A stretch of 64,000 nt of DNA from Patescibacteria group bacterium (lineage in GTDB: Bacteria > Patescibacteriota > Minisyncoccia > Phycocordibacterales > CAIRYW01). Shown piece after piece: positions 1 to 64,000 of this stretch; within the stretch, counting starts at the first letter, position 1; every line of letters begins with the position of its first letter. The notes beneath the pieces are model-generated. The model did not search any database and had not been told where the DNA came from. It saw nothing but the letters and a program-made list of their open reading frames with translations. The position numbers were made by a program, and so were the translations under genes. The stretch covers positions 5,127-69,126 of the forward strand of contig JAZKAJ010000007.1 in NCBI GenBank assembly GCA_040389185.1, in the 5' to 3' direction.

Positions 1-269
1 AAGTAAAAGCAACAGCAAAAAAAGATTCAACTCAAATGATTATTGGAGTAACAGAAGAGATCAAAGAGATTAGAACCAAAAAAGGTGATCTTATGGCCTT
101 CGTTAAAGTTGGAGACTTTAGTGGAATGATGGAAGTAGTACTTTTTCCTAAAATATACGCAGATGTAAAGCAGCTTTTCAGTGGTGAAAAATGTCTTCGA
201 ATCGATGGAAAAATTTCAATGAAAGATGATGTCATGAGTATTTTGGCTGATAAGGTAAAAGTGTTGTAG
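1..269 (+). CDS. dnaE: DNA polymerase III alpha subunit, C-terminal OB-fold fragment (gene starts upstream of window)
   Basis: The open frame runs from the window edge (codons from nt 3) with no stop. The translated segment ...KKGDLMAFVKVGDFSGMMEVVLFPKIYADVKQLF...RIDGKISMKDD matches the C-terminal OB-fold of DnaE. The family call rests on recalled motif similarity only. Confidence 0.55.
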   Translation, partial: VKATAKKDSTQMIIGVTEEIKEIRTKKGDLMAFVKVGDFSGMMEVVLFPKIYADVKQLFSGEKCLRIDGKISMKDDVMSILADKVKVL

Positions 270-400
270 TAAACACAGTCAAACACTATTTGAAAAGCAC
301 GTTCACCCGTTCACTAACATATTGGTGATTACCCCAATGCTTTCTAAATACAGATTTGTTTATTTTAGAGATAATATTTAATAGGTAGAGTTAGTGTTCG

Positions 401-461
401 GGCAAGTAAAATTCTACTGAATTTTTGCTCAAGTCTCGCCTACCCGGCTCGAAGCCTTTTC
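401..461 (+). repeat. Copy C of a conserved bipartite 3' element: GCAAGUAAAAUUCUACUGAAUUUUUGCUCAAGUCUCGCCUACCCGGCUCGAAGCCUUUUC
   Basis: Near-identical to the minus-sense sequence at 62469-62534, and related to 37496-37563. It has a hairpin AAAUUCUACUGAAUUU followed by the conserved tail GUCUCGCCUACCCGGCUCGAAGCC and a U-run. It lies about 130 nt downstream of the dnaE stop on the same strand. Confidence 0.55.
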
Positions 462-573
462 AAATAATGTTCTCCTATGTTTTGGTGGTGGGAAGTGGAA
501 AAATGCTGGGCAAGGACACAAAGATTGCCTAGCATTTTTATTTATATGATAAAATTATCTAAACCAACCGTAC

Positions 574-834
574 ATGAACACGTCAGAATTGCACATTGAG
601 TACTGCTATGTAGGATCTGATGATGTAGAAAAATGTTTTGTAAGATTTGCAGAACCTCAACCATTCTCATATATCCTAAGTATTATGAAACTAGGTAGAG
701 AAAGGCAAACCTTGCATTATCATCTCAAACAGATTTTTGATCGCGCTTCTATAGTTGTCGAAATATCAAATGTAGATCACTATGGAAAGGATAAAGACCA
801 AAAATTTTTGTTCTATTCACCAGATTGCCGCTAA
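574..834 (+). CDS. hypothetical protein (86 aa)
   Basis: An ORF immediately followed by a strong intrinsic terminator. No recognisable domain. Confidence 0.35.
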   Translation: MNTSELHIEYCYVGSDDVEKCFVRFAEPQPFSYILSIMKLGRERQTLHYHLKQIFDRASIVVEISNVDHYGKDKDQKFLFYSPDCR

Positions 835-868
835 TACCCTTTCGCGTTCCGCGAAAGGGTATTTTTTA
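835..868 (+). terminator. Rho-independent terminator hairpin ACCCUUUCGCG-UUCC-GCGAAAGGGU plus U-run
   Basis: Perfect 10-bp GC-rich stem followed by TATTTTTT, read directly from the sequence. Confidence 0.65.
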
Positions 869-903
869 ATATTTTTCTTGACCAATCCCTATATTCTAGT
901 AGT

Positions 904-1191
904 GTGTATGCAAATGCTCTTATGATGAAACCTCACATAACCATCAGCCTCATTCTCAAAGGAGTGGAAGTTGGTTTTTTACAGTTTCCATCATCCACCA
1001 ACTTAAAATCGAAAAACATCAAAGATAAATTACGAATCTCAAAAACCGATAGACCTCTTGATCAAATAAGAAAAATACTCCCACTCGGGATAGTATCAAA
1101 AAGGATCGGTAAAAAGGAAGTAATTGATTTTCGGATAAATATTCGAGTTAAGCGCAAAAAAGCGCCCAAAACTGCCCGACACAAAAAGTAA
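904..1191 (+). CDS. hypothetical basic protein (95 aa), doubtful
   Basis: ORF only. Lys/Arg-rich C-terminus, no RBS seen. Confidence 0.15.
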   Translation: MYANALMMKPHITISLILKGVEVGFLQFPSSTNLKSKNIKDKLRISKTDRPLDQIRKILPLGIVSKRIGKKEVIDFRINIRVKRKKAPKTARHKK

Positions 1192-1257
1192 ACGGGTGGT
1201 TTTTTTATACCTCCAAATATGCTAATCTATACTCGAATAGGACAATTTACAGAAATA

Positions 1258-1362
1258 CTTGTCCCGTTAAAAAATCACCAAATCCATGGTGAACAATATG
1301 ATTATAATTAGACAGACTTTAGCAGAAACAAGAGATTACTCTTTAATTTTTTAATTGGGATG
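1258..1362 (+). promoter_or_regulatory. thrS leader with long-range start-codon-sequestering helix (degenerate member of the leader family)
   Basis: The distal arm CUUGUCCCGUUAAAAAAUC (1258-1276) can pair with the proximal arm AUUUUUUAAUUGGGAUG (1346-1362), which contains the thrS ATG. The same distal motif CUUGUCCCGUUA occurs in the gyrB leader. Confidence 0.4.
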
Positions 1363-3114
1363 GAAAACAAAGAAAAAGCAGAAAACTTATCAAAAAAGCG
1401 ACATACTCTCGCCCACCTTTTGGCGGAAGCGGTTATTGAAAATTACCCTAGTGTACAGTTAACTCTCGGCCCAGCGATCGACACAGGATTTTACTACGAT
1501 ATAGACTTTGGTGCTGAGAAGATCTCGGATCAAGACCTCGAAAAGATTGAAAAAACGATGCGAAAAAATCTTTCAAAATGGACAGAATTTTCACATCAAG
1601 AAGTCACTGCAGACGAAGCTAAAGCAGTATTCAAAAACAACTCATACAAAACAGAACTCATTGAGGAGATCTCCGGACGTGGCGAACCGATCACTCTCTA
1701 TACTTGCGGAGGATTCACTGATCTCTGTCGTGGAGGACACTCAGAAAATCCTGCAAAAGAAATCGGCGCTGACTCTTTCAAACTTTCTCGAGTCGCGGGC
1801 GCATACTGGCGAGGTGATGAGAAGAACAAAATGCTTACTCGTATCTACGGACTCGCATTTGATACAAAAGAAGAACTCGTTGCATACGAAACACAACTCG
1901 AAGAAGCAAAGAAACGAGATCACAAAGTTATCGGACGTGAGATGGGACTTTTTACATTCTCTCCTCTTGTTGGAGCAGGGCTTCCACTTTGGACTCCAAA
2001 AGGAACAATTATTCGAGAACTCTTGAATGATTTTGTTTGGGAACTTCGAAAAGTCAAAGGCTACGAAAAAGTATGTATTCCCCATATCACAAAAAGAGAA
2101 CTTTATGACACTTCAGGACATTGGGACAAATATGCAGACGATCTTTTCAAGATTCATACTCGTGAAGACCATCTCTATGCGATGAAGCCAATGAACTGTC
2201 CCCACCACACACAGATCTTTGATGCAGAACCCCGCAGCTACCGAGATATGCCGCAGCGATATGCAGAGACAACAATGGTATATCGAGATGAGCAATCAGG
2301 AGAACTCTCAGGACTTTCTCGAGTGCTTTCTATTACTCAAGATGATGCCCATGTATTTTGCCGTGAGACACAAATCGAAGAAGAGTGTATGGCGGTCTGG
2401 GATATTGTGGAAACTTTTTACAAGACATTTGGATTTGATCTCAAAGTCAGATTCTCAACTCATGACCCGAAAGAAAGAACTAAATATCTAGGCAGTGATG
2501 AAGTCTGGACAAAAGCAGAACTCGCACTCGAAAACTTGATGAAGAAAAAAGGAGTTGAATGGATGGACGGAACAGGCGAAGCAGCGTTTTACGGACCAAA
2601 GATCGACTTCATTGCAAAAGATTCTATCGGCCGGGTACTTCAGGTAGCAACAATCCAGCTCGACTTCAACCAGCCAAAAAACTTTGGACTCGTTTGCACA
2701 AACGAAAAAGGTGAAAAAGAACAGGTGGTGATGATCCACGCAGCGATCATGGGATCAATCGAAAGATTCATGTCGACTTTGATCGAGCACACCGCAGGAG
2801 TATTTCCACTCTGGCTCTCACCTACTCAAGTACGAATCGTTCCTATCGGTGACAATGAAATCGAGTATGCAACAAATCTCAGAAAGACCTTGCGAGAAAA
2901 TGGTATTCGAGCAGATCTCGACCTTGGTAATGATTCATTCGGTAAAAAGATTCGAAATGCTAAAACAGAAAAGATTCCATACATCGCGGTTATCGGTAAA
3001 AAAGAAGTGGAAGCAGGACAAGTCACTCTCGAAGGTAGAACTGAAAAATTTGTCTTGAGTATTGAAGATGTGGTAAAGAAATTGTTTGAAGAGACAAAAA
3101 ACAAAATTAACTAG
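1360..3114 (+). CDS. thrS: threonine--tRNA ligase (short form lacking the N-terminal TGS domain)
   Basis: 584-aa ORF with class II aaRS motifs and ThrRS-specific segments (RDHKVIGREMGLFTF, HAAIMGSIERF) and a C-terminal anticodon-binding domain. Confidence 0.93.
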   Translation: MENKEKAENLSKKRHTLAHLLAEAVIENYPSVQLTLGPAIDTGFYYDIDFGAEKISDQDLEKIEKTMRKNLSKWTEFSHQEVTADEAKAVFKNNSYKTELIEEISGRGEPITLYTCGGFTDLCRGGHSENPAKEIGADSFKLSRVAGAYWRGDEKNKMLTRIYGLAFDTKEELVAYETQLEEAKKRDHKVIGREMGLFTFSPLVGAGLPLWTPKGTIIRELLNDFVWELRKVKGYEKVCIPHITKRELYDTSGHWDKYADDLFKIHTREDHLYAMKPMNCPHHTQIFDAEPRSYRDMPQRYAETTMVYRDEQSGELSGLSRVLSITQDDAHVFCRETQIEEECMAVWDIVETFYKTFGFDLKVRFSTHDPKERTKYLGSDEVWTKAELALENLMKKKGVEWMDGTGEAAFYGPKIDFIAKDSIGRVLQVATIQLDFNQPKNFGLVCTNEKGEKEQVVMIHAAIMGSIERFMSTLIEHTAGVFPLWLSPTQVRIVPIGDNEIEYATNLRKTLRENGIRADLDLGNDSFGKKIRNAKTEKIPYIAVIGKKEVEAGQVTLEGRTEKFVLSIEDVVKKLFEETKNKIN

Positions 3115-3138
3115 GTAGAAAATAAAATTTGAAATTCA

Positions 3139-3178
3139 AACGCGCGGCACCTTTCGGGACCGCGCGTGTTTGATTTTG
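3139..3178 (+). terminator. thrS terminator hairpin (CGCGCGG...CCGCGCG) followed by a T-rich tract
   Basis: 7-bp GC stem 25 nt after the thrS stop, then TGTTTGATTTTG. Confidence 0.45.
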
Positions 3179-3476
3179 ATGTTTATAAGGTCATATTTCA
3201 GACAACGACACATTCCTCCGACTCAAGACGCTCTGATAACGCATCAAACGACAATAAGAAGGTGGTGAAAATGCGAGTGACTGAACCGTCTTGAATGTGT
3301 ACGGTTTTTGAAAACCAACTACACCCAAAACATATCAGACCATATGAACTCAAATAAGGAGCAGAATTACAGTGTGGGCACCGTGGGCAGTGTGTTTCGT
3401 CCATAATCCGCACAATAACATATTTTTTATAAAAAGCAATGGTCTCAATATATCTGTATTAAAATGACGCTCAACC

Positions 3477-3716
3477 CTACTCGGTGTTGTGCGTCTGTCC
3501 ATTAGCCGAAGCTTTAGGAAGATTACTGGGTGATGCAGCGACAAGCTTGCGAAAAAACTCAATGCTGCGCAAGCTCGGGATATCTCTCGAAAAAACAGGA
3601 GGAGGCATCGCGTGACCGGCAACAACAGTCCATCCAGGAGGCAAATCACGATAAGCACCTACACTATAATTGCGATGATCCATCCCCGAGCAGAAAGAAC
3701 GATTATTAGCATTCAT
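3477..3716 (-). CDS. hypothetical Pro-rich protein (79 aa) within a GC-rich (about 50%) non-coding-looking island; may instead be part of an ncRNA
   Basis: ORF preceded by GGAGAAAGGTAGG (RBS-like). Composition is atypical for the window. The island is bounded by the thrS terminator and terminator T1a. Confidence 0.2.
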   Translation of the reverse strand: MNANNRSFCSGMDHRNYSVGAYRDLPPGWTVVAGHAMPPPVFSRDIPSLRSIEFFRKLVAASPSNLPKASANGQTHNTE

Positions 3717-3747
3717 ATTAATATCATCCTACCTTTCTCCAATCCTA

Positions 3748-3790
3748 AAATCAAACAGCACCGCGGCGTAGCCGCGGTGCTGTTTTAAAT
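3748..3790. terminator. Family-1 conserved bidirectional terminator (T1a): A-run, CAGCACCGCGG-CGUAG-CCGCGGUGCUG, U-run
   Basis: GC-rich perfect hairpin flanked by AAAATCAAA and TTTTAAATTT. One of 5 near-identical copies in the window. Sits 38 nt past the sortase stop. Confidence 0.6.
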
Positions 3791-3827
3791 TTCCTCATTA
3801 ACTCACCCCTCACAACCCATCACTTTT

Positions 3828-4472
3828 CTATTTCGCTTCCTTACTTACAAACATTGCTTCCGCAACATACCTCTCCTGCTTTTGTCCAAACGTATTACAA
3901 GTTGAAAGTGTCAGCATATTTTTGTCTGTTCCAAAATCAATGAATTCCTTTGTTGCATCTACAAGAGAAACTTTTTCTACCGAATATGTATATCGACTTG
4001 TTGCAGAATCAACGTAAATCAAATCTCCCGCTTTTAATTTTTCAATTCCGTTTAGAGACTTGTATGCTTTGTTCTGTACTACTGCCCAGTTTGAACTGTG
4101 TCCAAAGATAAGTACATTGCCGCTACCTAATAATGCCGAGTCAGGGTATCGTATTGTCCCACGAGTGAGATACTCATCGAGGATCGTATTATCTTTTGTT
4201 GTTGGATTTTGCACCAAAATATCAATATCGGTATTAGGGATTGTGAGGTGTATAGGTTCTTCACCAGCTTCTTTTGGTAGAGTAGCTTTTGTCTCTGTCA
4301 TTTGCATCGCATTGAACCGAATATCGTCAAGTACACCATTACTTTCGCTTGAGATCTCACTAGGTACAAGCCCCAGTGCATAGAGACCAATGAAACTGAC
4401 CAGAAATACACCTGTGAAAGTAGATACGAATCGAACATCCCCTCTTTTCCAAAAAGCCTTGTATTTATTCAT
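3828..4472 (-). CDS. sortase family transpeptidase
   Basis: N-terminal TM segment plus sortase signatures LIFGHSS and catalytic TLSTCN (TLxTC). Confidence 0.75.
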   Translation of the reverse strand: MNKYKAFWKRGDVRFVSTFTGVFLVSFIGLYALGLVPSEISSESNGVLDDIRFNAMQMTETKATLPKEAGEEPIHLTIPNTDIDILVQNPTTKDNTILDEYLTRGTIRYPDSALLGSGNVLIFGHSSNWAVVQNKAYKSLNGIEKLKAGDLIYVDSATSRYTYSVEKVSLVDATKEFIDFGTDKNMLTLSTCNTFGQKQERYVAEAMFVSKEAK

Positions 4473-4581
4473 ATATTTTCATTATATAAAGGATTTTTAA
4501 GGACGTCAATTAAGTACTTGACATTTACCTTTAAAAGATATATAATATACTCATAAATCTAAAAGATTAACAAATACATTT

Positions 4582-6045
4582 ATGTCTCAAGACCCACACA
4601 TTATTGTAGAAGACCATACAAACGATGCTCCAAAGAAGAGTAACTCTATTGTTCGTGGAGCAATTATAGTTGCAATTATCCTCGTACTCCTCTTTATCGC
4701 GCTTGCTATAGTTAAATTCGTACCAAAACTTATTTCTTCATTCGGTACTGCGAGTGTTTCTCTCTCTTCGCTCTTTAGCCCAAAAGAAAACATTACTGTA
4801 AGTGCTCCCTCTGAAGTGAAGAGTGGTTCGCCATTCACAGTAAGTTGGAAAAACAATGTGACTGAACCTGCAGGTTCACTTATGTGGAGCTACCAATGTG
4901 CTGACAATGTCACTGTTGAATATACTTCAACAGGAGGTCAGAGACCGGTTATTTGTAACACCCTCTTCCCCCTTCCAGCAACTGGCAACAGCTATTCTTT
5001 TGTTGCAAAAAACTCTGGTACAGCGAGTGTACCTGTCACAATGACAGTGGCACTCTATGATGCTGATATGAAAACTGTAAAGGTGCAAGGATCTACAAAT
5101 ATGACAGTACTCGCACCTGGAAGCACAGCAACTGTTGTCTCACAGTACAATCCTGATTACAGTGCCACAACAACACCAAGTACAAACAACAACTCAACAA
5201 ATACAAATACTAACGGAACAACAAAAACAACAACCAAGACAACTACGAACAATACTAATTACAATACAGGAGTTACAAATGGAACACCTGACTTAAGTGT
5301 GAGCCTCGTAAAGGTTGGACGAACACAGAACGACGGTTCATACATAAGTACAAATTCATTTGCAGAAAATGATCGAGTGACCGTGATATTTAAAGTAACA
5401 AATACCGGTACAGCTCGCTCTGGAACTTGGAGTCTCCGAGCAGATCTTCCTACAAAGACACAATCTGACAAAGTATATGTTTCTAACGCGCAGCCAGCAC
5501 TTAATCCTGGAGACTCATACCAGATGACAATCTCATTTGATGCCTTTGATCCAAACGGACGAAATATTATAATCACTATAAGCAACAACGACTACAACCA
5601 ATCAAACAATGTTTTGAATATTCCAGTCACTTCAAATGGTAACAATTCAAACAACGATAACAACAATAGCACCGGAAGTCGCCCAGATCTTACAGTCAGA
5701 ATCATTGATGTTGGAACAATGGGTAATAACAACCAGTTCTACTACTCAAACTCGCTTAATAGTAATGACAAGATCGCAGTAAAGTTTGAGATCCAGAACA
5801 TCGGCGGATCAAATTCTGGAAGCTTCCGATTCACTGCTGATCTCCCAACAAGTGACAACAATACATTCGAATCAAGTAATCAGTCATCACTTGCTCCGGG
5901 CGAAACAAGACAATACACACTTGGATTTGATAATCCAGACACCGGAACAAATACGATCACAATCGATGTCGACTCTGATAATGATATTCGAGAAAACAAT
6001 GAGAACAATAATGATGACTCGATGAGAGTTCGAATCAATAACTAA
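4582..6045 (+). CDS. membrane-anchored surface protein with Thr/Asn-rich linker and CARDB-like repeats
   Basis: N-terminal TM helix, an STN-rich low-complexity linker, and repeated PDL(S/T)V...VKVG segments typical of CARDB domains. No C-terminal LPXTG. Confidence 0.6.
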   Translation: MSQDPHIIVEDHTNDAPKKSNSIVRGAIIVAIILVLLFIALAIVKFVPKLISSFGTASVSLSSLFSPKENITVSAPSEVKSGSPFTVSWKNNVTEPAGSLMWSYQCADNVTVEYTSTGGQRPVICNTLFPLPATGNSYSFVAKNSGTASVPVTMTVALYDADMKTVKVQGSTNMTVLAPGSTATVVSQYNPDYSATTTPSTNNNSTNTNTNGTTKTTTKTTTNNTNYNTGVTNGTPDLSVSLVKVGRTQNDGSYISTNSFAENDRVTVIFKVTNTGTARSGTWSLRADLPTKTQSDKVYVSNAQPALNPGDSYQMTISFDAFDPNGRNIIITISNNDYNQSNNVLNIPVTSNGNNSNNDNNNSTGSRPDLTVRIIDVGTMGNNNQFYYSNSLNSNDKIAVKFEIQNIGGSNSGSFRFTADLPTSDNNTFESSNQSSLAPGETRQYTLGFDNPDTGTNTITIDVDSDNDIRENNENNNDDSMRVRINN

Positions 6046-6081
6046 CAGCAAGAGTGAAAAGTGATTAGGAATTAGTAAAAA

Positions 6082-6116
6082 GAAAAAGTGCCGCGGCTAC
6101 GCCGCGGTACTTTTTA
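6082..6116. terminator. Family-1 conserved bidirectional terminator (T1b): AGUGCCGCGG-CUAC-GCCGCGGUACU
   Basis: Hairpin with one G.U pair, flanked by A-run and T-run, between convergent genes (CARDB + / gyrB -). Confidence 0.6.
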
Positions 6117-6149
6117 ATTTACTTTCTACTTTTCACTAATTACTTGTTA

Positions 6150-8317
<2,168 letters not shown>

Positions 8318-8403
8318 TTTGATATATTATACCAAATTTTACCTTTCAAAACTATTGACTATGACCATTTTCGTGATACTTTTAACTAGAACCACCGCCC
8401 ACC

Positions 8404-8502
8404 ATGCCCACACTTATTGCTCTTACTGTTGCTGCCTCAATTATGATTTACCTTGGAATTGAATTCCTCGAATGGCTTTACATGCCTAAGTCCAAGAATT
8501 GA
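8404..8502 (+). CDS. possible 32-aa hydrophobic peptide (MPTLIALTVAASIMIYLGIEFLEWLYMPKSKN)
   Basis: Short ORF below the ORF-track threshold with a single predicted TM helix and a TTGACT -35-like hexamer upstream. Speculative. Confidence 0.15.
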   Translation: MPTLIALTVAASIMIYLGIEFLEWLYMPKSKN

Positions 8503-8620
8503 GACATTCACCATCCTAATCGCCGTACTCCTCACCGAGCATCGGCTTTTTTATTTTCGACTCAAATTTTAGAATATGTTAAAATATTTTTAGACCCAAA
8601 ATAAACGGTCTCATATACAC

Positions 8621-8821
8621 ATGCCCTCAAGCGACAAACCTACACCACCCGAAATCCTGTCCTTCCGCGAAAAAATGAGAAGAAGAGACGCACTCCGCAA
8701 GAGAACACAAGGAGAATACCCCGACCACGAAGTCATTGCTGCCCTCTTGAGAGTAGTGCCGTTTCTTGGAGAAACTCTTCTCGACTTCTGGCGATCGATG
8801 CGGCGTCGTGTGGAAGCCTGA
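8621..8821 (+). CDS. hypothetical Arg/Pro-rich protein (66 aa) in a GC-rich (about 52%) patch
   Basis: ORF followed by a hairpin containing the palindrome GAGTGCATGCACTC and a T-run (8843-8885) on the plus strand. The patch composition is well above the window background. Confidence 0.3.
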   Translation: MPSSDKPTPPEILSFREKMRRRDALRKRTQGEYPDHEVIAALLRVVPFLGETLLDFWRSMRRRVEA

Positions 8822-8982
8822 CCGTTTCCGTTCTTTCATCACCAAACCGTTCCGAGTGCATGCACTCTGTTCGGTTTTTTATTTTCTTAAATATTTAAAT
8901 ATTGAAATACTTCAGCAGAAGCTTAACCCCTGAGGGTGAAATTTATCTCACTTCTCCGCTAAACTTTTGCTATCGCAAAACT

Positions 8983-10959
8983 TTAGCGGACAAGCCACTT
9001 ATTTTCCACAAGCGCACCGGTTATTCTCTCCATCACTTTATTTACCTCATCATCAGTAAGTGTCTTTTCATATGATTGAAACACGAGTCTGAATGCAAAA
9101 GAAGTTTTTTCTATTGCGCCCGTTTCTTTATTTGTCTTTTCAAACACATCAAAGAGTTCGTGACGAACCAAGAGATCTCCTACGTGAGTTTCTATCACAT
9201 GCCAGACTTTTCCTGCATTTGATTTGTCCCCTTCTACAAATACCGCAATATCTCGAACCATAAATGGATACGGAGAAGGTGCTTTATATTTCTTTACTTC
9301 TTTTGAAACAGGAATTTTGATTGATTCCTTTAGTTCAGGAAGACCTGCGATAAGGGCTTCAAAATCAACCTCCATTATTCCATCAAGATTATTTGTCATT
9401 CCGATTGATTTACCTCCTTTTGAAATAATCCCGCCACTATCATCCACCGTACACAGTATCTCAATTTTTGATCCTAAATGTTCGAAAAGTTCATCTCGTA
9501 CCACCTTGATCTCATCATTTGGTCTCTCGCCTTTCTTTGCTTTCTTATATGCAATACCGATACAAAGCGACAGAAATTCTCTCCCATCTTTCCACACTCG
9601 TCCAAATTCAAATACTTTGATCTTGTTTTGACCCAAAAGATCTGCATAATAAATATTATTTTTTAACTTCTCCTCCATTTGTGTTAAGAGATCTGTTCGG
9701 AGACTTTTCTTGTCTTCTGCAAGAGGATTCATTATTTCAACCTCTCCTTTTGGAGCCAATGTATATGACTGCACCTCACTAAATCCTCTTTCAATAAGGA
9801 AATTACGTACAATATTTCGATATGTAATATCATTGTTCAAAACAACTGGAATACTGATAACGGGAAGTGTTCCTTCAATATTCTCATACCCATAAAGCCT
9901 CCCAACCTCATCCACAATATCTTCTTTTATATTCAAATCCCTTCTTCCATCTGTTGGATATACCGCAATTAAAGCACCTTCTCGCCGTGCATTTATTGAT
10001 GCATTCTTTAGTAGCTCTATAATTGTTTCAGACGAAATTTCTTTTCCGAGCTTTTCACATATAAACTCAGGTGATACTTCAACCTTTTTTTCACTCTTTT
10101 TTGCAAGACCTGCAGACGAGATAGCGCTTACAGTAATCTCTGGATTTTCTTTTTTGAGTAATGAAACGAAATAGTTCAACGCTTCAATTGTGAGCATAGA
10201 GCTTACTCCATTTTCAAATCTCTTTGATGAATCAGTTTTGATATTGAGTTTTGTTGAAGTTTTACGTACGAGGCTTGCAACAAAATGTGCGGATTCAACA
10301 ATCACATGATCAGAATTATGAGTGGTCTCAGCTAGTTTGCCGCCTTTGATCCCAGCGATTGCAAGAGGATTTTTTTCATCTGCAATAACAACAATGCTCG
10401 AATCAAGCTTTACTTCTTTATTGTCCAAAGTGGTTATAGCTTCTCCCGTTCTTGCATATCGAACCACAATATCGCCCGATACCTTTTCTGCATCAAACAC
10501 ATGCATCGGCTGTCCAATATCAAGCATCACAAAGTTTGCAATATCTGCAAAGATATTGATAGATCGCTGTCCTACCGCTTCGAGCTTCTCTTTAAGCCAT
10601 AGAGGTGAATCAGCTTTTGTCACATTCATAATCCGGGTTGCATTATATGAATCACAAAAATCTCCCGCTTCGACAGAAACATTGACACCCATAACATCAT
10701 CAGCTTCGATTTCAGGAAGTATGCGAGGAATGAATTCATTGTCCGGAATGAGCGCCGCAAGCTCTTGTGCGACACCTTGATGTGAAAGACAGTATGATGC
10801 CCGATCTGGAAGCACTTTCACATCGAGGATATCATCGGTTGTTCTTTTCTCAATTCCCTCAACTTCAAAAATATGGAATGTCAAAAGCTCCGCAATCTTG
10901 TCGGACGACGGAAGAGGTTTCTTAAAATATGTCTGGAGCCACTTGTGTGAAATTTTCAT
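8983..10959 (-). CDS. pheT: phenylalanine--tRNA ligase beta subunit
   Basis: 658 aa. The N-terminus MKISHKWLQ... and domain order (B3/4, B5, catalytic-like, FDX-ACB) fit PheT. Confidence 0.88.
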   Translation of the reverse strand: MKISHKWLQTYFKKPLPSSDKIAELLTFHIFEVEGIEKRTTDDILDVKVLPDRASYCLSHQGVAQELAALIPDNEFIPRILPEIEADDVMGVNVSVEAGDFCDSYNATRIMNVTKADSPLWLKEKLEAVGQRSINIFADIANFVMLDIGQPMHVFDAEKVSGDIVVRYARTGEAITTLDNKEVKLDSSIVVIADEKNPLAIAGIKGGKLAETTHNSDHVIVESAHFVASLVRKTSTKLNIKTDSSKRFENGVSSMLTIEALNYFVSLLKKENPEITVSAISSAGLAKKSEKKVEVSPEFICEKLGKEISSETIIELLKNASINARREGALIAVYPTDGRRDLNIKEDIVDEVGRLYGYENIEGTLPVISIPVVLNNDITYRNIVRNFLIERGFSEVQSYTLAPKGEVEIMNPLAEDKKSLRTDLLTQMEEKLKNNIYYADLLGQNKIKVFEFGRVWKDGREFLSLCIGIAYKKAKKGERPNDEIKVVRDELFEHLGSKIEILCTVDDSGGIISKGGKSIGMTNNLDGIMEVDFEALIAGLPELKESIKIPVSKEVKKYKAPSPYPFMVRDIAVFVEGDKSNAGKVWHVIETHVGDLLVRHELFDVFEKTNKETGAIEKTSFAFRLVFQSYEKTLTDDEVNKVMERITGALVENKWLVR

Positions 10960-10962
10960 AAA

Positions 10963-11292
10963 TTATCGTGCAGATTTTTTGTGTGACACCGTGATGTTGA
11001 TAATAATCCACACCAAAAGTACGCTCGCTTCAATTATTACATCATTTACATATAGGATAATTGCAGCACCGACAGCAAACGACACAATACCAAAGAGATG
11101 ACCTTTGAGTGACACTGGCCAATTAATGAATCGTTTGTTGCCAGTATGTCCTAGTTTTGAAAACCAATATCCAAATCTACGATGATGGGCACCTTTCACA
11201 TATTCAACAGCTGAGACAATCACATATGCAAGCAGGATAAAGAAGATCACCATACCCCAAGAAAAATTTGTATTTAAAAAAAGATTTTGCAT
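10963..11292 (-). CDS. hypothetical membrane protein (109 aa, 3 predicted TM segments) between pheS and pheT
   Basis: Hydrophobic ORF tightly packed (4 nt) against the pheT start. Confidence 0.45.
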   Translation of the reverse strand: MQNLFLNTNFSWGMVIFFILLAYVIVSAVEYVKGAHHRRFGYWFSKLGHTGNKRFINWPVSLKGHLFGIVSFAVGAAIILYVNDVIIEASVLLVWIIINITVSHKKSAR

Positions 11293-11349
11293 ATTGAATT
11301 AATTTAATTATTTTTGCTTTGGACTTTTGACTTTCAGACTTTCGACTAC

Positions 11350-12054
11350 TTAAAATTGATTAACAAATCTTAAATCTGCTGTATAAAGTTCTCGAATATC
11401 ATTCAAGCCATATTTCACCGCAAGAAGTCTGTCGATTCCTCCTCCGAATGCAAAGCCTTGCCATTTGGTCGAATCCACTCCTGACGCCTCAAGCACATTT
11501 GGATGGATAAGTCCTGCACCCATCATTTCAAGCCACTTGCCTTTCCACTGCATATCCACTTCCACTCCAGGCTCGACGAATGGGAAAAAGCTCGGACGAA
11601 ACCGTATCTCAGCATCCTCGCCAAAATATTTTTTGAAGAAATGTGTAAGCACACCTTTAAGATCAGCCATCGATACCACCTTGTCTACAAAGAGTCCTTC
11701 AAATTGATGAAACTGCGCTTCATGTGTTGCATCGGTCGCTTCATTTCGGAATACTTTTCCAGGAACAATGATCGCCATTGGAGGCTTGTGTGTTTCCATA
11801 TATCGGATCTGCATCGGAGATGTATGAGTTCGAAGAAGTTTTGCTTCTTCACCTTCTTTTCTTTTTAGCCAAAAAGTATCCTGCATATCTCGTGCCGGAT
11901 GATCAGCAGGAAAATTAAGTGCTTCAAAATTATAATGATCTGTTTCAACTTCAGGTCCTTCAACAATAGAAAAACCAATATCATTGAAAATATCTGAAAT
12001 CTCTTGCACAGCTTGAGTAATGAGATGGTAGTGACCTTTTTGATTTGATTGCAT
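11350..12054 (-). CDS. pheS: phenylalanine--tRNA ligase alpha subunit (short form)
   Basis: 234 aa with PheS class II motifs (FNFEALNFPADHPARDMQDTFW, GFAFGGGIDRLLAV). Confidence 0.9.
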   Translation of the reverse strand: MQSNQKGHYHLITQAVQEISDIFNDIGFSIVEGPEVETDHYNFEALNFPADHPARDMQDTFWLKRKEGEEAKLLRTHTSPMQIRYMETHKPPMAIIVPGKVFRNEATDATHEAQFHQFEGLFVDKVVSMADLKGVLTHFFKKYFGEDAEIRFRPSFFPFVEPGVEVDMQWKGKWLEMMGAGLIHPNVLEASGVDSTKWQGFAFGGGIDRLLAVKYGLNDIRELYTADLRFVNQF

Positions 12055-12240
12055 CCCGTTCGAAATAGGAAGCGCTTATCGCCTCCCAGTATTATTTAAT
12101 AAATGATAATGATTACTCTCTAGCATATTTTGCTCTGAAACTAAGCGCTTCCGTAGTATATGTGAATTTAAAATGCTTATCGTGCTTTTGCCTTATTGTA
12201 ATATGTAACTCTGGACAACTGCAGGATTTCGAACGGGACC
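12052..12240 (-). promoter_or_regulatory. pheS leader: nested long-range helices sequestering the start codon (leader family)
   Basis: In mRNA sense the distal arm GGUCCCGUUCGAAAU (12240->12226) pairs with the proximal arm AUUUCGAACGGGAUG (12066->12052). An inner helix GGAAGCGCUU (12150->12139) pairs with AAGCGCUUCC (12076->12067). Confidence 0.5.
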
Positions 12241-12348
12241 AGTAGTTGTTAAATTATAACGAAAAAACAATAAAAAGCCACTCTGCTTTAGTACATCGCA
12301 GCTTTTCGATTTCTCTAAATACTTGAACTTACTCGCTGCAATATTTGA

Positions 12349-15300
12349 TCATTTTATTAATGAATTCAACACTTCCCTCGTCTTTGGTCCAAAGTATCCT
12401 ATAGCAGGAGTAATATTGTATGCTTTTTGAAATTTGATCAGAGCTGCTTTTGTTGCAGGACCAAAATATCTTGTCTCGAATCCAGAAGATCCAGGACCAG
12501 CTACGGCAATAGGAAAATTGTGTGTATTGAGGAAGATCTGGAGATATTTTATATCATCACTTCGTATAGTTCCGAATGGAATGTCTTTAGTGAAGGTAAA
12601 GCCGAGTGTGGTATTGATCGGGGAGGTTCGAACACTTGGAATATTCGGAATTTGAGAAATTGATTTTGAACACGCTTCTCCTGTAAGAATACTGAAATTA
12701 AATCCTTGAAAACATCCTGGAATAGTGGGTTCTGTAGTACGACAAGGAAGACCGGTATTTGTATCAAATCTCTCTCCTCCCAAACAAGTGGGAAGATGAG
12801 GAGGAGTATTATTATTAATTTGAGTTCTTGAAATAGAACTTGCTGAACCACTTGTATTTCTAGTTCCCTCTTGTTCCGGCGCTTGATCTGTTGACTCAGA
12901 TGTAATAGCGAAAGAAGTGAGAGGAAGCGGAGTACTTGTGTTACCAGCATTATCAGTCACAGCAATCGTGCAGTTCAAATATGTTCCGACTGTGAGTGTA
13001 GAGAGAGTGATTGTATTAGAACCTGAAGATACACTTGTCGTCACACTACTACAAGATCCACCATATGTAATTGTACCGGCTTCAGTTGTTGAAAAAGTGT
13101 AGTTTGGGCTAGTGTTTGTTCCAGAAGTGACCGGTGTGATCTCTGCCAGTGACGGTAAAGTAGTGTCGATTGTTATTGAGAGTGCAGGTGATGCACCACT
13201 TTCATTACCCACAGAATCTACTTCAGTGTATGTGATACTATGCACTCCAGGATCTAAGGCAGTACTTGTAATTGTAAAATTATCTGAATTGCATCCGATA
13301 TAATTATTAAATATCCTATCAACATATAGATTCACTTGAATATCAGTACATGTGCCAGTAAATGTTGGTGATGTGTCGTTCGTTACATTATCCGTCGATG
13401 ATGCGCCCGTATCACTTGAAGAATCCAGGTCTGGTGCAGAAGAAGGTGTAGAAGGTGGAGTAGTGTCTACAGTCGCGGTAGTGGTCGCAACATCTGAAAA
13501 GTTACCGATGGTATCATAGGCAAATATTGAGTAGTGATACGTCCCATCAGGTACATTTGCAAGATCCCAAGATGTTCCACTAAGTCCTGTAACTACCGCT
13601 CCACCACTATTTGGATCAGTTACATATCCTACAGTAGTACCAAATACACTTACAGTTGAAAAATCAGAATCTATTGGATTAATCCACGAAAGATGAACAT
13701 TACCTCCTGATGGATTGGCAGTGAAGCTTGTCGACGCACTAGGCGCTGTAGTATCAATAACAATATCATTATTTGCACCAAGACTTCCCGTGGTACCTGG
13801 ATCAGGCAAAGTGAGGTTTGCGTCTATAGATGAAGAGGTACTTTTAATGCTTCCACTGTTTAAATCGAGCGCGGCGTTTGTTGCATAATCAAGGTCAGTC
13901 GAGTTGTCTCCATCTTGTACAGTATATGCAAACACCAAGGTGTCACTGCCAGAGCCTGAAGCATAAGTCGCAACAGCATCTGTTGTATCACTTGTCTCCA
14001 GAGTAAGATGCGGTGTACCCATGACTGTAACCGCCTCTGAAAAATGAACCTGTATTTCTACATTACCACTACTTGCAAACGCTCCTGAATTTGTAGAATC
14101 CACAGAAGTGACAGTTGGAGCTTGTGCCGCATACTGAAAAGTACCTCCGTTTGTCTCCACAAAAGTAGTATTGGAATCGTATGTTGCACCCGATACATCC
14201 ACAACAACACCAGGACCATCAGCAACCACAGTCCACGGATAAGGATCTTGTGTGAAATCTCTTACTGTAGTTATACTAGAAGTATATCTACGAGTAAGTG
14301 GGCCTTCTATAGAACCGCTAATATATGCACTTAAATCACCGTTAAATATAGCACTCGAGTTAAGAGTGCCTCCCCGATTCTGACTTGAATCGTTGAATGT
14401 AGCATCACCGGCTATAGTCCCATTATTGTATGAAGAATCATTAAAGACAGCATACGTTGTAATCATGCCCTCATTATGGGCACTATTATTGAAGGTAGTC
14501 GTAGCAAGCTCTCCACCATTGTACGTAATCCCACCATTACTATTTATATAGCCCCTGTTGAATGTTGCCCCATTCATAGCTTGAATATTTATATCTATAT
14601 ATCTATCATCTAGAGATGGTGAAAAGGTAAAAGTGTTTACTGTCGGAACACCGATTGATGATGTCCATATACCGTCTACAGCAATCACATCATCGGTAGA
14701 ATCTGGCGTGGCAGTAGTAGGTATGATAAAGGAAGAATCAATTCTCCAATTTCCCACATTACCCCAATCATTATTATTGATTGAATTGAAATATTTTCTT
14801 GTACTATTTACAGTCCCGGACGTACCCGCTACACCAGCAGTACCAGTCTGACCAGTTGAACCTACTAAACCGGTTTGCCCATTTGATCCAGAAGCGCCAG
14901 CGGAACCGTCTGCGCCGTTCGTACCGTTGCTACCATTTACACTTCCACAACCATTTTCATCACACCCTGGACTCGAACCACTTCCCCCACTTCCGCCAGA
15001 GCCACCAGAACCAGGACTTCCCGCAACCGCAGTGCCCCCGCCACCTGGCAGACCAGCAACACCGGCTGAACCAGCGGTGCCTGCTGAATATACTATGCTT
15101 CCGAATTGACTCAAGCTATCAATCGATACATTGCCCCCATTACCTCCATTACCTCCATTACCAGCATCACCTCCATTACCTCCATTACCAGCAGTACCAC
15201 CATTACCAGCGTCACCACCAGGACCACCAAGTCCGCCATTGCCACCATCTGTTCCGTTACAATTACAAGAAGGTACATCCGCACTACCACCAGGACCACC

Positions 15301-16134
15301 ATTTCCACCGGTACCTCCGTTACCTCCATTTGCACTCCCCCCATAACCACCACGGCCACCATTGCCGCCATTTGCACCATTACCACCATCTACAGAAATT
15401 ACAGCAAGGGAATGTATATTTGCATTAATTAAAACTATGTGGCCTCCATTGCCCCCATTACCACCATTTGCACCAGCAGATCCAGCTGTACCGTCCCCAG
15501 GACTTCCACCACCTGTACCGGCAGTACCAGCACTTCCACCACCCCCAGCATAAGCAGTAGGACCTCCTGCTCCCGGATCACCATCTATACCTCGATCCCC
15601 GTTTGTACCGTTAGCATCGCTGGTATTTGAACCATCATTGCCACTAGCCCCAGCATATCCATTTCCACCATTTGATTGTAGCTTGTCGTACACCGTCGAA
15701 GTCGCAATCGTGATATCCCCACCATTAGAACCGTCGGGTGAGCCAGCATCACCATTTGCACCATTTGCTGTAAGTCCGCCATGTACAATTGCATTTTGTA
15801 CTCTAAAACTGTAAGCATTATTTCCAGCAAAGCCGCCATTTGCAGAAATACCATCGGGACCACTAATTTGATGGCCTGCACCATCGATTATTACCCCATC
15901 AGATTGAATAGTAATACAAACTCCCGAAGAAGTTATAATATCTTGGGTCAATGTATATGTACCTGGATCAGTAATAGTCTGACAACTAGATATTTCAGTT
16001 GTTAACGGCACCGCCCGGGTCGTTTTTGGAAATAAAAAAACTCCTCCAACAGAAAAAAGAGTAATCGTAAAAATCATGAGAGGTGAAACAAAGCTATATA
16101 CTCGCTTTAACGTTCGTGATTTATAGATGGACAT
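12349..16134 (-). CDS. giant secreted surface protein (1261 aa): beta-helix-like N-terminal region, Gly/Asn-rich repeats with a collagen-like G-X-Y run, Ig-like/Thr-Ser-rich repeats, C-terminal peptidoglycan-binding domain
   Basis: N-terminal signal/[10 protein letters not shown]-type low complexity. A strict triplet run [36 protein letters not shown]-terminal ...[33 protein letters not shown] matches the PG_binding_1 signature. Overlapping alternative-frame ORFs are low-complexity artefacts. Confidence 0.8.
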
Positions 16135-16252
16135 AAGAAATATTATAACTCAAAAAACTTCATTCCGAAACAATAATATAAAAAAATAAACATTTATTTG
16201 CACAAATTCTTCGTGTAACATTCTGTACATAGACCCTTTAAAAAATCCAGAA

Positions 16253-17500
16253 ATGATGTATAATGCTTGGATGCAAACTATTGTGAGCACCCTTGGCACG
16301 ACTGTCATTTTCTTCTCCCTCTATTTTGAGGTGTTTCTTTTGATTTCCCTTTTTGAATCAAAAAAGAAACGAAAAGAGCTCTCAACACTTGAGTATTACT
16401 TTCCACCTGTCACAATTCTGATTCCTATCTGGAATGAAGAAAGTACAATTGTTGATACAGTCGAATCTCTTCTTAATCTCGATTACCCAAAGGACAAACT
16501 TCACATTATGGTCATAGATGATGGAAGTACCGACCGGTCACTTGAAGCCCTTCAAAAATTTAAAGGTCATCCAATCGTTGAGGTCTACTCAAAACCAAAT
16601 GGCGGTAAGTACACAGCACTCAATTTTGGAATTGAAAAAATGAAGACTGATTTCGTCGGATGTCTTGATGCTGACTCATTCGTTGATAAGAATGCACTTA
16701 AAAATATTATGAGACGATTTACGGATCCAGAAGTAATGGCTGTCACCCCTTCAATGATCATTGAAAAGCCATCAAACATCCTCCGCAAAATGCAGAGAGC
16801 AGAATACAGTTACGGCAACTTTATGCGAAAAGCATACGGATCTATTGGCGCAATACATATCACTCCAGGACCATTCTCTTTCTTCCGAAAAGAGGTATTT
16901 CAAAAAATAGGAATGTACAAACACGCACATAATACAGAAGACATGGAGATGGCTATGCGAATGCAAAAGAATCATATGATGATTGTAAACGAACCTGGAG
17001 CCCTCGTGTTTACAGTGGGCCCAGATACAATCAAAAAACTCTACAAACAGCGCGTGAGATGGGTGAGCGGTTTTCTCGGAAACCTCATTGACTACAGGGC
17101 AATGCTTCTCAACAAAAAGCACGGAGACCTCGGACTTATCGTACTTCCCTTTGCAGCATTTCAGATTATAATAACCTTTATCCTTATTGGAATATCTATA
17201 CATAAAACAGGGATGCAAGTATACAAATATATCTACCAGCTAATGACGGTTGGTTTTTCTGCCCCGATATTCGATTTTGGCTGGTTTTTTGTCGATACAA
17301 GTGTATTATCAATATTGACGGTCACCTTGTTCCTTTTTATCATAAGCCTCATTATGTATGGATACAAGACAGTGTATGGTAAATGGCGAATATCTATTGA
17401 AATGTTCTACTTTGTATTTTTATATTCATTTATAGCTCCTTTTTGGCTTATAAAATCGGTATATAATAATATCAAAGGTGTACATGCGCCATGGAGATAA
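16253..17500 (+). CDS. family 2 glycosyltransferase, membrane-embedded processive type (PgaC/IcaA/CesA-like)
   Basis: DxD region (VIDDGSTD), catalytic D (LDADS), QRVRW (QxxRW) motif and multiple C-terminal TM helices. Confidence 0.8.
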   Translation: MMYNAWMQTIVSTLGTTVIFFSLYFEVFLLISLFESKKKRKELSTLEYYFPPVTILIPIWNEESTIVDTVESLLNLDYPKDKLHIMVIDDGSTDRSLEALQKFKGHPIVEVYSKPNGGKYTALNFGIEKMKTDFVGCLDADSFVDKNALKNIMRRFTDPEVMAVTPSMIIEKPSNILRKMQRAEYSYGNFMRKAYGSIGAIHITPGPFSFFRKEVFQKIGMYKHAHNTEDMEMAMRMQKNHMMIVNEPGALVFTVGPDTIKKLYKQRVRWVSGFLGNLIDYRAMLLNKKHGDLGLIVLPFAAFQIIITFILIGISIHKTGMQVYKYIYQLMTVGFSAPIFDFGWFFVDTSVLSILTVTLFLFIISLIMYGYKTVYGKWRISIEMFYFVFLYSFIAPFWLIKSVYNNIKGVHAPWR

Positions 17501-17553
17501 GAAACAGTTTATAGTCATTAGTTTATAGTTGATAGAAATTAAATAAAAATACA

Positions 17554-18255
17554 ATGGAAAACAAGAAACAAATAGATTGGAAAAAATACGTCATTACCTT
17601 TTTTATAACTGCGACAATATTCGGGACTGCAATATATGCAAGCAATTTTTTCAATAACAAAAGAATAGACGAGATCAAATCAATCCAGGAATCAATCTCT
17701 ACAAACATCATGTCTTCTGAGACTCAGGTATCCCTCCTTTCAGACTTGGATTGTCAGGATGTTGGCAGCTCAATGCTTTCAACTGAGCTCAATTCTCTTG
17801 CCTCTCGAATCGAATATAGTGAGAAAAATATAAACAACGCCGATGAAGAGGTGCAGCAACTCAAAAAAGCATATTCACTTCTTGAGATCAAAGACTATCT
17901 TCTCATGAAACGACTCTCAACTCGATGTAACAAACAATTCGTCTTTGCTCTCTATTTCTACGCAGATAGCGCTAAATGCCCTGACTGTGATAAGGCAAGT
18001 ACGATACTCACTTACCTTCGAGAAAAATATCCAGAGCTTCGAGTATATTCATTTGATTACAACCTCGACCTTTCTGCACTCAAAACCCTCATTACTATCT
18101 CAAAGATCAAAGATAACCTACCAGCGATCGTAATAGATGGTAAAGCAATAGAATGGCCACAGGATAAGGATAGTTTAGAAAAGATTATCAAAGCCAAGTA
18201 TCCAAAGGATGCGAAGGTAGCGACGACGACTAGTAGTACAAGTACGAAGAAGTAA
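17554..18255 (+). CDS. membrane-anchored protein with coiled-coil and a CPDC (CxxC) thioredoxin-fold-like C-terminal domain
   Basis: N-terminal TM helix. ...FALYFYADSAKCPDCDKAST... resembles a thioredoxin-like active-site context. Assignment is weak. Confidence 0.4.
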   Translation: MENKKQIDWKKYVITFFITATIFGTAIYASNFFNNKRIDEIKSIQESISTNIMSSETQVSLLSDLDCQDVGSSMLSTELNSLASRIEYSEKNINNADEEVQQLKKAYSLLEIKDYLLMKRLSTRCNKQFVFALYFYADSAKCPDCDKASTILTYLREKYPELRVYSFDYNLDLSALKTLITISKIKDNLPAIVIDGKAIEWPQDKDSLEKIIKAKYPKDAKVATTTSSTSTKK

Positions 18256-18265
18256 TTAGCTTAAA

Positions 18266-18895
18266 ATGAAATTACTTCTCACCTCAAAAGAAAAGTTTTT
18301 AATTACAAAAGGATACGATCTACTTGGCATTCCGAAAGATAAACTAAAGATTGGGTATATCACCACAGCCCTGAAAGTTGTTGCTGATACTGAATATCTC
18401 AACTATATGAAAGAATATGAAATCGAAATGAGAAAGAATAATATTTCTTTTGAGGAATTCGATATTGAAGGCAAAAATGAAGAAGAGATACGGGAGTTTT
18501 TTAAAGATAAAAATGTCATTCAAGTCTCTGGAGGAAATCCTTTTTATTTATTAAAGAGTATTAGAGAAAGTGGGTTTGATAAAGTCTTAAAGGATCTATT
18601 GAACGAAGGTCTGATATATGTTGGCAGTAGTGCAGGTTCTTATATAATGTGTCCAACCATTGAAGTTGCTGCATGGAAGGTAGGTAGAAATAATTATGGT
18701 CTCAATGATCTTACGGCACTTGCATATGTACCCTTTCTGCTCAAATGCCATTATACAGATAGTGCAAAAGATACTATTTTAGAAAAGGTAAAGGATCTAA
18801 AATATTCACTTAAAATTTTGCGAGATGATCAGGCTTTTTTGGTTGAAGACGGTAATGTTATGTTTATTGGGGACGGAGAGGAAGTAAAAATATAA
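18266..18895 (+). CDS. peptidase S51 (dipeptidase E / cyanophycinase-like) family protein
   Basis: The segment IQVSGGNPFYLL...VGSSAGSYIMCP contains the S51 Ser nucleophile context. Confidence 0.5.
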   Translation: MKLLLTSKEKFLITKGYDLLGIPKDKLKIGYITTALKVVADTEYLNYMKEYEIEMRKNNISFEEFDIEGKNEEEIREFFKDKNVIQVSGGNPFYLLKSIRESGFDKVLKDLLNEGLIYVGSSAGSYIMCPTIEVAAWKVGRNNYGLNDLTALAYVPFLLKCHYTDSAKDTILEKVKDLKYSLKILRDDQAFLVEDGNVMFIGDGEEVKI

Positions 18896-18903
18896 TAACA
18901 TAT

Positions 18904-20634
18904 TTATCTTTTGACAATAAAATCTCCCAGCACAAGAACATCAAAATTATTGTTTAAAAAAGTTCGTATCGCATCTTCGGGTGTACAAACAATAGGCTCG
19001 TTATCATTAAATGAAGTATTAAGAAGCATAGGCACTCCTGTCATATCTTCAAAACAAGAAATCAAATTATAATATCTTTCGTTCGTTTCTTCTCTTACAG
19101 TTTGAATTCTTGCAGTATGATCAATTTGCTGAATTGCTGGCACAAGAGGAATTTTATCTTCTTTGACTTTAAAAGAAAAAAGCATGAAATCTGTAGAAAT
19201 TGGAATTATTGTCGATGAAATATCAAACCAATCTTTTGCCTTGGTATACAGAACACTCGGCGCAAAGGGCCTAAAAGATTCTCTCTTTTTAATTATCTTA
19301 TTCATCTTTTCTTTCATCTCTATGGTTCGAGGATCTGCAAGCAATGATCTATTACCGAGAGCACGAGGGCCGAATTCCATTGCTCCCTGAAACCATCCAA
19401 CAATCTTTCCTTCAGCTAATAAATGTGCTGTTTCCTGAGCAATATCATCAGATTTTTTATATATTAATTTATTACTATTTATAGCAGTCAAGATTTCTTG
19501 TTCGTTGAAAGTGGGCCCTAAGTAAGCATCGTTCATAATGAACACTCTCTTATTTCCTAAGATATTTGCCCAGACATATATTGCGGCCCCCAATGCTGTG
19601 CCCGCATCGTTTGAAGCGGGTTGTATATATACATCATCAAATAAACCTGTCTCAAGAACAGCTGAATTCATTAGACAATTCAAAGCCACCCCTCCAGATA
19701 AACATAGGTTAGTAGAATTAGTCCGCTTTTTCAAAAACTCAACAAGACCAATCACAATCTCTTCAGTAATTTTTTGTAACGATGCGGCAATATGAACATA
19801 GTCTGTCTTCAAATATTCGTCAGACCACTTTTCAATTTTTTTTAAACCAAACAATTTCTCTAATGGACCAAAATCATCTGACCTGAATTTAAAAATATTA
19901 TTATCGACAGTAAAATCACCCTCTCCAATTTTCACCACTGTCTTAAATTTATCTATATACTTTTGAGGATCACCGTAAGCCGTGAAGCCCATTACCTTAC
20001 CTGCATCATATTCTGAAAATCCCAAAAATTTAGCAATTTTTTCCCAAATAAAGCCAAGTGAGTTTGGATATTCAACTTCACCCACTTTTTCTATTTTATT
20101 ATCTTTCCCATGGCCTAAAAATGCACTATCAAACTCCCCTATACCATCAATTGCAAGAACCGCCGCATCAACAAAAGGTGACACAAGATAGGAACTTGCA
20201 GCATGTGCTAGATGGTGTGGAATCCAGTGTATTTTTTTACTTATATCTACCCCGTAATACTCTGATAATTTGTTAGGGAAATTGTTTAATTTATTAAAAA
20301 ACATTTCCTCACCTTCTTTTGTGCCCCAATCACCAGATTCCTTTTCTTCTACCACATCAATATTTCTTAGACGATCCTTAGGAAAGAAAGATAGAGCAAT
20401 GAAATTCACGTCACTAAATTCTATGCCCGCATATTTTATACAGAAATTTATTGAGTTAACTGGAATGAGATCAGGGTTATCTACTCTAGCCTCCTTCCCA
20501 CGCTTAATACGAGTAAATCTTTCTTCTTCGGCCGCAGCGAGAACTTGACCGTCTTTTATAATACAGGCAGATAACTCATGATAAGCGTGATTAATGCCGA
20601 GAATATAGATTGGTTTATCTGTAACTAATTTCAT
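18904..20634 (-). CDS. carbamoyltransferase (NodU/CmcH/TobZ family)
   Basis: 576 aa. N-terminal ILGINHAYHELSACIIKDGQVLAAAEEERFTRIKRG... is typical of the carbamoyltransferase N-terminal ASKHA-like domain, with a C-terminal YrdC-like region. Confidence 0.75.
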   Translation of the reverse strand: MKLVTDKPIYILGINHAYHELSACIIKDGQVLAAAEEERFTRIKRGKEARVDNPDLIPVNSINFCIKYAGIEFSDVNFIALSFFPKDRLRNIDVVEEKESGDWGTKEGEEMFFNKLNNFPNKLSEYYGVDISKKIHWIPHHLAHAASSYLVSPFVDAAVLAIDGIGEFDSAFLGHGKDNKIEKVGEVEYPNSLGFIWEKIAKFLGFSEYDAGKVMGFTAYGDPQKYIDKFKTVVKIGEGDFTVDNNIFKFRSDDFGPLEKLFGLKKIEKWSDEYLKTDYVHIAASLQKITEEIVIGLVEFLKKRTNSTNLCLSGGVALNCLMNSAVLETGLFDDVYIQPASNDAGTALGAAIYVWANILGNKRVFIMNDAYLGPTFNEQEILTAINSNKLIYKKSDDIAQETAHLLAEGKIVGWFQGAMEFGPRALGNRSLLADPRTIEMKEKMNKIIKKRESFRPFAPSVLYTKAKDWFDISSTIIPISTDFMLFSFKVKEDKIPLVPAIQQIDHTARIQTVREETNERYYNLISCFEDMTGVPMLLNTSFNDNEPIVCTPEDAIRTFLNNNFDVLVLGDFIVKR

Positions 20635-20927
20635 ATACTAATTATAACCAATATATTAAAAAGGCAAAATGAAAATGATTCGCCCCCCTACGGGAGCTGT
20701 GCATTTTTTGGGTTTTTACTTCATAAATTCATAAAAAATCTCAAAGGGTCTTGCGGTCAGGTCCCTATCCCGACCTCACCCAGAATCTCTCCTTCGCCTC
20801 TCAACTTGCCGTCGCAAGTTTCGGACTAGGCACCAGCTCGCTTGTTTCTGAAGCTTCAGAAACATAGCTCCGCTGTTCGAGTCTGGACGCAAGCAAAACC
20901 ATTTGCTTGCTGAGGCGACTCCATAAT

Positions 20928-20965
20928 AAAATCCCCAATGCATTTCTGCACCGGGGATTTTTCTT
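20928..20965. terminator. bidirectional terminator hairpin AAAUCCCC-(15 nt)-GGGGAUUU with T-run
   Basis: 7-8 bp stem directly 3' of tRNA-Thr (minus) and 3' of the structured region on the plus strand. T-runs on both sides. Confidence 0.5.
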
Positions 20966-20966
20966 A

Positions 20967-21042
20967 TGGAGCCGCCTCCCAGACTCGAACTGGGGACCCT
21001 CACTTTACAAAAGTGTAGCTCTACCAACTGAGCTAAGGCGGC
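20967..21042 (-). tRNA. tRNA-Thr (anticodon UGU), CCA encoded
   Basis: The reverse complement folds as a canonical cloverleaf: GCCGCCU-UA-GCUC-AGUUGGUA-GAGC-U-ACACU-UUUGUAA-AGUGA-GGGUC-CCCAG-UUCGAGU-CUGGG-AGGCGGC-U-CCA. Confidence 0.85.
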
Positions 21043-21136
21043 AAATATTTAATTATTCAAGTTTCAAGTATCCAAGTTTTCAAGGAAATTTTGTCTTTCA
21101 CTTGATTACTTGCCAACTTGTCACTTGTTCACTTCT

Positions 21137-21499
21137 CTATTTCGTCTCTCGATAGTTTTCTATATGCTTCAAAAAAAGCGAGACTGACCCTCTGTTCTTT
21201 GGAATATCTCGACCCTTAACCGCATCAACTATATGAGATATCTTAGGATACACTACTTCCTTCACTTTTTCAAATGTCTTGACTCCCTGCTTCACTGCAA
21301 GGAAAGCCATCACATTCGCTACTTTTTTTGGCATCTCTCGCGCGGACTGACCAGCATCCTTCATCTTCGCTTTCATAGAATGCTCGTGGACATGAGATAT
21401 ATCAATAAATGCACGACCAATCTCAAGCTCTCTTTTTTTATTCCAAAAAAGGAAGATGATTCCTACAAGCGAGACAAAAAAAGTGATTGAAGTGAACAT
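21137..21499 (-). CDS. hypothetical membrane protein (120 aa)
   Basis: ORF with an N-terminal TM helix. No recognisable domain. Confidence 0.35.
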   Translation of the reverse strand: MFTSITFFVSLVGIIFLFWNKKRELEIGRAFIDISHVHEHSMKAKMKDAGQSAREMPKKVANVMAFLAVKQGVKTFEKVKEVVYPKISHIVDAVKGRDIPKNRGSVSLFLKHIENYRETK

Positions 21500-21507
21500 G
21501 GAGATAT

Positions 21508-22092
21508 TTATGCTTTAGTTGTAAATCGAGCAAACTTACCTATTACTACCTTTTCACCAAACTTTTGAATTGCGTTAGAGATCTTTGTTGCAACAGTCAC
21601 ACTATCATCTTTGATGAAAGGCTGTTCGAGGAGCACCATTTCCTTAAAGTAAGCATTGATCTTTCCTTCAAGGATCTGAGCTTTAAGATTTTCAGGCTTA
21701 CCTTCAAGTTCTTTTTCAAATACTTCCTTGGCCTTTGCTTTGGAATCTTCATTTACATCATCCATACTTTTAAATTCTGGTTTTGTTGCAGCCACCTGCA
21801 TTGCAATGTCATATGCAAGAGCTTTAAATTCTTCATTCTTGGCAACGAAATCCGTCTCACACCAGAGCTCTACCATAGCACCAATCTCACCTGAAGTGTG
21901 AATGTATGCCTGCACAACACCTGCCCCAAGGTCTCTATCTCCCTTCTTTTCAGCGATTTCCGCACCCTTTTTCTTGAGAAGGACGAGAGCCTGCTCCATG
22001 TCCCCTCCGGCATCTTCAAGAGCCTTTTTACATTGCATAATAGAAACACCTGTTTTATCTCTAAGTTCCTTGATTTGTTCTGTAGTGATCAT
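21508..22092 (-). CDS. tsf: elongation factor Ts (short form)
   Basis: UBA-like N-terminus ...IKELRDKTGVSIMQCKKALEDAGGDMEQAL... and the GEIGAMVELWCETDFVA core. The ORF track begins at a TTG (22107); the ATG five codons downstream (MITTEQIKELR) is the more likely start. Confidence 0.88.
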   Translation of the reverse strand: MITTEQIKELRDKTGVSIMQCKKALEDAGGDMEQALVLLKKKGAEIAEKKGDRDLGAGVVQAYIHTSGEIGAMVELWCETDFVAKNEEFKALAYDIAMQVAATKPEFKSMDDVNEDSKAKAKEVFEKELEGKPENLKAQILEGKINAYFKEMVLLEQPFIKDDSVTVATKISNAIQKFGEKVVIGKFARFTTKA

Positions 22093-22141
22093 AGTGAAAA
22101 ATAACAAAATAATAATACGGGCCTACTTGAGACCTGTGTGA

Positions 22142-22846
22142 TTAAGCAGAAAGCGTACCCTTTTTGTATGCATCCCTGATTCGAGATACGAAGAATTCAA
22201 TACTTGCCTTTGAAGCATCATTACCTGCAATAGGATAATCAACACCTATAATATCATTGTCAGATGATGAGAGTGTGATTATAGAGACACCCATCTGCTT
22301 TGCTTCAGCAACAGCAATGTGTTCCTTTTTTGCATCTACGATAAAGATCGCATTTGGAAGCTTTTCAACACCTTTCAATCCTTCAAACATTTCAGTCAAA
22401 GTCACGATCTCTCGATCGAACATAAGTCTTTCTTTCTTTGTGTATTTCAAGAGTTCTCCTTTTTCTTTCTTCTGTGTTAGGTCAGCAAGTCTGTGAGTTC
22501 GTTTCTTGATCTCAACAAAGTTAGTCAAAGTTCCTCCGATCCATCGGCTCGCAACGAATGGCATATTAATACTATCTGCGTATGTTCGGATGATGCCCAT
22601 CGCTTCACTTTTACTTGAAACAAAAAGGATTGTTTTCTTAGCCTTACCGAGTTCAGCGACAAATTCTTCTGCTTTTTTGAGCATTTCTTCTGTCTTTTCA
22701 AGGTCAATAACCTCAGTCATATTTTTAACTCCACAAATAAGAGACTTAAATGATGGATGTCGTCGTGATCGCAAAAAACCGAAATGTGCCCCCACCTTGA
22801 CCATTTCCTGGATGTCTTTTGAAAGTGTGTTTGTTTTGTCTGTCAT
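22142..22846 (-). CDS. rpsB: 30S ribosomal protein S2
   Basis: The MVKVGAHFGF...RHPSF... S2 signature. The longest ORF starts at a TTG (22864); the ATG at 22846 fits the S2 N-terminal alignment better. Confidence 0.9.
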   Translation of the reverse strand: MTDKTNTLSKDIQEMVKVGAHFGFLRSRRHPSFKSLICGVKNMTEVIDLEKTEEMLKKAEEFVAELGKAKKTILFVSSKSEAMGIIRTYADSINMPFVASRWIGGTLTNFVEIKKRTHRLADLTQKKEKGELLKYTKKERLMFDREIVTLTEMFEGLKGVEKLPNAIFIVDAKKEHIAVAEAKQMGVSIITLSSSDNDIIGVDYPIAGNDASKASIEFFVSRIRDAYKKGTLSA

Positions 22847-22950
22847 ATTCAAATATATTACCAAAAAGCCTTAAGAAAAGCAAATGCACGGTACCTACGG
22901 CACCGTGCATTTCCCTATATACCATATACTATACATACGATATACCAATT

Positions 22951-23850
22951 CTACTGTGTTTCCTTGTAGTTTGGCGCCTTAAGACACTGTGTATACATAT
23001 ATGAATCATCAGCAACACCATCAGGTCCTACAAGAACTCCTGCGGTACAAGTGATATTTTCAGATTCACACTGACCCTCAGCAATCAATCGCTGTTTGTA
23101 GAATTTGTGTGCTTCTCCATCTTTTAAGGCAACGCCATCTCTTGTCTCACAATCAAGCCCTGCCTGACAAGCTACCGGGGCCGAAGGAGCACCTACTGCA
23201 GTGAGATTTTGAGATTTACAGAGATAATCTTGTGTCTGACATTTACCCTTATCTGCTCCACTCGCAATCTTTGTTGAGATAGTGGTTGTTTCACCTTCAA
23301 CCAAAAGTCCATTAGCTGATGTACACAACTGGTCACTCGCTGTTACTTTCACTTTACTCCAATCCATCCATCCAACAACATCAGATCCCCAAGCAAATCC
23401 ACTAAACACATTTCCATTCAGCGCTACGCCATAGGCAGGAGCATTGCCGTTACTATTTAGACTGATCCATCCATCCCATCCTCCCCGGTTATCGATCGTT
23501 TTATATATAAGGGGATTCATTACTGATACTGCTCTTGCCCATCCAGTAAGCTTTGTCCCATCTATCTTTGCATTGCCACCGAGTGACGAATTTGGAAAAC
23601 CAGTGAGCCCTCCGAATTTGACCCATCCAATATTTGAAGACCAAGCATAACCTACGAGTGATCCGTCATCTGTGAGCGATACGGTTCCATCGTTAAAAGA
23701 GATCCATCCTACATTTGAAGACCATGAATAACCGATCACTCTTTGAGTACTGTCCACAGCATCCGCTGGATAAGTCCCCACAAGTGCCATAAGAACAATG
23801 GCGACAAACATCACACCCAAATTAAATCGAAGAGTTTTAAGAAACTGCAT
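22951..23850 (-). CDS. secreted protein with N-terminal Trp-rich repeats (consensus G(Y/F)AWSSN(I/V)GWI(S/K)F) and a Cys-rich C-terminal region
   Basis: Signal peptide. At least 4 repeats (VIGYSWSSNVGWISFN, LVGYAWSSNIGWVKFG, LTGWARAVS, FSGFAWGSDVVGWMDWS) and 9 Cys in the last 110 aa. Confidence 0.55.
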   Translation of the reverse strand: MQFLKTLRFNLGVMFVAIVLMALVGTYPADAVDSTQRVIGYSWSSNVGWISFNDGTVSLTDDGSLVGYAWSSNIGWVKFGGLTGFPNSSLGGNAKIDGTKLTGWARAVSVMNPLIYKTIDNRGGWDGWISLNSNGNAPAYGVALNGNVFSGFAWGSDVVGWMDWSKVKVTASDQLCTSANGLLVEGETTTISTKIASGADKGKCQTQDYLCKSQNLTAVGAPSAPVACQAGLDCETRDGVALKDGEAHKFYKQRLIAEGQCESENITCTAGVLVGPDGVADDSYMYTQCLKAPNYKETQ

Positions 23851-23941
23851 AAATTATGTAAATAATTATTTAATATAAAATCAATATAAATTATACCACC
23901 TCAAATTTATTATGAACAACTTTTTGTCCCCAGTACCAAAC

Positions 23942-24823
23942 CTAATTCGTTTTTGATCCAAAGTATTTAAGTAGTGCATTAATCCCCAAAATATTTTTAT
24001 CAAACTCAACCGCCTCATGAGTTTTGAGTTCAACCTCAAACGCCGAGATCCCGATCTTTGAAAGCCAATCTGCAGCATCTCCTGTTACCTCGTAACTATC
24101 AAAAGTATCCGATGATGGATATCCTGAAGCTTTTGAATAAAGGTTCATGAGAGTTGAGGCTTGTGGTAGAACACCATTACCACAAGAAGCTCCAAAGACC
24201 CCATTTGCTTGGCTATGCCAAAATACGAGTGCATCTGGCTTTATTTTTTCTGCAAAGTTTTTGAGTGCAATCGATTCTGGTTCAGAAAATGCCGTCTTGC
24301 CGGCACTTACGGTCTGATTTCTCCATTTGCTTTCTGGCTGCCATTTGCAATCAAAGTTTCTATTTAGATCCACCTTGTTTGCATTGAATCGCGCATCTGC
24401 AAGTATATTTGCATCAGTTGAAACATCCGAAGAATCAAATCTACCTTCCTTTCCTGTAACCTTATAAACTCCGTCTGGATTCATTGAAGGAATAATGGTG
24501 ATAGTGACATTCTTCGGAACTCGAGAAAGATCTTTGTCCAAATAATCCATCGCCTGGTACGCAAGCAAGACACTATTCCATTCATACCCTCCATGAATAC
24601 CTCCAACAAAAACCACATGATACTTGCCGGTTCCGTAAGTGTAACTTTCAATTTTTCTTCCTTCGACAGAATTTCCAATACTGTCGATTTTAGGATTCGC
24701 GACAGGTTCTTGTTTCGCTTCTTGTTGAGGAATCACCTTTGTGGGTAAGAAGTAGAAATACAGCAATACCCCTAAGAGAATTAGGAGTATTGCAATGATA
24801 ATGTATTTATATCGATAGAACAT
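23942..24823 (-). CDS. M14 family zinc carboxypeptidase (gamma-D-glutamyl-diamino-acid peptidase-like), membrane-anchored/secreted
   Basis: N-terminal TM segment. Motifs GGIHGGYEWNS, NPDG and DLNRNF are characteristic of the M14 Zn-binding and active site. Confidence 0.7.
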   Translation of the reverse strand: MFYRYKYIIIAILLILLGVLLYFYFLPTKVIPQQEAKQEPVANPKIDSIGNSVEGRKIESYTYGTGKYHVVFVGGIHGGYEWNSVLLAYQAMDYLDKDLSRVPKNVTITIIPSMNPDGVYKVTGKEGRFDSSDVSTDANILADARFNANKVDLNRNFDCKWQPESKWRNQTVSAGKTAFSEPESIALKNFAEKIKPDALVFWHSQANGVFGASCGNGVLPQASTLMNLYSKASGYPSSDTFDSYEVTGDAADWLSKIGISAFEVELKTHEAVEFDKNILGINALLKYFGSKTN

Positions 24824-25743
24824 TACTTAGTGAAGTATTTGAGCACCGCTTCGATTCCTGCTTTGTTTTGCGACCAGTCAGTATCCGTATGATTCTTAAG
24901 AAGCACACTCACTGCTGGAATATTATTCTTCGCAAGCCAATTCATCATGTCTCCTGTGAGTTCATAGTAGTTATAATCTTCATGTGCTGGATATCCTGAT
25001 GCATCAGAAAATACTTTTGTAATATCAGTTGTTTGTTTGAGCACTCCATTATGACAACTTGAAGCATATACTCCACCCGCAGAAGCATACCAGCCAATGA
25101 CAGCGGCAGGCTTATTGCCTATGACGTAGTTTTGTACTGCCACCGACTCTGGCTCTGAAAATGCATTCGCGCCACCGCTCACTGTCTTATCTTGCCATTT
25201 TCCAGAAGCTTGCCAATCACAATCAAAGTTTCGGTTGAGGTCAACATCGTTTGCATTGAATCTTCCAGACACGAGAACGCTCGCCACTTTTGAAACCTGA
25301 GATGCACTGAATCTACCATCAACTCCTGTGACTACATTGAGGCCGTCAGGATTCAATACTGGAATAACAGTCACCTTCACATTTGCCGGAACGATAGCTG
25401 GATTTGCTTTGAGATAATCCATAAGTTGGTAGGCCAAAAGAGACGTATTCCATGCATATCCTCCATGAATACCTCCAACAAAGAGAACTTCAGTTGTACC
25501 TGTTCCAAAATGATATGCAGTAATATCTCGTCCTTCCACTGATTTACCGATTGAAACAACTGGAGCATTCTTTGCATCTGCATCAGCTTTCGCTTTTGCG
25601 TCCGCGGCTGCTTTAGCATCCTGATCAGATGTCGCTGTCGTATCCTCTACTACCACATCCTTCGGAGATGCATTCTTAGTTACAAAATAAATACAAACAC
25701 CTAAAATAATAATGACTACCAGGGCAATAATTGTTTTTTTCAT
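24823..25743 (-). CDS. M14 family zinc carboxypeptidase, tandem paralog of the preceding gene
   Basis: Same motifs (GGIHGGYAWNT, NPDG, DLNRNF). Ala/Lys/Asp-rich linker after the TM segment. A 1-nt stop/start overlap with the downstream paralog (stop 24823-24825, start 24823-24821). Confidence 0.7.
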   Translation of the reverse strand: MKKTIIALVVIIILGVCIYFVTKNASPKDVVVEDTTATSDQDAKAAADAKAKADADAKNAPVVSIGKSVEGRDITAYHFGTGTTEVLFVGGIHGGYAWNTSLLAYQLMDYLKANPAIVPANVKVTVIPVLNPDGLNVVTGVDGRFSASQVSKVASVLVSGRFNANDVDLNRNFDCDWQASGKWQDKTVSGGANAFSEPESVAVQNYVIGNKPAAVIGWYASAGGVYASSCHNGVLKQTTDITKVFSDASGYPAHEDYNYYELTGDMMNWLAKNNIPAVSVLLKNHTDTDWSQNKAGIEAVLKYFTK

Positions 25744-25836
25744 ATACTTCTATTTTAGCACAGATCACAACTTTAAAGTCAAACGGACAGAAATAAGTCT
25801 TATAAAATAAGCTTAAAATATGTGGATATCCCCCTC

Positions 25837-26583
25837 TTATCTGCAGTCTTTATACACTTTTGTTGCCGGCTTCGATAAAAACGCTTCCGATAAGAAGTTT
25901 TTCATATAGAGAAGACCTGTTACAGTAAATCCCTGCTTTTCAAACCTCCTACCTGACGTGAGAATTGTAAAATTTGGTATAAATAAAACTCTTCCAAATT
26001 TGCTCGCTCTCCGTGCGATATTTGTATCCTCACCATAAAATGAAATACGAGTATCAAATCCTTCCATTTTATCGAGTACTGATCTTCGTATGGCAAAATT
26101 TCCGCCCACCACCATATATCCAACAAGATAATACATAGGCAACGCGACCAAATACCAATAAAAATATTTAATTAAAAATTGTTTTAGCTTTGAAATATCA
26201 AAATAAATATATGGCCCGCTTACACAGACAATATCATCCCTCTTTTTAAAAATATTTTGGATCTTTTCGTACCATCCATGAGGCATCAAAGTATCTGCAT
26301 CAATGTTTGCAATGATCTCGCCTTTTGATTCTATATACCCTCGCTGTCTTGCCATCGTGAGTCCTTTGTTTTCTTCTCGTACAACCCTAACACCATGAGC
26401 AGTAAATCCTCTAGCAATCTCTCCAGTCCGATCTTTACTTGCATTATCGATGACTATTATCTCAAAGAATTTTGCACCTGAATCGATAACCGCTTGTAGA
26501 CATTTGCCTATATACTTTTCCTCATTATACGCAGGAATGACAAGACTTACCCTTAGATTATTTGAAATTTTATTTTGATCCAT
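25837..26583 (-). CDS. family 2 glycosyltransferase
   Basis: LVIPAYNEEKYIGKCL...IVIDNASKDRT with DxD-like IDAD. Classic GT-A N-terminus. Confidence 0.8.
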   Translation of the reverse strand: MDQNKISNNLRVSLVIPAYNEEKYIGKCLQAVIDSGAKFFEIIVIDNASKDRTGEIARGFTAHGVRVVREENKGLTMARQRGYIESKGEIIANIDADTLMPHGWYEKIQNIFKKRDDIVCVSGPYIYFDISKLKQFLIKYFYWYLVALPMYYLVGYMVVGGNFAIRRSVLDKMEGFDTRISFYGEDTNIARRASKFGRVLFIPNFTILTSGRRFEKQGFTVTGLLYMKNFLSEAFLSKPATKVYKDCR

Positions 26584-26640
26584 TGTGTTCTGAATTTAAT
26601 TTGCATTTATACTATATACCATATACTACACACATTCCTC

Positions 26641-27363
26641 TTATCTCACGGCTTCCCACTCTTCTGAAGTAGGTTTTTTAAACCATGCAAAAGCAATTAC
26701 ATCCCTTATCCATATATAAAGAAGCTTCAGCCAGCCATATTTTCGTGATCTTCGGCCAGAGTGATAGACAACAAGACGTCCATCATATCTGGTTTTACCA
26801 CATACTTTTGCAAGCCTTTGAAATATATCGGCGTCCTCACGACTCACAAGTGACTCATTATATCCACCCACTTTTTCAAAATCTTTTCGGCGGATCATTT
26901 GAAATTTACCAGACGCCTCACCAGTATGAAAAATATTATTTTTAACAAGATGCACAAAATTGAACAAAAGGTACATAATCCTATCAGAAAATGTTTCGAG
27001 ATCTTTGACCACTCGAAGCTGTCCTGTCAGTGCTACCAGATCCTTTTCATTTTCAAATCTTTTTAATGCATACCCGAAGAAATTATCAGGGCTTTGTATG
27101 GTAACATCAGCATCAAAAAAAACAATAATTGAGGCGTCGCTTTTTGATGCTCCATCGTTTCTGTTCGCACCAATAGTTTTATGTTTGTGTTCGGGCTGAA
27201 GTACAATATCTGCATATTGCTTTGCCACCACAACGGTTCCGTCTGTACTTTTATCATCAGAAACGATTACAAGATGTGGAATTGTAAGCTCGCTTTTAAG
27301 AACAGATAAAATGCCTCCAATATATTTTTCTTCATTATATGTAGGTATAATAATGTCGATCAT
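26641..27363 (-). CDS. family 2 glycosyltransferase
   Basis: IIIPTYNEEKYIGGIL...VIVSDDKSTDGT...FFDADV. The longest ORF (to 27414) overlaps DedA by 50 nt; the internal ATG at 27363 avoids the overlap. Confidence 0.72.
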   Translation of the reverse strand: MIDIIIPTYNEEKYIGGILSVLKSELTIPHLVIVSDDKSTDGTVVVAKQYADIVLQPEHKHKTIGANRNDGASKSDASIIVFFDADVTIQSPDNFFGYALKRFENEKDLVALTGQLRVVKDLETFSDRIMYLLFNFVHLVKNNIFHTGEASGKFQMIRRKDFEKVGGYNESLVSREDADIFQRLAKVCGKTRYDGRLVVYHSGRRSRKYGWLKLLYIWIRDVIAFAWFKKPTSEEWEAVR

Positions 27364-27364
27364 A

Positions 27365-27952
27365 TTATTTAATCTTGTTTTGTAAGTATCTTCTAAATCC
27401 GAGGAAAGCAACAATTACAAGAATACCAAATGCAATGATCGATACTTTGCCAAACACTGAGTCGATTGTAAGATACAGATTACTAAAATAATATCCTACC
27501 CCGAGAAGCATTCCGGTCCATACAAGCTGAGCAAAACCATTTACGAACATATAAAATCCAAAAGGGATTCTGACCATTCCAGCAGTAAAAAGTGTTACGA
27601 GAGCAAAGCCAAATCCATTGCTTATTTTTGAAATAAATAGTATAGGTTTTTTGTATTTATGAAAGATTTGTGTTACTTTCTCCACCCTTTCTTCTGTAAT
27701 ACTAAAATATTCACCATATCTTTTTACAAACTTATGACCAAATCTAAATCCAAGATAGTACCAGAGAGCATCACCTATCAAATCCCCGATCATAAGTGAC
27801 ACATATACAGGTACAACGAATAAATGTCCAAGCCTCAAAAGTACCCCGCAAATAAGTGACAAAAAAGGTCCCTCAAGAAATCCTAATATAATAAGGATCG
27901 AGTAGACGAGATACACATGATTTGTAGATAAATCAATCAAGTAAGCTTCCAT
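27365..27952 (-). CDS. DedA/VTT-domain family membrane protein
   Basis: Polytopic membrane ORF with the DedA-like segment ...GPFLSLICGVLLRLGHLF...YLGFRFGHKFVKRYGE. Confidence 0.65.
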   Translation of the reverse strand: MEAYLIDLSTNHVYLVYSILIILGFLEGPFLSLICGVLLRLGHLFVVPVYVSLMIGDLIGDALWYYLGFRFGHKFVKRYGEYFSITEERVEKVTQIFHKYKKPILFISKISNGFGFALVTLFTAGMVRIPFGFYMFVNGFAQLVWTGMLLGVGYYFSNLYLTIDSVFGKVSIIAFGILVIVAFLGFRRYLQNKIK

Positions 27953-27985
27953 TCAGATATTATATCATCGATATGATGTCAGAAA

Positions 27986-28864
27986 CTATCTATTTCTCAA
28001 ACTTCGGAGTTTATCAATAACATCGTTATTGATCGAATCAACATGGATTTGAAGATTGGGAGACGAGATATCGATTCGAGCTTCTTCGAGCGCTTTTTTG
28101 ACCGCTTCAGTTGTTTTAAAATACATATCCATTTCACGAGATGGAGTATCGATCCACACACGAACCAAAAGTTTAACACCTGAGTCGCCAAGTTCATCCA
28201 CCACAACATCTGGAGCAGGATTTTTGAGAATATGTTTCATAAATGAAACCTCTTTGAGAATTGCCATTCTCGCCATAACGATTGATTCACTGTATGAGAT
28301 ATTAACCTTCACAACAACTCTCGTATTGCCATTCGCTGAGTGATCAATAATAACATCACTTATCATTTTTCGATTTGGAATAATCACATATGCATTATCC
28401 TGAGTCTTTATTCGTGTACTACGTATTGTGATCTCCTCGATGCATCCATATCTACTTTCATGGGTAATATAATCCCCGACACGAAATGGTCTATCAAGAA
28501 AAATAAAGAACCCTGCAATAATATTTGAGAGCACATCTTGAGATGCAAAACCAATGGCAAGCCCCACTACTCCGATACCAGCAAGCGCAGCGGCCACATT
28601 TATACCGAGCTGCCCTATCATCATCACAAGGGTAAAGATAGAAATTAATACTTTGAAAATACCATCAATAATTTTGATCAAGCCACTTTCAATACCGCTT
28701 TTTTCAAGTATTGCTTTAAGTGGAGCAGAAAGCACTCGATATACAATATAACCAATAATAAACACCACAAGCGCCCCGACAATATTAGGTATCAGCAAGA
28801 CCAGCCGATCTTTGAGTGTAAAGGGGTCTAGGCTTGTAAACGATGATACATTCAAGTTATCCAT
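27986..28864 (-). CDS. mechanosensitive ion channel, MscS family
   Basis: Three TM segments followed by the MscS beta-domain signature (FIFLDRPFRVGDYI...EEITIRSTRIKTQDNAYVIIPN). Confidence 0.85.
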   Translation of the reverse strand: MDNLNVSSFTSLDPFTLKDRLVLLIPNIVGALVVFIIGYIVYRVLSAPLKAILEKSGIESGLIKIIDGIFKVLISIFTLVMMIGQLGINVAAALAGIGVVGLAIGFASQDVLSNIIAGFFIFLDRPFRVGDYITHESRYGCIEEITIRSTRIKTQDNAYVIIPNRKMISDVIIDHSANGNTRVVVKVNISYSESIVMARMAILKEVSFMKHILKNPAPDVVVDELGDSGVKLLVRVWIDTPSREMDMYFKTTEAVKKALEEARIDISSPNLQIHVDSINNDVIDKLRSLRNR

Positions 28865-28917
28865 ACTACCAATTATACCAAAAAATGAGAGGGTCTGCCC
28901 AGGACCTTGAAATACCT

Positions 28918-29619
28918 TTATTTAGTTAGCTTATCCAAAAACTTAAAAAGTAATTCATTTATTCTCGAATAATCATTCGCCCTTAATTCATCCGCAGTTT
29001 GTATGTATGATTGACCCTTATATTCCTCTAATTCGTGTGCGTTATTTTGTATCATTGCTTCAATCGCATCTGGTGTAAATTCAAAATGACACTGAAATCC
29101 ATAAATCTTTGGAGTATACCGAACAATCTGCCGAGGACAACCTTCACTTGTTGCAAGCACTTTTGATTCAGGGGTAAGTCCTGGCATATCTCCATGCCAA
29201 TGACCAACAATAAATTTTTCTGGAAATTCAGAAAATATTGGATCCTGTTTTCCATCCTCAGTAAGGATAAGTGGAAATACTCCAATCTCTCTGTTTGGAC
29301 TATGATCAAAATGAGCACCGAGTGCTTCTCCAATAAACTGCGCGCCGAGACACACACCGAGAATTATTTTATTTTCCTCAATCGCTTTCTTTATAAATTC
29401 TATTTCTTTCTCAGCATCAAAATGTGGACACTCTTCAAGAGTTGTTGCTGGTGATTGTGGTCCACCCATAATAACCAGAAAATCAAAATTATACTCCGTT
29501 GGGAAAGCATCCCCCTCATAGAGTTTTGTGTAAGTAATTTTATATCCTTTGTTTTGAGCCCATATTTCAATCGCAGCAGGAGATTCAAAACTTTCGTGCA
29601 TTATTATGTGAAGTTTCAT
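28918..29619 (-). CDS. class I glutamine amidotransferase-like protein (stand-alone GATase1)
   Basis: Catalytic Cys context GVCLGAQ and the His/Glu region HWHGDM...FQCHFE. Confidence 0.75.
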   Translation of the reverse strand: MKLHIIMHESFESPAAIEIWAQNKGYKITYTKLYEGDAFPTEYNFDFLVIMGGPQSPATTLEECPHFDAEKEIEFIKKAIEENKIILGVCLGAQFIGEALGAHFDHSPNREIGVFPLILTEDGKQDPIFSEFPEKFIVGHWHGDMPGLTPESKVLATSEGCPRQIVRYTPKIYGFQCHFEFTPDAIEAMIQNNAHELEEYKGQSYIQTADELRANDYSRINELLFKFLDKLTK

Positions 29620-29635
29620 AAATTCAAATTATTAT

Positions 29636-30169
29636 TTAATAAAGCTCAGGATTTTCCAAATGTAAAAGCGCCATTTTGACTGCACTTTTATTGAATGCAG
29701 TTCGATTCATTCTTCCTTTTGTAAGAATACTAATAAGACCTTCATGTTCTCCCAGCTTATCATGTTGAGTGAGCCCTGCGGCTTTCATAGCCTGACTTCC
29801 ATCAAGACCTTTGTTCAAGATTCCATCTATCGCTGCTTTTGGCCATTCGCAAGCTTCGGATAGTCCTAAGTGGATTTGTTTACCATCATATATCGCACAA
29901 ACAGCTACTTCCATATATCCAGATTTTGTTTGAGGTACCGCCATAAGTCCACCCTCAATTCCAAATCCATAATCATTGCCCACATATGCCTGTTTTGCAC
30001 GATCGATTGCACCTGCCACAGTTTCATCAATATTTTTTGGATGTCCAAATTCATCAACCTTCACATCAACCCCTACAACTTCAGCACTCTCAAACATTGG
30101 GTAGTCGAGTAGTAATTCTTGAACGGCATTAACCTTTGTCTTATTTTTTGACCCTACTCCGATTTTCAT
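29636..30169 (-). CDS. probable inosine/xanthosine triphosphatase (YjjX/DUF84-like)
   Basis: Pattern KVNAVQELL...VGVDVKVDEFGHPKNIDETVAGAIDRAKQA resembles the YjjX family. Moderate, from recalled similarity. Confidence 0.5.
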   Translation of the reverse strand: MKIGVGSKNKTKVNAVQELLLDYPMFESAEVVGVDVKVDEFGHPKNIDETVAGAIDRAKQAYVGNDYGFGIEGGLMAVPQTKSGYMEVAVCAIYDGKQIHLGLSEACEWPKAAIDGILNKGLDGSQAMKAAGLTQHDKLGEHEGLISILTKGRMNRTAFNKSAVKMALLHLENPELY

Positions 30170-30202
30170 ATAAATGTATTATATCAAATAATTGACCTTG
30201 TT

Positions 30203-30772
30203 TTATTTATCAGTTTTTACTTTTCCTGCATTCATCCACATCGGCTTTTTCTTTAGAATTTTTTTGTATATCTTACAATCCTCTGAATGCGCCCCAGGTA
30301 GATATCCAATACTCATCAGAAATTCTCCCACAATCTCACCTCCTGTAAACCGAAAAGTTTTTTTGAATAGCTTTACCCACTCTTCTTTCGACAAAGGATG
30401 TTTTAATTCGAGCCACTTTTGAAATGATTCGGATTCTTTCTGGAGTCTGAGGATTGCTTTAGCATTTTCGATCGCAGCACTGATCTTCAAACGATTACGG
30501 ATAATTCCAGGGTTCTCCATGAGTCGCATAAAATCCTTGTCGCCGTATTTTGCTACTTTTCTTATATCAAAACCACTGTAAGCTTTTCGAAATGAATCCT
30601 GCTTTTTGAGAATTGTCTCCCAACTGAGTCCTGCTTGATTAATCTCGAGTATCAATCGTCCAAAGAGTTCATTGTCATCCTTAATTGGAAATCCGTAATA
30701 TAAATCATGATATGTCTTATGCAGATTTTTCCGAGGCTCCGCCATACCATCAATTGCTTTACAGTAAGACAT
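30203..30772 (-). CDS. tag: DNA-3-methyladenine glycosylase I
   Basis: YHDLYYGFP...DDNELFGRLILEINQAGLSW...IIRNRLKISAAIENA matches the Tag family signature throughout. Confidence 0.85.
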   Translation of the reverse strand: MSYCKAIDGMAEPRKNLHKTYHDLYYGFPIKDDNELFGRLILEINQAGLSWETILKKQDSFRKAYSGFDIRKVAKYGDKDFMRLMENPGIIRNRLKISAAIENAKAILRLQKESESFQKWLELKHPLSKEEWVKLFKKTFRFTGGEIVGEFLMSIGYLPGAHSEDCKIYKKILKKKPMWMNAGKVKTDK

Positions 30773-30789
30773 TTTAGTTTGTACTGAGA

Positions 30790-31200
30790 TTACTTTGAAA
30801 CGCAGTTTTTGTAATCAAGATCCATTGCGTTTCCTCGCATTATGATTGCCTCATTTCCTTTGTTCCAGAAAACAAATGATTCATCACTATTTACATATCG
30901 AACACCACTTCCAGAGATTGTTTGTTTGAGTGTGATTGCATCTGCAGCATTCAAAGACACATCAACACTTCCAGTTGGTACCGGCATCTCGCCAGGCTTA
31001 ACATCCACAACTTCCCCTTCATGATATGCAGCCACAACCGTATTACCACTATCACAAGTATAAATGACAGTATCTTTTGATACTTGTTTTGAGTTTGAAG
31101 TGGTCGGCACAGAGACTTCAGTATTTTTGCTTTCTTCAACAACCCAAAATAGAGCAACAAGAATAAATAAAGCGAGAATAATAAGTATATTTTTTTTCAT
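30790..31200 (-). CDS. secreted/lipoprotein-like protein, possible MliC (lysozyme inhibitor) fold
   Basis: Signal peptide. YTCDSG...GSGVRY...FWNKGNEA...C pattern is reminiscent of MliC/DUF306. Confidence 0.45.
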   Translation of the reverse strand: MKKNILIILALFILVALFWVVEESKNTEVSVPTTSNSKQVSKDTVIYTCDSGNTVVAAYHEGEVVDVKPGEMPVPTGSVDVSLNAADAITLKQTISGSGVRYVNSDESFVFWNKGNEAIIMRGNAMDLDYKNCVSK

Positions 31201-31324
31201 ATAGTGTTTTAAATTTAAGATAATAACATAGTTTTTTTCGTGTACTTTTAAATTTTACTTTAAAGTGAGGTTTATTTATACTTCAAGATTACTCAAAAAA
31301 GTAGAATCTATATTCTCTACAAAA

Positions 31325-31395
31325 CTGGGAGACTTGGACTCGAACCAAGATAATATCCTCCAGAGGGATATGTCCTACCATTAGACGATCTCCCA
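31325..31395 (-). tRNA. tRNA-Gln (anticodon CUG), U1-A72, discriminator G73, CCA not encoded
   Basis: The reverse complement folds as UGGGAGA-UC-GUCU-AAUGGUA-GGAC-A-UAUCC-CUCUGGA-GGAUA-UUAU-CUUGG-UUCGAGU-CCAAG-UCUCCCA-G. U1:A72 and G73 are typical Gln identity features. Confidence 0.75.
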
Positions 31396-32133
31396 GTTTT
31401 AAAGACAATGCATATTTATAATTTCAAAGTTTATTGGACCCTCTCCTTACAGGAGCAGTAGACCTTTTAGATAAAATCTCACTTACACTCGATTGTATCT
31501 CAAAAGCTTCTTCCATTGGGTCCCTTACCCAATGGAAGCCCCAAAACATCTCCAAGGGGATGTGTACTATCATTATACGATCTCGCAAAATTAACTTACA
31601 TACATTACCTTTTTTTCAGCCAAAAATCAAAATTTTGAAATATTTAGATTTTATGTAATATTTATGAAAGATTATGAATCACAAATCCCCCCTGATGAAT
31701 ATTACCGCTCTCTTGATCGTAAATACACTACTTGGACACGGTCAATGCATCCGAGCTGGCACCACTCTCATGCAACCTATTCCTCGTCCGACAGGAAGAA
31801 GGGGTGAGGATCTGGATGACTGGATGTCTGAGTCTGAACAGCCACAACTCGAATTTGAAGCCTACAAATTCAAAACAGGTCTTGAACCTATCAGTTCTTT
31901 GTTTGAAGACAAAACACCAAGTCCTTTTGCTTGCCCGGCAAAAACCCATAAAGGCAATAAACTTCACCGACCCACATACTAGTGGACGGTTTTTTATTGT
32001 CAAAAAATAAATTGACAAATATGATTAGTAATGTTATTTTGATGGTCGCCCATGAGCACACCATACCTCCGCCGAAACCCTGGCCCTTGTTGTTCAATAC
32101 CTCTACGAGACCGATCCTGATTTCGAAAAGGCA

Positions 32134-32274
32134 ATGGACAAGGTTCTCTTTCCGGAAGAGCCCTCAAAAAATAAGAAGCCAATAGACAAGAAAAAACCCA
32201 AAAAGAGCAAATTTACTCTCAAGTGCCTGGTCAAAAAACAGGCAAAAATGAAGGTTAAGCGGCGGCGCAAGTAG
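32134..32274 (+). CDS. possible small highly basic protein (about 46 aa from first ATG: MDKVLFPEEPSKNKKPIDKKKPKKSKFTLKCLVKKQAKMKVKRRRK)
   Basis: The plus-strand ORF ends 27 nt before a strong plus-strand terminator (32301-32335, stem GGAGGGAAG/CUUCCCUCC + U-run). The frame is open upstream to 32056, so a non-ATG start is possible. Confidence 0.3.
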   Translation: MDKVLFPEEPSKNKKPIDKKKPKKSKFTLKCLVKKQAKMKVKRRRK

Positions 32275-32300
32275 AGCTGATCTAATCAGCAAAACCACGG

Positions 32301-32335
32301 AGGGAAGTCACAAGCCTTCCCTCCTTTTTAATTTC
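32301..32335 (+). terminator. Rho-independent terminator GGAGGGAAG-UCACAAGC-CUUCCCUCC + UUUUU
   Basis: Perfect 9-bp stem followed by a T-run. Confidence 0.6.
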
Positions 32336-32336
32336 A

Positions 32337-32374
32337 AACAAAAATGCATCGCGGCTACGCCGCGATGCATTTTG
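32337..32374. terminator. Family-1 conserved bidirectional terminator (T1c), covarying variant AUGCAUCGCGGC-UAC-GCCGCGAUGCAU
   Basis: Same GCGGCUACGCCGC core as the other copies, with compensatory stem changes (CACC/GGUG -> CAUC/GAUG). Lies 11 nt past the pyrG stop. Confidence 0.6.
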
Positions 32375-32384
32375 AATTTATTTT

Positions 32385-34016
32385 TTACTTCTTCAATCCC
32401 GCCTTCACAAATGCAGAAAATATCTTCTGCGGAGCAAGAGGTCTTGCAAGGAATTCTGGATGGAACTGTACTCCTACAAAGAATGGGTGTTCGCTTTGAG
32501 GAAGCTCTGCAATCTCACAGAGAGTTCCATCTTTTGATTTACCTGAAAATACGAGTCCCGCTTTTTCAAGATCTCCCACATATTCATTATTCACCTCATA
32601 TCGATGTCGATGTCGCTCAACAATTTCCTCGGTACCGTAGGCTTTCCGTGCGATTGTTCCATCTTTGAGTACTGCAGTGTAGTCCCCAAGTCTCATTGAA
32701 TTCCCATAATTACTTTCTTCAAGTTTTTTCTTTTGTTCATGCATTATATCTACCACAAGCTTTGAGGATTTTGGATTGATCTCTCCTGTATTCGCATCTT
32801 TCCATCCAAGGATATTTCGAGCGTATTCAATAACCATAAGTTGCATTCCATAGCAGATCCCAAGGTATGGAATCTTATTCTCGCGAACGAATTTGATCGT
32901 CTCAACAATTCCATCCACCCCACTTTCACCGAATCCTCCGGGGACAATAACTCCATCATAGTCTTTGAGTATTGAAAGCTTACTTTTATCTTTTTCGAAA
33001 TCTTTTGAATTCAAGAATGAAATCTTTGGCTTTGCCCCTGCATAATATGATGAGATCTTCACCGCCTCGATCACAGAAATATACACATCAGAGAGTACAA
33101 AATCGCCTGAATCAAAATACTTGCCTACTACAGCAATATTTAATTCCTTTTTAGCATTCTTCTTTTTATTTACAAATTCCATCCACTCTGCAAGATCTGT
33201 CTTTCTTTTTGGAAGACCGAGTATTTCAGAGAGATGGTCTCCCAAATGATCCTTTTCAAAATTAACTGGAATGTCATAGATACTATCTGCATCAGGCGCT
33301 GAGATAATATTCTTTGCAAGTACATTACAGAAGACTGCAATCTTTTCTTTTCTTTTGTCATCAAGCGATACACCACTTCGGGCAATGATAATATCAGCCT
33401 GGATTCCAGCACCATTTAAAGTTCGAGCTGCATATTGAGTAGGCTTCGTCTTCATTTCACCGATAGTTGAAGGAGTAGGAAGATAGGATACCATCACAAA
33501 AGCTACATCTCGAGGATGTTCAATCTTGAGCATTCGAGCCGCTTCAAGAAAAATAATATTTTGATACTCTCCGATTGTGCCCCCCACTTCAACAATAGTT
33601 ATATCCGCATCAGCATCGTGAGCAGCATTCTTAATTCTTCGAATTACTTCCCGAGGTATATCTGGCACCACCTCAACATTCTTGCCTTTGTATTCGAGAT
33701 TCCGCTCCTTACGAATAACTTCCTGGTAGACTCGCCCCGTTGTCATATAGTTATTTCGACTGAGGCTCATGTTTAAAAAACGCTCGTAGTTACCCATGTC
33801 CTGATCGCACTCATCACCGTCTCGAAGTACGAACACTTCTCCGTGCTCTGTTGGATTCATTGTACCTGCATCGATATTGATATATGGATCGATCTTGAGA
33901 GCTGTCACCTTGAAGCCCTTTGACTTCATTATAGTTCCGATAGAAGAGGCCGAAACACCTTTGCCAACTCCTGACATTACGCCACCAACAACAAAGATGT
34001 ATTTTCGCTTCTTCAT
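32385..34016 (-). CDS. pyrG: CTP synthase
   Basis: 543 aa. N-terminal YIFVVGGVMSGVGKG, a C-terminal glutaminase domain (GICYGMQ, HPEF) and other conserved PyrG segments. Confidence 0.95.
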   Translation of the reverse strand: MKKRKYIFVVGGVMSGVGKGVSASSIGTIMKSKGFKVTALKIDPYINIDAGTMNPTEHGEVFVLRDGDECDQDMGNYERFLNMSLSRNNYMTTGRVYQEVIRKERNLEYKGKNVEVVPDIPREVIRRIKNAAHDADADITIVEVGGTIGEYQNIIFLEAARMLKIEHPRDVAFVMVSYLPTPSTIGEMKTKPTQYAARTLNGAGIQADIIIARSGVSLDDKRKEKIAVFCNVLAKNIISAPDADSIYDIPVNFEKDHLGDHLSEILGLPKRKTDLAEWMEFVNKKKNAKKELNIAVVGKYFDSGDFVLSDVYISVIEAVKISSYYAGAKPKISFLNSKDFEKDKSKLSILKDYDGVIVPGGFGESGVDGIVETIKFVRENKIPYLGICYGMQLMVIEYARNILGWKDANTGEINPKSSKLVVDIMHEQKKKLEESNYGNSMRLGDYTAVLKDGTIARKAYGTEEIVERHRHRYEVNNEYVGDLEKAGLVFSGKSKDGTLCEIAELPQSEHPFFVGVQFHPEFLARPLAPQKIFSAFVKAGLKK

Positions 34017-34111
34017 GAATTAAATATTGAATGTAGTATATAGTATTTGATATGACCTTTCAACCCTCTCTATGTTAGAGACAAAAGTGTTGATGTTATG
34101 CCGAAAATTCA

Positions 34112-35032
34112 TTAGATTTTAAGGTATTTTTTCACTGCCCAGTAACTAGAAAGTGCTCCAATAAATAATCCTGATATGAGCATCATTCCACCAATAGATA
34201 ATATGTCGCTTAGGTAATAAGAAAAGAGATTAACTCCAGTGCCGAGATCAAGCGTATGAGGGCCTGCCCAGTAAGTAATCGGAAGGAGCAGAAGGAGTGC
34301 TAAGAGCGTTGCGACAGCACCATACATAAGCCCACTTACAACGAAAGGACCTTTGATGTATCGCGTTGATGCGCCCACAAGTCGCTTTACAGAGATTTCT
34401 TCTCGAGCCATGTAGATCGTGAGTCTGATTGTATTAAATGAAATAAGGAACGCAATAACCGCAAAGAAGATCGCGACAGCAAGACCTAGAGTTCGAGAGG
34501 CGTCCATTATCTTTGTGAGTGCAGCAATCGCAGCTTTATTTCTACTATAGTTGATCTTGTCGATGATACTTTCTGAATTTTCTTTCTTTTGATTCTCAAG
34601 AAATGTTGAAATACCTTCATATTGCGATGGATCCTTTGCTTTGATCTCAAGTGATGCCCCGAGTGGGTTATCTCCAATTTCATCAAGTGCCTGAAGGGTC
34701 AATTCATCATTTTCATGTCTTGTTTTGAAATCTGCCAATTCCTGCTCTCGTGAAGAATATGTCACCTCGCTTACTTCAGGCTGAGATTCAATCTGCTTTT
34801 TGAGTGCCAAAATTTCATCTTCTTCCGCTGAAGTAACAAGATACACATTGATATCAACCTTGTTTTTGATCTGATCAAGTGTTGAGTGCAAAAGCGCCTG
34901 AGTCAGAAGGAGTGAACCGATAACCAAAAGTGCCATTGTCATAATAAGCACCGCGGTAACAGACACGGATCCATTGCGCCAAAAATTGAGAAACCCTGAT
35001 TTAAAAACTCGTTTGATATTTGTCCTTAGCAT
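34112..35032 (-). CDS. ftsX: cell division permease FtsX
   Basis: N-terminal TM, periplasmic domain and 3 C-terminal TM helices, directly downstream of ftsE. Confidence 0.85.
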   Translation of the reverse strand: MLRTNIKRVFKSGFLNFWRNGSVSVTAVLIMTMALLVIGSLLLTQALLHSTLDQIKNKVDINVYLVTSAEEDEILALKKQIESQPEVSEVTYSSREQELADFKTRHENDELTLQALDEIGDNPLGASLEIKAKDPSQYEGISTFLENQKKENSESIIDKINYSRNKAAIAALTKIMDASRTLGLAVAIFFAVIAFLISFNTIRLTIYMAREEISVKRLVGASTRYIKGPFVVSGLMYGAVATLLALLLLLPITYWAGPHTLDLGTGVNLFSYYLSDILSIGGMMLISGLFIGALSSYWAVKKYLKI

Positions 35033-35063
35033 TTTTATTTTTTTATTATACTACAAAAAATTC

Positions 35064-35744
35064 CTAGATTGCGAATTTACCATCCTTATCATCTCGCGCG
35101 ATCTTGCCACCCTCCATGGTGATAACTCTTTTTCCAATAGAATCAACTACACCCTTGTTGTGTGTCGTAAGGATTACAGTCGTTCCAAGATCATTGATCT
35201 TTTTGAGTATCTGGATGATGTCATAGGTTGATACTGGATCAAGGTTTCCCGTTGGCTCATCAGCAATAATAATATCTGGCTGATTGACGATTGCTCGTGC
35301 GATAGCTACTCGCTGCTTTTCTCCACCTGAGAGCTGATGTGGAAAATTCATCATTTTTTTTGTGAGATCTACGAGTCCTAGTACATGAGGAACATCAGCA
35401 GAGATCTCTTCATCTGTGCGTCCACATGCTTCCATCGCAAAGGCAATATTTTCATATACCGTGAGATTAGGAAGGAGTCTAAAATCCTGAAATACAGTCC
35501 CCACTCGTCTTCGGTAGTCCGTCATTTCATTCTTTCGCAACCCTCCGATATTTACAGATTCAAAATAAACAGCGCCATTTGAAGGTTTTTCTTCTCCAAG
35601 GATCATTTTAATGATCGTTGTCTTTCCTGCACCCGAATGTCCAACAATAGAGACGAATTCTTTTGGTTTTATAGTAAAAGAGACGCTGTCGAGCGCTTTG
35701 GTATCGTTTTGGTAAGTTTTGGAAACTTTGTCAAAGTAAATCAT
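35064..35744 (-). CDS. ftsE: cell division ATP-binding protein FtsE
   Basis: Walker A GHSGAGKTT, ABC signature LSGGEKQR, Walker B IIIADEPTGNLD. Confidence 0.9.
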   Translation of the reverse strand: MIYFDKVSKTYQNDTKALDSVSFTIKPKEFVSIVGHSGAGKTTIIKMILGEEKPSNGAVYFESVNIGGLRKNEMTDYRRRVGTVFQDFRLLPNLTVYENIAFAMEACGRTDEEISADVPHVLGLVDLTKKMMNFPHQLSGGEKQRVAIARAIVNQPDIIIADEPTGNLDPVSTYDIIQILKKINDLGTTVILTTHNKGVVDSIGKRVITMEGGKIARDDKDGKFAI

Positions 35745-35819
35745 AAATTTTTTTGTAAAAAATTAATTTTTAATGTTTAATTTCAAATTTTTAAAAATTA
35801 AAAATTACAAAATTAAAAA

Positions 35820-36698
35820 TTATAGTTGTTTTTCTGCCTCTATAAATCCGTCTAGCTCACCTCTCTCCAATATACTTTCTACGTTTGAAGTTTCAAATCC
35901 TGTTCGATGATCTTTGACGAGTTTATATGGATGCAATACATATGACCTAATCTGACTTCCCCATTCTGCATCTGTTGTTTTTGAAACATAAGAGCCAGAT
36001 TCTTCTGCCATCTTCTTAGCTTCCATTATAGCATAGAGTTTCGCTTTGAGAATCTCAAGACCCTTCTCTTTGTTCTGTGCCTGGTTCCGCTCAGAATCAA
36101 TATGCACAGAAAGCTTTGTTGGAATATGAACAATCCGGACCGCAGTCTCTCTTTTGTTTACATTTTGTCCACCTGGACCACCAGAACGAGTAAAATCAAT
36201 CTTCAATTCACTCTCTGGTATATCAACATTCATTGTCTTTTCAAATTTTGGTATTACTTCAATCATCACAAATGAGGTCTGTCGTTTACCGTTGGCATTA
36301 AATGGTGATATTCGCACAAGCCTGTGCACCCCTGATTCCTTTTTGAGAGTTCCATATACTTTTTTGCCTTTTATCTCAAATGACACACTTCGAAATCCTC
36401 TGCCATCATTTCTGTTTTCATCCAACAGTGTTGTAGCCCATCCTTTCTTTCCAATATATTTTTGATACATCGAAAAAAGCATGTATGCAAAATCCTCAGC
36501 ATCATCTCCACCGGCACCCGCAAAAATAGTCATGACCGCATCACCATTATCATACTTACCTCCAACAGGTACAGGATCATTGAGCTCTTGAAGTTCCTTA
36601 ATGAGAGCCTGCGCGTTATTTTTGTCATTCCAAAAATCCGCACTACTCATCTGTGTCTCGATTTCAGATATTCTTTTTTGTCTTTCTTCAGGAGTCAT
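35820..36698 (-). CDS. prfB: peptide chain release factor 2, short N-terminus, no programmed frameshift detected
   Basis: GGQ motif (SGGPGGQNVNK) and the SPF tripeptide (RISPFNANG) specific for RF2. The ORF starts about 30 aa later than E. coli RF2, and the 45 nt upstream contain no CUU UGA frameshift site. Confidence 0.85.
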   Translation of the reverse strand: MTPEERQKRISEIETQMSSADFWNDKNNAQALIKELQELNDPVPVGGKYDNGDAVMTIFAGAGGDDAEDFAYMLFSMYQKYIGKKGWATTLLDENRNDGRGFRSVSFEIKGKKVYGTLKKESGVHRLVRISPFNANGKRQTSFVMIEVIPKFEKTMNVDIPESELKIDFTRSGGPGGQNVNKRETAVRIVHIPTKLSVHIDSERNQAQNKEKGLEILKAKLYAIMEAKKMAEESGSYVSKTTDAEWGSQIRSYVLHPYKLVKDHRTGFETSNVESILERGELDGFIEAEKQL

Positions 36699-36743
36699 AA
36701 ATACAGTAAATAAGATAAAGGCAATAAATCTATGAAAAAAAAC

Positions 36744-37220
36744 TTACGAGTTCTTTGCTTTTTCTCTTCCAATTTCAGAGAGGAGTCCTGATGAAGCATC
36801 ATAGAGAGATTCATGAAAGCCGATAGCATCAAAAGCAAGCGCAGTCAGTACATCATCATTCAAAGTCTCACCAACCCCTTTCACAAGGTTCCAGTGAGCA
36901 AGAGCCGCTCCTCCGAAAAATCCCCACCATTCAAATACTTCTGAAGGATTATCCCATTCATCCCCCACATATGCGTCTCGCATTGCAATAAGCTTTGTTC
37001 CTGTCTTTTCTGATTTTGGTAGTACAATTTCTGAAACGTTTTGCGCTTTAGCAAAAGCAATGAGTGCTTCCTGATGAGCATTATTTCTCGCTATAAATCC
37101 GTCGATTTCAGCTTTTGAAAAGATCTGACCAAAAACGGACATAGCCTTTGTGATAGTTTCATTTCCCACTTTGGCAAAAGCCAGCACCTCTCCTATTTTT
37201 TTTGCAGTAAATTCATTCAT
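36744..37220 (-). CDS. hypothetical protein (158 aa)
   Basis: ORF packed 45 nt upstream of prfB. No recognisable motif. Confidence 0.4.
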   Translation of the reverse strand: MNEFTAKKIGEVLAFAKVGNETITKAMSVFGQIFSKAEIDGFIARNNAHQEALIAFAKAQNVSEIVLPKSEKTGTKLIAMRDAYVGDEWDNPSEVFEWWGFFGGAALAHWNLVKGVGETLNDDVLTALAFDAIGFHESLYDASSGLLSEIGREKAKNS

Positions 37221-37333
37221 AGTTTTTGTGTTTTATTGGATTAACAAAGAAGATTATAACATAAACTCCACTTCAACAGAGAACTTACAATATTTCAATA
37301 AAATATGCTTTAATATGCAGGTATTTACAATTT

Positions 37334-37406
37334 GCCGTCGTAGCTCAGTTGGTAGAGCATGTTCTTGGTATGAACAAGGTCATCGGTTCGATCCCGATCG
37401 ACGGCT
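37334..37406 (+). tRNA. tRNA-Thr (anticodon GGU), CCA not encoded
   Basis: GCCGUCG-UA-GCUC-AGUUGGUA-GAGC-A-UGUUC-UUGGUAU-GAACA-AGGUC-AUCGG-UUCGAUC-CCGAU-CGACGGC-U. Confidence 0.85.
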
Positions 37407-37417
37407 TAGCGAGTGAA

Positions 37418-37455
37418 ATTAGACTGAAAAAAGACAACACCTTCTAGTGTTGTCT
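37418..37455 (+). terminator. Rho-independent terminator AGACAACAC-CUUCUAG-UGUUGUCU + UUUUUUG
   Basis: Perfect 9-bp stem and T-run 12 nt after tRNA-Thr. Confidence 0.65.
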
Positions 37456-37495
37456 TTTTTGTATCAAACATCCCAAACGAAATAAACTATTTCTT

Positions 37496-37563
37496 AAAAA
37501 GACTTCGGAGGCGGGTAGCTGAGACTTGAGGAATTCGCAAGCTTGCGAATATCCGTGCTTTTT
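37496..37563 (-). repeat. Copy A of the conserved bipartite 3' element (minus sense: AAGCACGGAUAUUCGCAAGCUUGCGAAUUCCUCAAGUCUCAGCUACCCGCCUCCGAAGUCUUUUU)
   Basis: Shares the flanks GCACG...AUA and GUCUC.GCUACCCGCCU.CGAAGUCUUUU with copies at 401-461 and 62469-62534. The central hairpin differs in sequence but keeps its pairing. Sits immediately 3' of the minus-strand gene ending at 37574. Confidence 0.55.
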
Positions 37564-37573
37564 AAGAAGTAGT

Positions 37574-38011
37574 TTATGCAGAGAAACTTACCTTATCGTC
37601 CGCATCAAGATAATCAAAAAGAGTTGTCGTTTTAGGATCAAGAGCCAATCTCTCACACTCACCTTGAAACCATTCTTTTTTATTTGGATCAGTCGAATAT
37701 GAAAAATCAGTCTTAAACGCGCTAGACCATTTACTTACTTCATCTGGAGTCTTTGTATCTCCATGAGTCTCTACCCATTTACCAATTTCTTCATCACTTG
37801 CCCCTGTTGCAACAAATGCCTTGAATTCTTCTGCATTAATATTTTTAAATCCAAAAAGAGTTTTGTCGAGTGGGCAATCAAAGTGATATTCTCCGGCAGT
37901 ATCATTTATAACAGCGCGGCATTTATCGATTGTTCTCGCCAAAATTGCAAATCCATTTATCGTTTCATAAGGACTTCGTGGCGCCTCAACAGCCAAATCT
38001 TTTGCTTCCAT
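37574..38011 (-). CDS. hypothetical protein (145 aa), last gene of the PEP-utilizer paralog operon
   Basis: ORF only. No recognisable motif. Confidence 0.45.
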   Translation of the reverse strand: MEAKDLAVEAPRSPYETINGFAILARTIDKCRAVINDTAGEYHFDCPLDKTLFGFKNINAEEFKAFVATGASDEEIGKWVETHGDTKTPDEVSKWSSAFKTDFSYSTDPNKKEWFQGECERLALDPKTTTLFDYLDADDKVSFSA

Positions 38012-38049
38012 ATATTTTCAGTATTTAATTAATAGAACCCTATTATACC

Positions 38050-39036
38050 CTAAGCCCGTTTCAAAATCCTTACTATACCTTTCTCAGCATCAACCTCTAC
38101 TAAATCTCCATCTTTCAAGATTTTCGTCGCGATTTTGGTACCTATAACACAAGGTTTTTTAAGTTCACGAGCCACTATTGCTGCATGACAAGTAATGCCG
38201 CCTTCATCAGTTACAATCGCTGAACATTTCTTTATTGCAATCATCATATCGGGCGTAGTCATTGGAGAGACAAGTATCTGACCTGCTTTGATCTTGTTTG
38301 AGTTTGCAATACTTTTAAGAATAAATACCTCTCCTTGAACTTTACCAAGAAAAGCAGATCGACCTTTTATGATTTGAGCGTTGGTTTTTAAGACTTCAAA
38401 TTTATAAGGCAAATCATCATATTTTCCTCTAAAATTCTTGCTGCTCAAAACAACAAAACCCCTTTTTCTTTTCATCAACACTTCTTTAGAAGGAATTTTA
38501 CTTACTTCTTTTTGCAAAACCGTATCTTCAAAACCTTTTGTTTGCGGATGCAAATATATGAGTGAGTTCCTTAAAAATTTTGCTGTCTTTGACCAGAATT
38601 CATCAGTCTTTCTAAATTCAGTTGCAATGCCAACCAACTTCTTTGGACTTTTCCTATTAAGAAGAGTGAAGTAATAAAGAATATATCTTTCAACTTGTTT
38701 ATTGAGTTTTTTAATAAATTCTTCTAATTCCTGAGACGAATTAACATGTTTTTTCTTCCAAAATTTTTCATAATAAGGCAACTCTTTCATGTATGCATCA
38801 AGATTTTTATTGAAAAAATTGCCACTATTCTTATTTTTATAGAGAATGAGCAAAGAAAGTTCTTCTTCCAACTTCTTGTGTTGCAATACTTCAATAGTTC
38901 CTTCGGTCAAAAAATCAATTACCATCGGGTATGCAGGTTTCTGTCCTTTTAACTTTTTATACAGTGATTCAAATCCAAAGATCCATGCTTGCTGAATAAT
39001 AAGTCCAGTGTCTCTTGTATACGCTTTATAGTACAT
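38050..39036 (-). CDS. PEP-utilizing-enzyme mobile (phospho-histidine swivel) domain protein, paralog C (no ATP-grasp domain)
   Basis: The C-terminus ...SAIVTDEGGITCHAAIVARELKKPCVIGTKIATKILKDGDLVEVDAEKGIVRIL carries the catalytic His in the GG(I/L)T(C/S)H motif. The N-terminal part is helical and Lys-rich, with weak similarity to the middle region of paralog A. Confidence 0.7.
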   Translation of the reverse strand: MYYKAYTRDTGLIIQQAWIFGFESLYKKLKGQKPAYPMVIDFLTEGTIEVLQHKKLEEELSLLILYKNKNSGNFFNKNLDAYMKELPYYEKFWKKKHVNSSQELEEFIKKLNKQVERYILYYFTLLNRKSPKKLVGIATEFRKTDEFWSKTAKFLRNSLIYLHPQTKGFEDTVLQKEVSKIPSKEVLMKRKRGFVVLSSKNFRGKYDDLPYKFEVLKTNAQIIKGRSAFLGKVQGEVFILKSIANSNKIKAGQILVSPMTTPDMMIAIKKCSAIVTDEGGITCHAAIVARELKKPCVIGTKIATKILKDGDLVEVDAEKGIVRILKRA

Positions 39037-39038
39037 AA

Positions 39039-40598
39039 CTATTGATTTTTCAGAATCTTGACTACTCCTTTATCTGCATCTAATTCCACAAGATCCCCAT
39101 CTTTCAAATACTGAGTAATATTTTTCACACCAACAATACACGGAGTTTTAAATTCTCGCGCCACAATTACTGGGTGAGATGTGAGTCCTCCAAACTCCGC
39201 GATAATACCAGATGCTTTTCTAAGATAAATATCAAACACGTTACTTGCCGAAGCGACAACCAAAATATCTCCTTTTTTAACTTTAGATGCGCCCTCTAAA
39301 CTTGTACCTATCACAACTTTGCCAGTTATTTTACCAACACTTCCTGTCGCACCTTCAAATATATCTTTGTTAGTTTTTTCAACTTCTAATTGCGTTTGAA
39401 TTGTATCTTTTATCTTTTGAGCATCCTTGCCAACAAATACATATTCCTTATTATCGATAGTCATAAAACAGCTAAGTTTTAATCTTTCTTTCAGATCTTT
39501 TTCTTTTACTTTTTTATTTTCCTTCAAATAATCTGCAATCTCCCATGGTAAGAACTCTTTAAGTTCATAATAAGTAAGACCTAATCTTTTAGCAATTTCA
39601 GTATAGAGCGGAATGATGTAATAAGCAGACTCACCCATCACCGGATAATCTTCTGTACGTAAGAACGCCATCCGACGAAGACTCATAATCAAATTCTTCA
39701 CTTCTTTTGAAGGACCAATTTCTTCCAAAAAAACCTTAGAACGTTCAATGAGCGAAACATCATAATCATCACCAAGTCTTTTTGCCTTTACTGTCAAAGG
39801 AGTATCATTCTTAATGTAATCAATAACCTCATTCCAAATACTCAGAACTGTCGATGGGGGATTATTTGCATACACATTAATCCATACATAACCCTTAAAA
39901 TGTTTATCAATGAGTTTTTTTATTTCTTTATTTTCTTTTATCACCCCATCGTATGAAATACCTTTTTGAACCACCTCTAAAAGAGCCTTATTATCTCTTA
40001 CCAGTTTTACAATATTAAAAAAACTCTGTCTCTCTTTATAGATAATTGATACCTGATGTGGAGTAATAAGTGTATTAATATATTCAGTGACGAGTTCTGC
40101 TTTACCAAGTTCTCCCAGTCTCCTTTTCATATAAGATTCTAAAACTGGCATGAGTGCGATTTCCATATACCAATCATAAATATCTACCGTTAAGTTATAG
40201 ATTAAGTGTCTACCGACTTTGTTAAGAAGTTCTATAAGTTTCTTATTACTTAACTTATCTAGATTTTTAATTGCCCAAATTTTTCTTAATTCTTTCAAAT
40301 CAAAGTTAACCCTCTTTCGGTAATCTTTGACTACATCAATCATAAATCCTGGTTCAACTTCAAATCTATTTCGATAAAACTGATCAAGTCGATCACGATC
40401 TTCAACTGCCTGATAGCAAGTCTGAATCCCGTTTTCAAATAGATTAATTATAACTCGGAGACTATCTCCGGAAATACGTGTATGCTCCTTCTGGAATTTT
40501 AACCCTTTATCATAAGCACAATCGAGAAGTGGAAAATTGCCCGACCACGTGTACATCCAAGTGTAATCATTAATTCTTTTGATAAGTTTTTGATTCAT
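39039..40598 (-). CDS. PEP-utilizing-enzyme mobile domain protein, paralog B (substrate-domain-like region + His domain, no ATP-grasp)
   Basis: C-terminal ...GGLTSHPVIVAREFKTPCIVGVKNITQYLKDGDLVELDADKGVVKIL. Segments similar to the middle domain of paralog A (LSNKKLIELLNKVGR..., EIAKRLG...). The start is set at the internal ATG (40598) to avoid a 38-nt overlap with paralog A; the longest ORF runs to 40643. Confidence 0.68.
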   Translation of the reverse strand: MNQKLIKRINDYTWMYTWSGNFPLLDCAYDKGLKFQKEHTRISGDSLRVIINLFENGIQTCYQAVEDRDRLDQFYRNRFEVEPGFMIDVVKDYRKRVNFDLKELRKIWAIKNLDKLSNKKLIELLNKVGRHLIYNLTVDIYDWYMEIALMPVLESYMKRRLGELGKAELVTEYINTLITPHQVSIIYKERQSFFNIVKLVRDNKALLEVVQKGISYDGVIKENKEIKKLIDKHFKGYVWINVYANNPPSTVLSIWNEVIDYIKNDTPLTVKAKRLGDDYDVSLIERSKVFLEEIGPSKEVKNLIMSLRRMAFLRTEDYPVMGESAYYIIPLYTEIAKRLGLTYYELKEFLPWEIADYLKENKKVKEKDLKERLKLSCFMTIDNKEYVFVGKDAQKIKDTIQTQLEVEKTNKDIFEGATGSVGKITGKVVIGTSLEGASKVKKGDILVVASASNVFDIYLRKASGIIAEFGGLTSHPVIVAREFKTPCIVGVKNITQYLKDGDLVELDADKGVVKILKNQ

Positions 40599-40605
40599 AG
40601 AAGCT

Positions 40606-43038
40606 TTATAATTTAATAATTTTGACAACACCTCTATCTGCATTCACTTCTACAAGATCATTATCTTTAAAATTTAACATCGCGTTCTTTAATCCAATAA
40701 CACAAGGAATTCCAAACTCTCTGGACACAACCGCCGCATGGCATGTTATACCTCCAACTTCTGTTACTATAGCTGAGGCAAGTTTCATTGCAGGCAAATA
40801 ATCCACGGTTGTTGCATATGTGATAAGGACATCACCCTGCTTTACTTTATTGATCTCTTGAGGTGTTTTACATATTTTCACACGACCTTTTGCAGTACCA
40901 GGTGAACCACACTTTCCACTCGAATCCTCATCACCTTGAATCCAAGATTTTCGAGCATCAAAATCTTCAAGAATTCTCACAGCTTCATCATTACCAAACT
41001 TTTTTCTTTTCATTTCTCCAAGAAATCCCACAGCAGTAAAATCTGTTCTTTCTTTTAGAACATCTTTTATGTTTGTTTTACCTTCTAAACATTCAGATAT
41101 TTCATCAACAAACAGTAACGAAACCTTACCAACATTACTCTTTAATCTACGCGCGATCTCAGGAACAATGTTAATTAAATGTTCTCCAGCAAAACTCACA
41201 AAATACTCAGCTTCATTTCTTGTATCAAGTGCAAGTCCAAAATCCACAAATCTTTGAGTTTCGGATGGATTTAACTTCAAATTCTTTTTTGCTTCAAAAA
41301 AATCTTGTTGTTGTTTTTTTGTATAGTCTTTGAGTTCATTAATTACTTTCCTTATCTCATCTAAAGGTAGTTTTATAGCCTGCACCAACTCTTTCTCGTA
41401 ATGTTTACCTTGCCATGGATCACCGTAACTAAATATAGGCATAAAACCAAATTGTGTGGCAAGCAAATTTGAATTCTTCTCAAGCATTGCGGGCTTTGAT
41501 TTACAAACTAGTGCAGATTTATATACCGCCAATTTCTCCTTCAATGTTGTTGAAATGTGTTTTGGTTTTGTAAGCTTAAACAAAAACTCATTGAATTTCT
41601 CTGACCCCTCTTCAAGTCCTTTTGATTTTAGAATAGTATAAATTCCTGCCGTTAAAGCATTTTCACTAAGCCATCCAAATTGATCATAGACCGTGATTTC
41701 CCCTACTAGCTTTCTATTTTTCTTAAATACTTCAATTAATTTTTTATTTGAAAGTAACTCAAGATTTTTACTCTTCATCTCTGAAACTTCTTTTTTTGCT
41801 TTTTCAACTTCTATGTAGAATTTTGACAATTCTTTCCCAATTTTTTTAGGTGTTTTTTTATATAGATCCGCTATCCGAAGATCGAGTTTTTGAAAGAAAT
41901 CTTTGGAATAAAAAGGCAACTGATATAAAGGATTAATTTTATGGATAATAATAGTATCTCTTTCCAATCCAAATTTATCTTTAAACTTTTTTTGGGTCGT
42001 TTCATTATTCCAACACTCTGTTGCTAGAGGCGACAAGGACCATTGACCCATTTGAATCACTCCGTTTGGAAAATAGGTAACTTTTTTATTTGTAGACTGA
42101 AGAGTAGTAATAGGTCTCGACTGTACAATATAAAACTTTTTATTCTCATATGCCCACTCAATGTCACACGGAAATCCGTAATGACTCTCAATTTTAATAA
42201 TAACATTAGAGAGCTCCAAGATCTCTTTTCCAGATAAGCATTGTTCGTTCGCTTTTTTATTTTCAATCTCTTCCCACTCATTTGTGCCGGTTTTTGATTT
42301 AAATAAGCCTCGAGATTTCTCAGCGATATTCGTATCTAAAATTGCTTTTGGTTTTTTGGTTACTACATATGAATCTGGAGTCACTTGCCCTGACACAATA
42401 GCCTCACCGAGTCCCCACGATCCTTCAATAATCATTTGATTGTGATCTTCGGTCACTGGATGCACCGAAAATGCGATACCACTTTTCTCGCTCTGAACCA
42501 TTTTCTGTATTACAACTGCAACAGATATATGAGTATTGTGTAATCCTTTTTCAAATCGATAGAATATCGCCCGAGGAGTAAAGAGTGAGGCAAAACATCT
42601 CTGAACATTTTTAATCACATTCTCTTTTTTAGTATTCAAAAAACTATCGAGCTGTCCTGCCCACGCATGCTCAGCGCCATCTTCAGCGGTCGCACTACTT
42701 CGCACAGCCACCCACCGTGCATCCAAAGTTTTGTAGGCATCCATGATTTCTTTCTCGAGATTTTTCGGCATCGAAGCCTCTTCAATAATATCCCGAATAA
42801 TCTCTGACGCCCGCTCTACAGATTCCATCTCTTTATGATTTACTTTTTTGAGTGTCGCTTCAATTTCTGAAATAATATCTGTTTCTCGAATAAAATATTC
42901 AAATGCATCTGAAAGTACTACAAATCCAGGAGGCACGGGTATGCCCACATTGGTCATTTCTCCCAAGGATGCGCCTTTTCCACCTGCGATATTCGCATCG
43001 TGGCGATTGAGTTCCTCAAAGACTTTAATCATTTTCAT
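40606..43038 (-). CDS. rifampin-phosphotransferase / PEP-synthase-like enzyme, paralog A: N-terminal PPDK_N ATP-grasp nucleotide-binding domain + middle domain + C-terminal phospho-histidine swivel domain
   Basis: N-terminal IAGGKGASLGEMTNVGIPVPPGFVV...VAVRSSATAEDGAEHAWAGQ is the PPDK_N-type signature. C-terminal ...GGITCHAAVVSREFGIPCVIGLKNA. Domain order (ATP-grasp, middle, His) matches RPH-family enzymes rather than PpsA. Confidence 0.72.
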   Translation of the reverse strand: MKMIKVFEELNRHDANIAGGKGASLGEMTNVGIPVPPGFVVLSDAFEYFIRETDIISEIEATLKKVNHKEMESVERASEIIRDIIEEASMPKNLEKEIMDAYKTLDARWVAVRSSATAEDGAEHAWAGQLDSFLNTKKENVIKNVQRCFASLFTPRAIFYRFEKGLHNTHISVAVVIQKMVQSEKSGIAFSVHPVTEDHNQMIIEGSWGLGEAIVSGQVTPDSYVVTKKPKAILDTNIAEKSRGLFKSKTGTNEWEEIENKKANEQCLSGKEILELSNVIIKIESHYGFPCDIEWAYENKKFYIVQSRPITTLQSTNKKVTYFPNGVIQMGQWSLSPLATECWNNETTQKKFKDKFGLERDTIIIHKINPLYQLPFYSKDFFQKLDLRIADLYKKTPKKIGKELSKFYIEVEKAKKEVSEMKSKNLELLSNKKLIEVFKKNRKLVGEITVYDQFGWLSENALTAGIYTILKSKGLEEGSEKFNEFLFKLTKPKHISTTLKEKLAVYKSALVCKSKPAMLEKNSNLLATQFGFMPIFSYGDPWQGKHYEKELVQAIKLPLDEIRKVINELKDYTKKQQQDFFEAKKNLKLNPSETQRFVDFGLALDTRNEAEYFVSFAGEHLINIVPEIARRLKSNVGKVSLLFVDEISECLEGKTNIKDVLKERTDFTAVGFLGEMKRKKFGNDEAVRILEDFDARKSWIQGDEDSSGKCGSPGTAKGRVKICKTPQEINKVKQGDVLITYATTVDYLPAMKLASAIVTEVGGITCHAAVVSREFGIPCVIGLKNAMLNFKDNDLVEVNADRGVVKIIKL

Positions 43039-43184
43039 GAAAGAAATTATGCTACAAAATCCCTAATAAATCAATATAATGCAACATATTTTAAGATATT
43101 GTAGTCATTGACAAATGGCAATAATATGTGATATAATATAAAGATGTTCCTTAACAAGTCAGACCCGAATTCTTCGGCCGCTTT

Positions 43185-43817
43185 TTGGAGCTCCCTCAAC
43201 CACCACACCCCACACCTATTGTTATGATCGGATCCTTCAAACTCTCTGCTCAACGGCACACCAAAGCCGACAAGCATCCGCTGGGCGACATGTTCCGCCG
43301 ACTCACCACATCCGGCATTGGTCTCAGACAGCACCACAAAGTGCAGGACCTGCTCAAGCCACTTAAGTTTGATCAGGTGTTTTACACCAAGACCGTTCGG
43401 ACAGTCACCTTGGCCAGAGCCTTACTCCACGCAAACTATCCCAAGGAAATCATTCAGATGGTCAATTATGCTTATCCCGAGCCTGATGCCCACGCCGAGA
43501 TTTGGACAATGTTCGAGGAAGCAAAAGGCAAAGGTAACGCTCCCAACGACTATCGTGACCATCGCCACTTCGGACTCCTGCTTCAGTACTGCAAAGATGC
43601 GGCCAAAAAACTGCTCGAAGCATGCCAGGGAAAAAGTACACTACTCATTGGCCATGTGCCGATGAACCAGTTCATCCTGGCGGAGATCGCAATTCTACTG
43701 GGTCAACACGGCGTCGCTCGCGAACTTATGAAGACCCGTTTGGAGCTCGGCGACCGTCTGGATGTCGTTTGGGACGGTAAAAACCTCACACCCAACATCG
43801 TTCGCCTGGCACTTTGA
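43185..43817 (+). CDS. hypothetical protein in a GC-rich (about 52%) island; weak histidine-phosphatase (SixA/PGM-like) resemblance
   Basis: The longest ORF begins at TTG 43185; the first ATG is at 43224 (MIGSFKLSAQRHTKAD...). RH...R.LTTSG and LIGHVP are reminiscent of histidine-phosphatase motifs, but RHG is replaced by RHT. Composition is far from the window background. Confidence 0.4.
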   Translation: MELPQPPHPTPIVMIGSFKLSAQRHTKADKHPLGDMFRRLTTSGIGLRQHHKVQDLLKPLKFDQVFYTKTVRTVTLARALLHANYPKEIIQMVNYAYPEPDAHAEIWTMFEEAKGKGNAPNDYRDHRHFGLLLQYCKDAAKKLLEACQGKSTLLIGHVPMNQFILAEIAILLGQHGVARELMKTRLELGDRLDVVWDGKNLTPNIVRLAL

Positions 43818-43844
43818 TACCTCGACATCTGACTTGAATACCAC

Positions 43845-43877
43845 GAAGCCGGCTCTGCATGCAGAGCCGGCATTTTA
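43845..43877 (+). terminator. Rho-independent terminator GCCGGCUCUGCAUGCAGAGCCGGC + UUUU
   Basis: Perfect 10-bp palindromic stem and T-run 30 nt after the stop at 43817. Confidence 0.55.
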
Positions 43878-43893
43878 ATACTCAAAATTTTCT

Positions 43894-44262
43894 TTAAAAA
43901 CTCATTCCTCCCCCATGTCTTTGGACATCCATATTTTTCATTCTAATATCACTATCTATAGTTCTTGATTCTGATTCGAGTGTACGGAGCTGTGCTTCTG
44001 TATTTCGTATCAAACTGAGTGTTGAAGAATCTTTTTTTCCCGCCTGAAGATGAAGCAAATCCCTTTTTACCTGTTGTATTTCATTCTGAACTTTTAAGTG
44101 ATCAAGTTTTCGGCGAGAGATTTCTTGTTTTGTTCTATCAACTTCTCGCGTTTGAAGCGTATTGTCATACGCCTTCTTTTCCTGCATCATTCGCCCACGA
44201 GCATTATTAAAAGCGCTCGCTCCAGCACTTGTAACCTTTTTGTACATATCTCCTAACGACAT
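43894..44262 (-). CDS. hypothetical coiled-coil protein (122 aa)
   Basis: ORF with a heptad-like charged repeat pattern. Confidence 0.35.
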   Translation of the reverse strand: MSLGDMYKKVTSAGASAFNNARGRMMQEKKAYDNTLQTREVDRTKQEISRRKLDHLKVQNEIQQVKRDLLHLQAGKKDSSTLSLIRNTEAQLRTLESESRTIDSDIRMKNMDVQRHGGGMSF

Positions 44263-44292
44263 AAGTATTATTGAAATTAAATTTATAAGTTA

Positions 44293-44550
44293 TTATTTAT
44301 CTTTACCCCATCTCCAACGCGCTTTCTCACCTTTCATAATACAGACAATGATCAAGAAAAAAGTAAGTACCGCAAACGGAAAGACAAAATTAACAAGTAG
44401 ATTTCCATCTCCATCCAACATTGAACGGATATTCCACGACAAACCAATAAGTGCAAAAAGATAAAGAACCATTACACCCCATCCCTGCCATGTGTTTGGT
44501 GTCCATCCGTAGCCATATCTTTTTGCCCTAAACCATAGTTTATTATTCAT
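44293..44550 (-). CDS. hypothetical small membrane protein (85 aa, Trp-rich termini)
   Basis: ORF with two TM helices. Confidence 0.4.
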   Translation of the reverse strand: MNNKLWFRAKRYGYGWTPNTWQGWGVMVLYLFALIGLSWNIRSMLDGDGNLLVNFVFPFAVLTFFLIIVCIMKGEKARWRWGKDK

Positions 44551-44785
44551 ATTTATCCTAGAAAATTTTACCTATTAAAAAGTCGGTTTTACACCAATAT
44601 TATACCCTATCTTAAATATGAATAATATAACGTAGTGCGTCCAGAAAAGAAATCATGCCGAGCCGACTTTTTTGTTATGCAATATTCACCTTCTTGACCC
44701 AAGATTACAAAATAGGCCTAATTAAATTATATTAGATAGTATTTAGTTAAGCCTATATTGCATAACGATATAAGAATTATAGTCC

Positions 44786-44845
44786 AACTTCGACTCGGAT
44801 GCTGTGTACGAGAGTACTCGTCCACGCACTCCTCGCTCGTTGGAA
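44786..44845. repeat. Conserved intergenic motif copy 1: CGACUCGGAUGCUGUGUACGAGAGUACUCGUCCACGCACUCCUCGCUCG
   Basis: Shares CGACUCGGAYGCUGUGUACGA and GAGAGUACUCRUCCACGC.CUUCUCGCU with 51731-51856, where about 60 nt are inserted between the two halves. Contains the palindrome GAGUACUC. Confidence 0.5.
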
Positions 44846-44872
44846 TAGGTAAAACTTTAGAGGATGAATGTA

Positions 44873-45340
44873 TCAAGCCTGAAGCAGAGTCTCAATCCGT
44901 TTGAACTGGAGTTCTGAGACCGGACTTATTGAAAGTCTACTACCCCTCTGTGCCACCACCATGTGTTTGAGCACATCATCAGATTTTATTTCTGAAAGAG
45001 AAAGCGGGTTTTTATATTTCTTTACGAAAGCGAAATCAACACAATACCAGATCGGTTTTTCCTTTGTTGCTTTCGGGTCATAGTGTTCATGTTTTTTATT
45101 CTGCGCCGAGAGATCTGGATGGGGTTTTGAGACCACTTTTGCAAGTCCATATATTCCTGTTGGATTCTTGTCATTACCATTTGAATGATGAAACAGTGCA
45201 AGATCCCCCACGCGCATCCCATTCATCATAAAGTTTCGCGCCTGATAATTACGAACTCCTTCCCATGGAGTTTTCTTGTCTCGCTTTAGATCGTCTATTG
45301 AGTAGCATTCACCTTCGCTTTTTATAAGCCAATAGTTCAT
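44873..45340 (-). CDS. EVE (PUA-like) domain protein
   Basis: MNYWLIKSEGE...WEGVRNYQARNFMMNGMRVGDLALFHHS... matches the EVE/DUF55 signature. Confidence 0.8.
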   Translation of the reverse strand: MNYWLIKSEGECYSIDDLKRDKKTPWEGVRNYQARNFMMNGMRVGDLALFHHSNGNDKNPTGIYGLAKVVSKPHPDLSAQNKKHEHYDPKATKEKPIWYCVDFAFVKKYKNPLSLSEIKSDDVLKHMVVAQRGSRLSISPVSELQFKRIETLLQA

Positions 45341-45427
45341 AGAGAAATTATGAAGGATTATGTACTAAGTATCAAGCAAAGCTAAAATATTTACAAAATC
45401 AAATTTTAATGTTTAAATTGGGGTTAT

Positions 45428-45554
45428 GGATCCCGTTCGAAGCCGCGGTCACGATGTAATTTTCGAACGAGATAGCAACAAAACATTAGCCAGAGATTTA
45501 TATAACTTAATTTAAGCATAAGCGAGTGATCGCGACCTGCTTCGAAACGGGATG
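45428..45554 (+). promoter_or_regulatory. rsmG leader: inverted repeat GGAUCCCGUUCGAAGC (45428-45443) / GCUUCGAAACGGGAUG (45539-45554) enclosing about 95 nt; the proximal arm contains the start codon
   Basis: 13-14 bp complementarity read from the sequence, with possible extension via CGCGGUCACG / CGAGUGAUCGCG. A partial extra copy UUUCGAACGAGAU lies at 45461-45474. Confidence 0.5.
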
Positions 45555-46250
45555 GAAGAATTTAAAAAATACGCCGAAAAAGAAGGTACCAAAATAACAG
45601 ACAAGATCATTGGCGACCTTGAGCTCTATCTTAAGGAGCTTCTGGAATGGAATGAGAAGTTCAATCTCACAGGTATTACAGATCCGAAAGACATCTGGCA
45701 CAAGCATTTTATGGACTCCCTCACAGTCTTCAAATCAATCCCTGAAAAGGCGATCAAAGTAATCGATATTGGTACTGGTGCAGGATTTCCAGGACTTGTG
45801 ATTCAAATCCTCAATCCCCGACTCCACCTGACTCTTATGGATGCAACAGGCAAAAAAGTAGAGTTTTTGAAACACATGATCAAAAAACTAGAACTCAAAA
45901 ACGCAATCGCACTCCAGAATCGTGCAGAGATCTTGGGACATAATCCAAGCTATCGAGAAAGCTTCGATGTAGCACTTTCTCGAGCTGTCGCACTCCTCCC
46001 CACTCTTCTTGAATATGTGATGCCTTTTATAAAAGTAGGTGGAATATTTATTGCACAAAAAAAAGATGGTGTTGAAGAAATCGAATCATCGACAGAAGCA
46101 ATCAAAACACTTGGTGGAAATATAAAGGAAAAGACAAAGATAGATTCAGATATTCTCCCTGAAAGACAACTCATCATTATAGAAAAAATAAAAGATACTC
46201 CAAAAGAATATCCTCGAGCAGAGGGCTTGGCTAAAAAAAGACCACTCTAG
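45552..46250 (+). CDS. rsmG: 16S rRNA (guanine527-N7)-methyltransferase RsmG (GidB)
   Basis: SAM-binding VIDIGTGAGFPGLV and the RsmG-typical region with a C-terminal extension. Confidence 0.85.
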   Translation: MEEFKKYAEKEGTKITDKIIGDLELYLKELLEWNEKFNLTGITDPKDIWHKHFMDSLTVFKSIPEKAIKVIDIGTGAGFPGLVIQILNPRLHLTLMDATGKKVEFLKHMIKKLELKNAIALQNRAEILGHNPSYRESFDVALSRAVALLPTLLEYVMPFIKVGGIFIAQKKDGVEEIESSTEAIKTLGGNIKEKTKIDSDILPERQLIIIEKIKDTPKEYPRAEGLAKKRPL

Positions 46251-46286
46251 ATTGACATTTTACAAATTTGTGCGATTATAAACAGG

Positions 46287-46472
46287 ATGAAAACACCTAC
46301 TCTTATTATTCTTGCTGCCATTATTGGATTCGGTATTGCTTTGTGGACCCAGAGCAATAATCACAACGAACGAAAACCAACATGGAAATTTCTACTTGGG
46401 CTTTGCGCAATCAATGTACCAGTAGCTCCTGTTGTCTATCTCATTCTCGCAATTATTGCAGATCCGCTCTGA
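46287..46472 (+). CDS. hypothetical small membrane protein (61 aa)
   Basis: ORF with two hydrophobic segments. Confidence 0.3.
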   Translation: MKTPTLIILAAIIGFGIALWTQSNNHNERKPTWKFLLGLCAINVPVAPVVYLILAIIADPL

Positions 46473-46517
46473 TCTTCACAGCAAGTTACCCAACCATTCG
46501 TCTAGATGTCCCAGCAT

Positions 46518-47111
46518 CTAGACTCTTTTTTTTGGATTTTCTTTATAATCACACTTCGATTTATCCCAAAGCCCTAAGCCTTTTTCTCTCGCTTGTTTTT
46601 CGGCGTCTTTAAACTCTGTCTGGAATTCGTATGGAATATTATATGTATATTCAAACGCGTATCCGTCCTCAATCATTTTTTGATTAAGAAGTGTTCCATC
46701 TGTCAGATACACATACGCAAGTAGCCTGTGATATTTATCTCGCTCAGCTTGAGTTGGATCTTTAACTATAAGCACTTCTTTTCCCTCCGCAATTTCTTTC
46801 ATTCTTGCTGACGCTTCTTTTCCAAAACATTGTACAGTCGTACGTGGATCGACTGATTCTGGAGTATTGATACCTATGAGTCGCACAGCATCTTCTGTAT
46901 CTCCTATTTTAACCTTCAAAGTATCTCCATCGACAACTCGAGAAACAGTCACGCGTTCCATATTATTCTCAGTAGTAAGTATCGCCGTTGAATCTATCAC
47001 ATCTACAGCCTTTGGTTTTATGTATTTCTTTGAAATAAAGAAAGTTGCACTCAAAATAACCAAAATTCCGCAAACAAATATCAGTGTATATTTAAATCTA
47101 TTAGACATCAT
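46518..47111 (-). CDS. thermonuclease (staphylococcal-nuclease-like, SNase)
   Basis: N-terminal TM/signal. VVDGDTLKV...VRLIGINTPE...RLLAYVY...DG...LNQKMIEDGYA matches the SNase fold motifs. Confidence 0.8.
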   Translation of the reverse strand: MMSNRFKYTLIFVCGILVILSATFFISKKYIKPKAVDVIDSTAILTTENNMERVTVSRVVDGDTLKVKIGDTEDAVRLIGINTPESVDPRTTVQCFGKEASARMKEIAEGKEVLIVKDPTQAERDKYHRLLAYVYLTDGTLLNQKMIEDGYAFEYTYNIPYEFQTEFKDAEKQAREKGLGLWDKSKCDYKENPKKRV

Positions 47112-47168
47112 ATTTTTAATGATAACAAATTTTTAGAAAGTGTCATCGTAGTATATAATTTACCAATG

Positions 47169-47363
47169 ATCCCGTTCGAGATCACTCAATTAAGTAATCA
47201 AACTTAATTTAAGATTTTCACAAAACGGACTAATCATATTATATGTTAATAAACAACGGAAGTGCTCGGCAAGATAAATTAATATTTGCATATATTACTA
47301 AAACTTATTAATTAAATACTGATAGCAAGTGTGTCAAAAGCACTTCCTATCTCGAACGGGATG
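47169..47363 (+). promoter_or_regulatory. Leader of the FAD oxidoreductase gene: outer helix AUCCCGUUCGAGAU (47169-47182) / AUCUCGAACGGGAU (47349-47362) and inner helix GGAAGUGCU (47259-47267) / AGCACUUCC (47339-47347); the ATG at 47361 lies inside the outer helix
   Basis: Perfect 14-bp and 9-bp complementarities read from the sequence. Same architecture as the pheS leader, with compensatory base changes. Confidence 0.5.
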
Positions 47364-49010
47364 ACACAAACACAAATAGATGAAATAAAATCGATCATTA
47401 AAGGAGATGTTGATTTTAGTGACGAAACACTAAAGTCACACTCAAACGACGCGAGTCTTTTTGAAATTAGACCGGAACTTGTTGTATATCCAAAGGATAC
47501 AGAAGACATAAAAGCACTTGTAAATTTTGTAAACAAGCACAAAGAAACTGATCCAACACTTTCTATCACCGCTCGAAGCGCAGGAACTTGTATGTCAGGA
47601 GGCTCAATCAACAACTCAATCATCCTCGACTTTACAAAATATATGAATCGAATTATTGAGGTCAATCTCGTACACGGAATTGTAGAGCCAGGTTGTTACT
47701 ACAGAGATTTTGAAAAAGCGACTCTTGCGAAAAAAAGAATCATGCCAACCTATACAGCCTCAAAAGAAATCTGTGCAGTAGGTGGAATGGTAGCCAACAA
47801 TTCAGGAGGAGAAAAATCAATCAAATATGGTAAGACAGAAAACCATATTGAGAAACTGAAGATGGTGTTTGTTGATGGTAATGAATACGAGATAAAACCA
47901 CTTACCCACATTGAGCTTCTAGAGAAGACTACCGAGAATACTTTTGAAGGTAAAATGTACAAACAACTTTACGATCTTATTCTGGAAAACAGAAAAGAGA
48001 TCTTTGAAGCGAAACCAGATGTATCAAAAAACTCTGCTGGATATTACCTTTGGAATGTGGTGGACGATAATGAAGGATTTGATCTTTGCCGCCTTATTGT
48101 TGGAAGCCAAGGAACACTAGGAATTATTACTGAGATTACATTCAAACTTGTGCCGACAGAACCGTACGCAAATCTTCTTGCGGTATTTATGCCGGATATT
48201 ACACAAATAAGTAACATCGTAAACGAGATACTCCCCTTCAAGCCAGATAGTCTTGAAACATACGATGACTACAGTATGGAACTCGCAGTTAAATTCTTTT
48301 TTGATTTCTTCAAATCTCTCGGATTCTTTGGAGCCATCAAGCTTGGACTCAAATTTATTCCTGAAGCAATGATGATACTCACAAGAGGTGTACCAAAGCT
48401 CATTCTTCTTGTCGAGATCACAGGACAAAATCAAAAAGAAGTAAAAGACAAACTTGTAGCAATCGAAAACAAAATCCGACACTTTGGTTACAAAATGCAC
48501 ATCGCAAAAGATGAAGGTGAAGCGGACAAATATTGGAGAATCAGAAGAGAGAGTTTCAACATGCTTCGAAAACATGTACACAATCAGAGAACAGCACCGT
48601 TTATTGATGACATTATCGTGAAGCCTGAATTTCTTCCAGAATTCCTACCAAAGGTACGTGCGCTCATTGATGAGTACAAGCTCACCTACACTATCGCAGG
48701 ACATGCAGGTAATGGCAACTTCCACATCATCCCACTTATGGATCTCGACTCCCCTTTCTCCGCAGATACAATCCTTGAGCTTTCGACAAAAGTATATAAT
48801 CTCGTACATGAATACAAAGGATCTATCACAGCAGAACACAATGATGGAATTATCCGAACACCGTACTTGAAACAAATGTATGGAGACAGAATGATAGAAA
48901 TATTCCAAAAGACCAAAAATATCTTTGACCCACAAAACATTTTTAATCCAGGTAAAAAGGTAGGAGGAACTTTTGAAGATATCAAAAAATATATCAAGAA
49001 GAAAAATTAA
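47361..49010 (+). CDS. FAD-binding oxidoreductase (FAD_binding_4 / GlcD-like dehydrogenase)
   Basis: FAD-binding PCMH-type domain (ITARSAGTCMSGGSINN, VGGMVANNSGGE) and a C-terminal FAD-oxidase_C-like region. The ORF track starts at GTG 47331; the conserved leader motif ...CGAACGGGAUG supports the ATG at 47361. Confidence 0.75.
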   Translation: MTQTQIDEIKSIIKGDVDFSDETLKSHSNDASLFEIRPELVVYPKDTEDIKALVNFVNKHKETDPTLSITARSAGTCMSGGSINNSIILDFTKYMNRIIEVNLVHGIVEPGCYYRDFEKATLAKKRIMPTYTASKEICAVGGMVANNSGGEKSIKYGKTENHIEKLKMVFVDGNEYEIKPLTHIELLEKTTENTFEGKMYKQLYDLILENRKEIFEAKPDVSKNSAGYYLWNVVDDNEGFDLCRLIVGSQGTLGIITEITFKLVPTEPYANLLAVFMPDITQISNIVNEILPFKPDSLETYDDYSMELAVKFFFDFFKSLGFFGAIKLGLKFIPEAMMILTRGVPKLILLVEITGQNQKEVKDKLVAIENKIRHFGYKMHIAKDEGEADKYWRIRRESFNMLRKHVHNQRTAPFIDDIIVKPEFLPEFLPKVRALIDEYKLTYTIAGHAGNGNFHIIPLMDLDSPFSADTILELSTKVYNLVHEYKGSITAEHNDGIIRTPYLKQMYGDRMIEIFQKTKNIFDPQNIFNPGKKVGGTFEDIKKYIKKKN

Positions 49011-49012
49011 AT

Positions 49013-49048
49013 AAAAAGCGCCGCCCGAAGGGCGGCGCTTTTTATTAT
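49013..49048 (+). terminator. Rho-independent terminator AAAAAGCGCCGCCC-GAA-GGGCGGCGCUUUUU
   Basis: Perfect 11-bp GC stem with flanking A/T runs; bidirectional for the convergent gene at 49053. Confidence 0.7.
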
Positions 49049-49052
49049 CTTG

Positions 49053-50066
49053 TTATTTTGTTGTAAACGATCCCGCTTCTGATGTTGTCACATTACCACT
49101 CGCATCTGTACTTTGTACTTTGTAGAAATACTTTGTGCCAGATTTCAAACCACTTACTTTTAGGTCATGTACGTATCCGAGGTTTAACGATCCTGCATTA
49201 TCTGTTCCGTCTGTTCCAATACTCTCACTCTCACTTACCCATATTTTGCTGTTGGAAGCCTCATTAGTGATCCATATTACTCTTGCGTCACTAGTCCCCA
49301 CACTAATCACTGTGTTAAATAATATACTTGGAGCGCTTGTATCAACTGAAGATTCTGACTTGGTAGTAAAGCTGTTTATTCCACCCTGCTTAGTGTTTCC
49401 TGCCGCATCCTTTGCAGTAACTTCGAAGTAGTATTTTGTATTCGGATTCAATCCACTGAGCACTATCTTATGACTTGCTCCGAGAGATGTGTCGCTCAGT
49501 ACATTTGTACTTGCTTTAACATCATTTGCATTTGTTGCGTATCGGAGTTCACCTGTCGTTGAAGCGTTTGTATTCCAAGTTATTTCCGCTGTACTTGTTC
49601 CGATATTTGAGGCGGTAACATTTCTTACTACTACGAACGCATCAGGAGTGCTTGTTGCATGATTCCAATTGAACCAGTTTCCAAACCAGCTGTGCCACAA
49701 CCCATTAAACCATCCACCATTTTCACCCTTATCTTTGTCACCATTATCAGTTGAAGTGGCATAAGACTTGTCATGATCATCATTCCTATGTTCTGCGCTT
49801 ACAGTAGCCCCTATTCCCATATTTGCGCCATTATTGTGAGAAGCATTACCTATATGTGAATCAATTTTTGCTTCAATATTTGCGTTAGTTTTTAGATTTG
49901 GAACATTTCCATTACCGAGTAGTGCAACTTTCGAGTTTAGTAGATTCGCATTCGCAAACACTGGTACAAAAAACGAAAACATCAACACCGACAAAATTAG
50001 TTTATTTTTCATAGTATTATTTATTATCTTAATTTTAATATGTAAGAAAATCATTATAATCCTCAC
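49053..50066 (-). CDS. secreted protein with two fibronectin type III domains
   Basis: Signal peptide, His/Asn-rich low-complexity region, then two FN3-like repeats (...ITWNTNASTTGELRYATN...KYYFEVTAKDAAGN..., ...VIWITNEASNSKIWVSES...KYFYKVQSTDASGN...). Confidence 0.6.
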   Translation of the reverse strand: MRIIMIFLHIKIKIINNTMKNKLILSVLMFSFFVPVFANANLLNSKVALLGNGNVPNLKTNANIEAKIDSHIGNASHNNGANMGIGATVSAEHRNDDHDKSYATSTDNGDKDKGENGGWFNGLWHSWFGNWFNWNHATSTPDAFVVVRNVTASNIGTSTAEITWNTNASTTGELRYATNANDVKASTNVLSDTSLGASHKIVLSGLNPNTKYYFEVTAKDAAGNTKQGGINSFTTKSESSVDTSAPSILFNTVISVGTSDARVIWITNEASNSKIWVSESESIGTDGTDNAGSLNLGYVHDLKVSGLKSGTKYFYKVQSTDASGNVTTSEAGSFTTK

Positions 50067-50121
50067 CCTTCCTACAGTAGTGAAGACGAATCAGTTTTAA
50101 TACTATGACAATAGATAATTC

Positions 50122-51150
50122 TTATAGATGTATTCCAGGTAGGCTACCGCCTGCATCAGAATGTGTTTCAATGTGAACACTAGGTACATTAATGGTACCG
50201 TTATGACTTGATGAATCGGATGATTTAGTCTCTGTTTTGATTGTAGTCTTACTCTCATATCTTGTATTGAAGTCTGAAGAATCAACAGTGTCTTTTTTAG
50301 TTGAAGTTTCAGCTGTGGTAGATGCTGCTAGCATTGTCGTAGAAGCTTCATTTTCCACAATGGTTGTTGTTCCTTTATTTTCAGCAATTACTTCTTTGGG
50401 TTTTGAAAAAGCAGGTGCAAATACTGTTTTTGTTTCCACTTTTTTCTTTATATCATCCATACGAATATCATCAGATGGAGTAAGAAAAAGATCAAATTTT
50501 GCAATTACCTTACTTACCGTTTCTGCTAATCCCGAAGGAGAAGTATCCATTCTTTCTTGTGAACGCAAAGACCCAATAATCTTTTGGTGCTTATCAAGAT
50601 CTCCTCTAAATCTAGTAGCTTCTTCATTACTTGACCCTTTATCATCTTTTTGAAGATGTTCGAGTGTGACATTTGCCTGTACGGAATCTTCTTCAAATGA
50701 CTCTGCAAGATCCGTTTCCGTCTTTTGGTCAAGCTTTCCTTGCGTATACAACGCCTCGGCCTCTTCTAGTCGAGTATTAGCATTTAAGGTTAGCATTTTC
50801 ACCTTTTCTTTTTGATCTGTTGCAAAAGCGAGACCCACCTTCTCATTTAAGATCTTTACTGGATATAAAAGACTTCCAGGTAGTGCATTACTTGATGCAA
50901 AACTAATACCGCCCGTAAGCACTAACAAAAGTAATAGTGCCGACGGCACCATGAGTTTCTTATTATTAAAATAGTTTCCCACCCATTCGCTATACGACAC
51001 CCGTTTGTGTATTTGAAAACTACCACTTTCTTCAACAAGAGGATTGTCTTCTATATGCTTCAAGAGAGCATGCTTAATACTGTCTTTCTCATCGCTTGAA
51101 AGTGATATTCCTTTGGCTTTTTTTACTATATTCTTCAACCTAGTTCTCAT
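50122..51150 (-). CDS. putative anti-sigma factor (single-pass membrane protein co-transcribed with the ECF sigma factor)
   Basis: Overlaps the sigma gene stop by 11 nt. Cytoplasmic N-terminus, one TM helix (LMVPSALLLLLVLTGGISFA) and a Ser/Thr-rich extracytoplasmic domain. The role is inferred from context. Confidence 0.45.
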   Translation of the reverse strand: MRTRLKNIVKKAKGISLSSDEKDSIKHALLKHIEDNPLVEESGSFQIHKRVSYSEWVGNYFNNKKLMVPSALLLLLVLTGGISFASSNALPGSLLYPVKILNEKVGLAFATDQKEKVKMLTLNANTRLEEAEALYTQGKLDQKTETDLAESFEEDSVQANVTLEHLQKDDKGSSNEEATRFRGDLDKHQKIIGSLRSQERMDTSPSGLAETVSKVIAKFDLFLTPSDDIRMDDIKKKVETKTVFAPAFSKPKEVIAENKGTTTIVENEASTTMLAASTTAETSTKKDTVDSSDFNTRYESKTTIKTETKSSDSSSHNGTINVPSVHIETHSDAGGSLPGIHL

Positions 51151-51643
51151 GATTAAAAAGTTTTTTTATTTTTTTAATTGCTCTATGATACCGGACGGCT
51201 ACTGTATTTTCAGGTTCGCCCGTGATTTGAGATATTTCCCTGAAGCTTAGCTCCTGGACACACCTCATCATTATAACATCTTTAAATTCAACCGGAATTC
51301 TATCAAGAAGCCTGAATGCAAGAATGCTTTCAGAATGTTCTTCAATAGAAACTTCTACAGGGGCTGGCGGATCAAAATTTTCATCTTCACTTAGAGCATC
51401 AAGAGAGATAGCTTTCTTCTTTCGATAATAATCAATTATCAAATTCTTCATTGTTTGGTAGAAAAACGCCTTCAAATTCAATATCTGTCCTCCTCCTACA
51501 ACATAATTCCAAGTCTTCGTGAAAGTGTCTTGAAGTACATCTTTAGCGACTTCCCTGTCCCTAATATTAAAAAGACAGTGTCGAAAGAGGGCGTCGGCAT
51601 TTTCTTCATAGGCTCTTATAAAGTTGTTCTTTTGCTCTTCCAT
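51140..51643 (-). CDS. RNA polymerase sigma-70 factor, ECF subfamily
   Basis: Sigma-70 region 2 (...DVLQDTFTKTWNY...) and region 4 HTH (...LSFREISQITGEPENTVAVRYHRAIKKI...). Confidence 0.85.
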   Translation of the reverse strand: MEEQKNNFIRAYEENADALFRHCLFNIRDREVAKDVLQDTFTKTWNYVVGGGQILNLKAFFYQTMKNLIIDYYRKKKAISLDALSEDENFDPPAPVEVSIEEHSESILAFRLLDRIPVEFKDVIMMRCVQELSFREISQITGEPENTVAVRYHRAIKKIKKLFNHEN

Positions 51644-51730
51644 GGTAATTGACGATTAGGAATAATATTTCTGACAAAAAATCGCAATAAATGACTTAAA
51701 CCAGGGTGCGGGGTATTAAATCCTTTTGTT

Positions 51731-51856
51731 CAACTGCGACTCGGACGCTGTGTACGACTTTATCTTCTTACGAACGGAGTGAGTATTAGAAGATAAGAAG
51801 TACTCTTGTGGTGCGAGAGTACTCATCCACGCGCTTCTCGCTTGCTGAACCCAAAA
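51731..51856. repeat. Conserved intergenic motif copy 2 (with an about 60-nt internal insertion), 88 nt upstream of the ECF sigma factor start
   Basis: CAACUGCGACUCGGACGCUGUGUACGA...GAGAGUACUCAUCCACGCGCUUCUCGCUUGCUG matches 44786-44845. Confidence 0.5.
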
Positions 51857-51992
51857 ACACTTAAACCCAATCGGGGATGTTTATTATATAAATCGAAGAA
51901 AATTTGTAAAGATAAGTTATCCACTCCGTCTTCTAATATGTAAATACAGTTAAAAAGGCGGAATTTATCGATTAATCTAACTTAAAACTAAT

Positions 51993-52094
51993 ATGAATAA
52001 TCTAAAAAATACACTTTATAAAAGTCTGCGAATTGCAGAGATCGGGGGCCTGGCTCTTGTTATGATCATTGCATCTATACCGGCTCCACATTAA
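51993..52094 (+). CDS. possible 33-aa hydrophobic peptide (MNNLKNTLYKSLRIAEIGGLALVMIIASIPAPH)
   Basis: Short ORF ending immediately before the family-1 terminator T1d on the same strand. Speculative. Confidence 0.2.
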   Translation: MNNLKNTLYKSLRIAEIGGLALVMIIASIPAPH

Positions 52095-52139
52095 AAAACA
52101 AAAAGCACCGCGGCTACGCCGCGGTGCTTTTTGTTTTTT
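52093..52139. terminator. Family-1 conserved bidirectional terminator (T1d): AAAAAGCACCGCGG-CUAC-GCCGCGGUGCUUUUUGUUUUUU
   Basis: Canonical copy with a perfect stem and long A/T flanks, 3 nt beyond the DEAD-box helicase stop. Confidence 0.7.
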
Positions 52140-52141
52140 GA

Positions 52142-53557
52142 TTAATCTACGAAAGTCAGAGCCTTCCCCTTCGCACCTCCTCGTCCTGTTCGTCCTATTC
52201 GGTGAACATAGTCTTCGTAAGTTTCAGGGAGATCATAGTTGATCACGTGAGTCACATTCGGAATATCAAGTCCTCTTGCTGCAACGTCGGTTGCCACCAA
52301 AATCTGAACACTGTTATCTTTGAATGCCTTAAGAGCTCTCTGTCGTCTTCCGTGATTCTTGTCACCGTGAATAGACTCGGCCTTAAACCCTTTTTGAGTA
52401 AGAGTATCCATGAGCTTTTCAACCCCATGTTTTGTTCGTCCAAAGATAAGCACCTTTGAAAAATCTTTACCATTCAATAGATCATGGAGTACTTCGATCT
52501 TAACCTGATCTCGCTCAACTCGCACAACATCCTGATCAACTGATTTTGATGTGTCCCCAGTTTTTACAGAGATACTGATAGGATTCTTCAAGAAATCTTT
52601 AATGAGCACCTCGATATCTCGTGACATTGTCGCAGAGAAAAAGAGAGTATGTCGTTCTGCTGGCATAAGTCCCATCACATATTTCATATCTGCGATGAAT
52701 CCCATATCAAGCATTCGATCAGCCTCATCAAGAACAACTGTCGCGAATTCTCCGAAGTTAATACTTCGTCTTCGTTCAAGGTCCTTGAGTCGTCCTGGAG
52801 TTCCGATGATAAAGTTGTTGTGATACCTGAGGTCTCGCATTTGCATGCTGATTGGTGCACCACCAACTGCACAGACAGAATAGATCTTCATTCCTGGAGT
52901 AAGATCTTTTAATTCTTGGTCAATCTGAATCGCAAGTTCTCGAGTTGGCACCATAATGAGACAATTCTGCTTTGGATCTAGAATTACTTTATTGATCAAA
53001 GGAATTAAAAATGCTGCAGTCTTACCTGTTCCTGTGTTTGCAATACCAACAACATCCTGACCTTTGAGTACATGAGGAATTGCCTTGTCCTGAATAGGAG
53101 TTGGAGTTGTATATCCTTTTTTGAGAACATTGGCTTTTAGTTTTTCTTCAATTTTGAAATCAGCAAAGAGGTGTTCTGGTTTGAAGACTTCTTGTACTTC
53201 AGTTACAACAGCTTTGTTGATGAATCGTGAGACATCGATTCGAGGTCCTTTTGATCGGAATCCTCCTCGTCCTCCTCCTCGATTACCACCACCAAACCCA
53301 CCACGACTTCCGCCACGGAATCCTCCACCCTGTGGTCGTCCATAACCACCACGACTTCCATCAAATCGGCTCTCACTTGCACCTCTACTAAATCCACCCG
53401 CAGATCGTGTAGGAGCACTGAAAGACCGAGCTGGTCCAGTAGATGCTGGTGCTCTATGACTTGTAAATCCGCCTGCACGAGGACTTGGACTTCTTTGTCC
53501 AAATCTAGATGCACCTGCTCCTCTAGGAGCTCCTCCTGTTTTGTTATACATAAACAA
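52142..53557 (-). CDS. DEAD-box ATP-dependent RNA helicase with an about 100-aa N-terminal Arg/Gly-rich (RGG) disordered extension
   Basis: Q-motif, Walker A (ANTGTGKT), DEAD (VLDEADRMLDMGF), SAT, and motif VI (HRIGRTGRGG). The N-terminus is rich in GGFRGGSRGGFGGGNRGGGRGG. Confidence 0.9.
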   Translation of the reverse strand: MFMYNKTGGAPRGAGASRFGQRSPSPRAGGFTSHRAPASTGPARSFSAPTRSAGGFSRGASESRFDGSRGGYGRPQGGGFRGGSRGGFGGGNRGGGRGGFRSKGPRIDVSRFINKAVVTEVQEVFKPEHLFADFKIEEKLKANVLKKGYTTPTPIQDKAIPHVLKGQDVVGIANTGTGKTAAFLIPLINKVILDPKQNCLIMVPTRELAIQIDQELKDLTPGMKIYSVCAVGGAPISMQMRDLRYHNNFIIGTPGRLKDLERRRSINFGEFATVVLDEADRMLDMGFIADMKYVMGLMPAERHTLFFSATMSRDIEVLIKDFLKNPISISVKTGDTSKSVDQDVVRVERDQVKIEVLHDLLNGKDFSKVLIFGRTKHGVEKLMDTLTQKGFKAESIHGDKNHGRRQRALKAFKDNSVQILVATDVAARGLDIPNVTHVINYDLPETYEDYVHRIGRTGRGGAKGKALTFVD

Positions 53558-53910
53558 TAAAGGGATATTAATCCCATGAATTAGAAAAGCAAAAATATTA
53601 AAATGTGAATAAAATTCACAGCTTTTGCTTTATTTAGACCCTAGCTAGTTCTATATAATTTGGGTCACCAAGCGTTCGAATGCTTTGGAAATGACTCCCA
53701 AAATTACATTCATAGAATGAGGATGAGATTCACTTGAAATACAGTATATATTATATGAGTATTTTGTCAAGGATTACGATTGACTTTTGAGCTTATTTGT
53801 GACATTATTTACATATTCGAGCTCTTTAAAAAGATTGGTTTGACTATGTTTTTCAGTACACCTAGTTAAGTAGGTATTTTGAAAGGCATAGTTAACAAAG
53901 GACCAAATAT

Positions 53911-54201
53911 ATGGATTACATCCCAGTAGCAAAAAAAATAATGCGAGAGATCGTGCGAGTCAAAAAAAACACTCAATCGATTGAAATTGAAATTGGACCA
54001 GGACTGGAGATCTTGGGTACAGTTGTTGGAATGGATGAGCCTATTGATATTGCATCAACTCACGACCATCTAATGGATCACCAGCTTGAGGAGTTGGTGC
54101 GCCTAATCTTTGAACTTTTGACCAACGACACTCCATTCGTGACCCAAATCTTGGTCACTGAAAAAATCTGTCGTCGAAAGTGGGGGAAAAAACAATCTTA
54201 A
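53911..54201 (+). CDS. hypothetical protein (96 aa)
   Basis: ORF followed by a plus-strand terminator at 54210-54252 (CCGCACCU...AGGUGCGG + U-run). Confidence 0.4.
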   Translation: MDYIPVAKKIMREIVRVKKNTQSIEIEIGPGLEILGTVVGMDEPIDIASTHDHLMDHQLEELVRLIFELLTNDTPFVTQILVTEKICRRKWGKKQS

Positions 54202-54209
54202 CCCTTCCG

Positions 54210-54252
54210 ACCCGCACCTGAACAGCCATGTTAGGTGCGGCGAAGTTTTTTA
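54210..54252 (+). terminator. Rho-independent terminator CCGCACCUGAACAGCCAUGUUAGGUGCGG + UUUUUU
   Basis: 8-bp stem, then T-run after a short spacer. Confidence 0.5.
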
Positions 54253-54281
54253 TAATGTAAAGTCAAAGTATAATTTAAATA

Positions 54282-55583
54282 ATGAATCCAAACGAAAATA
54301 AAACTAAATCAAAAATCTGGGATGTCATCGTCATTGGTGGCGGTCCTGCTGGAATGATGTCAGCAATACAAGCCAAGAAAAATGGTCTTGATGTTTTACT
54401 TTTGGAAAAAAATTCTCGTCTCGGTGAAAAACTCCTCATCACCGGAGGAGGCAGATGCAACGTCACAAACGAAGAATACGACAACAAAAAAATCCTTGCG
54501 AAATACAAAGGAGCGGAGCATTATCTCTACTCCCCTTTTTCACAGTTCACAGTCAAAGACACTCTCGACTTTTTCCACTTGCGAAAAATGCCTACCAAAA
54601 CAGAAGCTCTCCAAAGAGTATTCCCTGCAACAAGCAGAGCAGAATCTGTCTGGAATGTACTCATTGAAGAATTAAAGAAAAGCAAAATAGAAATTCTTTC
54701 TAATTCCGAAGTAAAAGGTTTCATAAAAGAAGAATCTTCCCTAGACGTTGGACGTCTAGGGAAGATAATCGGAGTTAAAATGCGAGGAGATAATATTATC
54801 CAGGCCAAAAACTTTATCTTGGCTACTGGGGGCAAATCACGCCCTGAGACAGGCTCAACTGGTGATGGATTCAAATGGCTTAAAGATTTGGGACACAAAG
54901 TAGCAGAACCTTCAGCTTCCCTAGTGCCAATTGCCATAAAAGACGACAAGGAGAATAATTGGTTCAAATTACTTCAAGGTATCACTCTTTCAGAAGTAAA
55001 GATCACGACAGTCCAATTCGACAAAAAACAAAAAGTATCGAAAGGTAAAATTCTCTTTACTCACTTTGGAATAACGGGTCCAACAATTCTTAATATGAGT
55101 AAAAGTATCGGCGAACTCCTCTCATATGGAGATGTGTTTATTGTCCTCGACCTCCTCCCTACTCTTGATCACGGAATGCTTAACAAAAAACTCCAGGAAA
55201 TATTTGCTCGAGAACATAACAAAAAAATCAAGAATTCTCTTGATGAATTATTTGTAAGTACACTCGCGCCAATAGTCTTAGAAAAATCAGGTATAGATAT
55301 CGATAAAAAGTGTAACAGTGTTACAAAGGAAGAACGAATGAAACTCATCGAAACCGCAAAGAACATGAAGCTCGAGGTCGAAGAACTTCTCGGAACTGAT
55401 AAAGCAATTATCACTTCAGGAGGAGTAGATCTTAAAGAAGTAGATACCAAGACAATGCGATCAATACTTTTTCCTAACCTCTATCTCGTCGGTGATATTT
55501 TGAATATTGATAGACCATCTGGCGGATACTCGCTTCAGCTTTGTTGGACTACAGGATTTGTTGCAGGAAATAATATAAAGTAA
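54282..55583 (+). CDS. NAD(P)/FAD-dependent oxidoreductase, HI0933/BaiN-like flavoprotein family
   Basis: N-terminal DVIVIGGGPAGMMSA...GGGRCNVTN and the C-terminal ...TSGGVDLKEVD... region are diagnostic of the HI0933-like family. Confidence 0.85.
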   Translation: MNPNENKTKSKIWDVIVIGGGPAGMMSAIQAKKNGLDVLLLEKNSRLGEKLLITGGGRCNVTNEEYDNKKILAKYKGAEHYLYSPFSQFTVKDTLDFFHLRKMPTKTEALQRVFPATSRAESVWNVLIEELKKSKIEILSNSEVKGFIKEESSLDVGRLGKIIGVKMRGDNIIQAKNFILATGGKSRPETGSTGDGFKWLKDLGHKVAEPSASLVPIAIKDDKENNWFKLLQGITLSEVKITTVQFDKKQKVSKGKILFTHFGITGPTILNMSKSIGELLSYGDVFIVLDLLPTLDHGMLNKKLQEIFAREHNKKIKNSLDELFVSTLAPIVLEKSGIDIDKKCNSVTKEERMKLIETAKNMKLEVEELLGTDKAIITSGGVDLKEVDTKTMRSILFPNLYLVGDILNIDRPSGGYSLQLCWTTGFVAGNNIK

Positions 55584-55596
55584 TTTGAAAAATAAT

Positions 55597-55631
55597 GAAA
55601 ATGCACCGCGGCTACGCCGCGGTGCATTTTA
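55597..55631. terminator. Family-1 conserved bidirectional terminator (T1e): AAAAUGCACCGCGG-CUAC-GCCGCGGUGCAUUUU
   Basis: Perfect hairpin between convergent genes (oxidoreductase + / surface protein -). Confidence 0.65.
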
Positions 55632-55647
55632 CTTTATTGTTCAGGGC

Positions 55648-56928
55648 TTAATTATTAGTAACAATGACCGTTGAACTTACACTCGCACTTGCTTTGCCCG
55701 AATTTGTAACAATGAATCGAGGAGTATATGTGCCTGGCGAATTATATGTGTGAGTAAATGTCGTTGTTTGAAACACTGTCGAAGCATTTGAAGCGACTGT
55801 CGCATTTGAATTATTTATTTCATCACCCCAGACAACAGAATAACCATATGTCCCTATCGCTTGAGCAGCTGTTTGAATCACCCATGTACCCTGCTCTCCC
55901 ACACGCAAGCTATTTGGTGCATCGATACCAATAATTTGCGGACCGTTATTTGAGTCACTTATAACAGTAAATATTTTACTGTTACTTTCTGCAGTATCTA
56001 CATTCTTTATTGAGACCACATAATCTCCAGGAGTTACCTGTCGAGCAAGCATTGAACAAAACATATTAGGTGCGCAATAATTGCCAATATATTTAGGAAC
56101 CGTAAATGTGAGCCGTGTACCATTTTGTGATACCTCTCCATTATATATGGCACCATTACCAAACTTGATTATATTAATATTTGCAAATCCACTTCCGAAT
56201 AGTGTTACAACAGTTCCTGTTGAACCTTGTGCGGGTGTTATCGAATCGATATATGGATTTAAAGTATTTTGTGAAGTAACAGTAAAATTCAAACTATTAC
56301 TTGTACCATTGACATTCTTAACTTGCACAGAATAATCGCCTGGTGTTGTTTTTTGAGAAGCGGCAAATGTCAAACAAGGAGGGTTTGAATAGTAACAAAG
56401 TGGACTCAAATAATCTGGCACCATAAATGAGACTTTGGTACCATTATCCCATGCTTTTGCATGCACTAATGCCCCGTTTCCAAAGAGAATCGTATTATCC
56501 GTTGTAAAGTCTGAACCCGTTATCACAACCTCAGTTCCAACAACTCCTGATTGAGGAGACAATGAGTATATCTGAAGATTATTTGTTACGGTTCCACAAG
56601 ATATCCGCCCAATCTCAGCACGAGTCAAAGGGCCAACAAATCCAGTTGTTATAATACCGTGGTCTCGTTGAAAATTACGAACTGCATCCATGGTTACTAC
56701 ACCAAAATATCCTGTAGTAACAACATGGAAATAACCTGTGGTTGATAAGTAAGACTGTAATTTAGTCACTTCTCCACCAGTTCGCACATCACTTAAACCA
56801 AGATGGAGGTCATTAGACAATTGTATACAAGAAGAGGTTGGTGCAACACTCTCAGCTTGGGTCACAAACGCTGTAGAAAATGCAAAAACAAAAACACTTA
56901 AAAAAGTAAAGATTTTATTGGTATTCAT
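55648..56928 (-). CDS. secreted surface protein: N-terminal peptidoglycan-binding domain, two IPT/TIG-like domains, C-terminal PKD-like domain
   Basis: Signal peptide. ...VTKLQSYLSTTGYF...GYFGVVTMDAVRNFQRDHGI... fits PG_binding_1. Repeated ...SPQSGVVGTEVVITGSDF... / ...ITPAQGSTGTVVTLFGSGF... IPT-like units. ...TYTPRFIVTN... is PKD-like. Confidence 0.55.
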   Translation of the reverse strand: MNTNKIFTFLSVFVFAFSTAFVTQAESVAPTSSCIQLSNDLHLGLSDVRTGGEVTKLQSYLSTTGYFHVVTTGYFGVVTMDAVRNFQRDHGIITTGFVGPLTRAEIGRISCGTVTNNLQIYSLSPQSGVVGTEVVITGSDFTTDNTILFGNGALVHAKAWDNGTKVSFMVPDYLSPLCYYSNPPCLTFAASQKTTPGDYSVQVKNVNGTSNSLNFTVTSQNTLNPYIDSITPAQGSTGTVVTLFGSGFANINIIKFGNGAIYNGEVSQNGTRLTFTVPKYIGNYCAPNMFCSMLARQVTPGDYVVSIKNVDTAESNSKIFTVISDSNNGPQIIGIDAPNSLRVGEQGTWVIQTAAQAIGTYGYSVVWGDEINNSNATVASNASTVFQTTTFTHTYNSPGTYTPRFIVTNSGKASASVSSTVIVTNN

Positions 56929-57042
56929 ATTATTTTGAAAATATTAGATGTTATATTAGATGCCCTAGTGTGTAAGACGGGTGCATGAGGTTTTGGTGAC
57001 AACGCGAGGTTCATTACCGTAAATTCACCACAAGAAAATAGT

Positions 57043-57642
57043 TTACATAAAATTTCTATCTTTCAGATATGAAACAAAACTGTCTACATTTGTATATTCA
57101 TACCCTTGTATCCCCAAATCTTCTGCGGCTTTCACATTCACTTCATTATCATCAACAAAAATTGATTCTTCTGGCTTTGAATCTATAAAATCAAGAGTGT
57201 AGAGGTAAATCTCCGGGTCTGGTTTTAACATCTTGACTTCTGATGAAATAACTATTTTATCAAATAATTCTTTGAATTCAGGATAATCCCTGTACACTTT
57301 TCTGTTAAATATGGAATTGTTCGCATTCGAGAGCAGAGCAATTTTATATCCTTTTGATTTGAGTTTCTGTGCAACTTCAACCAATTGATTGTCTAATATA
57401 CAAAATTGATCGATCTCATCTAATATTTCTTGTTTCGTAGACTTGACCCAGGGATGACTTAAAAGATAATCAAGAAAATCATCTTCGGATAAATTACCAA
57501 GATCACTTTCCCTCACAATACTCATAAAGTCAGGATCAGAATGTCCAGTACTTGAAATGTTCTTTGCATACCACAGAGAAAGTGGTGGTGTGAGAAATAC
57601 CTTGAAACAATCAAATATAAAAGTGGTAATATGTTTATCCAT
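57043..57642 (-). CDS. HAD-superfamily hydrolase-like protein (degenerate motif I)
   Basis: Motif II/III/IV contexts (ALLSNAN, KPDPEIY, FVDDNEVNVKAAEDLG), but motif I reads FIFDCF rather than DxDGT. Confidence 0.5.
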   Translation of the reverse strand: MDKHITTFIFDCFKVFLTPPLSLWYAKNISSTGHSDPDFMSIVRESDLGNLSEDDFLDYLLSHPWVKSTKQEILDEIDQFCILDNQLVEVAQKLKSKGYKIALLSNANNSIFNRKVYRDYPEFKELFDKIVISSEVKMLKPDPEIYLYTLDFIDSKPEESIFVDDNEVNVKAAEDLGIQGYEYTNVDSFVSYLKDRNFM

Positions 57643-57643
57643 A

Positions 57644-58306
57644 TTAAATTTGGTCTGAATAGATAAATACTTCAGGGATTTCTTTCAGAATATTTGCAGG
57701 TTTTTCTTTTAGTGGAGCCGAGTTTTCTTTGAGTTCAGAAATTACACCCTGCTTTGATTCTCCAAAAATAAAAACAAATGCTTTATTGATTTTTCGAATT
57801 GCTTCAAAAGATAAAGTGATTCTTTTGTAGGGTTCTCTAATATATGAAGACACTAGGTTAGTCTCATGAGTAGCAGGACTTTCTGGCAAGATTCCGGCAA
57901 TATGAAGATCAGATCCAATACCGAATTGAGAAATGACCATATCATTTTCTGCAAAGGCATTTGAAAGATTGCTCTCAAAATCATTTGTGGTCTGTTTAAA
58001 ATCCTTATTAGTTAGCACCGGAATCACATTTACAACTCCGAAATCAAAACCTGCTTCAATGAGTTTTTTCCAGCTTGAATCAGCATGCCCAACTTCCCCA
58101 TATCGCTCATCAGTTAAAGTGACGGTAATCTTTTTAAGATCTACAATGGAATTTTTAAGAATTTGAAGTGTATCAACACAAGATTGAATACTCGATCCCC
58201 CAGTCAAAAACCAAAGTACTTTTTTACCCTGATTTAATTCGAGAGCAATAGCCTCTGCTAAATTCTTAGAACCTTTTTTATAATCTTCTGATTTTATGTA
58301 TTGCAT
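57644..58306 (-). CDS. pgl: 6-phosphogluconolactonase (NagB/RpiA superfamily)
   Basis: ...VLWFLTGGSS...TLTDERYGEVGHADSSW... pattern of Pgl/DevB. Operon context with zwf and gnd. Confidence 0.7.
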   Translation of the reverse strand: MQYIKSEDYKKGSKNLAEAIALELNQGKKVLWFLTGGSSIQSCVDTLQILKNSIVDLKKITVTLTDERYGEVGHADSSWKKLIEAGFDFGVVNVIPVLTNKDFKQTTNDFESNLSNAFAENDMVISQFGIGSDLHIAGILPESPATHETNLVSSYIREPYKRITLSFEAIRKINKAFVFIFGESKQGVISELKENSAPLKEKPANILKEIPEVFIYSDQI

Positions 58307-58313
58307 GTTACTT

Positions 58314-58355
58314 CAATTTGTAATTTTTTCTACGGCCGTAGAAAAAATTACAAAT
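58314..58355. repeat. 42-nt perfect palindrome AATTTGTAATTTTTTCTACGG|CCGTAGAAAAAATTACAAATT between gnd and pgl
   Basis: 21-bp perfect inverted arms read directly from the sequence. Confidence 0.6.
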
Positions 58356-58370
58356 TTTATTATTTACACT

Positions 58371-59300
58371 TTATTTATTCTTTGTTACCCCATGCCCTCC
58401 AAATTGTTTTCGAAGAAGCGAAACGATTTTATTTGAAAATTTATCTTGGTTTTTTGGGTCACTCGATTCCTTGCGTACATTGAGCGCATCTTCGATCACT
58501 CTCACATCTACTCCAAATTCCTTTCCAGTATTTACAGTCCATGCACCCTCACCTGTCGCGTTGATAAACCCATTTGTCTTTTTGATATTTTCTGTTTCAA
58601 AAATATTTCGACAGAGATCAATAAGCCAGCTCCGAACAACAGATCCTTGCTGATACACTCTTGTGACATCTTTGAGATTAAGCTTAAATGGACCAGCATT
58701 GAGTACTGCATACCCTTCTCCAATCGCTTCCATCATTCCATATTCAATTCCGTTATGCACCATTTTAGTGAAATGTCCTGCACCTGATTTTCCAAGATAT
58801 GCATAATTATCTCCCGAAGAAAGAGTCTTGAATATTGGTTCGACAATATTCCATTTTTGTTTTGGTCCACCTACCATAAGCGCGAAACCATTCTTTTCAC
58901 CCCATACTCCACCTGATGTTCCAGAGTCAAAATAATAGATACCTTTTTTTGCCAATTTTTCCCCTCGCACCATTGTCTCCTTATAAAAAGAATTCCCTCC
59001 ATCAATTACAATGTCCCCCTTCTTAAGATATTTTCCTATTCCATTTTCTCCAAAAATAAATTTGTCGACAGTATCATGAGGAAGCATGATCCAATAGACA
59101 CTTTTTTCAGATCTTGATTTAGTCATCACCTCCTCAAGATTTGTTGTTCCGAATATTTTACTCTTTTTGATCTCTATTATTTTGTCTTCTCCCCGATTCC
59201 AAGCGAGCACTTTAAATTTATTCTTATGAAGTCGTCTTGCTATCTGTGCACCCATCTTTCCTAATCCAAAAATTGTTACTGTAGGTTTATTGTTTGCCAT
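58371..59300 (-). CDS. gnd: 6-phosphogluconate dehydrogenase (decarboxylating), short gnd-like form
   Basis: N-terminal Rossmann TIFGLGKMGAQIARRL plus the 6PGD catalytic region (...GGPK...FTKMVHNGIEYGMM...). Confidence 0.8.
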   Translation of the reverse strand: MANNKPTVTIFGLGKMGAQIARRLHKNKFKVLAWNRGEDKIIEIKKSKIFGTTNLEEVMTKSRSEKSVYWIMLPHDTVDKFIFGENGIGKYLKKGDIVIDGGNSFYKETMVRGEKLAKKGIYYFDSGTSGGVWGEKNGFALMVGGPKQKWNIVEPIFKTLSSGDNYAYLGKSGAGHFTKMVHNGIEYGMMEAIGEGYAVLNAGPFKLNLKDVTRVYQQGSVVRSWLIDLCRNIFETENIKKTNGFINATGEGAWTVNTGKEFGVDVRVIEDALNVRKESSDPKNQDKFSNKIVSLLRKQFGGHGVTKNK

Positions 59301-59311
59301 ATCTCTTAAAA

Positions 59312-59932
59312 TTAATTTTTATTAATAATGATCACTTGTCCATCTAGTAGAGTCTTATAAAGAATCTTCTTTTCTTCAAGATAATTAACAACTTTTTCTA
59401 TCGCCTCAGATTCTTCATGTCCTGAACGATAATGAGGAGCGATCGAGTAATCAATAAGATCTAGTCCTTCCCAAACTATACCAGATTCATAAATTCTTCT
59501 GACAGCTAGAGCATCATCCACCAATTCAAACCCTTCCAATGTTTTTCCTGCTACTACACTTCCAGCACTGTATCCTCCATACACAAAATTAGGATCTTTG
59601 CCCATTTCTTTAATAACAATATCAAATTCACTATCGCGCATGATTCGACGTAAAAGAAATACGTTCCCACCCATAACCCATACTCCATTATACTTTTTAA
59701 ATTCAGTCATTAAATCCGATCGATTCTTGAAATCTCTCAAATCAACCTCTGTTCCTTTAACACCAATTTTATTTAGATTATTTAACTCTTCTATTATTCT
59801 ACTTTTTCTTTCTGAACTGGAAAGATAATCCTGTGCATTCAATATTACAGCAATATTTGGTTGCGCTGTAAATAAGGATACAAATTTTTGAGGATCTTCA
59901 CCAAAATCATGTGATGATAAATAGAGTTTCAT
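59312..59932 (-). CDS. peptidase S51 family protein (dipeptidase E-like), second copy in the window
   Basis: ...VWVMGGNVFLL...GGYSAGSVVAG... matches the S51 nucleophile context. Embedded between zwf and gnd. Confidence 0.5.
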   Translation of the reverse strand: MKLYLSSHDFGEDPQKFVSLFTAQPNIAVILNAQDYLSSSERKSRIIEELNNLNKIGVKGTEVDLRDFKNRSDLMTEFKKYNGVWVMGGNVFLLRRIMRDSEFDIVIKEMGKDPNFVYGGYSAGSVVAGKTLEGFELVDDALAVRRIYESGIVWEGLDLIDYSIAPHYRSGHEESEAIEKVVNYLEEKKILYKTLLDGQVIIINKN

Positions 59933-59938
59933 AAAGAA

Positions 59939-61123
59939 TTAAATAATGAAATTGGGTCCATTACCTTTCTTATACAATACCAAAGGCGTACTACCCATAT
60001 TTTCTCTCACTTCATCTGCGAGACGCCAAAGAGCAAGTAATTCTTCTTTGCCTACAAATGTATTCATATCTCCTTTGAAAGCAGATTCAATCACTGCTTC
60101 ATAAGCATTGTAGTGTTTCGGTATATCAATGTTAAATACAAATTTCTCACCATCATTAAACTCGATTTCGACCTCTTCTTTTCTTTCATCTATTTCAAGT
60201 GCTTTTCCTGCTTCAATCACAATCTCAATATCTGTAAATTTTGGAAGAAGACTTTGTAATCCTAATCTAAAATAAGTTTCTGTCACTGATTCTGAGGCGA
60301 CTCCTTTCTCTTCTTTATATCCTTCATATTGTGCACGGATAAGACTTCGTGGCATATATTGTAGAGACTCGATCACATCCTTGCGCGCCGTACTTTGGTC
60401 ATTCCCTAACTCCATAAGTAGTGTCGCCACTATTTCAAGCACATGGTTTTGACCCACATCAATAAATGCACCCACTTTGTCATAGAATTCTCCTCGCCCT
60501 TGAATATCAATCACTTCTCTGAGTCGACAGACTATTCTTGAAACATGTTCATTATTTAATTTTGATTCAAATACAGGATCTGCGTTTCGTTTATTTATGA
60601 TTTCTCGAAGCCCGACTTTTCCCAGATAATGATCAATTCGAAGAATTTCTTTCTCTTCAAAAAAATTCTCAATTAGGTTTTCGAGAGATTCCGCAGATTC
60701 AAGACTATTTCCAAAAGGCTTCTCAATAAGGATTTTCCCTTTGAGGCCAGCCTTACCAAGACCTTTTACAATGTCCGCATATGCATTTGGTAGTACCGCA
60801 AGATAGTAGAATACTTCACCTACTCCGATTTCTGATTTTAGTTTTTCATAAGACCCTGAATCTTCAAATGAACCATTTACAAAAACTACATGCTCAAGAA
60901 AATCCTGAACAGTACCCTCATCAAATTTCGAGAGTGACGGTTTGATAAAATTTCTATATTCATCATCACCCCACTCTCTTCTCCCAAAAGCAATTATTTT
61001 TGAAGCGTTGTTTGGTTCATTTTTTTGAAACAATGCGCAGAGTGCTGGTATGATTTTAATTTGTGCCAGGTTTCCTGTTGCCCCAAACAACACATATGTA
61101 ATTGGATGAATATTATCTACCAT
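59939..61123 (-). CDS. zwf: glucose-6-phosphate 1-dehydrogenase (short form)
   Basis: N-terminal NADP site FGATGNLA, and the catalytic RIDHYLGK motif. Confidence 0.85.
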   Translation of the reverse strand: MVDNIHPITYVLFGATGNLAQIKIIPALCALFQKNEPNNASKIIAFGRREWGDDEYRNFIKPSLSKFDEGTVQDFLEHVVFVNGSFEDSGSYEKLKSEIGVGEVFYYLAVLPNAYADIVKGLGKAGLKGKILIEKPFGNSLESAESLENLIENFFEEKEILRIDHYLGKVGLREIINKRNADPVFESKLNNEHVSRIVCRLREVIDIQGRGEFYDKVGAFIDVGQNHVLEIVATLLMELGNDQSTARKDVIESLQYMPRSLIRAQYEGYKEEKGVASESVTETYFRLGLQSLLPKFTDIEIVIEAGKALEIDERKEEVEIEFNDGEKFVFNIDIPKHYNAYEAVIESAFKGDMNTFVGKEELLALWRLADEVRENMGSTPLVLYKKGNGPNFII

Positions 61124-61126
61124 AAC

Positions 61127-61597
61127 TTAATTTAACTTAACCTCATTCCTCGTATCGACATGATGTCCATTAATTTTTATATCATCATTTACCCACAATC
61201 TTTCTGGTGTAAATTTATACACCCTTCGAGGACTTATACCGATAAAATCTTTCGCACTTTTTGTTTCTTTATTTTTTCGCGCATAGAAAATTTTAAGTGC
61301 AAAAGTAATTTTATCTTCATCATTTACTACCTCTGCTTTCCCTTGCATATACACACCCTCACCAGTCCCTTCCTTTGCATTTGGTGAATATATAACCGCA
61401 AACACCTTATGGTTAAATTCAATATTTTTTGAATGCTCAGAATCAGGGCTAGAAATCCAATAAAAATTGTAATCATTATCGTAGGCTGTATACACTGGGG
61501 AATTCCACGGATTGCCCTCCTTAGATACAGTTGCAAGAGTGATATAAATCACTTCTTCAATAATTTCTTTTGCCCTTTTAGCCCTCAATTCATTCAT
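61127..61597 (-). CDS. pyridoxamine 5'-phosphate oxidase-like FMN-binding protein (general stress protein 26 family)
   Basis: ...ITLATVSKEGNPWNSPVYTAYDNDYNFYWISSPDSEHSKNI... typical of the PNPOx-like split-barrel. Confidence 0.7.
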   Translation of the reverse strand: MNELRAKRAKEIIEEVIYITLATVSKEGNPWNSPVYTAYDNDYNFYWISSPDSEHSKNIEFNHKVFAVIYSPNAKEGTGEGVYMQGKAEVVNDEDKITFALKIFYARKNKETKSAKDFIGISPRRVYKFTPERLWVNDDIKINGHHVDTRNEVKLN

Positions 61598-61598
61598 T

Positions 61599-62354
61599 TT
61601 ATTGATTATCCCCTTTTATCATTTTGATCGCCTCAGAAACAGTTGTCATGAATTGCGCTGGGAAAATAATTGTTGAATTTTTCTCTACACTAATTTCAGA
61701 CATGGTCTGCAACGTTCGAAGCTGTAGTGCGACAGGATGCGCTGCAATAATATCTGCCGCTTCTCCAAGTTTTACCGCTGCCTGGAATTCACCTTCTGCT
61801 GCCACGATTTTTGCACGTCTTTCTCGTTCTGCCTCAGCTTCTTTTGCCATTGCTCGCTGCATATTTTCTGGAAGAGAAATATCCTTGATCTCAACTGCAG
61901 TCACCTGAACTCCCCAAGGTTCTGTATGAGAATCAATAACGTCTTTAATTTTTGAATTAATATCGAGCGTTTGTGAAAGAATCTCATCGAGTTTGAATTG
62001 CCCAATAACATTTCGCACCGTTGTCTGACTGATCTGATTAACCGCACTGTACACATCCTCAATTGCTACGACAGATTTTTGCGCATCAACAATCTTGTAA
62101 TATGCAACAGCAGCGATATCAATAGACACATTATCTTTTGTAATAATTTTCTGAGATGGAATATTCATAGTGATTGTTCGAAGCGCAACCTTTGTCATCT
62201 GCTCAAGGATTGGAACAAGGATAATGAGTCCAGGACCTCGTACTCCCACACATTTACCCAAGAAAAAGACCACGCCCCGATCATATTCTTTGACCACCCG
62301 AAGAGAGAGTGAAAGTAAAACAACAAATACTGCAATACCGATATATAAAATCAT
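61599..62354 (-). CDS. SPFH/band-7 (stomatin/prohibitin-like) membrane protein
   Basis: N-terminal TM helix then [15 protein letters not shown]...PGLIILVP...[13 protein letters not shown]... SPFH core and a coiled-coil tail. Confidence 0.85.
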
Positions 62355-62468
62355 ATATTTATACTAATTATTAAGTATAGGAATTATAACATATTCAAAC
62401 CGCCCCGTTGCCACGGGGCGGTAGGGCGTTCTGTATTTAAACACTGAAGCGGAGTCAAAGTATTTTTT

Positions 62469-62534
62469 GAAAAGACTTCGCAGGCGGGTAGCCGAGACCG
62501 AGCAAAAATTCAGCAGAATTTTATGCGTGCTTTT
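62469..62534 (-). repeat. Copy B of the conserved bipartite 3' element, immediately 3' of guaA
   Basis: The minus sense AAGCACGCAUAAAAUUCUGCUGAAUUUUUGCUCGGUCUCGGCUACCCGCCUGCGAAGUCUUUUC is nearly identical to plus-sense 401-461. Confidence 0.55.
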
Positions 62535-62559
62535 CAAAATGTACTTTGCGGAGCTTTTT

Positions 62560-64000
62560 TCACCCCCATTCAATAGTAGAAGGTGGTTTATCTGAAACTC
62601 GATATGTTACAGCACCAACAGCTCGAACCTCATTTGTAATTCTTTGAGAAACTTTTCGAAGGAATTCATAAGGTAATTCTGCAAACTGCGCTGTAAATCC
62701 ATTCACACTCCAAACCGCCCAGAGAGCAACAACAACACCTTGTGATGCGTCATCACCCTTGGTACATGTGATCATTGAATTAGTTACTACCGCTCCAGCC
62801 TGCCAGACAGTTTCATATATTTTAGCTTTTCGAAGTTCTTCAACATAAATACCATCAATATGTCGTGCAATAAGGAGATTGTCTTTTGTAACCTCTCCTT
62901 CAATTCGAACAACAAGCCCAGGTCCTGGAAATGGATGGCGAACCAAAAGCTCCTCTCTGACCCCAATTGCTCTTCCGATATCTCTTGCCCCATCTTTGAC
63001 ACAATCAGCAAGTGGCATTAATTCAGGGACAGAAAAACCAAGATTAGTATTGTGATGAAGCTTGATCTGCGCTCGTCTTGCACCATCGTGTCCCACCCCA
63101 CTCTCTGAGAGATCAGTATAGAGAGTTCCTTGTGCAATAAATTCTGCACCAAACTCTTTTACTTCTTGTTCCAATACTTCCTTATACACCTCCCTCATTG
63201 CCAATCTCTTTTCTGGCATCATGATCTTACCCTTGAGAACATCAAGAAATTTTTCTGTTGCATCCACCACCTTAACCTGGAGCCACGATTCGTTTTCAAA
63301 ATTATCCAGAACACTTTTTTCATCGTCGGGTCGATCAATCCCTTTGATATATATAGCCATTACTTTACCACTTGTTTCTCCCAATGCTTTACGAATAAGT
63401 CCCGCAACAACTGATGAATCGCAACCGCCCGAAAGAGCAATGAGCACCTTTTTGTCTCCCACAGTTTCTTTTATTTCCTTTATTTTTCTTTCTGCAATAT
63501 TTTCCGCTGGAAATCTATCCTTTGCTTTACATATCTCGAAACAGAAATTCTCAAATATCTTTATTCCATTTTCACTCTCGGTTGTTTCTGGATGAAACTG
63601 TACACCATAAAGATTTTTATATTTAGCCGCAGAAACCGGAGCATCGTCTGTGGTGCCTAATACTTCGAATTTTTCATATGGTTCAATCCTGTCTCCATGA
63701 CTCTCAAGTACTTTGGTTGTCTCTCCAAATCCTTTAAAAAGTGAGTCATTATTTTGAATATGAAGTGTATGTACACCAAACTCCCTCTTATTGGCTCCCA
63801 CAACCGTAGCTCCTATATAGTGCGCCCATAATTGAAATCCGAGACAGACACCGAGCACAGGGATTTCTAGATCAAAAATTTTAGAATCAAATGGCACACC
63901 CCCTTCTTCATAAACAGATGCAGGTCCTCCAGAAAGAACAATTCCGATTGGATTAATTTTTTTAATGTCTTCCACAGTTAAAGATCGAGGGTCTGCCACA
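62560..64000 (-). CDS. guaA: GMP synthase (glutamine-hydrolysing), partial: N-terminus beyond window end
   Basis: GATase region (...GVCLGFQ...GVQFHPE), ATP-PPase SGGCDSSV, and the C-terminal dimerisation domain ending ...PPSTIEWG followed by a TGA stop. Confidence 0.9.
   Translation of the reverse strand, partial: VADPRSLTVEDIKKINPIGIVLSGGPASVYEEGGVPFDSKIFDLEIPVLGVCLGFQLWAHYIGATVVGANKREFGVHTLHIQNNDSLFKGFGETTKVLESHGDRIEPYEKFEVLGTTDDAPVSAAKYKNLYGVQFHPETTESENGIKIFENFCFEICKAKDRFPAENIAERKIKEIKETVGDKKVLIALSGGCDSSVVAGLIRKALGETSGKVMAIYIKGIDRPDDEKSVLDNFENESWLQVKVVDATEKFLDVLKGKIMMPEKRLAMREVYKEVLEQEVKEFGAEFIAQGTLYTDLSESGVGHDGARRAQIKLHHNTNLGFSVPELMPLADCVKDGARDIGRAIGVREELLVRHPFPGPGLVVRIEGEVTKDNLLIARHIDGIYVEELRKAKIYETVWQAGAVVTNSMITCTKGDDASQGVVVALWAVWSVNGFTAQFAELPYEFLRKVSQRITNEVRAVGAVTYRVSDKPPSTIEWG

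Follow-up and report, generated by a model that had tools for sequence, protein, structure and literature searches.

Repeated structured modules, one of them with tRNA-matched arms, beside a tRNA-Thr gene of Patescibacteria

A GC-rich segment (20690-20930) between a tRNA-Thr(UGU) gene and a carbamoyltransferase gene was analysed within a 64,000-nucleotide stretch of a Patescibacteria genome, which is called the window below. The preliminary description had treated this segment as a single RNA. Our results showed that it actually consists of two separate repeated modules, named E and U. Module E forms a family whose fold is backed by covariation; it is linked to tRNA genes, carries arms matching the adjacent tRNA, is variably present among relatives and has no match in Rfam. 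Judging from sequence comparison, E and U are most likely RNA-level structured elements in the trailer of tRNA-Thr, and they appear to be tRNA-derived and may be mobile or selfish. We give about even odds to the full model, in which the repeated modules E and U make up a structured trailer that belongs to the tRNA-Thr(UGU) unit on the minus strand.

Results

The segment is GC-rich, non-coding and strongly folded

The GC content of positions 20750-20900 is 0.52-0.57, compared with 0.38 over the 64-kb window. The four helices of the preliminary description were all recovered: the palindromic helix GTTTCTGAAGCTTCAGAAAC (20845-20864), GCAAGCAAA/TTTGCTTGC (20889-20910), CTTGCCGTCGCAAG (20806-20819) and GGTCCCTATCCCGACC (20760-20775). 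Compared with dinucleotide shuffles, the plus strand folded with z = -7.0 (0/200 shuffles as good) and the minus strand with z = -4.2 (z = -5.1 for 20670-20926). The segment is rich in GC and dense in hairpins, as had been claimed, and both strands fold better than their shuffles. Since its helices are preserved by compensatory changes in relatives, the structure goes beyond chance.

The view that no convincing ORF exists here was also borne out. Only short ORFs of 38-83 aa overlap the segment, and their frames are interrupted by stop codons in the homologous copies. A small protein gene was rejected because of these stop codons. A protein search with concatenated six-frame peptides, aimed at spurious ORFs over E, gave no match.

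Module E copies the 3' half of the neighbouring tRNA around a Y-shaped core

Module E (20774-20922) lies on the minus strand beyond the terminator of tRNA-Thr, the neighbour whose 3' half it copies. The features of the region are as follows.

20967-21042, minus strand: tRNA-Thr(UGU) with encoded CCA (ARAGORN; Rfam tRNA, 62.5 bits)
20931-20958, no strand assigned: terminator-like symmetric hairpin with a 12-bp stem and the loop TTTC/GAAA (read from the sequence)
20912-20922, minus strand: a' of E, GGAGUCGCCUC, reverse complement of the tRNA-Thr acceptor 3' strand, discriminator and CC
20889-20910, minus strand: hpC of E, a 9-bp hairpin GCAAGCAAA UGGU UUUGCUUGC (helix 1 of the covariation analysis)
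20875-20887, minus strand: b' of E, UCCAGACUCGAAC, reverse complement of the tRNA-Thr T-loop and T-stem 3' strand (11/12)
20834-20875, minus strand: core arm B of E, with P3 (CAGC/GCUG), P4 and hpB (helices 3 and 4; MFE folds)
20790-20833, minus strand: core arm A of E, with P5 and hpA, the latter at 20804-20819 (helix 5)
20774-20789, minus strand: right arm of E, GAGAUUCUGGGUGAGG, direct copy of the tRNA 3' end in degraded form (11/17)
20674-20780, minus strand: unit U, three hairpins (nhmmer; CM R2, 97.9 bits; RNAalifold)
18904-20634, minus strand: carbamoyltransferase ORF
31433-31539, minus strand: second copy of unit U in the window (nhmmer, E=5.9e-12; CM R2, 89.9 bits)

In its left arm, E carries the T-loop, T-stem and acceptor 3' strand of tRNA-Thr in reverse-complement form. 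This arm is split by hpC, which is inserted between the acceptor-derived and the T-stem-derived parts. Its a' part equally matches the acceptor 5' strand, GCCGCCU, at 6/7 positions, and b' supplies the 5' strand of the closing helix P_b (helix 2), with an invariant, unpaired GAA. The right arm, which derives from the 3' part of the T-loop, the T-stem 3' strand and the first positions of the acceptor 3' strand, provides the 3' strand of P_b. Between the two arms lies the core, which is conserved, Y-shaped and ~95 nt long; it has two arms of its own and the invariant purine junctions GAA, GGA/GA and GGUG. In core arm B the GGA/GA internal loop is invariant, and hpB is the palindrome at 20845-20864. 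In the predicted fold the left and right arms pair with each other through P_b and P_a and close the core.

The window copy of E is partly degenerate, with a diverged arm A and a right arm that matches at only 11/17 positions. It has no CCA, and its acceptor-like stem is only 4-7 bp long. GAGGCGA (20794-20800) in arm A can pair with a' instead, and this alternative 7-bp stem is present in the MFE folds of the plus strand and of 20670-20926.

The hairpin at 20931-20958 is symmetric with A/T tracts on either side, which agrees with its earlier description as a bidirectional terminator. Together with its flanks it forms a palindrome with arms of ~31 nt, in which the tRNA acceptor 3' strand and CCA (20965-20979) pair with 20912-20926. 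This palindrome gives spurious miRNA-precursor matches at 20912-20978 (Rfam, E<=10). Terminators were called by reading the sequence, because the promoter/terminator scanner missed obvious hairpins with AU-rich stems.

On the other side, a promoter-like TTGCCT-15 nt-TATAAT lies between U and the ATG of the carbamoyltransferase gene. The best homologue of this protein is only 57% identical, and a scan of genome contigs with it gave only distant archaeal homologues. The gene was absent from the locus in every examined relative bearing E or U. Exact-protein look-ups returned no record for the window proteins.

Module E is a family with covarying helices

Covariance models for E (CM R1) and U (CM R2) were run over ~0.25 Mb of sequence, including the loci of relatives compared with the window (numbered with L). 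CM R1 found ten E copies at 99-172 bits, all on the same relative strand and representing ~6 independent contexts. Six of them are at the orthologous tRNA-Thr locus (window, L010, L036, L013, L014 and L058/L060). L048 has two copies within 5 kb, one after tRNA-Leu and the other after tRNA-Pro; the latter (L048b) lies in a ~170-nt spacer between two same-strand tRNA-Pro genes and has no terminator. In L007, E is located between protein genes with no tRNA nearby. The hosts of the E and U copies are Taylorbacteria-like Paceibacteria (Patescibacteria).

In the alignment of the ten copies, which was fitted to the model, 94.8% of the 466 pair cells are standard pairs, and 32/47 pairs show compensatory changes on both sides, a level reached by 0/500 shuffles. 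Controls with the E pairing slid gave 37-49%. Helix 1 (hpC) is paired in 100% of cells, with both sides changed in 5/9 pairs. The corresponding values are 97.5% and 1/4 for helix 3, 95% and 9/12 for helix 4, and 92% and 11/14 for helix 5, in which the window copy has four non-standard pairs.

E is conserved at the level of rpsB+tsf coding DNA or above, as measured by nucleotide identity. Between L013 and L010, the identity of E was 90% versus 75% for rpsB+tsf; between the window and L058, it was 67% versus 69%. The closest relative, L005 (86% nt identity), lacks both the E core and the carbamoyltransferase gene. L005 and L016/L017 carry an "empty" form with a' and another hairpin (CCCAGAC-GAUR-GUCUGGG) and no core, and L056/L057 have nothing downstream of the tRNA. 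An 18-mer scan of metagenomes returned 34 stretches, in which L036 and L048 were the only true homologues. Scans of viral contigs gave only chance matches, and blastn against a phage collection matched only the tRNA.

The arms of E follow the adjacent tRNA

The 12-mer made of the T-stem 5' strand and the reverse complement of the T-loop was compared with the T-arms of four tRNA contexts, namely Thr in two T-arm versions, Leu and Pro. The matches were 11/12, 11/12, 12/12 and 11/12. The left-arm 12-mer differs with the local tRNA (UUCGGGCUUGAA in L058, GGGAGACUCGAA in L048a and UAGGGAUUCGAA in L048b). The acceptor copy in L048 is 7/7 after both tRNA-Leu (GGGCACG) and tRNA-Pro (CGGAGUG). E thus has a tRNA-derived shell, whose acceptor and T-stem strands are able to pair.

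The clearest case is L058. In L058/L060 a near-perfect direct repeat of ~50 nt, consisting of the tRNA 3' end, CCA and terminator, flanks E, and L058 contains a third, partial copy of this repeat. The same tRNA 3'-end repeat, expected of an att remnant, is degraded to 11/17 in the window. The right arm of L058 is a direct tRNA copy at 16/16 positions plus CCA, and the second terminator copy comes after E. The MFE fold of this copy (z -6.3) comprises the acceptor-like stem, hpC, P_b, the core and a GCUCCA tail, with the acceptor-like stem stacked on the T-stem-like helix (6+6 bp).

Unit U is a second repeated module

CM R2 detected six U copies at 90-119 bits plus weaker ones, on one strand throughout. 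In the window copy at 20674-20780, H1 (20755-20775) is GGUCGGG AUAGGGA CCUGACC, H2 (~20705-20750) is AU-rich and degenerate, and H3 (20682-20697) is GCUCCC GUAG GGGGGC followed by a U-rich tail, a terminator-like site that was called by the scanner. The RNAalifold consensus of U has double changes in 15/30 pairs; U, like E (32/47), therefore has helices with compensatory changes. The second window copy (31433-31539) lies ~40 nt upstream of tRNA-Gln(CUG).

Known RNA families do not account for the segment

The preliminary description had named tmRNA, RNase P RNA, 6S RNA and SRP RNA as candidates. At the Rfam gathering threshold, none of them matched anywhere in the window or at eight loci. With E<=10 over 20550-21060, only the tRNA and spurious miRNA-type hairpins were found; with E<=5 on L036 and L048, only tRNAs and spurious hairpins were found, and no ribozyme or Intron_gpI. 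ARAGORN reported no tmRNA over the window and only the neighbouring tRNA-Thr at the segment. What stands of the candidate ncRNA is a structured, non-coding, conserved element with covariation in ten copies; the assignment to named families does not.

The sequence GGGGAUUUUAUUAUGGAGUCGCC, which had been likened to a tmRNA 5' end, is made up of two pieces, first the 3' half of the terminator of tRNA-Thr and then the copy of the tRNA-Thr acceptor 5' strand. tmRNA was rejected: RF00023/RF01849-51 were unmatched, its "GGGG..." 5' end is the terminator stem, and the open frame ends in ...RRRRDSG*, unlike a tag of the ...ALAA type. RNase P, 6S and SRP RNA (RF00010/RF00011, RF00013, RF00169) were likewise unmatched, and the element is absent in L005 and duplicated within 5 kb in L048. 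A canonical tRNA gene was rejected too, as tRNA models match only 20967-21042 and E has no anticodon arm, with the core occupying the T-loop position. A selenocysteine tRNA, considered for a hairpin with a 6-bp stem and a 4-nt loop, was dismissed on the missing anticodon arm and the silent tRNA models.

A group I intron was rejected on the absence of an RF00028 match (E<=10 and E<=5), the two-armed core of ~95 nt and the non-functional tRNA shell. This exclusion is mainly based on size and architecture, because divergent introns can escape RF00028. A hammerhead, considered for a CUGAUGA in the nested-tRNA flank of L013, was rejected since this motif is fully paired in a long palindrome and has the wrong spacing. 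TIGR-Tas arrays, which have 36-nt units with 8-12-nt repeats, were rejected as well. Gene tables and Pfam, covering ~10 kb around each E copy, showed no integrase, recombinase or transposase. Compared with MITE/BIME-like repeats, E is multi-copy and modular; its inverted arms change from one neighbouring tRNA to the next, and a target-site duplication was not recognised.

Discussion

Strand and proposed model

The strand indicators are mixed and lean toward the minus strand, as far as comparison of the copies can tell. All E copies are co-directional with the adjacent tRNA and with the genes upstream of that tRNA, and in L010 and L058 the gene just downstream of E is on the opposite strand. 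On the minus-type (tRNA) strand, G exceeds C in 10/10 E copies, and the invariant GGA/GA loop forms a tandem-GA motif on this strand only. The two most diverged copies, L014 and L007, have 8 G.U versus 1 A.C on the tRNA strand. Pooled over all E copies, the wobble counts come close to neutral (13 G.U versus 9 A.C), which is compatible with an ssDNA fold or the opposite strand. Against the minus strand, the plus strand of the window folds better (z -7.0 versus -4.2) and ends in ...GAGGCGACUCCA and the shared terminator.

In the trailer model, read-through from tRNA-Thr would transcribe E and U. Since the window copy of E is downstream of a good intrinsic terminator, its transcription would hinge on this read-through. 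E and U would then act, or be merely tolerated, at the RNA level. Module E would be a foldback or tRNA-like shell, built from the 3' half of the neighbouring tRNA around the Y-shaped core, and would represent a tRNA-derived, semi-selfish insertion rather than a housekeeping RNA. Gene conversion between palindromes or repeats, or else recurrent duplication of the tRNA 3' end, may keep the arms matched to the tRNA. A tRNA-minihelix-like fold, as predicted for L058 with 12 stacked bp, NCCA and its own terminator, may let E be excised from the precursor like a tRNA. The terminator-like last hairpin of U (20780->20674) would end the unit. The degenerate window copy of E and the broken H2 of U count against the trailer model, as does the matching of arms to Thr, Leu and Pro tRNAs, for which no mechanism has been demonstrated.

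Alternative explanations

E may instead be a DNA-level relic or miniature integrative element that integrated at the tRNA T-loop and supplied a 3' end and terminator, the displaced 3' end becoming the direct repeat. Its helices would then be a folded ssDNA recombination site, such as integron attC or CTX-phage attP, or decaying debris. The ~50-nt near-perfect repeat on both sides of E in L058, with its third partial copy, fits this, and so do the differing presence between relatives and the near-neutral wobble test, which is expected of DNA. The same locus also holds further insertions that come with partial tRNA duplications, namely a nested tRNA-Thr (L007/L013/L014) and a GIY-YIG ORF (L010-12). 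However, no integrase or transposase adjoins any copy, and one fixed attP would be unable to fit the tRNAs for Thr, Leu and Pro alike. The nested long-range helices with 32 compensated pairs and the invariant purine junctions look RNA-like, unlike pure debris, and E is as conserved as ribosomal-protein coding DNA. We consider the relic unlikely. Rather unlikely, too, is an independent tRNA-like small RNA that is encoded on the plus strand and converges on tRNA-Thr. It is in essence the "novel ncRNA" of the preliminary description, and would combine the T-loop sequence GUUCGAGUC with an acceptor-like 3' strand and UCCA, ending at the shared bidirectional terminator. The plus strand has a z of -7.0, with an MFE four-way junction closed by UCGCCUC/GAGGCGA and then CUCCA; the terminator is symmetric, the palindrome contains the complement of CCA, and L010/L036 show G.U there where the minus strand has A.C. 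But the closing stem of 7 bp is peculiar to the window copy and weak or absent in L013 and L036, so the four-way junction was rejected as a conserved fold. Moreover, hpC would sit between the T-stem 3' and acceptor 3' strands, where tRNAs lack nucleotides, and the junctions would be rich in pyrimidines (UCC/UC) and match no known motif. Terminators are lacking on both sides of L048b, no consensus promoter was found upstream on the plus strand except an AT-rich 9/12 match, each copy would be antisense to the neighbouring tRNA and its upstream genes, and the wobbles of L014 and L007 point to the minus strand.

It is quite improbable that E is a tiny, divergent self-splicing or self-cleaving RNA, that is, a group-I-like remnant or new ribozyme in the T-loop of a tandem tRNA pseudo-copy, with a T-loop-complementary guide as its 5' end. 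The tRNA genes of Patescibacteria often carry group I introns, some of which have diverged beyond the reach of RF00028 (PMC13011429). In four contexts the insert is, at its left end, exactly complementary to the local T-loop, and the junction nucleotides are conserved. However, the two-armed core is too small for a P3-P9 architecture, Intron_gpI and ribozyme models gave no match even at E<=10 or E<=5, and neither an omega-G nor a U.G pattern of splice sites was identified. Splicing would restore nothing, as the host "tRNA" lacks an anticodon arm. A housekeeping RNA overlooked by the standard models, or a 5' UTR or riboswitch of the carbamoyltransferase gene, is very improbable. CPR genomes often have divergent housekeeping RNAs, and the segment is directly upstream of the carbamoyltransferase gene on the same strand. 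But both Rfam and ARAGORN were without a match, and an element with two copies in 5 kb (L048) and none in L005 does not suit an essential single-copy RNA. The 5' UTR, which the preliminary description had itself raised, was rejected because E and/or U occur at the tRNA-Thr locus of relatives that all lack the gene; the best homologue of its product is distant, and the promoter-like site separates U from the ATG. The distribution of E and U thus already contradicts this reading.

Comparison with known systems

E resembles the att repeats of integrative elements. A duplicated tRNA 3' end flanks the insert with the junction at the T-loop, the tRNA stays intact through the supplied 3' end and terminator (clearest in L058), the occurrence is patchy, and insertions stack at one tRNA locus. 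In contrast to such elements, the E insert is only ~150-200 nt, has no recombinase gene nearby, and contains the same tRNA segment in inverted form together with a core whose covariation is RNA-like; one core is combined with arms fitted to three different tRNAs. With tRNA-like domains (tmRNA, YrlA and viral 3' tRNA-like structures), E shares an acceptor-like stem stacked on a T-stem-like helix, the lack of an anticodon arm, an NCCA tail (L058) and a large extra domain. However, it is the T-loop, and not the anticodon arm, that this domain replaces, E has no T-loop fold, tag reading frame or G3.U70, and the Rfam models of these domains were unmatched.

Like BIME/REP of E. coli, BOX of pneumococcus and Correia elements of Neisseria, E and U are short, multi-copy, hairpin-rich, intergenic and strain-variable, occur with other pieces in varying modular combinations and would be co-transcribed with their neighbours. 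Unlike them, E has arms copied from the adjacent tRNA instead of fixed terminal repeats, a nested multi-helix junction, no recognised target-site duplication and an apparently low copy number. The position in a trailer or spacer, from which tRNA processing would release the RNA, recalls the external transcribed spacers of tRNAs, such as the 3'ETS-leuZ sRNA sponge of E. coli. Known tRNA spacer RNAs of this kind are short and act by linear base-pairing; they are not known to form anything comparable to a conserved fold of 150 nt in which one arm is complementary to a tRNA. The group I introns in Patescibacteria tRNAs share with E the host phylum and a structured insert in tRNA-derived sequence, but they interrupt functional tRNAs within the anticodon loop (33/34, 35/36, 36/37) and reach full group I size (PMC13011429), whereas E, which is far too small for this, takes the T-loop position in a shell that is not functional.

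Significance

A wider possibility, which we regard as doubtful, is that E represents a new class of RNA matched to tRNAs. As a compact Y in a tRNA-minihelix-like shell, it would have a ~20-nt 5' arm complementary to the T-loop-to-acceptor segment of one tRNA and masked by an internal copy of that segment. Such an RNA could target pre-tRNA, 3' tRNA fragments or tRNA-processing enzymes, working as a tRNA-specific switch, decoy or sponge, or else it could serve as the guide of an RNA-targeted mobile element homing to tRNA T-loops. The co-evolution of arms and tRNA would then be due to function, beyond gene conversion alone.

Patescibacteria have minimal genomes with scant space for junk, yet in this lineage structured modules of 100-150 nt, as conserved as ribosomal-protein coding DNA, are kept beside tRNA genes. 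In CPR annotation, GC-rich islands of this kind will repeatedly be taken for tmRNA, RNase P RNA or novel sRNAs, which a covariance model would prevent. The tracking of the tRNA by the arms points to either an unrecognised copying or conversion of tRNA 3' halves, or an RNA acting by complementarity to a specific tRNA. The former route would bear on the evolution of tRNA loci and of integration hot spots.

The structured segment and known RNA classes

The window derives from a Patescibacteria MAG, and the closest homologue of its S2 protein carries the annotation Candidatus Taylorbacteria. The GC-rich segment of about 240 nt (20690-20930) lies in the following locus.

Features of the locus
22864-22142, minus: rpsB
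22107-21508, minus: tsf
between tsf and tRNA-Thr, minus: 120-aa ORF
21042-20967, minus: tRNA-Thr(UGU) (ARAGORN)
20958-20931: symmetric terminator hairpin between tRNA-Thr and the GC-rich segment
20922-20774, minus: larger repeated module (E)
20780-20674, minus: three-hairpin unit (U)
20634-18904, minus: carbamoyltransferase gene, 3' of the GC-rich segment

All helices named in the preliminary description were found in the window sequence at their given positions. The segment's raised GC content was borne out (up to 0.52-0.57 versus a window mean of 0.38), and its bounding terminator is the symmetric hairpin at 20958-20931. The segment folded better than dinucleotide shuffles on both strands (z -7.0 on the plus and -4.2 on the minus strand). 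The observation of a structured segment stands.

Known RNA classes were searched with Rfam and ARAGORN. At the gathering threshold, Rfam gave three tRNAs and nothing else in the whole window; at E<=10, 20550-21060 gave only the tRNA and miRNA-type matches, the latter because of the long terminator palindrome. The segment matched no tmRNA, RNase P, 6S or SRP model at either threshold, and ARAGORN found no tmRNA in the window. The string that had been taken for a tmRNA-like 5' end on the minus strand proved to consist of the terminator's 3' half and, after it, GGAGUCGCCUC. Both the housekeeping-RNA reading and the riboswitch reading were rejected. The carbamoyltransferase has a 100% identical counterpart among NCBI proteins, from a 'Patescibacteria group bacterium' (next best homologue 57%), and was found at the same locus in no related genome fetched. 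Because it has no close relatives and is missing from the locus in relatives, the segment is not its conserved leader.

Among the relatives examined, only this genome has the carbamoyltransferase gene (18904-20668, minus), which suggests recent acquisition beside the tRNA locus. TTGCCT-15 nt-TATAAT stops 6 nt ahead of its ATG, and the mRNA may be leaderless.

E is a conserved module with a covarying fold

Relatives were chosen through S2 homologues in a graded series from 94% to 69% amino-acid identity, and their contigs (L-numbers below) were fetched. The order rpsB-tsf-orf120-tRNA-Thr is kept, and the DNA 3' of tRNA-Thr is a mosaic. Part of the window segment is present nearly unchanged in L010, L013 and L014; its central ~100 nt are missing from L005 (86% nucleotide identity in rpsB-tsf) and L016/L017. 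An 18-mer metagenome scan added two true homologues, L036, which is similar to L010, and L048, a contig rich in tRNA genes.

A covariance model of E built on seven copies found ten, at 99-172 bits and on one relative strand throughout. The tRNA-Thr locus accounts for six, among them L058/L060, in which S2 shares only 69% identity with the window protein; L048 has one after tRNA-Leu(CAG) (L048a) and one after tRNA-Pro(CGG) (L048b), and L007 has one between protein genes. The distribution is patchy: E is missing from L005, L016/17, L056/57 and the L007 tRNA locus; L007 carries it at a site without a tRNA, and L048 carries two copies within 5 kb. Its conservation equals or exceeds that of rpsB+tsf coding DNA (90% vs 75% for L013-L010; 67% vs 69% for window-L058).

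The non-tRNA copy in L007 is flanked by about nine (C)CGAGACAG-like repeats (3057-3326 and 3470-3520).

Order of parts of E on the tRNA strand
Start: tRNA, then spacer or terminator
a': complement of the acceptor 3' strand
Between a' and b': AG, hairpin hpC, (C)GU
b': complement of the T-stem 3' strand and T-loop
Core: AGCGGAGC, hairpin hpB, linker with GCUGGUG(A/C)CCAGACAA
Core, continued: hairpin hpA, then UUAGUCGNGGNC
Right arm: direct copy of the T-loop 3' part, T-stem 3' strand and acceptor 3' strand

Besides hpC and the closing helix P_b, the fold has two arms: arm B, in which an invariant GGA/GA internal loop separates P3 from P4/hpB, and arm A, made of P5/hpA. In the ten-copy alignment, standard pairs fill 94.8% of pair cells and two-sided changes occur in 32/47 pairs; none of 500 shuffles was as good, and slid controls reached 37-49%. 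GAA, GGA/GA and GGUG are invariant and unpaired.

The arms of E match the adjacent tRNA

For each tRNA, a 12-mer (T-stem 5' strand plus reverse complement of the T-loop) was predicted and compared with the E arm.

Expected and observed arm 12-mers
Window / L013 / L010 (tRNA-Thr): expected CCCAGACUCGAA, observed UCCAGACUCGAA, 11/12
L058 (tRNA-Thr, T-arm CUCGG-UUCAAGC-CCGAG): expected CUCGGGCUUGAA, observed UUCGGGCUUGAA, 11/12
L048a (tRNA-Leu): expected GGGAGACUCGAA, observed GGGAGACUCGAA, 12/12
L048b (tRNA-Pro): expected CAGGGAUUCGAA, observed UAGGGAUUCGAA, 11/12

The acceptor-derived a' matches at 6/7 (Thr), 7/7 (Leu) and 7/7 (Pro). In these contexts the arms follow whichever tRNA adjoins. In L058 the right arm extends into a near-perfect ~50-nt direct repeat of the tRNA 3' end, with CCA and a second terminator whose stem is kept and whose loop differs; in the fold of its E, an acceptor-like stem of 6 bp stacks on P_b, and the tail is GCUCCA (z -6.3). 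The window E is more decayed (right arm 11/17, arm A diverged), and its internal GAGGCGA is an alternative 7-bp partner of a'.

Beyond the second terminator of L058, the tRNA-Thr 3' end is repeated once more, in part and in direct orientation (CCCGAGAGGAC, 4716-4730). This third copy suggests that duplication or integration events followed one another at the site.

Two descriptions fit the E shell. It may be a foldback, with an inverted copy of the tRNA 3' half as one arm and a direct copy as the other; this is favoured by the contiguous 12-mer, which takes in the T-loop reverse complement. It may also be a tandem tRNA-like copy (acceptor 5' strand, D-arm-position hairpin, T-stem, replaced T-loop) without an anticodon arm, favoured because 'empty' alleles have a D-arm-like hairpin (AGCUCA...GAGC in L005). 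Arm-to-arm or repeat gene conversion, repeated tRNA 3'-end duplication on integration, and functional co-evolution are candidate routes to arms matching three different tRNAs.

The tRNA-Thr locus holds other events of insert plus partial tRNA duplication. L013 (7756-8116), L007 (11706-12090) and L014 (2366-2760) have one tRNA nested inside another: hairpin insertions interrupt a degenerate 'outer' tRNA-Thr at three places (D-loop, anticodon loop and ahead of the T-arm), and the one in the anticodon loop holds an intact 'inner' tRNA-Thr with no encoded CCA, topping a palindromic leader/trailer stem of ~35 bp. In L010 (6009-6245), L011 and L012, a 78-aa GIY-YIG-like ORF (MFYTYVLKSIKDGQLYIGW..., domain assigned by reading the sequence) has the intact tRNA-Thr on one side and, on the other, a duplicate of its 5' fragment that carries an inserted hairpin, suggesting nuclease-associated insertion on the 5' side of the gene. 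At another locus, between convergent tRNA-Pro(UGG) and tRNA-Pro(GGG) of L048 (4288-4470), a palindromic terminator and an inverted T-arm copy (CGAGAUUCGAAC) are followed by ~110 nt of other GC-rich sequence and then by a tRNA-Pro 3' end copied in direct orientation; this is the E architecture around an unrelated core.

U, a second module with three hairpins

U makes up the segment's 3' third (20780-20674) and is separate from E.

Order of parts of U
First: H1 GGUCGGG-AUAGGGA-CCYGACC, GCAAG, long AU-rich H2
Then: GUACUG, H3, GCGAAGG

Six copies scored 90-119 bits, with weaker ones besides, on a single strand throughout; 15/30 pairs carry double changes, and L016 has U in tandem duplicate. In the segment's copy H2 is degenerate, and H3 with its U-rich tail looks like a terminator. 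A second window copy (31539-31433, minus) lies ~40 nt upstream of tRNA-Gln(CUG).

TATAAT occurs further upstream of this second copy (~31577), and U is separated from tRNA-Gln by a weaker TATAAA, so that U may or may not belong to the tRNA-Gln leader.

The other GC-rich island (3140-3790), which had also been proposed for searching, matched neither Rfam nor the covariance models of E (R1) and U (R2). It holds a minus-strand 79-aa ORF (3477-3716) flanked by GC-rich hairpins (~3140-3168 and ~3757-3786), and looks like a small gene or pseudogene rather than an RNA.

Strand and nature of the modules

Wobble counts over the E copies (13 G.U vs 9 A.C) did not decide the strand. Several indicators favour the tRNA strand, the minus strand of the window. 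Every E copy points the same way as its neighbouring tRNA and the genes upstream of that tRNA, and the spacer that holds L048b, flanked by two tRNA genes on one strand, has no terminator. On this strand G exceeds C in 10/10 copies, the most diverged copies show 8 G.U vs 1 A.C, and hpC sits at the usual exit point of tRNA arms; the GGA/GA tandem-purine loop is present on this strand only. Against it, the plus strand of the window folds better, E lies beyond a good terminator, and L010/L036 show A.C on the minus-equivalent strand; a plus-strand sRNA remains a less likely alternative. So does a DNA-level integrative relic, for which the tRNA-end duplications and the patchy distribution speak and against which the paired changes speak; no recombinase was found in the roughly 10 kb examined around each E copy. 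A mini-ribozyme, with the invariant unpaired bases in its favour, remains as well. Patescibacteria tRNA genes contain group I introns (PMC13011429), and no element resembling E was described in the literature searched.

Of the proposed unannotated ncRNA, a conserved structured element without an Rfam match is upheld; the known housekeeping identities fell away, and the single RNA became E plus U. In conclusion, the segment is a real, conserved, structured element missing from Rfam. In our reading it consists of modules in the tRNA trailer that belong to a repeat family derived from tRNA and specific to the lineage; most likely they are RNA-level elements of the minus strand and semi-selfish.

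Follow-up and report, generated by a model that had tools for sequence, protein, structure and literature searches.

The window analysed here, 64,000 nt of DNA from a Patescibacterium close to Taylorbacteria MAGs, carries three copies (A, B and C) of a short module, each downstream of a gene. The question raised by this locus is whether the module belongs to the transcripts of those genes, as a structured 3′ UTR, a terminator or a source of small RNAs (the original prediction), or is an element in its own right. Patescibacteria account for a large part of bacterial diversity, and their genomes, of ~1 Mb, contain very little repeated DNA. To our knowledge, almost nothing has been learned about their non-coding elements. 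Coordinates are those of the window unless a locus is named. The strand on which the module was first read is called the described strand, and its complement the reverse strand.

Three hairpin copies in the window

A covariance model built from 52 copies from relatives recovered exactly three copies in the window, with everything else at noise level. They were found where the module had been placed before: C at 62463-62541 (minus strand, 92 bits), B at 37490-37569 (minus strand, 81 bits) and A at 391-467 (plus strand, 44 bits). The shared tail, GTCTC..CTACCCG.CT.CGAAG, was beyond chance, with no match in 100 shuffles, and the fuller pattern GTCTC-NN-CTACCCG-N-CT-(N)-CGAAG occurred three times in the window. 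Each copy has the orientation of the gene upstream (dnaE for A, the end of an operon with a DUF5069 gene for B, guaA for C), as had been claimed. Two copies, B and C, are intact, and A has decayed.

The core interval of the module had been drawn correctly; its boundaries had not, since inverted arms of 19-20 nt flank the core in B and C. The CUUUU taken for a terminal U-run is the start of the 3′ arm, paired with AAAAG of the 5′ arm, and there is no terminator tail. B and C had been described as ~90% identical copies on opposite strands 62 kb apart. Such an opposite-strand pair exists, but it is A and C, with 80% identity, while B and C are 76% identical. The parts of the copies and the features around them are listed below; P1 is the stem made by the arms, and P2 and P3 are the hairpins of the core.

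37482-37577, minus strand: copy B, whole hairpin (5′ arm, core and 3′ arm), from its arms, 81 bits and a fold z-score of -3.4
37558-37577, minus strand: 5′ arm of copy B, ATAAACTACTTCTTAAAAAG, with one C.A mismatch at arm position 12
37530-37554, minus strand: P2 hairpin of copy B, GGAUAUUCGCAAGCUUGCGAAUUCC, with a bulged U, from covariation
37510-37520, minus strand: P3 of copy B, short hairpin AGC UACCC GCC, whose middle pair varies among copies
37482-37501, minus strand: 3′ arm of copy B, CTTTTTAAGAAATAGTTTAT, including the former U-run, from arm pairing
62456-62548, minus strand: copy C, whole hairpin, from its arms, 92 bits and a fold z-score of -4.2
62502-62526, minus strand: P2 hairpin of copy C, GCAUAAAAUUCUGCUGAAUUUUUGC, from covariation
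62483-62493, minus strand: P3 hairpin of copy C, GGC UACCC GCC, from covariation
391-467, plus strand: copy A, decayed, 44 bits with a broken P1 and a fold z-score of only -1.1
37427-37460, no strand assigned: terminator outside copy B, an A-tract/stem/T-tract palindrome with 14-nt arms that are 100% complementary
62399-62422, minus strand: GC-rich hairpin downstream of copy C, likely the guaA terminator, from an arm search and its sequence
37334-37406, plus strand: tRNA gene
20970-21042, minus strand: tRNA gene
31325-31395, minus strand: tRNA gene

The 20-nt arms of copy B are 95% complementary, and its 5′ arm contains the TAA stop codon (37576-37574) of the upstream DUF5069 gene. The junction strand CUCAAGUCUC comes before its P3 and UCCGAAGU after it. 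Copy C begins 12 nt past the guaA stop codon (62562-62560); its 19-nt arms (62530-62548 and 62456-62474) are 89% complementary, and weak outer pairing reaches ~62445-62556. The arm pairs of B and C are only ~65% alike, and the differences are compensated. Copy A, ~120 nt downstream of dnaE (the C-terminus of DnaE is near position 270, plus strand), has kept the 3′ half of the core and the upper P2; its 5′ arm is gone and the base of P2 has lost 2 nt. When folding was compared with that of shuffled sequences, B and C were much better (z-scores as listed) and A was not.

The hairpins themselves are not terminators. Past the hairpin foot there was no enrichment of U on either strand: the mean number of T in the 8 nt past the foot was 2.6 on the described strand and 2.5 on the reverse strand, with control counts in the same flanks of 2.8 for T before the foot and 2.7 for A after the foot. 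At copies B and C, a terminator scan returned nothing. An intrinsic terminator was therefore rejected in either orientation. The likeness to one lies in the position of the hairpin after genes and, in the subfamily of the window, in a 3′ arm that begins with CUUUU, but no U-tract follows the stem and separate terminators stand further downstream. Copy B is separated from the tRNA gene at 37334-37406 by the one at 37427-37460, and a terminator-type hairpin at 499-539 is downstream of copy A. Since terminators lie downstream of the copies, the window copies would be transcribed in the 3′ UTRs of guaA and of the last gene of the operon.

The palindromes at 37427-37460, at 499-539 and at 3103-3132 of locus L192 all consist of an A-tract, a stem and a T-tract, and could act bidirectionally. 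The tRNA gene just beyond the terminator after copy B is on the strand opposite to the operon. Rearrangement of this spacer is evident from a 92% relative, L198, in which the same gene is flipped.

No promoter-like (sigma-70-type) site was found near the window copies on either strand. A sigma-70-type promoter of the element's own was rejected on this ground. The TATAAT that one Saccharibacteria subfamily has in its arm is not a general feature. A search of the whole window against Rfam 15 at gathering thresholds returned the three tRNAs only, and permissive scans of copies B and C returned chance-level matches only (E ≥ 0.2, far below threshold). A known RNA family was rejected, with no Rfam 15 match at or near the gathering score.

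Distribution of the element and folding of its core

A scan with an exact 19-base core pattern, one genome per species, gave 67 loci. All but two chance-like matches were in Patescibacteria, in the groups Paceibacterota/Parcubacteria, Taylorbacteria, Vogelbacteria and Saccharibacteria. At least 20 copies were found in one Parcubacteria assembly (J04) and nine in another assembly, and metagenomes held at least 120 further loci. Exact-pattern scans of this kind sample the best-conserved cores only, and most of the sequences are metagenome-assembled. Among 2.9 million viral contigs there was no match, and a phage origin was rejected for this reason. In open-access literature text we found no description of this element in CPR bacteria; it is apparently an undescribed non-coding hairpin repeat of Patescibacteria. 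In one subfamily (L008, L063, L047, L056, L020 and L144) the arms are conserved and carry TATAAT on the described strand and TATGAT on the other. The presence of this TATAAT subfamily in contigs labelled Saccharibacteria and in contigs labelled Paceibacteria suggests either transfer from class to class or mislabelled bins.

The element is a hairpin of 95-190 nt, in which near-perfect arms that vary between copies enclose a core of ~68 nt. Folded as a single strand, the core is a three-way junction closed by the long stem P1. Its parts are P2, which has a bulged U, a joining strand that is rich in pyrimidines and ends in YUC, P3, and the strand U-N-CGAAG-Y. On the described strand, the order is: arm, GAG-Y-AC, P2, CUC with 1-2 further bases, GUCUC, P3 (G-N-C, UACCC, G-N′-C), U-N-CGAAG-Y′-CUC, and the complementary arm. 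P2 consists of G-N-R, the bulged U, a 7-bp upper stem and a loop UGCU, UGGU or UACU; P3 is a 3-bp hairpin with the loop UACCC.

Across 52 distinct copies, 93.4% of the cells were paired and 22 of the 25 pairs had changes on both sides (9 of 10 in P2). The covariation score was 0.69, compared with 0.17 for shuffles and at most 0.26 for slid partners. The middle pair of P3 is G-C, C-G, A-U or U-A in different copies, and RNAalifold, unaided, gave the same three helices. The view of a structured module, with a central hairpin that changes its sequence between copies and keeps its pairing, was thus borne out by real covariation. These compensatory changes are those of a structured single-stranded nucleic acid, either RNA or ssDNA.

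The inner part of P1 is typical of the subfamily, and the outer part is specific to each locus. Ungapped arms range from a few bp to 61 bp and are ~96% Watson-Crick; when internal loops are allowed, the hairpin foot lies 17-45 nt from the core (10th-90th percentile). Divergent cores keep the architecture, with P3 replaced by GGCC-CGAC-GGCC or GCGC-CGUC-GCGC and the 3′ junction strand by UGCGCAAUGC. A second core group (type 2) was found at the following places.

L062, 2567-2646: type 2 core
L059, 1946-2025: type 2 core
L048, 4799-4878: type 2 core
L004, 5367-5446: type 2 core
L053, 7609-7688: type 2 core
L051, 4388-4468: type 2 core
L039, 6428-6508: type 2 core

Type 2 cores are often beside a type 1 copy in the opposite orientation. 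Comparison of the types by eye suggests an extra short helix, 5′ (A)CG with 3′ CG(A), beside an A.G pair and an AA bulge. The only core insertion seen is at L068 (3165-3308, minus strand), where an extra hairpin of ~70 nt stands between P2 and GUCUC. Pairing between the loops of P2 and P3 is unsupported, because the P2 loop varies (UGCU, UGGU, UACU) while the P3 loop is fixed. A sarcin-ricin or kink-turn motif for the P1/junction loop, judged by hand only, had features off the consensus, and we withhold that claim.

The mismatches in the arms are strongly asymmetric. On the described strand, A.C/C.A outnumbered G.T/T.G by 21 to 3 in the genome set and by 52 to 8 in an independent metagenome set. 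With each sequence context counted once, the ratio of A.C to G.T was 60 to 11 (p = 3e-9). Pyrimidine-pyrimidine mismatches exceeded purine-purine ones (40 versus 11), and the unpaired position beside GAG/CUC was U/C or C/U in 138 of 165 copies. Read on the complementary strand, the same mismatches are G.U, G.A and A.G. G.U (or G.T), G.A and A.G are the mismatches best tolerated by RNA helices and by ssDNA hairpins. The reverse strand was also the more stable one in 54 of 66 copies (-54.1 versus -49.0 kcal/mol), with an alifold energy of -31.3 versus -27.9. Wobble pairs in P2 showed no such asymmetry (29 versus 21).

The mismatch asymmetry follows the element's own orientation, also in a genome where orientation to genes is random, so a mutation bias from neighbouring transcription or replication is not the explanation. 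Frequent flipping of the core by recombination between the arms was likewise rejected, because flipping would erase the asymmetry. We conclude that the strand on which the stem folds, as RNA or as ssDNA, is the complement of the one described in the original prediction. This folding strand is the one that transcription less often produces; it conflicts with the 2:1 sense bias reported below and fits no simple model.

Orientation, turnover and the origin of the arms

Orientation was classified for 117 copies with simple (crude) ORF calls. Between co-directional genes, 50 copies were sense and 25 antisense; 29 lay between convergent and 13 between divergent genes. The orientation with the upstream gene, thought to be consistent, is therefore a 2:1 sense bias only, and a fixed orientation, as for a cis-acting 3′ UTR RNA element, was not found. 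The adjacency to gene 3′ ends held well, with at least one gene end touched by 104 of the 117 classified copies. In J04, the best sampled genome, element orientation looks random. Its rpsP-KH-trmD operon has one copy in each orientation. Most copies in Saccharibacteria follow a same-strand gene. The hairpin abuts the stop codon in either orientation, and for 13 of 156 copies a long ORF ends within the hairpin, its stop codon 4-25 nt into an arm. In several spacers a pair of elements differing in type is arranged tail to tail or head to head. Local GC skew, measured over 8 kb and thus a weak proxy, had no link to orientation (36 versus 33 copies); a link to the replication strand as in IS200/IS605 was rejected on these counts.

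Copies have been gained and lost among relatives. The copy after guaA is kept in a relative with 98% identical GuaA (L189) and absent in relatives with 81, 77, 76, 75 and 73% GuaA identity; one of these has a plain terminator at the site and two have no room for the element. In a relative with 88% identity, no element was found in the 51 nt between guaA and the end of the contig. Copy B is absent in a relative with a 92% identical DUF5069 protein and the same neighbouring genes. Three copies in one genome (L003, L049 and L067) have inner arms and cores that are 93-98% identical and flanks that are unrelated. Presence and absence in close relatives, and near-identical copies at unrelated sites, are what defines a mobile or unstable repeat.

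Truncated or rearranged copies also occur (copy A of the window, L028, L035, L066, L096 and L057). In L028 (~5700), L035 (~1150) and L066 (2300-2331), another repeated hairpin, GCCTATCGGTTAGGGATAGGC, seen in two Taylorbacteria genomes, replaces the 5′ arm of truncated copies. A comparison of L096 with L160 shows that P2 was lost when the stretch between a TTCTC in the 5′ arm and a second TTCTC before P3 was deleted; short internal direct repeats thus destabilise the element.

The usual signs of transposition, target-site duplications and conserved terminal repeats, were missing at the copies inspected; in particular, a direct duplication was absent at L053 and at the window copies. An all-against-all comparison of 665 neighbouring ORFs revealed no recurring gene family beside the copies, and a co-travelling gene was rejected because the shared neighbours were only housekeeping genes (LepA, PcrA, SecY, PNPase, RsmE, PilB). 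The genes between two inverted copies encode surface-protein paralogues and a KH-domain protein, not transposases. A phmmer search for Y1 transposases with two approximate query sequences had no match in 4,214 ORFs of ~200 loci, a weak test that covers only parts of genomes. In J04, paralogous secreted proteins that all start with MKTQTTSQIINTIKVI are flanked by element copies (L017, 3317-6255, and L024, 6232-6969), and some J04 copies near secreted-protein paralogues look like recombinants between different arms.

One copy among ~185 is clearly intragenic. An RNase R gene (L053, 2650-2920, identical in L122) contains a complete element in frame, which adds 42 residues at a loop that has five residues in three homologues (L170, L139, L149). 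The sense strand of this gene is the reverse of the described strand. The left outer arm, AAAAACGCAGGCGAAAG, encodes KNAGE, in line with the N-A-G-x-G-E conserved among the homologues. An exact inverted copy of the left arm forms the right outer arm, and conserved F-F codons come next. As the L053 arm is the original coding sequence together with its inverted copy, part of the arm was made by inverted copying of the flank.

A similar conclusion can be drawn from orthologous loci. At one of them (L097, L141 and L171), the core and the inner 9-10 bp are nearly identical, with two substitutions, in the stem and loop of P2. About half of the outer-arm positions differ, yet in every contig the two outer arms pair completely; the flanking sequence beyond them is 80-90% alike. 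Compensated double changes affected 24 arm positions in the seven orthologous pairs compared. The outer arms are remade faster than the flanks diverge. Arms that are purely pre-existing palindromes of the target were rejected, as the arms are partly homologous among copies of one genome; from this homology, the inner arm belongs to the element and only the outer part is local.

The core behaves differently. Orthologous cores had one difference in ~68 nt where the flanks differed by ~20%. Such conservation in place indicates selection on each copy or gene conversion between copies, and in either case something probably recognises the core. It is not predicted by simple selfish decay.

Alternatives and comparison with known repeats

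Our preferred reading, to which we give a probability of about 55%, is a mobile or self-renewing palindromic DNA repeat with a putative partner. The many copies, the sites at gene ends, both orientations, opposite pairs, turnover, decay and an intragenic copy match the dispersed palindromic repeats of other bacteria. Gain and loss, the in-frame copy and the flank-copied arms speak for a repeat at the DNA level and against a dedicated 3′ UTR RNA. The element would spread or be renewed at the DNA level through a folded single-stranded intermediate, the complement of the described strand. The conserved core would be recognised by a putative protein or enzyme. Transcription of neighbours would carry the element along as a long mRNA hairpin, in either orientation and without terminating, and this hairpin could shield the 3′ end or serve as an RNase III target. 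In the mRNAs of guaA and of the operon ending at 37574, a long hairpin is bound to form once the element is transcribed, and a putative effect on 3′-end stability, or through RNase III, is plausible. On a bolder proposal, which seems to us unlikely, the core is a new functional module, for recognition or catalysis, and drives a mode of spread in CPR bacteria that is so far undescribed: a folded single strand, the complement of the described one, would enter the DNA beside gene ends and be sealed by inverted copying of the flank, giving locus-specific palindromes. Otherwise, under the same proposal, the reverse strand would encode a widespread small RNA family specific to CPR bacteria.

Three other explanations have to be weighed against a mobile repeat. 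If the reverse-complement strand encoded a small structured RNA family, transcribed independently of its neighbours, the arm mismatches would be of the right kind (G.U 60, A.G/G.A 27 and A.C 11 on that strand), as would the G.A or A.G beside GAG/CUC in 138 of 165 copies. The purine-rich unpaired strands, the P3 loop GGGUA, which we read as a GNRNA-type pentaloop, the lower folding energy on that strand in 54 of 66 copies and the independence of orientation from neighbours in J04 would fit as well. However, ssDNA hairpins also tolerate G.T and G.A best, so the mismatch spectrum is no proof of RNA, and P2 lacks wobble asymmetry (29 versus 21). Nor is there a promoter-like site by the window copies on either strand or a U-tract past the hairpin on that strand, and a terminator cuts copy B off from its one co-oriented upstream gene, which encodes a tRNA. 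We consider such an RNA family unlikely. An element that acts for each gene in the sense-strand mRNA, as a stabiliser, a processing signal or a source of 3′-derived small RNA, would explain the sense orientation of all three window copies relative to the upstream gene and their position between its stop codon and a terminator, and would agree with the 2:1 sense bias and the same-strand genes before most Saccharibacteria copies. Strong covariation, a core conserved in place and an RNA-like junction (the A.G pair beside the AA bulge, the optional extra hairpin in L068) are also expected of it. Against this, a third of the copies between co-directional genes are antisense and 13 are between divergent genes, copies come and go among close relatives, and one is translated within RNase R on the opposite strand. 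Moreover, the sense-strand arms have A.C six times as often as G.U and almost no G.A, the reverse of what an RNA helix tolerates. This explanation is decidedly unlikely.

Least probable of the three is a host DNA site, in which a hairpin or cruciform core binds a chromosomal protein for nucleoid structure, supercoil relief, replication or recombination, as has been proposed for REP/BIME. Many intergenic copies free in orientation, near-perfect arms (~96% Watson-Crick, up to 61 bp), a core conserved in place and pairs of opposite orientation within one spacer are compatible with such a role. Yet neither covarying P2 and P3 helices nor mismatches that differ by strand would be expected from binding to double-stranded DNA, absences at orthologous sites in close relatives speak against a fixed positional role, and no partner protein is known.

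REP, BIME and REPIN elements of Proteobacteria follow coding regions between co-directional or convergent genes, often in opposite pairs; they sometimes lie within genes, and in transcripts they form hairpins (Di Nocera et al. 2013, PMC3733652). Like them, the present element is a short non-coding palindrome with multiple copies after genes, paired oppositely and sometimes intragenic. REP/BIME elements and REPINs are mobilised by RAYT transposases. Recognition of a folded single strand, as for REP, would fit the mismatch spectrum seen here; no RAYT was found in the approximate-query Y1 search of ORFs at ~200 loci. REP units measure 20-40 bp and carry GTAG or CGTC as a tag at their foot, whereas the present unit is 95-190 nt and has CTAC/GTAG only within the P3 loop, not at the foot. 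Unlike REP, it is conserved inside, in the three-way junction, and variable in the stem.

Integron attC sites and the ends of IS200/IS605, which recombinases read as hairpins of single-stranded DNA, share with it a structure kept above sequence, one active strand and hairpins after genes. The arrangement of attC is reversed, with R and L boxes kept at the foot and a varying middle part, and attC occurs in cassette arrays, unlike the present element. IS200/IS605 insertions follow the replication strand, whereas here no link to GC skew was seen.

ERIC/IRU, Correia, BOX, RUP and SPRITE repeats are MITE-like and are possible targets of RNase III or RNase E, with effects on mRNA stability (PMC10969869). 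They resemble the present element as imperfect palindromes in transcribed intergenic regions in either orientation. MITEs have constant terminal inverted repeats and usually direct target duplications. Here, in contrast, the termini are locus-specific inverted flank copies, the outer arms differ within one genome and between orthologues, and no direct duplication was seen. We know of no IS related to the element.

Among the dispersed palindromic repeats, the Rickettsia palindromic elements (RPE) are an especially close match. They are palindromes of ~100-150 bp in reduced, host-dependent genomes and can sit in frame in genes (PMC10969869). The similar size, the reduced host-dependent genomes, the lack of a transposase of their own and the possible in-frame intragenic copy are common to both. 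RPE are often intragenic with a conserved peptide, while the present element is clearly intragenic in only one of ~185 copies; there is no sequence relation, and the present element has a covarying branched core. It is set apart from REP/BIME, ERIC, Correia and RPE by an asymmetric, branched, covarying core with a variable stem. Its flank-copied outer stem and its spread over deeply separated Patescibacteria are further differences from those repeats.

For annotation, the covariance model lets these elements be masked or labelled rather than called terminators or small RNAs, and the element probably breaks short-read assemblies. Inverted flank copying and a mismatch spectrum that depends on the strand hint at an unusual transaction of DNA or RNA. 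In genomes as small as those of Patescibacteria, many mRNAs gain a long hairpin from the element, gene ends are remodelled by it, and proteins can acquire extra peptides. Its dozens of copies per genome, common to Paceibacteria and Saccharibacteria, imply a conserved partner.

Follow-up and report, generated by a model that had tools for sequence, protein, structure and literature searches.

Two-component small-molecule dikinases have been described in aromatic-degrading bacteria, namely HpeHI of Rhodococcus, CreHI of Corynebacterium and the phenylphosphate synthase PpsAB of Thauera and Aromatoleum (PMC12167813). In these systems, an ATP-grasp protein encoded next door charges a single substrate/swivel protein; HpeI charges HpeH, which consists of RIF-binding-like and swivel domains, and CreHI and PpsAB work alike (PMC12167813). 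RPH, the mechanism of which has been described (PMC4844700), is one self-contained polypeptide in the order ATP-grasp, substrate-binding domain and C-terminal swivel His domain (PDB 5fbs and 5hv1), without satellite swivel proteins. The PEP synthase PpsA and pyruvate phosphate dikinase contain homologous ATP-grasp and swivel domains, together with a C-terminal PEP/pyruvate TIM barrel.

Herein, we analyzed a 64-kb stretch of DNA (the window) from a Patescibacteria group bacterium with a tiny genome. Three consecutive minus-strand genes, A, B and C, each encode a C-terminal swivel domain (Pfam PEP-utilizers) in which the GGxT(C/S)H motif is intact (Table 1). The ORF check and the Pfam search confirmed these genes at the positions given in the initial annotation, and the PPDK_N ATP-grasp domain was confined to A, as had been stated there. 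No further PPDK_N or PEP-utilizer ORF was found in the 64-kb window. A is separated from B by 7 nt, and B from C by 2 nt.

The locus resembles HpeHI, CreHI and PpsAB in having a separate protein with an RPH-like substrate domain and a swivel His domain (B and, in related contigs, the middle-plus-His part of A). In addition, a free ATP-grasp of about 314 aa, comparable to HpeI, CreI and PpsB, is present in two related contigs (L006 and L009). Unlike these systems, one ATP-grasp accompanies a set of different swivel proteins, from 3 up to at least 10, rather than a single one, and in the window it is fused to one of them (A). Moreover, B matches the HpeH/PpsA-type NCBIfam models (PRK08296-type) in the swivel region only, the arrays contain SixA-like phosphatase genes, the hosts are Patescibacteria, and carboxylase or other aromatic-catabolism genes are absent near the array. 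No description of such an array was found in the literature. It looks like a previously undescribed variant of the two-component dikinases with several targets.

Table 1. Positions of the array genes and neighboring features in the window.
Feature	Coordinates	Strand	Description
DUF5069 gene	37574–38011	-	145 aa; last in operon
Gene C	38050–39036	-	328 aa; orphan 215-aa N-terminal domain and swivel His domain (DEGGITCH)
Recombination junction	38086–38187	.	about 102 nt aligning to both C and D His-domain coding regions of L002
Gene B	39039–40598	-	519 aa; RPH-like substrate-domain fold (predicted) and swivel His domain (EFGGLTSH), without ATP-grasp
Gene A	40606–43038	-	810 aa; ATP-grasp, RPH-like middle domain and swivel His domain (EVGGITCH)
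Promoter of SixA-like gene (predicted)	43108–43137	+	consensus sigma-70 type; TTGACA, 18 nt, TG-n-TATAAT
Leader of SixA-like gene	43144–43223	+	about 80 nt; from DNA alignment with L013 and L012
SixA-like gene	43224–43817	+	197 aa; histidine phosphatase superfamily, GC-rich, divergent from A
Terminator 3' of SixA-like gene	43848–43871	+	GC-rich hairpin between two convergent genes

In A, the PPDK_N domain (residues 16–319, E 4.7e-102) is followed by an RPH-like middle domain (residues about 330–700) and the PEP-utilizers domain (residues 733–803, E 2.4e-22). The RPH-like domain order that had been proposed for A is thereby supported by Pfam. At the sequence level, the PDB sequence and NCBIfam searches gave no RPH match in the middle domain, and the score of A against the rifamycin phosphotransferase equivalog model of NCBIfam (342.6 bits) is far below the cut-off of 999. 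A and B share 29% identity across 419 aa comprising the middle and His domains, and the middle domain of A was shown by sequence comparison to be homologous to the N-domain of B.

A longer ORF for B, starting at 40643 (534 aa), is also available; we preferred the start at 40598 because the N-termini of the orthologues support it. The PEP-utilizers domain of B lies at residues 456–526 in the 534-aa numbering (E 2.6e-20). The orthologues of B form a conserved stand-alone Patescibacteria family of about 520 aa with 38–55% identity and the motifs WSGNWPLLD, KRLGDNYD and LRTEDYxVMSESSY, and B is subject to purifying selection. Since the His domain of B is complete and the protein belongs to a conserved stand-alone family, it is a genuine gene, as the initial annotation had supposed, and not a frameshift fragment. 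The predicted structure of B (pLDDT 86) found RPH as its top fold match, the similarity reaching past the swivel domain; the modeled fold of B is thus RPH-like beyond that domain, and RPH is the closest solved structure once the non-swivel region is counted.

C presents a different picture. Its PEP-utilizers domain (residues 250–320, E 1e-25) is clear, and C aligns to A and B solely over the final 100–120 residues. When the N-terminal 215 aa were compared with the B family by hhalign, no resemblance was detected. Therefore, the claim that parts of the middle region are kept in both B and C stands for B and was not confirmed for C, in which no remnant was detectable. The catalytic His is intact in both proteins, in agreement with that annotation. 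No homologue of the C N-domain was found outside its own strain cluster.

The structure of C was clarified by comparison with a near-identical contig (L002), in which C (327 aa) and a further paralog, D (306 aa), are separate genes. By blastn, window positions 44837–38086 correspond to L002 positions 1–6752 (99.76%) and window positions 38187–37617 to L002 positions 7565–8135 (99.3%). A 914-bp segment with the D N-domain is missing from the window relative to L002, and the tail of the window C is the tail of L002 D. The window C is a chimera in which paralog C is joined to the C-terminal tail of D, a fourth paralog that this strain has lost; a 914-bp deletion fused the two. The chimeric gene is also present in L001, an independent Logan assembly.

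The number of swivel genes in related arrays on other contigs ranges from 2 to at least 10; L005 encodes at least 10 swivel proteins, L014 at least 6 and L007 5. In L009, a free 314-aa PPDK_N protein, 73.6% identical to residues 1–314 of A, is followed by the middle-plus-His part of A and then by B. In L006, a free 314-aa PPDK_N protein heads a row of swivel proteins with lengths of 354, 494, 503 and at least 470 aa. These free ATP-grasp genes heading arrays give strong comparative support to the earlier suggestion that the His domains of B and C could be charged in trans, for which HpeHI, CreHI and PpsAB are a biochemical precedent (PMC12167813). The middle-plus-His part of A is a separate gene in L004, L006, L007, L008 and L010. 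Of the 8 lineages that have B, 7 carry the orthologues of this A-middle-His part and of B side by side or one gene apart. No PPDK_N gene was present in the 15–20 kb examined of L004, L007 and L014; a single ATP-grasp engine can therefore not be taken as established for every array. The syntenic relative L013 shares A (77.5% identity) and, at the same position, the DUF5069 gene (88%), and its internal paralogs are non-orthologous to those of the window; only the His-domain ends still align.

A GC-rich island divergent from A had been noted, and it was recovered here: the GC content at 43200–43800 is 0.52, compared with 0.384 for the whole window and 0.33–0.36 in A, B and C. The GC3 of the gene in it is 0.61 vs. 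0.26–0.29 in A, B and C, and GC1/2/3 values of 0.61/0.35/0.61 show a coding-like periodicity. No Rfam family matched the island. The 210-aa ORF described earlier exists (TTG at 43185); however, the start conserved with the relatives is the ATG at 43224. Upstream lies a predicted promoter with an extended -10 and a 12/12 consensus match, the -35 and -10 of which are kept in L013 and L012. The leader contains a small hairpin (43165–43177), a U-run and a C-rich tract, in that order, and lacks a Shine-Dalgarno sequence; its folding energy is not significant (z of -0.5 and -1.4).

The resemblance of this protein to SixA-type phosphatases holds at the superfamily level, as judged from profile searches and conserved R/H residues. 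Taken alone, the protein stays below the Pfam threshold (12.6 vs. 21.7 bits), and membership in His_Phos_1 was reached via intermediates in an exhaustive profile search, with Pfam run on the intermediates. Alignment of the family with E. coli SixA by hhalign gave a probability of 96% (E 4.5e-9, 118 columns). The catalytic-type residues are R11-H12, R25, R59 and H144; in an alignment of nine sequences, these positions do not vary, apart from R59, which is almost invariant. The R-H...R...R...H pattern and the general spacing of SixA (branch 1 of the superfamily; PDB 1ujb, 4hbz and 2rfl) are thus kept. The protein exceeds SixA in length by about 40 residues and contains an insertion bearing the signature YP(E/D)P...W.MF...(A/T)P..(Y/F)..H; in place of the Gly of RHG it has T, and its relatives have F, P, A or S. 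The gene is fast-diverging, and the predicted structure of its product was not reliable (pLDDT 39). Relatives of it, always GC-rich, adjoin arrays on the opposite strand in L004, L008, L012, L013 and L014; judging from these sequences, six lineages, the window included, have kept a SixA-like gene next to an array.

We consider it slightly better than even (probability about 0.55) that the locus encodes a dikinase of the RPH/HpeHI type that acts on small molecules, is partly split and follows a one-to-many scheme. By the mechanism established for this family, the ATP-grasp would bind ATP and phosphorylate the swivel His, yielding AMP and Pi. A would be charged in cis, and B and C, as well as the D of sister strains, in trans; by analogy, we infer that the fused ATP-grasp of A phosphorylates the others. 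Each charged swivel domain would then return to its own N-terminal domain and hand the phosphate to the ligand bound there; thus, there would be one ATP engine and several acceptor-specific modules. The N-domains of C, D and many of the paralogs of about 350 aa have no recognizable fold or family, so "substrate-binding domain" is an assumption there. The SixA-like protein would most likely hydrolyze phospho-His on swivel domains with uncharged substrate, as a reset or brake, and less likely remove phosphate from products. The conserved His-domain coding sequence probably serves as a recombination substrate through which cassettes are gained, lost and shuffled, the C/D chimera of the window being one such event. 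The observation made in the initial annotation is real, and its overall interpretation is partly supported.

A, B and possibly C could together make up one heteromeric enzyme, or one pathway, acting on one substrate or on successive intermediates, with A-middle-His and B as an obligate pair and the extra paralogs as accessories. The two lie close together in all but one of the lineages that have B, the tight spacing of A, B and C suggests co-translation, and HpeH homodimers have been reported (PMC12167813), so paralog heterodimers are conceivable. Nevertheless, each paralog retains a complete catalytic His domain, and the variable array size and turnover of content between close relatives are unusual for subunits of one fixed complex; we regard this arrangement as unlikely, though by no means far-fetched. 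It is improbable that B is functional and that tandem duplication and unequal recombination have left C and D behind as decaying copies, so that the window would hold one or two real enzymes and debris. The chimeric nature of C, the restriction of its N-domain to one strain cluster and the failure to find any relative of the D N-domain fit such decay. However, the ORFs of C and D are uninterrupted and their catalytic motifs perfect, other arrays repeatedly contain conserved groups of paralogs of 346–362 aa (L6_354, L7_351, L5_g2_351 and L13_358 share 22–31% identity over the full length), and orphan status is weak evidence because the phylum is poorly sampled.

E. coli SixA works on phosphorelay proteins, namely HPt domains and NPr. 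The nearest solved relatives of the SixA-like family are SixA-type phosphohistidine phosphatases, and N-terminal domains of Enzyme I are among the matches of the swivel domains; the swivel proteins might accordingly form a regulatory, protein-directed phosphorelay like Enzyme I and HPr, with the SixA-like enzyme as the relay phosphatase. This is distinctly improbable, as the non-swivel part of B resembles the small-molecule-binding domain of RPH and not the HPr-binding subdomain of Enzyme I, and no HPr-, EIIA- or receiver-type partner was found among the annotated array genes. The histidine phosphatase superfamily also includes many small-molecule phosphatases, and CobC ranked 4th and 6th among the PDB profile matches, the top ones being SixA-type structures. 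Finally, A might simply be the PEP synthase or pyruvate phosphate dikinase of the cell, as automated annotation names such proteins, and B and C would be irrelevant fragments. The best matches of A are indeed PEP synthases (PRK06464, 459.6 bits; PDB 8a8e, E 4.8e-96), but they span the ATP-grasp and swivel parts only and stay under the curated cut-offs (459.6 vs. 598 bits and, for a second model, 445.9 vs. 739.75). The swivel domain of A is C-terminal, not central, residues 330–700 are homologous to the RPH-like domain of B, and Pfam detected no PEP/pyruvate TIM barrel (PEP-utilizers_C) in A, which is therefore neither PEP synthase nor PPDK; we find this last possibility hardly credible.

The 145-aa protein encoded at the end of the operon, where the initial annotation had placed it, can now be assigned to DUF5069 (PF16798, E 4.2e-34); its PDB match is 3omd, an "uncharacterized protein" (E 2.5e-17), and the more distant arrays are without this gene. 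At the other end of the locus, the terminator hairpin following the SixA-like gene has a 10-bp stem with 8 GC pairs and is followed by ATTTT.

ORF analysis of the window reproduced the gene positions given in the initial annotation, and Pfam agreed with its reading of the minus-strand operon. The ATP-grasp domain PPDK_N, hereafter the engine, was found in gene A alone (E 4.7e-102); B and C have only a C-terminal PEP-utilizers His domain. We call a gene ending in this domain a swivel gene and a run of such genes an array. The catalytic swivel motif is intact in all three proteins (EVGGITCH in A, EFGGLTSH in B and DEGGITCH in C), as had been claimed. No other PPDK_N or swivel gene was seen in the 64-kb window, and the 145-aa gene closing the operon encodes a DUF5069 protein (Pfam).

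The proposed RPH-like order of A (ATP-grasp, middle domain, swivel His) was borne out by the Pfam coordinates and by the homology of its middle domain to the N-terminal domain of B. The B-A homology covers the middle and His domains of A, with 29% identity over 419 residues. Like PEP synthase and PPDK, A has an ATP-grasp domain and a His in a GGxT(S/C)H motif. However, Pfam found no PEP-utilizers_C TIM barrel (PEP/pyruvate-binding) in A, and its swivel domain is C-terminal, whereas that of PEP synthase and PPDK is central. A therefore has the domain order of RPH and not of PEP synthase, and its identity as a plain PEP synthase was excluded by this architecture. The library scores were low for both families. 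A fell below the cut-offs of the NCBIfam PpsA models (459.6 vs. 598 bits and 445.9 vs. 739.75 bits) and of the rifamycin-phosphotransferase equivalogs NF041857 and NF000283 (342.6 vs. 999 bits and 238.3 vs. 1700 bits, respectively), and the models of both kinds align only to its ATP-grasp and swivel parts. The top library matches of A are nevertheless PEP synthase models, and such genes are annotated as 'PEP-utilizing enzyme'; counting A as a gluconeogenic PpsA in metabolic reconstructions would be wrong.

Features of the operon, its divergent gene and the loci compared (L-numbers are contigs or loci of relatives)
Feature	Location	Positions	Strand	Remarks
Gene A	window	40606-43038	minus	PPDK_N at residues 16-319, PEP-utilizers at 733-803 (Pfam)
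Gene B	window	39039-40598	minus	519 aa from ATG 40598
Gene C	window	38050-39036	minus	
DUF5069 gene	window	37574-38011	minus	
tRNA-Thr(GGU)	window	37334-37406		just past the DUF5069 end of the operon
SixA-like gene	window	43224-43817	plus	start ATG 43224, 197 aa (alignment with relatives)
Its promoter	window	43108-43137	plus	perfect TTGACA-18-TGnTATAAT, extended -10; conserved in L013 and L012
Its leader	window	up to 43223		about 80 nt, conserved in the alignment of relatives
Leader hairpin	window	43165-43177		
Its terminator	window	43848-43871		strong
SixA-like gene	L004	7257-7874		GC-rich
SixA-like gene	L013	8628-9311		GC-rich
SixA-like gene	L012	1797-2396		GC-rich
SixA-like gene	L008	2095-2727		GC-rich
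SixA-like gene	L014	10001-10627		GC-rich
Second phosphatase-like family	L013	4149-4991	minus	280 aa
Second phosphatase-like family	L007	9040-9999	plus	319 aa
Second phosphatase-like family	L014	6621-7541	minus	306 aa
Array	L005			at least 10 consecutive swivel genes, 346-519 aa
Array	L006			PPDK_N as a free protein of 314 aa; swivel proteins follow (354, 494, 503 (B) and 470+ aa)
Array	L009			free 314-aa PPDK_N, then split A-middle-His, then B
Array	L007			three methyltransferase paralogs and a PLP enzyme, then five swivel genes
Arrays	L004, L008, L010			two to at least three swivel genes
Split A-middle-His orthologue	L009	2262-3712		two overlapping ORFs, 223 and 266 aa (frameshift)
ATP-grasp ligase	L004	4263-5492	plus	409 aa
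Array flank	L007	736-5202		methyltransferases and PLP-dependent enzyme
Metabolic genes	L014	4754-6553 and 13849-18616		see text
M20 peptidase gene	L014	13849-15060	plus	GC 0.53

B proved to be a gene in its own right. A search of 5.8 billion proteins with its non-swivel part retrieved only about eleven, and nearly all of these have 500-520 aa and a C-terminal swivel domain; those named by NCBI are from Patescibacteria (38-55% identity). The motifs WSGNWPLLD, KRLGDNYD and LRTEDYxVMSESSY are strongly conserved across this family, which excludes B as a frameshift fragment, and the N-termini of orthologues support its start codon. A B profile found one locus in a scan of genomes and had no match in metagenomes, and no B relative was found in viral contigs. 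The AlphaFold2 model of B (pLDDT 86, pTM 0.82) had rifampin phosphotransferase 5fbu as its best PDB match in Foldseek (E 2.8e-13, TMq 0.50, about 590 columns). Matches of the model to PPDK, pyruvate kinase and Enzyme I were confined to the swivel domain, with TMq below 0.2. The body of B outside the swivel domain is thus predicted to be RPH-like.

We compared the contigs carrying B orthologues, together with L012, L013 and L014. Swivel genes occur as arrays in the relatives. In L006 and L009, the array starts with a free ATP-grasp protein, which is followed by four swivel genes in L006 and by at least two in L009; the free PPDK_N of L009 is 73.6% identical to residues 1-314 of A, and the 470+ aa protein of L006 is an orthologue of the middle-plus-His part of A (A-middle-His). 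Since the engine is a free subunit in these relatives, the A of the window is a fusion with that engine. It also follows that the swivel proteins of L006 and L009 would be charged in trans, if charged at all. The frameshift in the A-middle-His orthologue of L009 could be a real pseudogene or an assembly error of the MAG. No PPDK_N gene was seen at the L004 locus. A 409-aa gene located 10 nt upstream of the A-middle-His orthologue there was rejected as a replacement engine, as it encodes a ligase with ATP-grasp of the cyanophycin-synthetase/RimK type (PDB 7ta5, E 2.8e-36) and not PPDK_N.

The arrays of other lineages are flanked or interrupted by genes of small-molecule metabolism. Three paralogous methyltransferases and a PLP-dependent enzyme flank the array of L007. 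The array of L014 (Candidatus Paceibacterota) houses an ABC exporter, a permease of the xanthine/uracil type, a methyltransferase and M20 peptidases, of which two were seen; an OTCase-like gene lies in it or beside it.

C had been described as retaining parts of the middle region. This did not hold: its similarity to A and B is confined to the last 100-120 residues, and its N-terminal 215 aa had no Pfam match, no PHROGs match and no relation to the B family by hhalign. The near-identical contig L002 (GCA_040384165.1) contains four swivel genes, A, B, C (327 aa) and D (306 aa), and D has yet another N-domain, unlike those of A, B and C and without relation to the B family by hhalign. Alignment of the DNA showed that window positions 44837-38086 correspond to L002 1-6752 at 99.76%, and 38187-37617 to L002 7565-8135. 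Both alignments overlap by about 102 nt within the His-domain coding sequence, indicating that the window is without 914 bp and that its C bears the C-terminal tail of D. The same chimeric gene was found in the independent Logan assembly L001. The comparison with L002 thus indicates that swivel copy number differs among strains through recombination between repeated His-domain sequences.

A similar turnover is seen at a greater distance. Between the window and L013, the flanking genes are 66-90% identical (A 77.5%, DUF5069 88%). From A to DUF5069, the intervening genes are non-orthologous (B and C/D in the window; 358, 280 and 447 aa in L013), and alignment persists at their His-domain ends only.

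Parts and chemistry of this kind are already known from RPH (PMC4844700) and from the HpeHI-type dikinases. In HpeHI, CreHI and PpsAB, an ATP-grasp protein charges a partner in which a swivel domain is joined to an RPH-like one, as shown biochemically (PMC12167813). A free engine accompanied by swivel proteins, as found in L006 and L009, is the same situation. B resembles the acceptor subunit of these two-component dikinases in having an RPH-like domain and an intact swivel His without PPDK_N. However, the pairing at our locus is not one-to-one, as the only ATP-grasp domain of the window forms part of A, and the locus encodes three swivel proteins. B also differs in its library score: against the PRK08296.1-x models of NCBIfam it scored 79.5 bits (cut-off 578 bits), and the match was confined to residues 405-532, the swivel region. 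Among the library families, we regard the PRK08296 models as closest to the H/PpsA-type dikinase subunit. A shares the three domains of RPH (ATP-grasp, substrate-binding domain and swivel His), although it stays below the equivalog cut-offs.

The best-supported reading of the locus is a one-to-many, partly split dikinase. The ATP-grasp domain would charge the swivel His in cis in A and in trans in B, C and D, and each swivel domain would pass its phosphate on to the ligand held by the N-terminal domain of the same protein. One rival explanation is that the products form a single heteromeric enzyme. The A-middle-His and B orthologues are adjacent or one gene apart in seven of the eight B-bearing lineages; the remaining array paralogs fall into several N-domain groups, unrelated or barely related to one another. 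Another is a protein phosphorelay, in which the phosphate would pass between proteins; the body of B matches the fold of a small-molecule phosphotransferase. C and D may also be decaying duplicates. Ten further paralog N-domains are, like that of C, without a Pfam match, and the catalytic His motif is retained in nearly all swivel proteins of the arrays. Under the one-to-many dikinase, these orphan N-domains would bind substrates.

The GC-rich gene divergent from A had been likened to SixA-type histidine phosphatases and proposed, if that family holds, as a regulator of phospho-His enzymes. Its neighbourhood is conserved in the synteny survey. A 227-aa homologue lies divergent from an 835-aa A orthologue in L013, which is syntenic with the window, and a 199-aa homologue is divergent from the A orthologue of L012. 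A protein showing the RH...GH pattern is encoded divergently from B in L008. In L004, the gene for P0013 (205 aa) separates the orthologues of A-middle-His and B and runs on the opposite strand, and P0021 lies on the opposite strand within the array of at least six swivel genes in L014. Within the proposed scheme, the SixA-like protein would dephosphorylate either the swivel His or the products.

Direct searches of Pfam, NCBIfam, PDB and PHROGs with the GC-rich protein gave nothing significant; against His_Phos_1 (PF00300) it scored 12.6 bits (E 0.11; gathering score 21.7 bits). A word-indexed homologue search returned only the protein itself and P0013, to which it is 26% identical over the full length, with R11-H12, R25 and H144 in common. 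We used these two proteins as the seed of a family profile for an exhaustive search of 1.84 billion proteins. Eight further proteins were found at E up to 1e-3, of which P0019 was judged spurious and seven were apparent relatives. P0021, P0020 and P0018 exceed the gathering score of His_Phos_1 in Pfam (42.6, 39.3 and 27.1 bits, respectively), so that this search provided the bridge to His_Phos_1, which no other search gave. R11, H12, R25 and H144 are invariant in all nine aligned sequences. Eight of them also conserve R59, and the ninth, though misaligned, has this residue too. The N-terminal R-H and the further core Arg and His are as in SixA-like branch 1. At the level of sequence profiles, SixA-type phosphohistidine phosphatases are the first PDB matches of the family (4hbz at E 2.3e-11, then 2rfl and 3f2i; 1ujb at 6e-8), and hhalign to E. 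coli SixA gave a probability of 96%. The AlphaFold2 model, built from a two-sequence alignment, was unusable (pLDDT 39.4).

The GC island was confirmed (GC 0.52; GC3 0.61 vs. 0.26-0.29 in A, B and C). A structured RNA was rejected, given no Rfam match at the gathering score or at E up to 10 and coding periodicity in frame. The opposite-strand phosphatase gene is GC-rich in all six lineages, with GC3 of 0.54-0.675 vs. 0.27-0.45 in neighbouring array genes. The plus-strand M20 gene of L014 is likewise GC-rich. The leader contains a hairpin, a U-run and a C-rich tract, and no Shine-Dalgarno sequence precedes the ATG. The hairpin shows one apparent compensatory change in L013, and its folding energy is not significant. 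A 27-codon ORF at 43144-43227 was rejected as a frameshifted N-terminus, as alignment with L013 and L012 identified the region as conserved leader. The phosphatases of the window and L013 are only 34% identical, yet DNA similarity reaches both edges of the ORF. Why a gene whose position and promoter are conserved should be so GC-rich, as it is in all the lineages seen, and diverge so fast is a puzzle in itself. Candidate explanations are that it was replaced repeatedly, that selection favours rare codons, or that strong transcription from the opposite strand speeds up its evolution.

Our full-text search of the literature retrieved papers on two-component dikinases and RPH, and nothing on swivel-protein arrays in Patescibacteria/CPR or on DUF5069. 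By this search, the one-engine/many-acceptor layout is undescribed, and so are its expansion to at least ten genes, the turnover of cassettes and the presence of a SixA-like phosphatase. The locus had no meaningful PADLOC match to anti-phage defence, and four of its proteins or domains had no PHROGs match that would indicate phage origin. Patescibacteria genomes are very small, about 1 Mb, and despite this some lineages give 6 to more than 14 kb over to arrays. If the one-to-many dikinase is true, the PEP-synthase/PPDK/RPH dikinase superfamily would gain a new principle of organisation, in which one nucleotide-binding engine serves many swivel proteins, each specific for its acceptor. It would also point to uncharacterised phosphorylated metabolites or to antibiotic inactivation in bacteria not culturable alone. 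The shared-engine layout extends the two-component dikinase subfamily recognised in 2025. We consider it rather unlikely, though worth stating, that the arrays serve ultra-small symbiotic bacteria as a modular kit for chemical defence or scavenging, driven by recombination. A single ATP-grasp engine would then charge interchangeable, fast-turning-over cassettes, each with a recognition domain and a swivel His and each phosphorylating a different foreign small molecule (antibiotic or host metabolite). The common His-domain coding sequence would be the handle for cassette swaps by recombination, and the fast-evolving SixA-like protein, kept GC-rich (rare codons), would brake the charged swivel domains.

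A second histidine-phosphatase-like family, on the same strand as the swivel genes and of normal GC content, was also observed in arrays. Its members contain RHGE (L013), RHEE or RHND, followed by R..QTA/SAHTA and G(T/S/G)H. The L014 and L007 members are 29% identical (E 5e-30), and Pfam recognised none of the family. At the far end of the operon, the tRNA-Thr of the window has a 98.6% identical counterpart in L013, where its orientation with respect to the neighbouring genes is reversed and a gene of 197 aa separates it from DUF5069.

Follow-up and report, generated by a model that had tools for sequence, protein, structure and literature searches.

A probable mobile hairpin repeat of Patescibacteria at two intergenic sites, one of them in the leader of an ECF sigma factor operon

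Two short sequence blocks recur within a 64,000-nucleotide stretch of patescibacterial DNA (the window), once upstream of a gene for a small membrane protein and once upstream of a sigma factor operon, which raises the question of whether they represent regulatory DNA common to both genes or a repeat. The genes concerned all lie on the minus strand. At the first site, the intergenic region lies between an 85-aa small membrane-protein ORF without a Pfam match (44293-44550) and an EVE-domain gene (44873-45340), the protein product of which returned nothing on record in an exact look-up. The second site lies upstream of the gene for an ECF-type sigma factor (51140-51643), which is followed by that of an anti-sigma-like DUF5667 protein (50122-51150) and preceded by a DEAD-box helicase gene (52142-53557).

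Shared blocks and hairpin structure

Exact matches to CGACTCGGAYGCTGTGTACGA were found at 44791-44811 (+) and 51737-51757 (+) and to GAGAGTACTCRTCCACGC at 44810-44827 (+) and 51815-51832 (+), against expected numbers in shuffled sequence of 0.00 and 0.02, respectively. In agreement with the preliminary description, both blocks were thus shared by the two sites and all four matches were on the plus strand. No third copy of either block was found in the 64-kb window with up to 3 mismatches allowed, and the copy density in the window was 2 per 64 kb. The split of copy 2, described earlier as an insertion of about 60 nt, was measured as 59 nt (51758-51816), which is the additional spacing between its blocks relative to copy 1. 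Distances to minus-strand gene starts also agreed with those reported, being 241 nt for the 85-aa ORF (start at 44550) and 88-94 nt for the sigma factor (start at 51643). The earlier consensus for the 3' block matched as far as the block itself was concerned but masked one C/T difference between the 3' tails, which read CTCCTCGCT in copy 1 and CTTCTCGCT in copy 2.

The conserved unit is larger than these blocks. Matches to a covariance model (R1) built from 18 copies extended from 44778 to 44852 in copy 1 (93.2 bits, E=4e-29) and from 51724 to 51857 in copy 2 (50.2 bits), and the full spans of the inserted units, as described below, were 44555-44865 and 51703-51858. Both copies, with their immediate flanks, fold as a long imperfect hairpin. 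In copy 1, the core hairpin (44778-44852, +) consists of a basal stem, TCCAAC/GTTGGA, and the conserved core of approximately 45 nt, and the predicted RNA fold of the plus strand has an energy of -24.5 kcal/mol.

Evidence for this structure came from comparison of copies. Thus, 90% of structure cells were paired in the 18-copy alignment as opposed to 32-48% (32-49% overall) when partner columns were slid, and pairs changed on both sides numbered six in this alignment and eight in a 25-copy alignment fitted to the model, the latter including five of the six basal-stem pairs. Basal stems of different copies read TCCAAC/GTTGGA, TTCGAC/GTCGAA, TTTGAC/GTCAAA, TTGCAA/TTGCAA, ACGAC/GTCGT and TTTTG/CAAAA. 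Within the core, pair 23-53 was C-G in most copies and U-A in window copy 1, while pair 21-56, G-C in most copies, was replaced by A-U in one other copy (L013) and by G·U in window copy 2. Wobble pairs were unevenly distributed between strands, with 48 G·U cells on the plus strand versus 14 A·C cells, which correspond to wobbles of the other strand, although related sequences are counted in these figures, which therefore overstate the number of independent events. The excess of G·U pairs indicates that the plus strand of the window is the structured one; relative to both neighbouring genes, this strand is antisense.

No Rfam family matched the motif at the gathering threshold in the window or in 19 related loci, and only chance-level or terminator matches were noted in the two motif regions when E values of up to 10 were permitted. 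The sequence GUACGAGAG resembles the sarcin-ricin loop; this candidate was rejected, the flanks of the sequence forming ordinary Watson-Crick pairs and copy 2 splitting the sequence itself.

Insertion sites in the window and in related genomes

For an empty-site comparison of copy 2, sigma-factor orthologs were retrieved first and then their contigs. In the corresponding contig of Candidatus Taylorbacteria RYN_386 (L037), the gene order is that of the window (DEAD helicase, sigma factor, DUF5667), the sigma factor is 93% identical and the intergenic region aligns well with that of the window on both sides of the element, which is precisely missing. The 156-nt insertion in the window (51703-51858, +) lies between perfectly matching 9-bp direct repeats of ACTTAAACC (51694-51702 and 51859-51867, +), read from the sequence as a target-site duplication, and ACTTAAACC is single-copy at the orthologous site in L037. 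With the insert and one repeat copy removed, the window aligned with L037 free of gaps (alignment A3). From its 5' end, the insertion comprises a degenerate module, GGGGTATTAAATCC, a basal stem, GTTCAAC/GCTGAAC, that encloses a core broken by a second hairpin (module B), and an A-rich 3' end. The element was absent upstream of five sigma orthologs in relatives, and a covariance-model search of the sigma-ortholog contigs L037-L042 gave no match.

The position of copy 2 relative to the sigma gene was evident from a sigma-70-like promoter, TTTACA-16-TATAAT (51883-51910, -), which agrees with the consensus at 11 of 12 positions and is conserved in the element-free L037. This promoter is directed toward the sigma gene and lies outside the element, upstream of the insertion, so that copy 2 probably lies in the 5' leader of the sigma operon. 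The structured strand of copy 2 is antisense within this leader, and the element is not a conserved regulatory site there. A box closer to the gene, TGTCA-N17-CGTCAA (51649-51676, -), which stops 7 nt short of the sigma ATG, is likewise conserved in L037; speculatively, this box could be the real ECF-type autoregulatory promoter, from which a leaderless mRNA would be made.

Comparison within the species indicated how copy 2 evolves. Contigs of MAG GCA_040384165.1 were 98.8-99.9% identical to the window and represent the same species. Between copy 2 and the corresponding contig of this MAG (L001), 6 of 156 positions differed (3.9%), while differences amounted to 0.2-0.35% in the sigma and helicase genes and 3.2% in the rest of the intergenic region, which indicates that the element is without strong sequence constraint at the sigma locus. 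Of the six changes, the four that affect stems all preserve plus-strand pairing (A-U to G·U, G·U to G-C, G-C to G·U and A×C to A-U). Three of these four lie within 10 nt of each other and match the variant seen at a further locus (L006), a cluster that could reflect one gene-conversion event.

Other features of the sigma locus were also noted. Downstream of the anti-sigma-like gene, the window encodes a protein with fn3 and purple-acid-phosphatase N domains (49053-50066, -) that is missing from the RYN_386 locus, where a gene for an FAD oxidase comes directly in its place. An unannotated 33-aa ORF, MNNLKNTLYKSLRIAEIGGLALVMIIASIPAPH (51994-52095, +), is divergent from the sigma gene and ends at a bidirectional terminator; this ORF is kept in L037 with an in-frame indel of 12 nt and is therefore probably a real small hydrophobic protein.

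Copy 1 was examined in the same way through orthologs of the EVE gene, which led to the syntenic loci L043, L045 and L047. In L043 and L045 (alignment A4), the distance from the EVE stop to the start of the small membrane-protein gene is only 12-15 nt, and the window contains approximately 310 nt extra. The 85-aa gene is therefore probably co-transcribed with the EVE gene in these relatives. The additional DNA is a composite insertion of 311 nt (44555-44865, +), absent from both orthologous loci, that consists of a left terminal inverted repeat (TIR), ATCCTAGAAAATTTTACCTATT (44555-44576, +), AT-rich hairpin modules at approximately 44578-44673 and 44674-44769, the core hairpin, and a right TIR, ATCCTCTAAAGTTTTACCTATT (44844-44865, -), which shares 19 of 22 bases with the left TIR. 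The only two matches to the left TIR in the window were the repeat itself and its opposite-strand partner. Folded as DNA, the insertion closes end to end (-46.7 kcal/mol, z=-6.3). No clean target duplication was identified outside the TIRs, no match was found to the left part of the insertion (44551-44777) among the loci compared, and covariance-model search of L043-L047 gave no match. These sequence comparisons indicate that the insertion of copy 1 split a former gene pair for the EVE and small membrane proteins and that the motif is not an ancestral part of the upstream region of the 85-aa gene.

A further locus with the same basal stem as copy 1 (L009) was tested as an ortholog of the copy 1 site and found not to be orthologous. 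In L043, a different palindromic insertion, TTTTGAGTACAAAAT...ATTTTGTACTCAAAA, was noted at approximately 3240-3330, between the small membrane-protein gene and a gene for a 121-aa protein; it is missing from both the window and L045, which points to the circulation of several hairpin insertions, unrelated to each other, among these genomes.

Dispersal among Patescibacteria and nested modules

The core of approximately 45 nt, GCTCGGACGCTGTGTACGAGAGTACTCGTCCACGCGCTCCTCGCT, was found nearly invariant at more than 30 other patescibacterial loci, with unrelated sequence on both flanks. In a scan of one genome per species, the left block was matched exactly on three RYN_386 contigs (Candidatus Taylorbacteria) and one contig from the isolate AH-24oct19-230, while the right block, sought in metagenome contigs, gave 27 loci, mostly from groundwater. 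Model R1 had 37 plus-strand matches with E values of 1.2e-8 or less from 34 sources, those in the window being only the two known copies. One left-block match in Gloeobacterales (L007) was GC-rich and apparently coding; since it lacked the right block and was not matched by the covariance model, it was regarded as a chance match. Viral contigs scanned with both blocks gave no match.

The GC content of the hosts ranged from 37 to 55%, and the RecA encoded beside one of the high-GC copies had its closest named relatives in Patescibacteria/Paceibacterota. Flanking genes encode housekeeping functions, including tRNA synthetases, MreB, ribosomal protein L19, RecA, PolA and IF-2, and no Pfam family among the matches listed occurred in more than 3 of 135 flanking ORFs. 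All four possible orientations of the element relative to its neighbour genes were seen, as judged from crude ORF calls. In about half of the copies, an A-tract and a GC-rich hairpin, the latter being the terminator of a convergent gene, follow within approximately 10 nt, and the A/T-rich foot of terminators may therefore be a preferred site. Other copies are flanked by AATAA-like or AAGTAG repeats of 5-7 bp, as read at the filled sites. Overall, flanking direct repeats were 9 bp, approximately 6 bp, 3-4 bp (nested modules) or none (the core nested in the element interrupted at L026, described below).

Breaks in assemblies also coincided with the motif. Thus, in the same-species MAG one contig breaks off at window position 44837, a Logan contig ends at 44812, and several metagenome contigs likewise end inside or at the motif. 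Contigs ending at a sequence are a typical effect of repeats on assembly.

Several copies carry other modules within them. Module B of copy 2 is a nested hairpin of 59 nt, CTTTATCTTC...GGTGCGA (51758-51816, +), that lies in the apical loop of the core, follows CGA and itself ends in CGA; cores without this module read GTACGA directly joined to GAGTACTC. At locus L006, the core contains two B-like modules, one after TCGA in the 5' arm and the other after ACGA in the apical loop, and at L005 (2588-2647) a B-like module occurs outside any core. A different insert, which follows TCGC and ends in TCGC, was found at L035, and an insert within the 3' arm of the core was found at L005. Longer members of the family have extra 5' hairpins followed by GGTATTRAACC, and the sequence of these hairpins varies while their pairing is kept.

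The core can itself be nested. One metagenome population contained a non-coding element of 290 nt, bounded by AGTAAA, in 10 or more nearly identical copies whose flanks are unrelated, and a further copy, at L026, is missing exactly the stretch of approximately 95 nt that contains the core, which indicates that the core is itself an insert in the 290-nt element.

Genes for mobility functions were sought in the ORFs of the window and in those that flank the copies. No transposase, integrase or reverse transcriptase was found among the best 25 of 73 Pfam families matched by the 54 window ORFs or among the best 25 of 138 families matched by the 135 flanking ORFs, and no RAYT gene was among the 25 families listed for either set. 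In one contig (L017), inverted core copies were noted 2.3 kb apart, at 6899-6973 (+) and 9300-9374 (-); the interval contains a UPF0150/HicB-like gene and a gene for a 471-aa protein that has no Pfam match and carries a CNQCPKC motif. Interpretation of this pair as a composite transposon was rejected, the 471-aa protein not appearing transposase-like by eye and no transposase having been found.

Interpretation and relation to known repeats

Taken together, both copies in the window are very probably members of a dispersed, non-coding hairpin repeat that occurs in Candidatus Taylorbacteria and other Paceibacteria-type CPR bacteria and behaves as a non-autonomous mobile element. A small mobile repeat had been offered as the fallback in the preliminary description, and this is the part borne out by the empty sites in relatives and by the copies at more than 30 unrelated loci. 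The position of the element near two minus-strand genes is incidental, although the element may alter mRNA stability or read-through at the window sites. The family is best read as one of the MITE and MITE-like intergenic repeats, broadly defined (MITE/REP/ERIC-like; criteria as in PMC3184786). The invariant core would act in cis as the structure that a mobilising protein, encoded elsewhere and acting in trans, recognises and, because wobble pairs favour the plus strand, this recognition would be of the single-stranded plus strand. Spread would be MITE-like and would probably favour A/T-rich sites at the feet of terminators.

Some findings count against this interpretation. Among the Pfam matches listed, no mobilising gene was present in the window or beside any copy, and the core unit is without terminal inverted repeats. 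The variable flanking repeats are not the pattern of a single DDE transposase and, with lengths that range from 9 bp to none, no single known mechanism fits cleanly. Finally, the unpaired bases of the core are strictly invariant across divergent hosts, which would equally fit an RNA of benefit to the host. There is a minor chance that the family represents either a new kind of CPR mobile element, characterized by a lack of TIRs, variable target duplications, an A-rich 3' end, hairpin-loop and terminator-foot targets and nested mosaics, or a protein-binding RNA module retained by the host. The pattern of a new element of this kind would fit RNA-mediated retroposition (SINE-like, target-primed) or a single-strand transposition that targets structure.

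Movement as single-stranded DNA by an HUH tyrosine transposase (RAYT/TnpA), as for REP/REPIN or IS200/IS605-type (PATE-like) elements, is unlikely. The imperfect palindrome with strand-specific pairing, the absence of TIRs from the core, the constant placement of nested modules between the same short sequences (CGA...CGA, TCGC...TCGC) and the A-tract and GC-rich hairpin that follow about half of the copies, which suggest insertion beside terminators, are all in keeping with such a mechanism, whereas the perfect 9-bp duplication at copy 2 is unexpected for Y1 transposases and no Y1 transposase was among the matches listed for the window ORFs or the 135 flanking ORFs. REP sequences are defined by a palindrome of 20-40 bp with an unpaired GTAG or CGTC tag (PMC3733652). 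The core hairpin of the present family measures 45 nt (75 nt when the basal stem is counted), and units range from 75 to 310 nt; the window copies start with CGAC and carry neither tag. Palindromic hairpins that often follow genes and terminators, and that are thought to act or move as single strands, are a likeness to REP/REPIN sequences and their RAYTs (PMC3116915, PMC3733652), REPs being mostly downstream of coding regions (PMC3733652). In contrast, REPs usually occur as inverted pairs and are lineage-specific, neither of which applies to the window copies.

A structured small RNA, present as a multi-copy gene or module that serves the host, for instance by protein binding or transcript stabilization, is rather improbable; mobility would then be secondary. 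The near invariance of the core, including loops and bulges, across hosts of 37-55% GC, the covariation of the basal stem, the G·U pairs that favour one strand and the within-species stem substitutions that preserve structure would all be explained by such an RNA. Against it, no conserved promoter or terminator was seen in the plus orientation, the hairpin being followed by an A-rich rather than a U-tract, orientation to neighbour genes is arbitrary, orthologous sites in close relatives are empty, the copy in the window lineage evolves at an intergenic rate (3.9% versus 0.2-0.35% in adjacent genes) and Rfam gave no match.

The proposal from which the analysis started, that the motif is an ECF-sigma-dependent promoter or operator common to the sigma operon and the 85-aa membrane-protein gene, is highly improbable. 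The two window copies do lie upstream of minus-strand gene starts, and copy 2 is in the upstream region of the sigma factor. However, a scan for the ECF-type -35/-10 pattern GAAC-N15-18-CGT gave 10 matches in the window, none of them in either intergenic region (44551-44872 and 51644-51993). Each half of the motif alone is too short for both promoter elements and, because the halves lie 59 nt further apart in copy 2, no -35/-10 pair that spans them can be shared. Moreover, the element is absent at five sigma orthologs while the sigma-70-like promoter and the TGTCA-N17-CGTCAA box are conserved outside it, and its wobble bias is toward the strand antisense to both genes. Elsewhere, at more than 30 loci, the motif adjoins unrelated genes and shows no association with gene starts or sigma factors, a distribution that the preliminary description itself had named as contradicting a promoter. 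Assignment of the 85-aa gene to the sigma regulon is likewise not supported; the EVE/85-aa gene pair of relatives lacks the element, has a spacer of 12-15 nt and is probably co-transcribed. The result removes a false regulatory link, the motif being no ground for placing the 85-aa membrane protein in an ECF sigma regulon.

An orphan attC-like recombination site of integrons can be practically dismissed, since the resemblance of basal boxes to R''/R' (RYYYAAC...GTTRRRY) is confined to the Taylorbacteria subfamily (GTCCAAC...GTTGGAA, and GTTCAAC...GTTGAAC in L001) while other family members have GTCRAAA or GCCGAAA, and since, despite the strand-specific folding of an imperfect hairpin, the centre is invariant here as opposed to variable in attC, no cassette array or cassette ORF within the insertions was found and no integrase near the copies was among the Pfam matches listed.

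Within this broad class, the closest resemblance of the non-autonomous hairpin repeat proposed here is to ERIC, as a conserved imperfect palindrome with variants due to internal insertions, to BOX, as a modular repeat, and to REP/REPIN, as hairpins located after genes. Several properties are shared with bacterial MITEs, as defined in PMC3184786 and exemplified by Correia/CREE, RUP and Nezha. Units are short (75-311 nt), non-coding, multi-copy and intergenic, with no transposase ORF; the hairpin is long and stable, presence varies among related genomes, and a target-site duplication is seen at copy 2 and 22-bp TIRs in the unit that contains copy 1. Unlike MITEs, the 156-nt copy 2 and the consensus core unit lack TIRs, flanking repeats are of no constant length, conservation resides in an internal hairpin rather than at the termini, and the host bacteria are CPR members whose genomes are very small. 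BOX elements of Streptococcus pneumoniae (PMC3184786) are similarly modular, with conserved ends, a variable number of internal modules and a predicted RNA structure, but their sequence is unrelated and their modules are in tandem as opposed to nested in hairpin loops and arms. ERIC (RU-1) sequences of Enterobacteriaceae (PMC3184786, PMC2759123) are likewise imperfect palindromes conserved across genera and located in transcribed intergenic regions in either orientation. They differ in sequence, in phylum, and in having TIRs and TA flanks, whereas the patescibacterial repeat has a shorter core and more extensive nesting. A further likeness is that longer variants arise from insertions at fixed internal sites, internal insertions being reportedly the source of ERIC size variants (Wilson and Sharp in 2006). 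The SDR elements of filamentous cyanobacteria, nested mobile repeats reportedly of 21-27 nt (Elhai and coworkers in 2008), are also small repeats inserted within other repeats and hairpins, but they are cyanobacterial and shorter than the core of 45-75 nt, which has its own conserved structure.

Literature searches gave no account of repeats of this type in Patescibacteria and, with no Rfam model either, the family appears to be undescribed. Patescibacteria genomes are among the smallest and most streamlined, and selfish non-coding DNA would not be expected to be common in them. Because the family breaks metagenome assemblies at its copies, it is also a practical cause of fragmented CPR MAGs. 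The combination of an invariant core with variable nested surroundings provides a tractable handle for finding the mobilising machinery.

Other repeats were noted in the window. A second dispersed motif, at 37484-37590 and 62457-62560, consists of AAAsTATTTyTTrAAAAGACTTCGsAGGCGGGTAGCyGAGAC, a hairpin that differs in sequence between the copies while pairing is kept, and sCGTGCTTTTyAA. The neighbours of this motif are DUF5069 and tRNA-Thr genes at one site and Band_7 and GMP synthase genes at the other, and the motif may represent a further repeat family or else a structured RNA. A near-identical stem-loop, GCACCGCGGCTACGCCGCGGTGC, forms five terminator hairpins (3743-3791, 6073-6121, 32331-32379, 52090-52138 and 55588-55636), which have A and T tracts on both sides, as bidirectional terminators do; the ortholog of such a terminator in L037 carries compensatory changes, GCACCGCAGCTACGCTGCGGTGC. 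Lastly, a 1261-aa protein (12349-16134, -) contains collagen-like triplet repeats, seen as a 9-nt periodicity in the DNA, together with Big_13 and peptidoglycan-binding domains.
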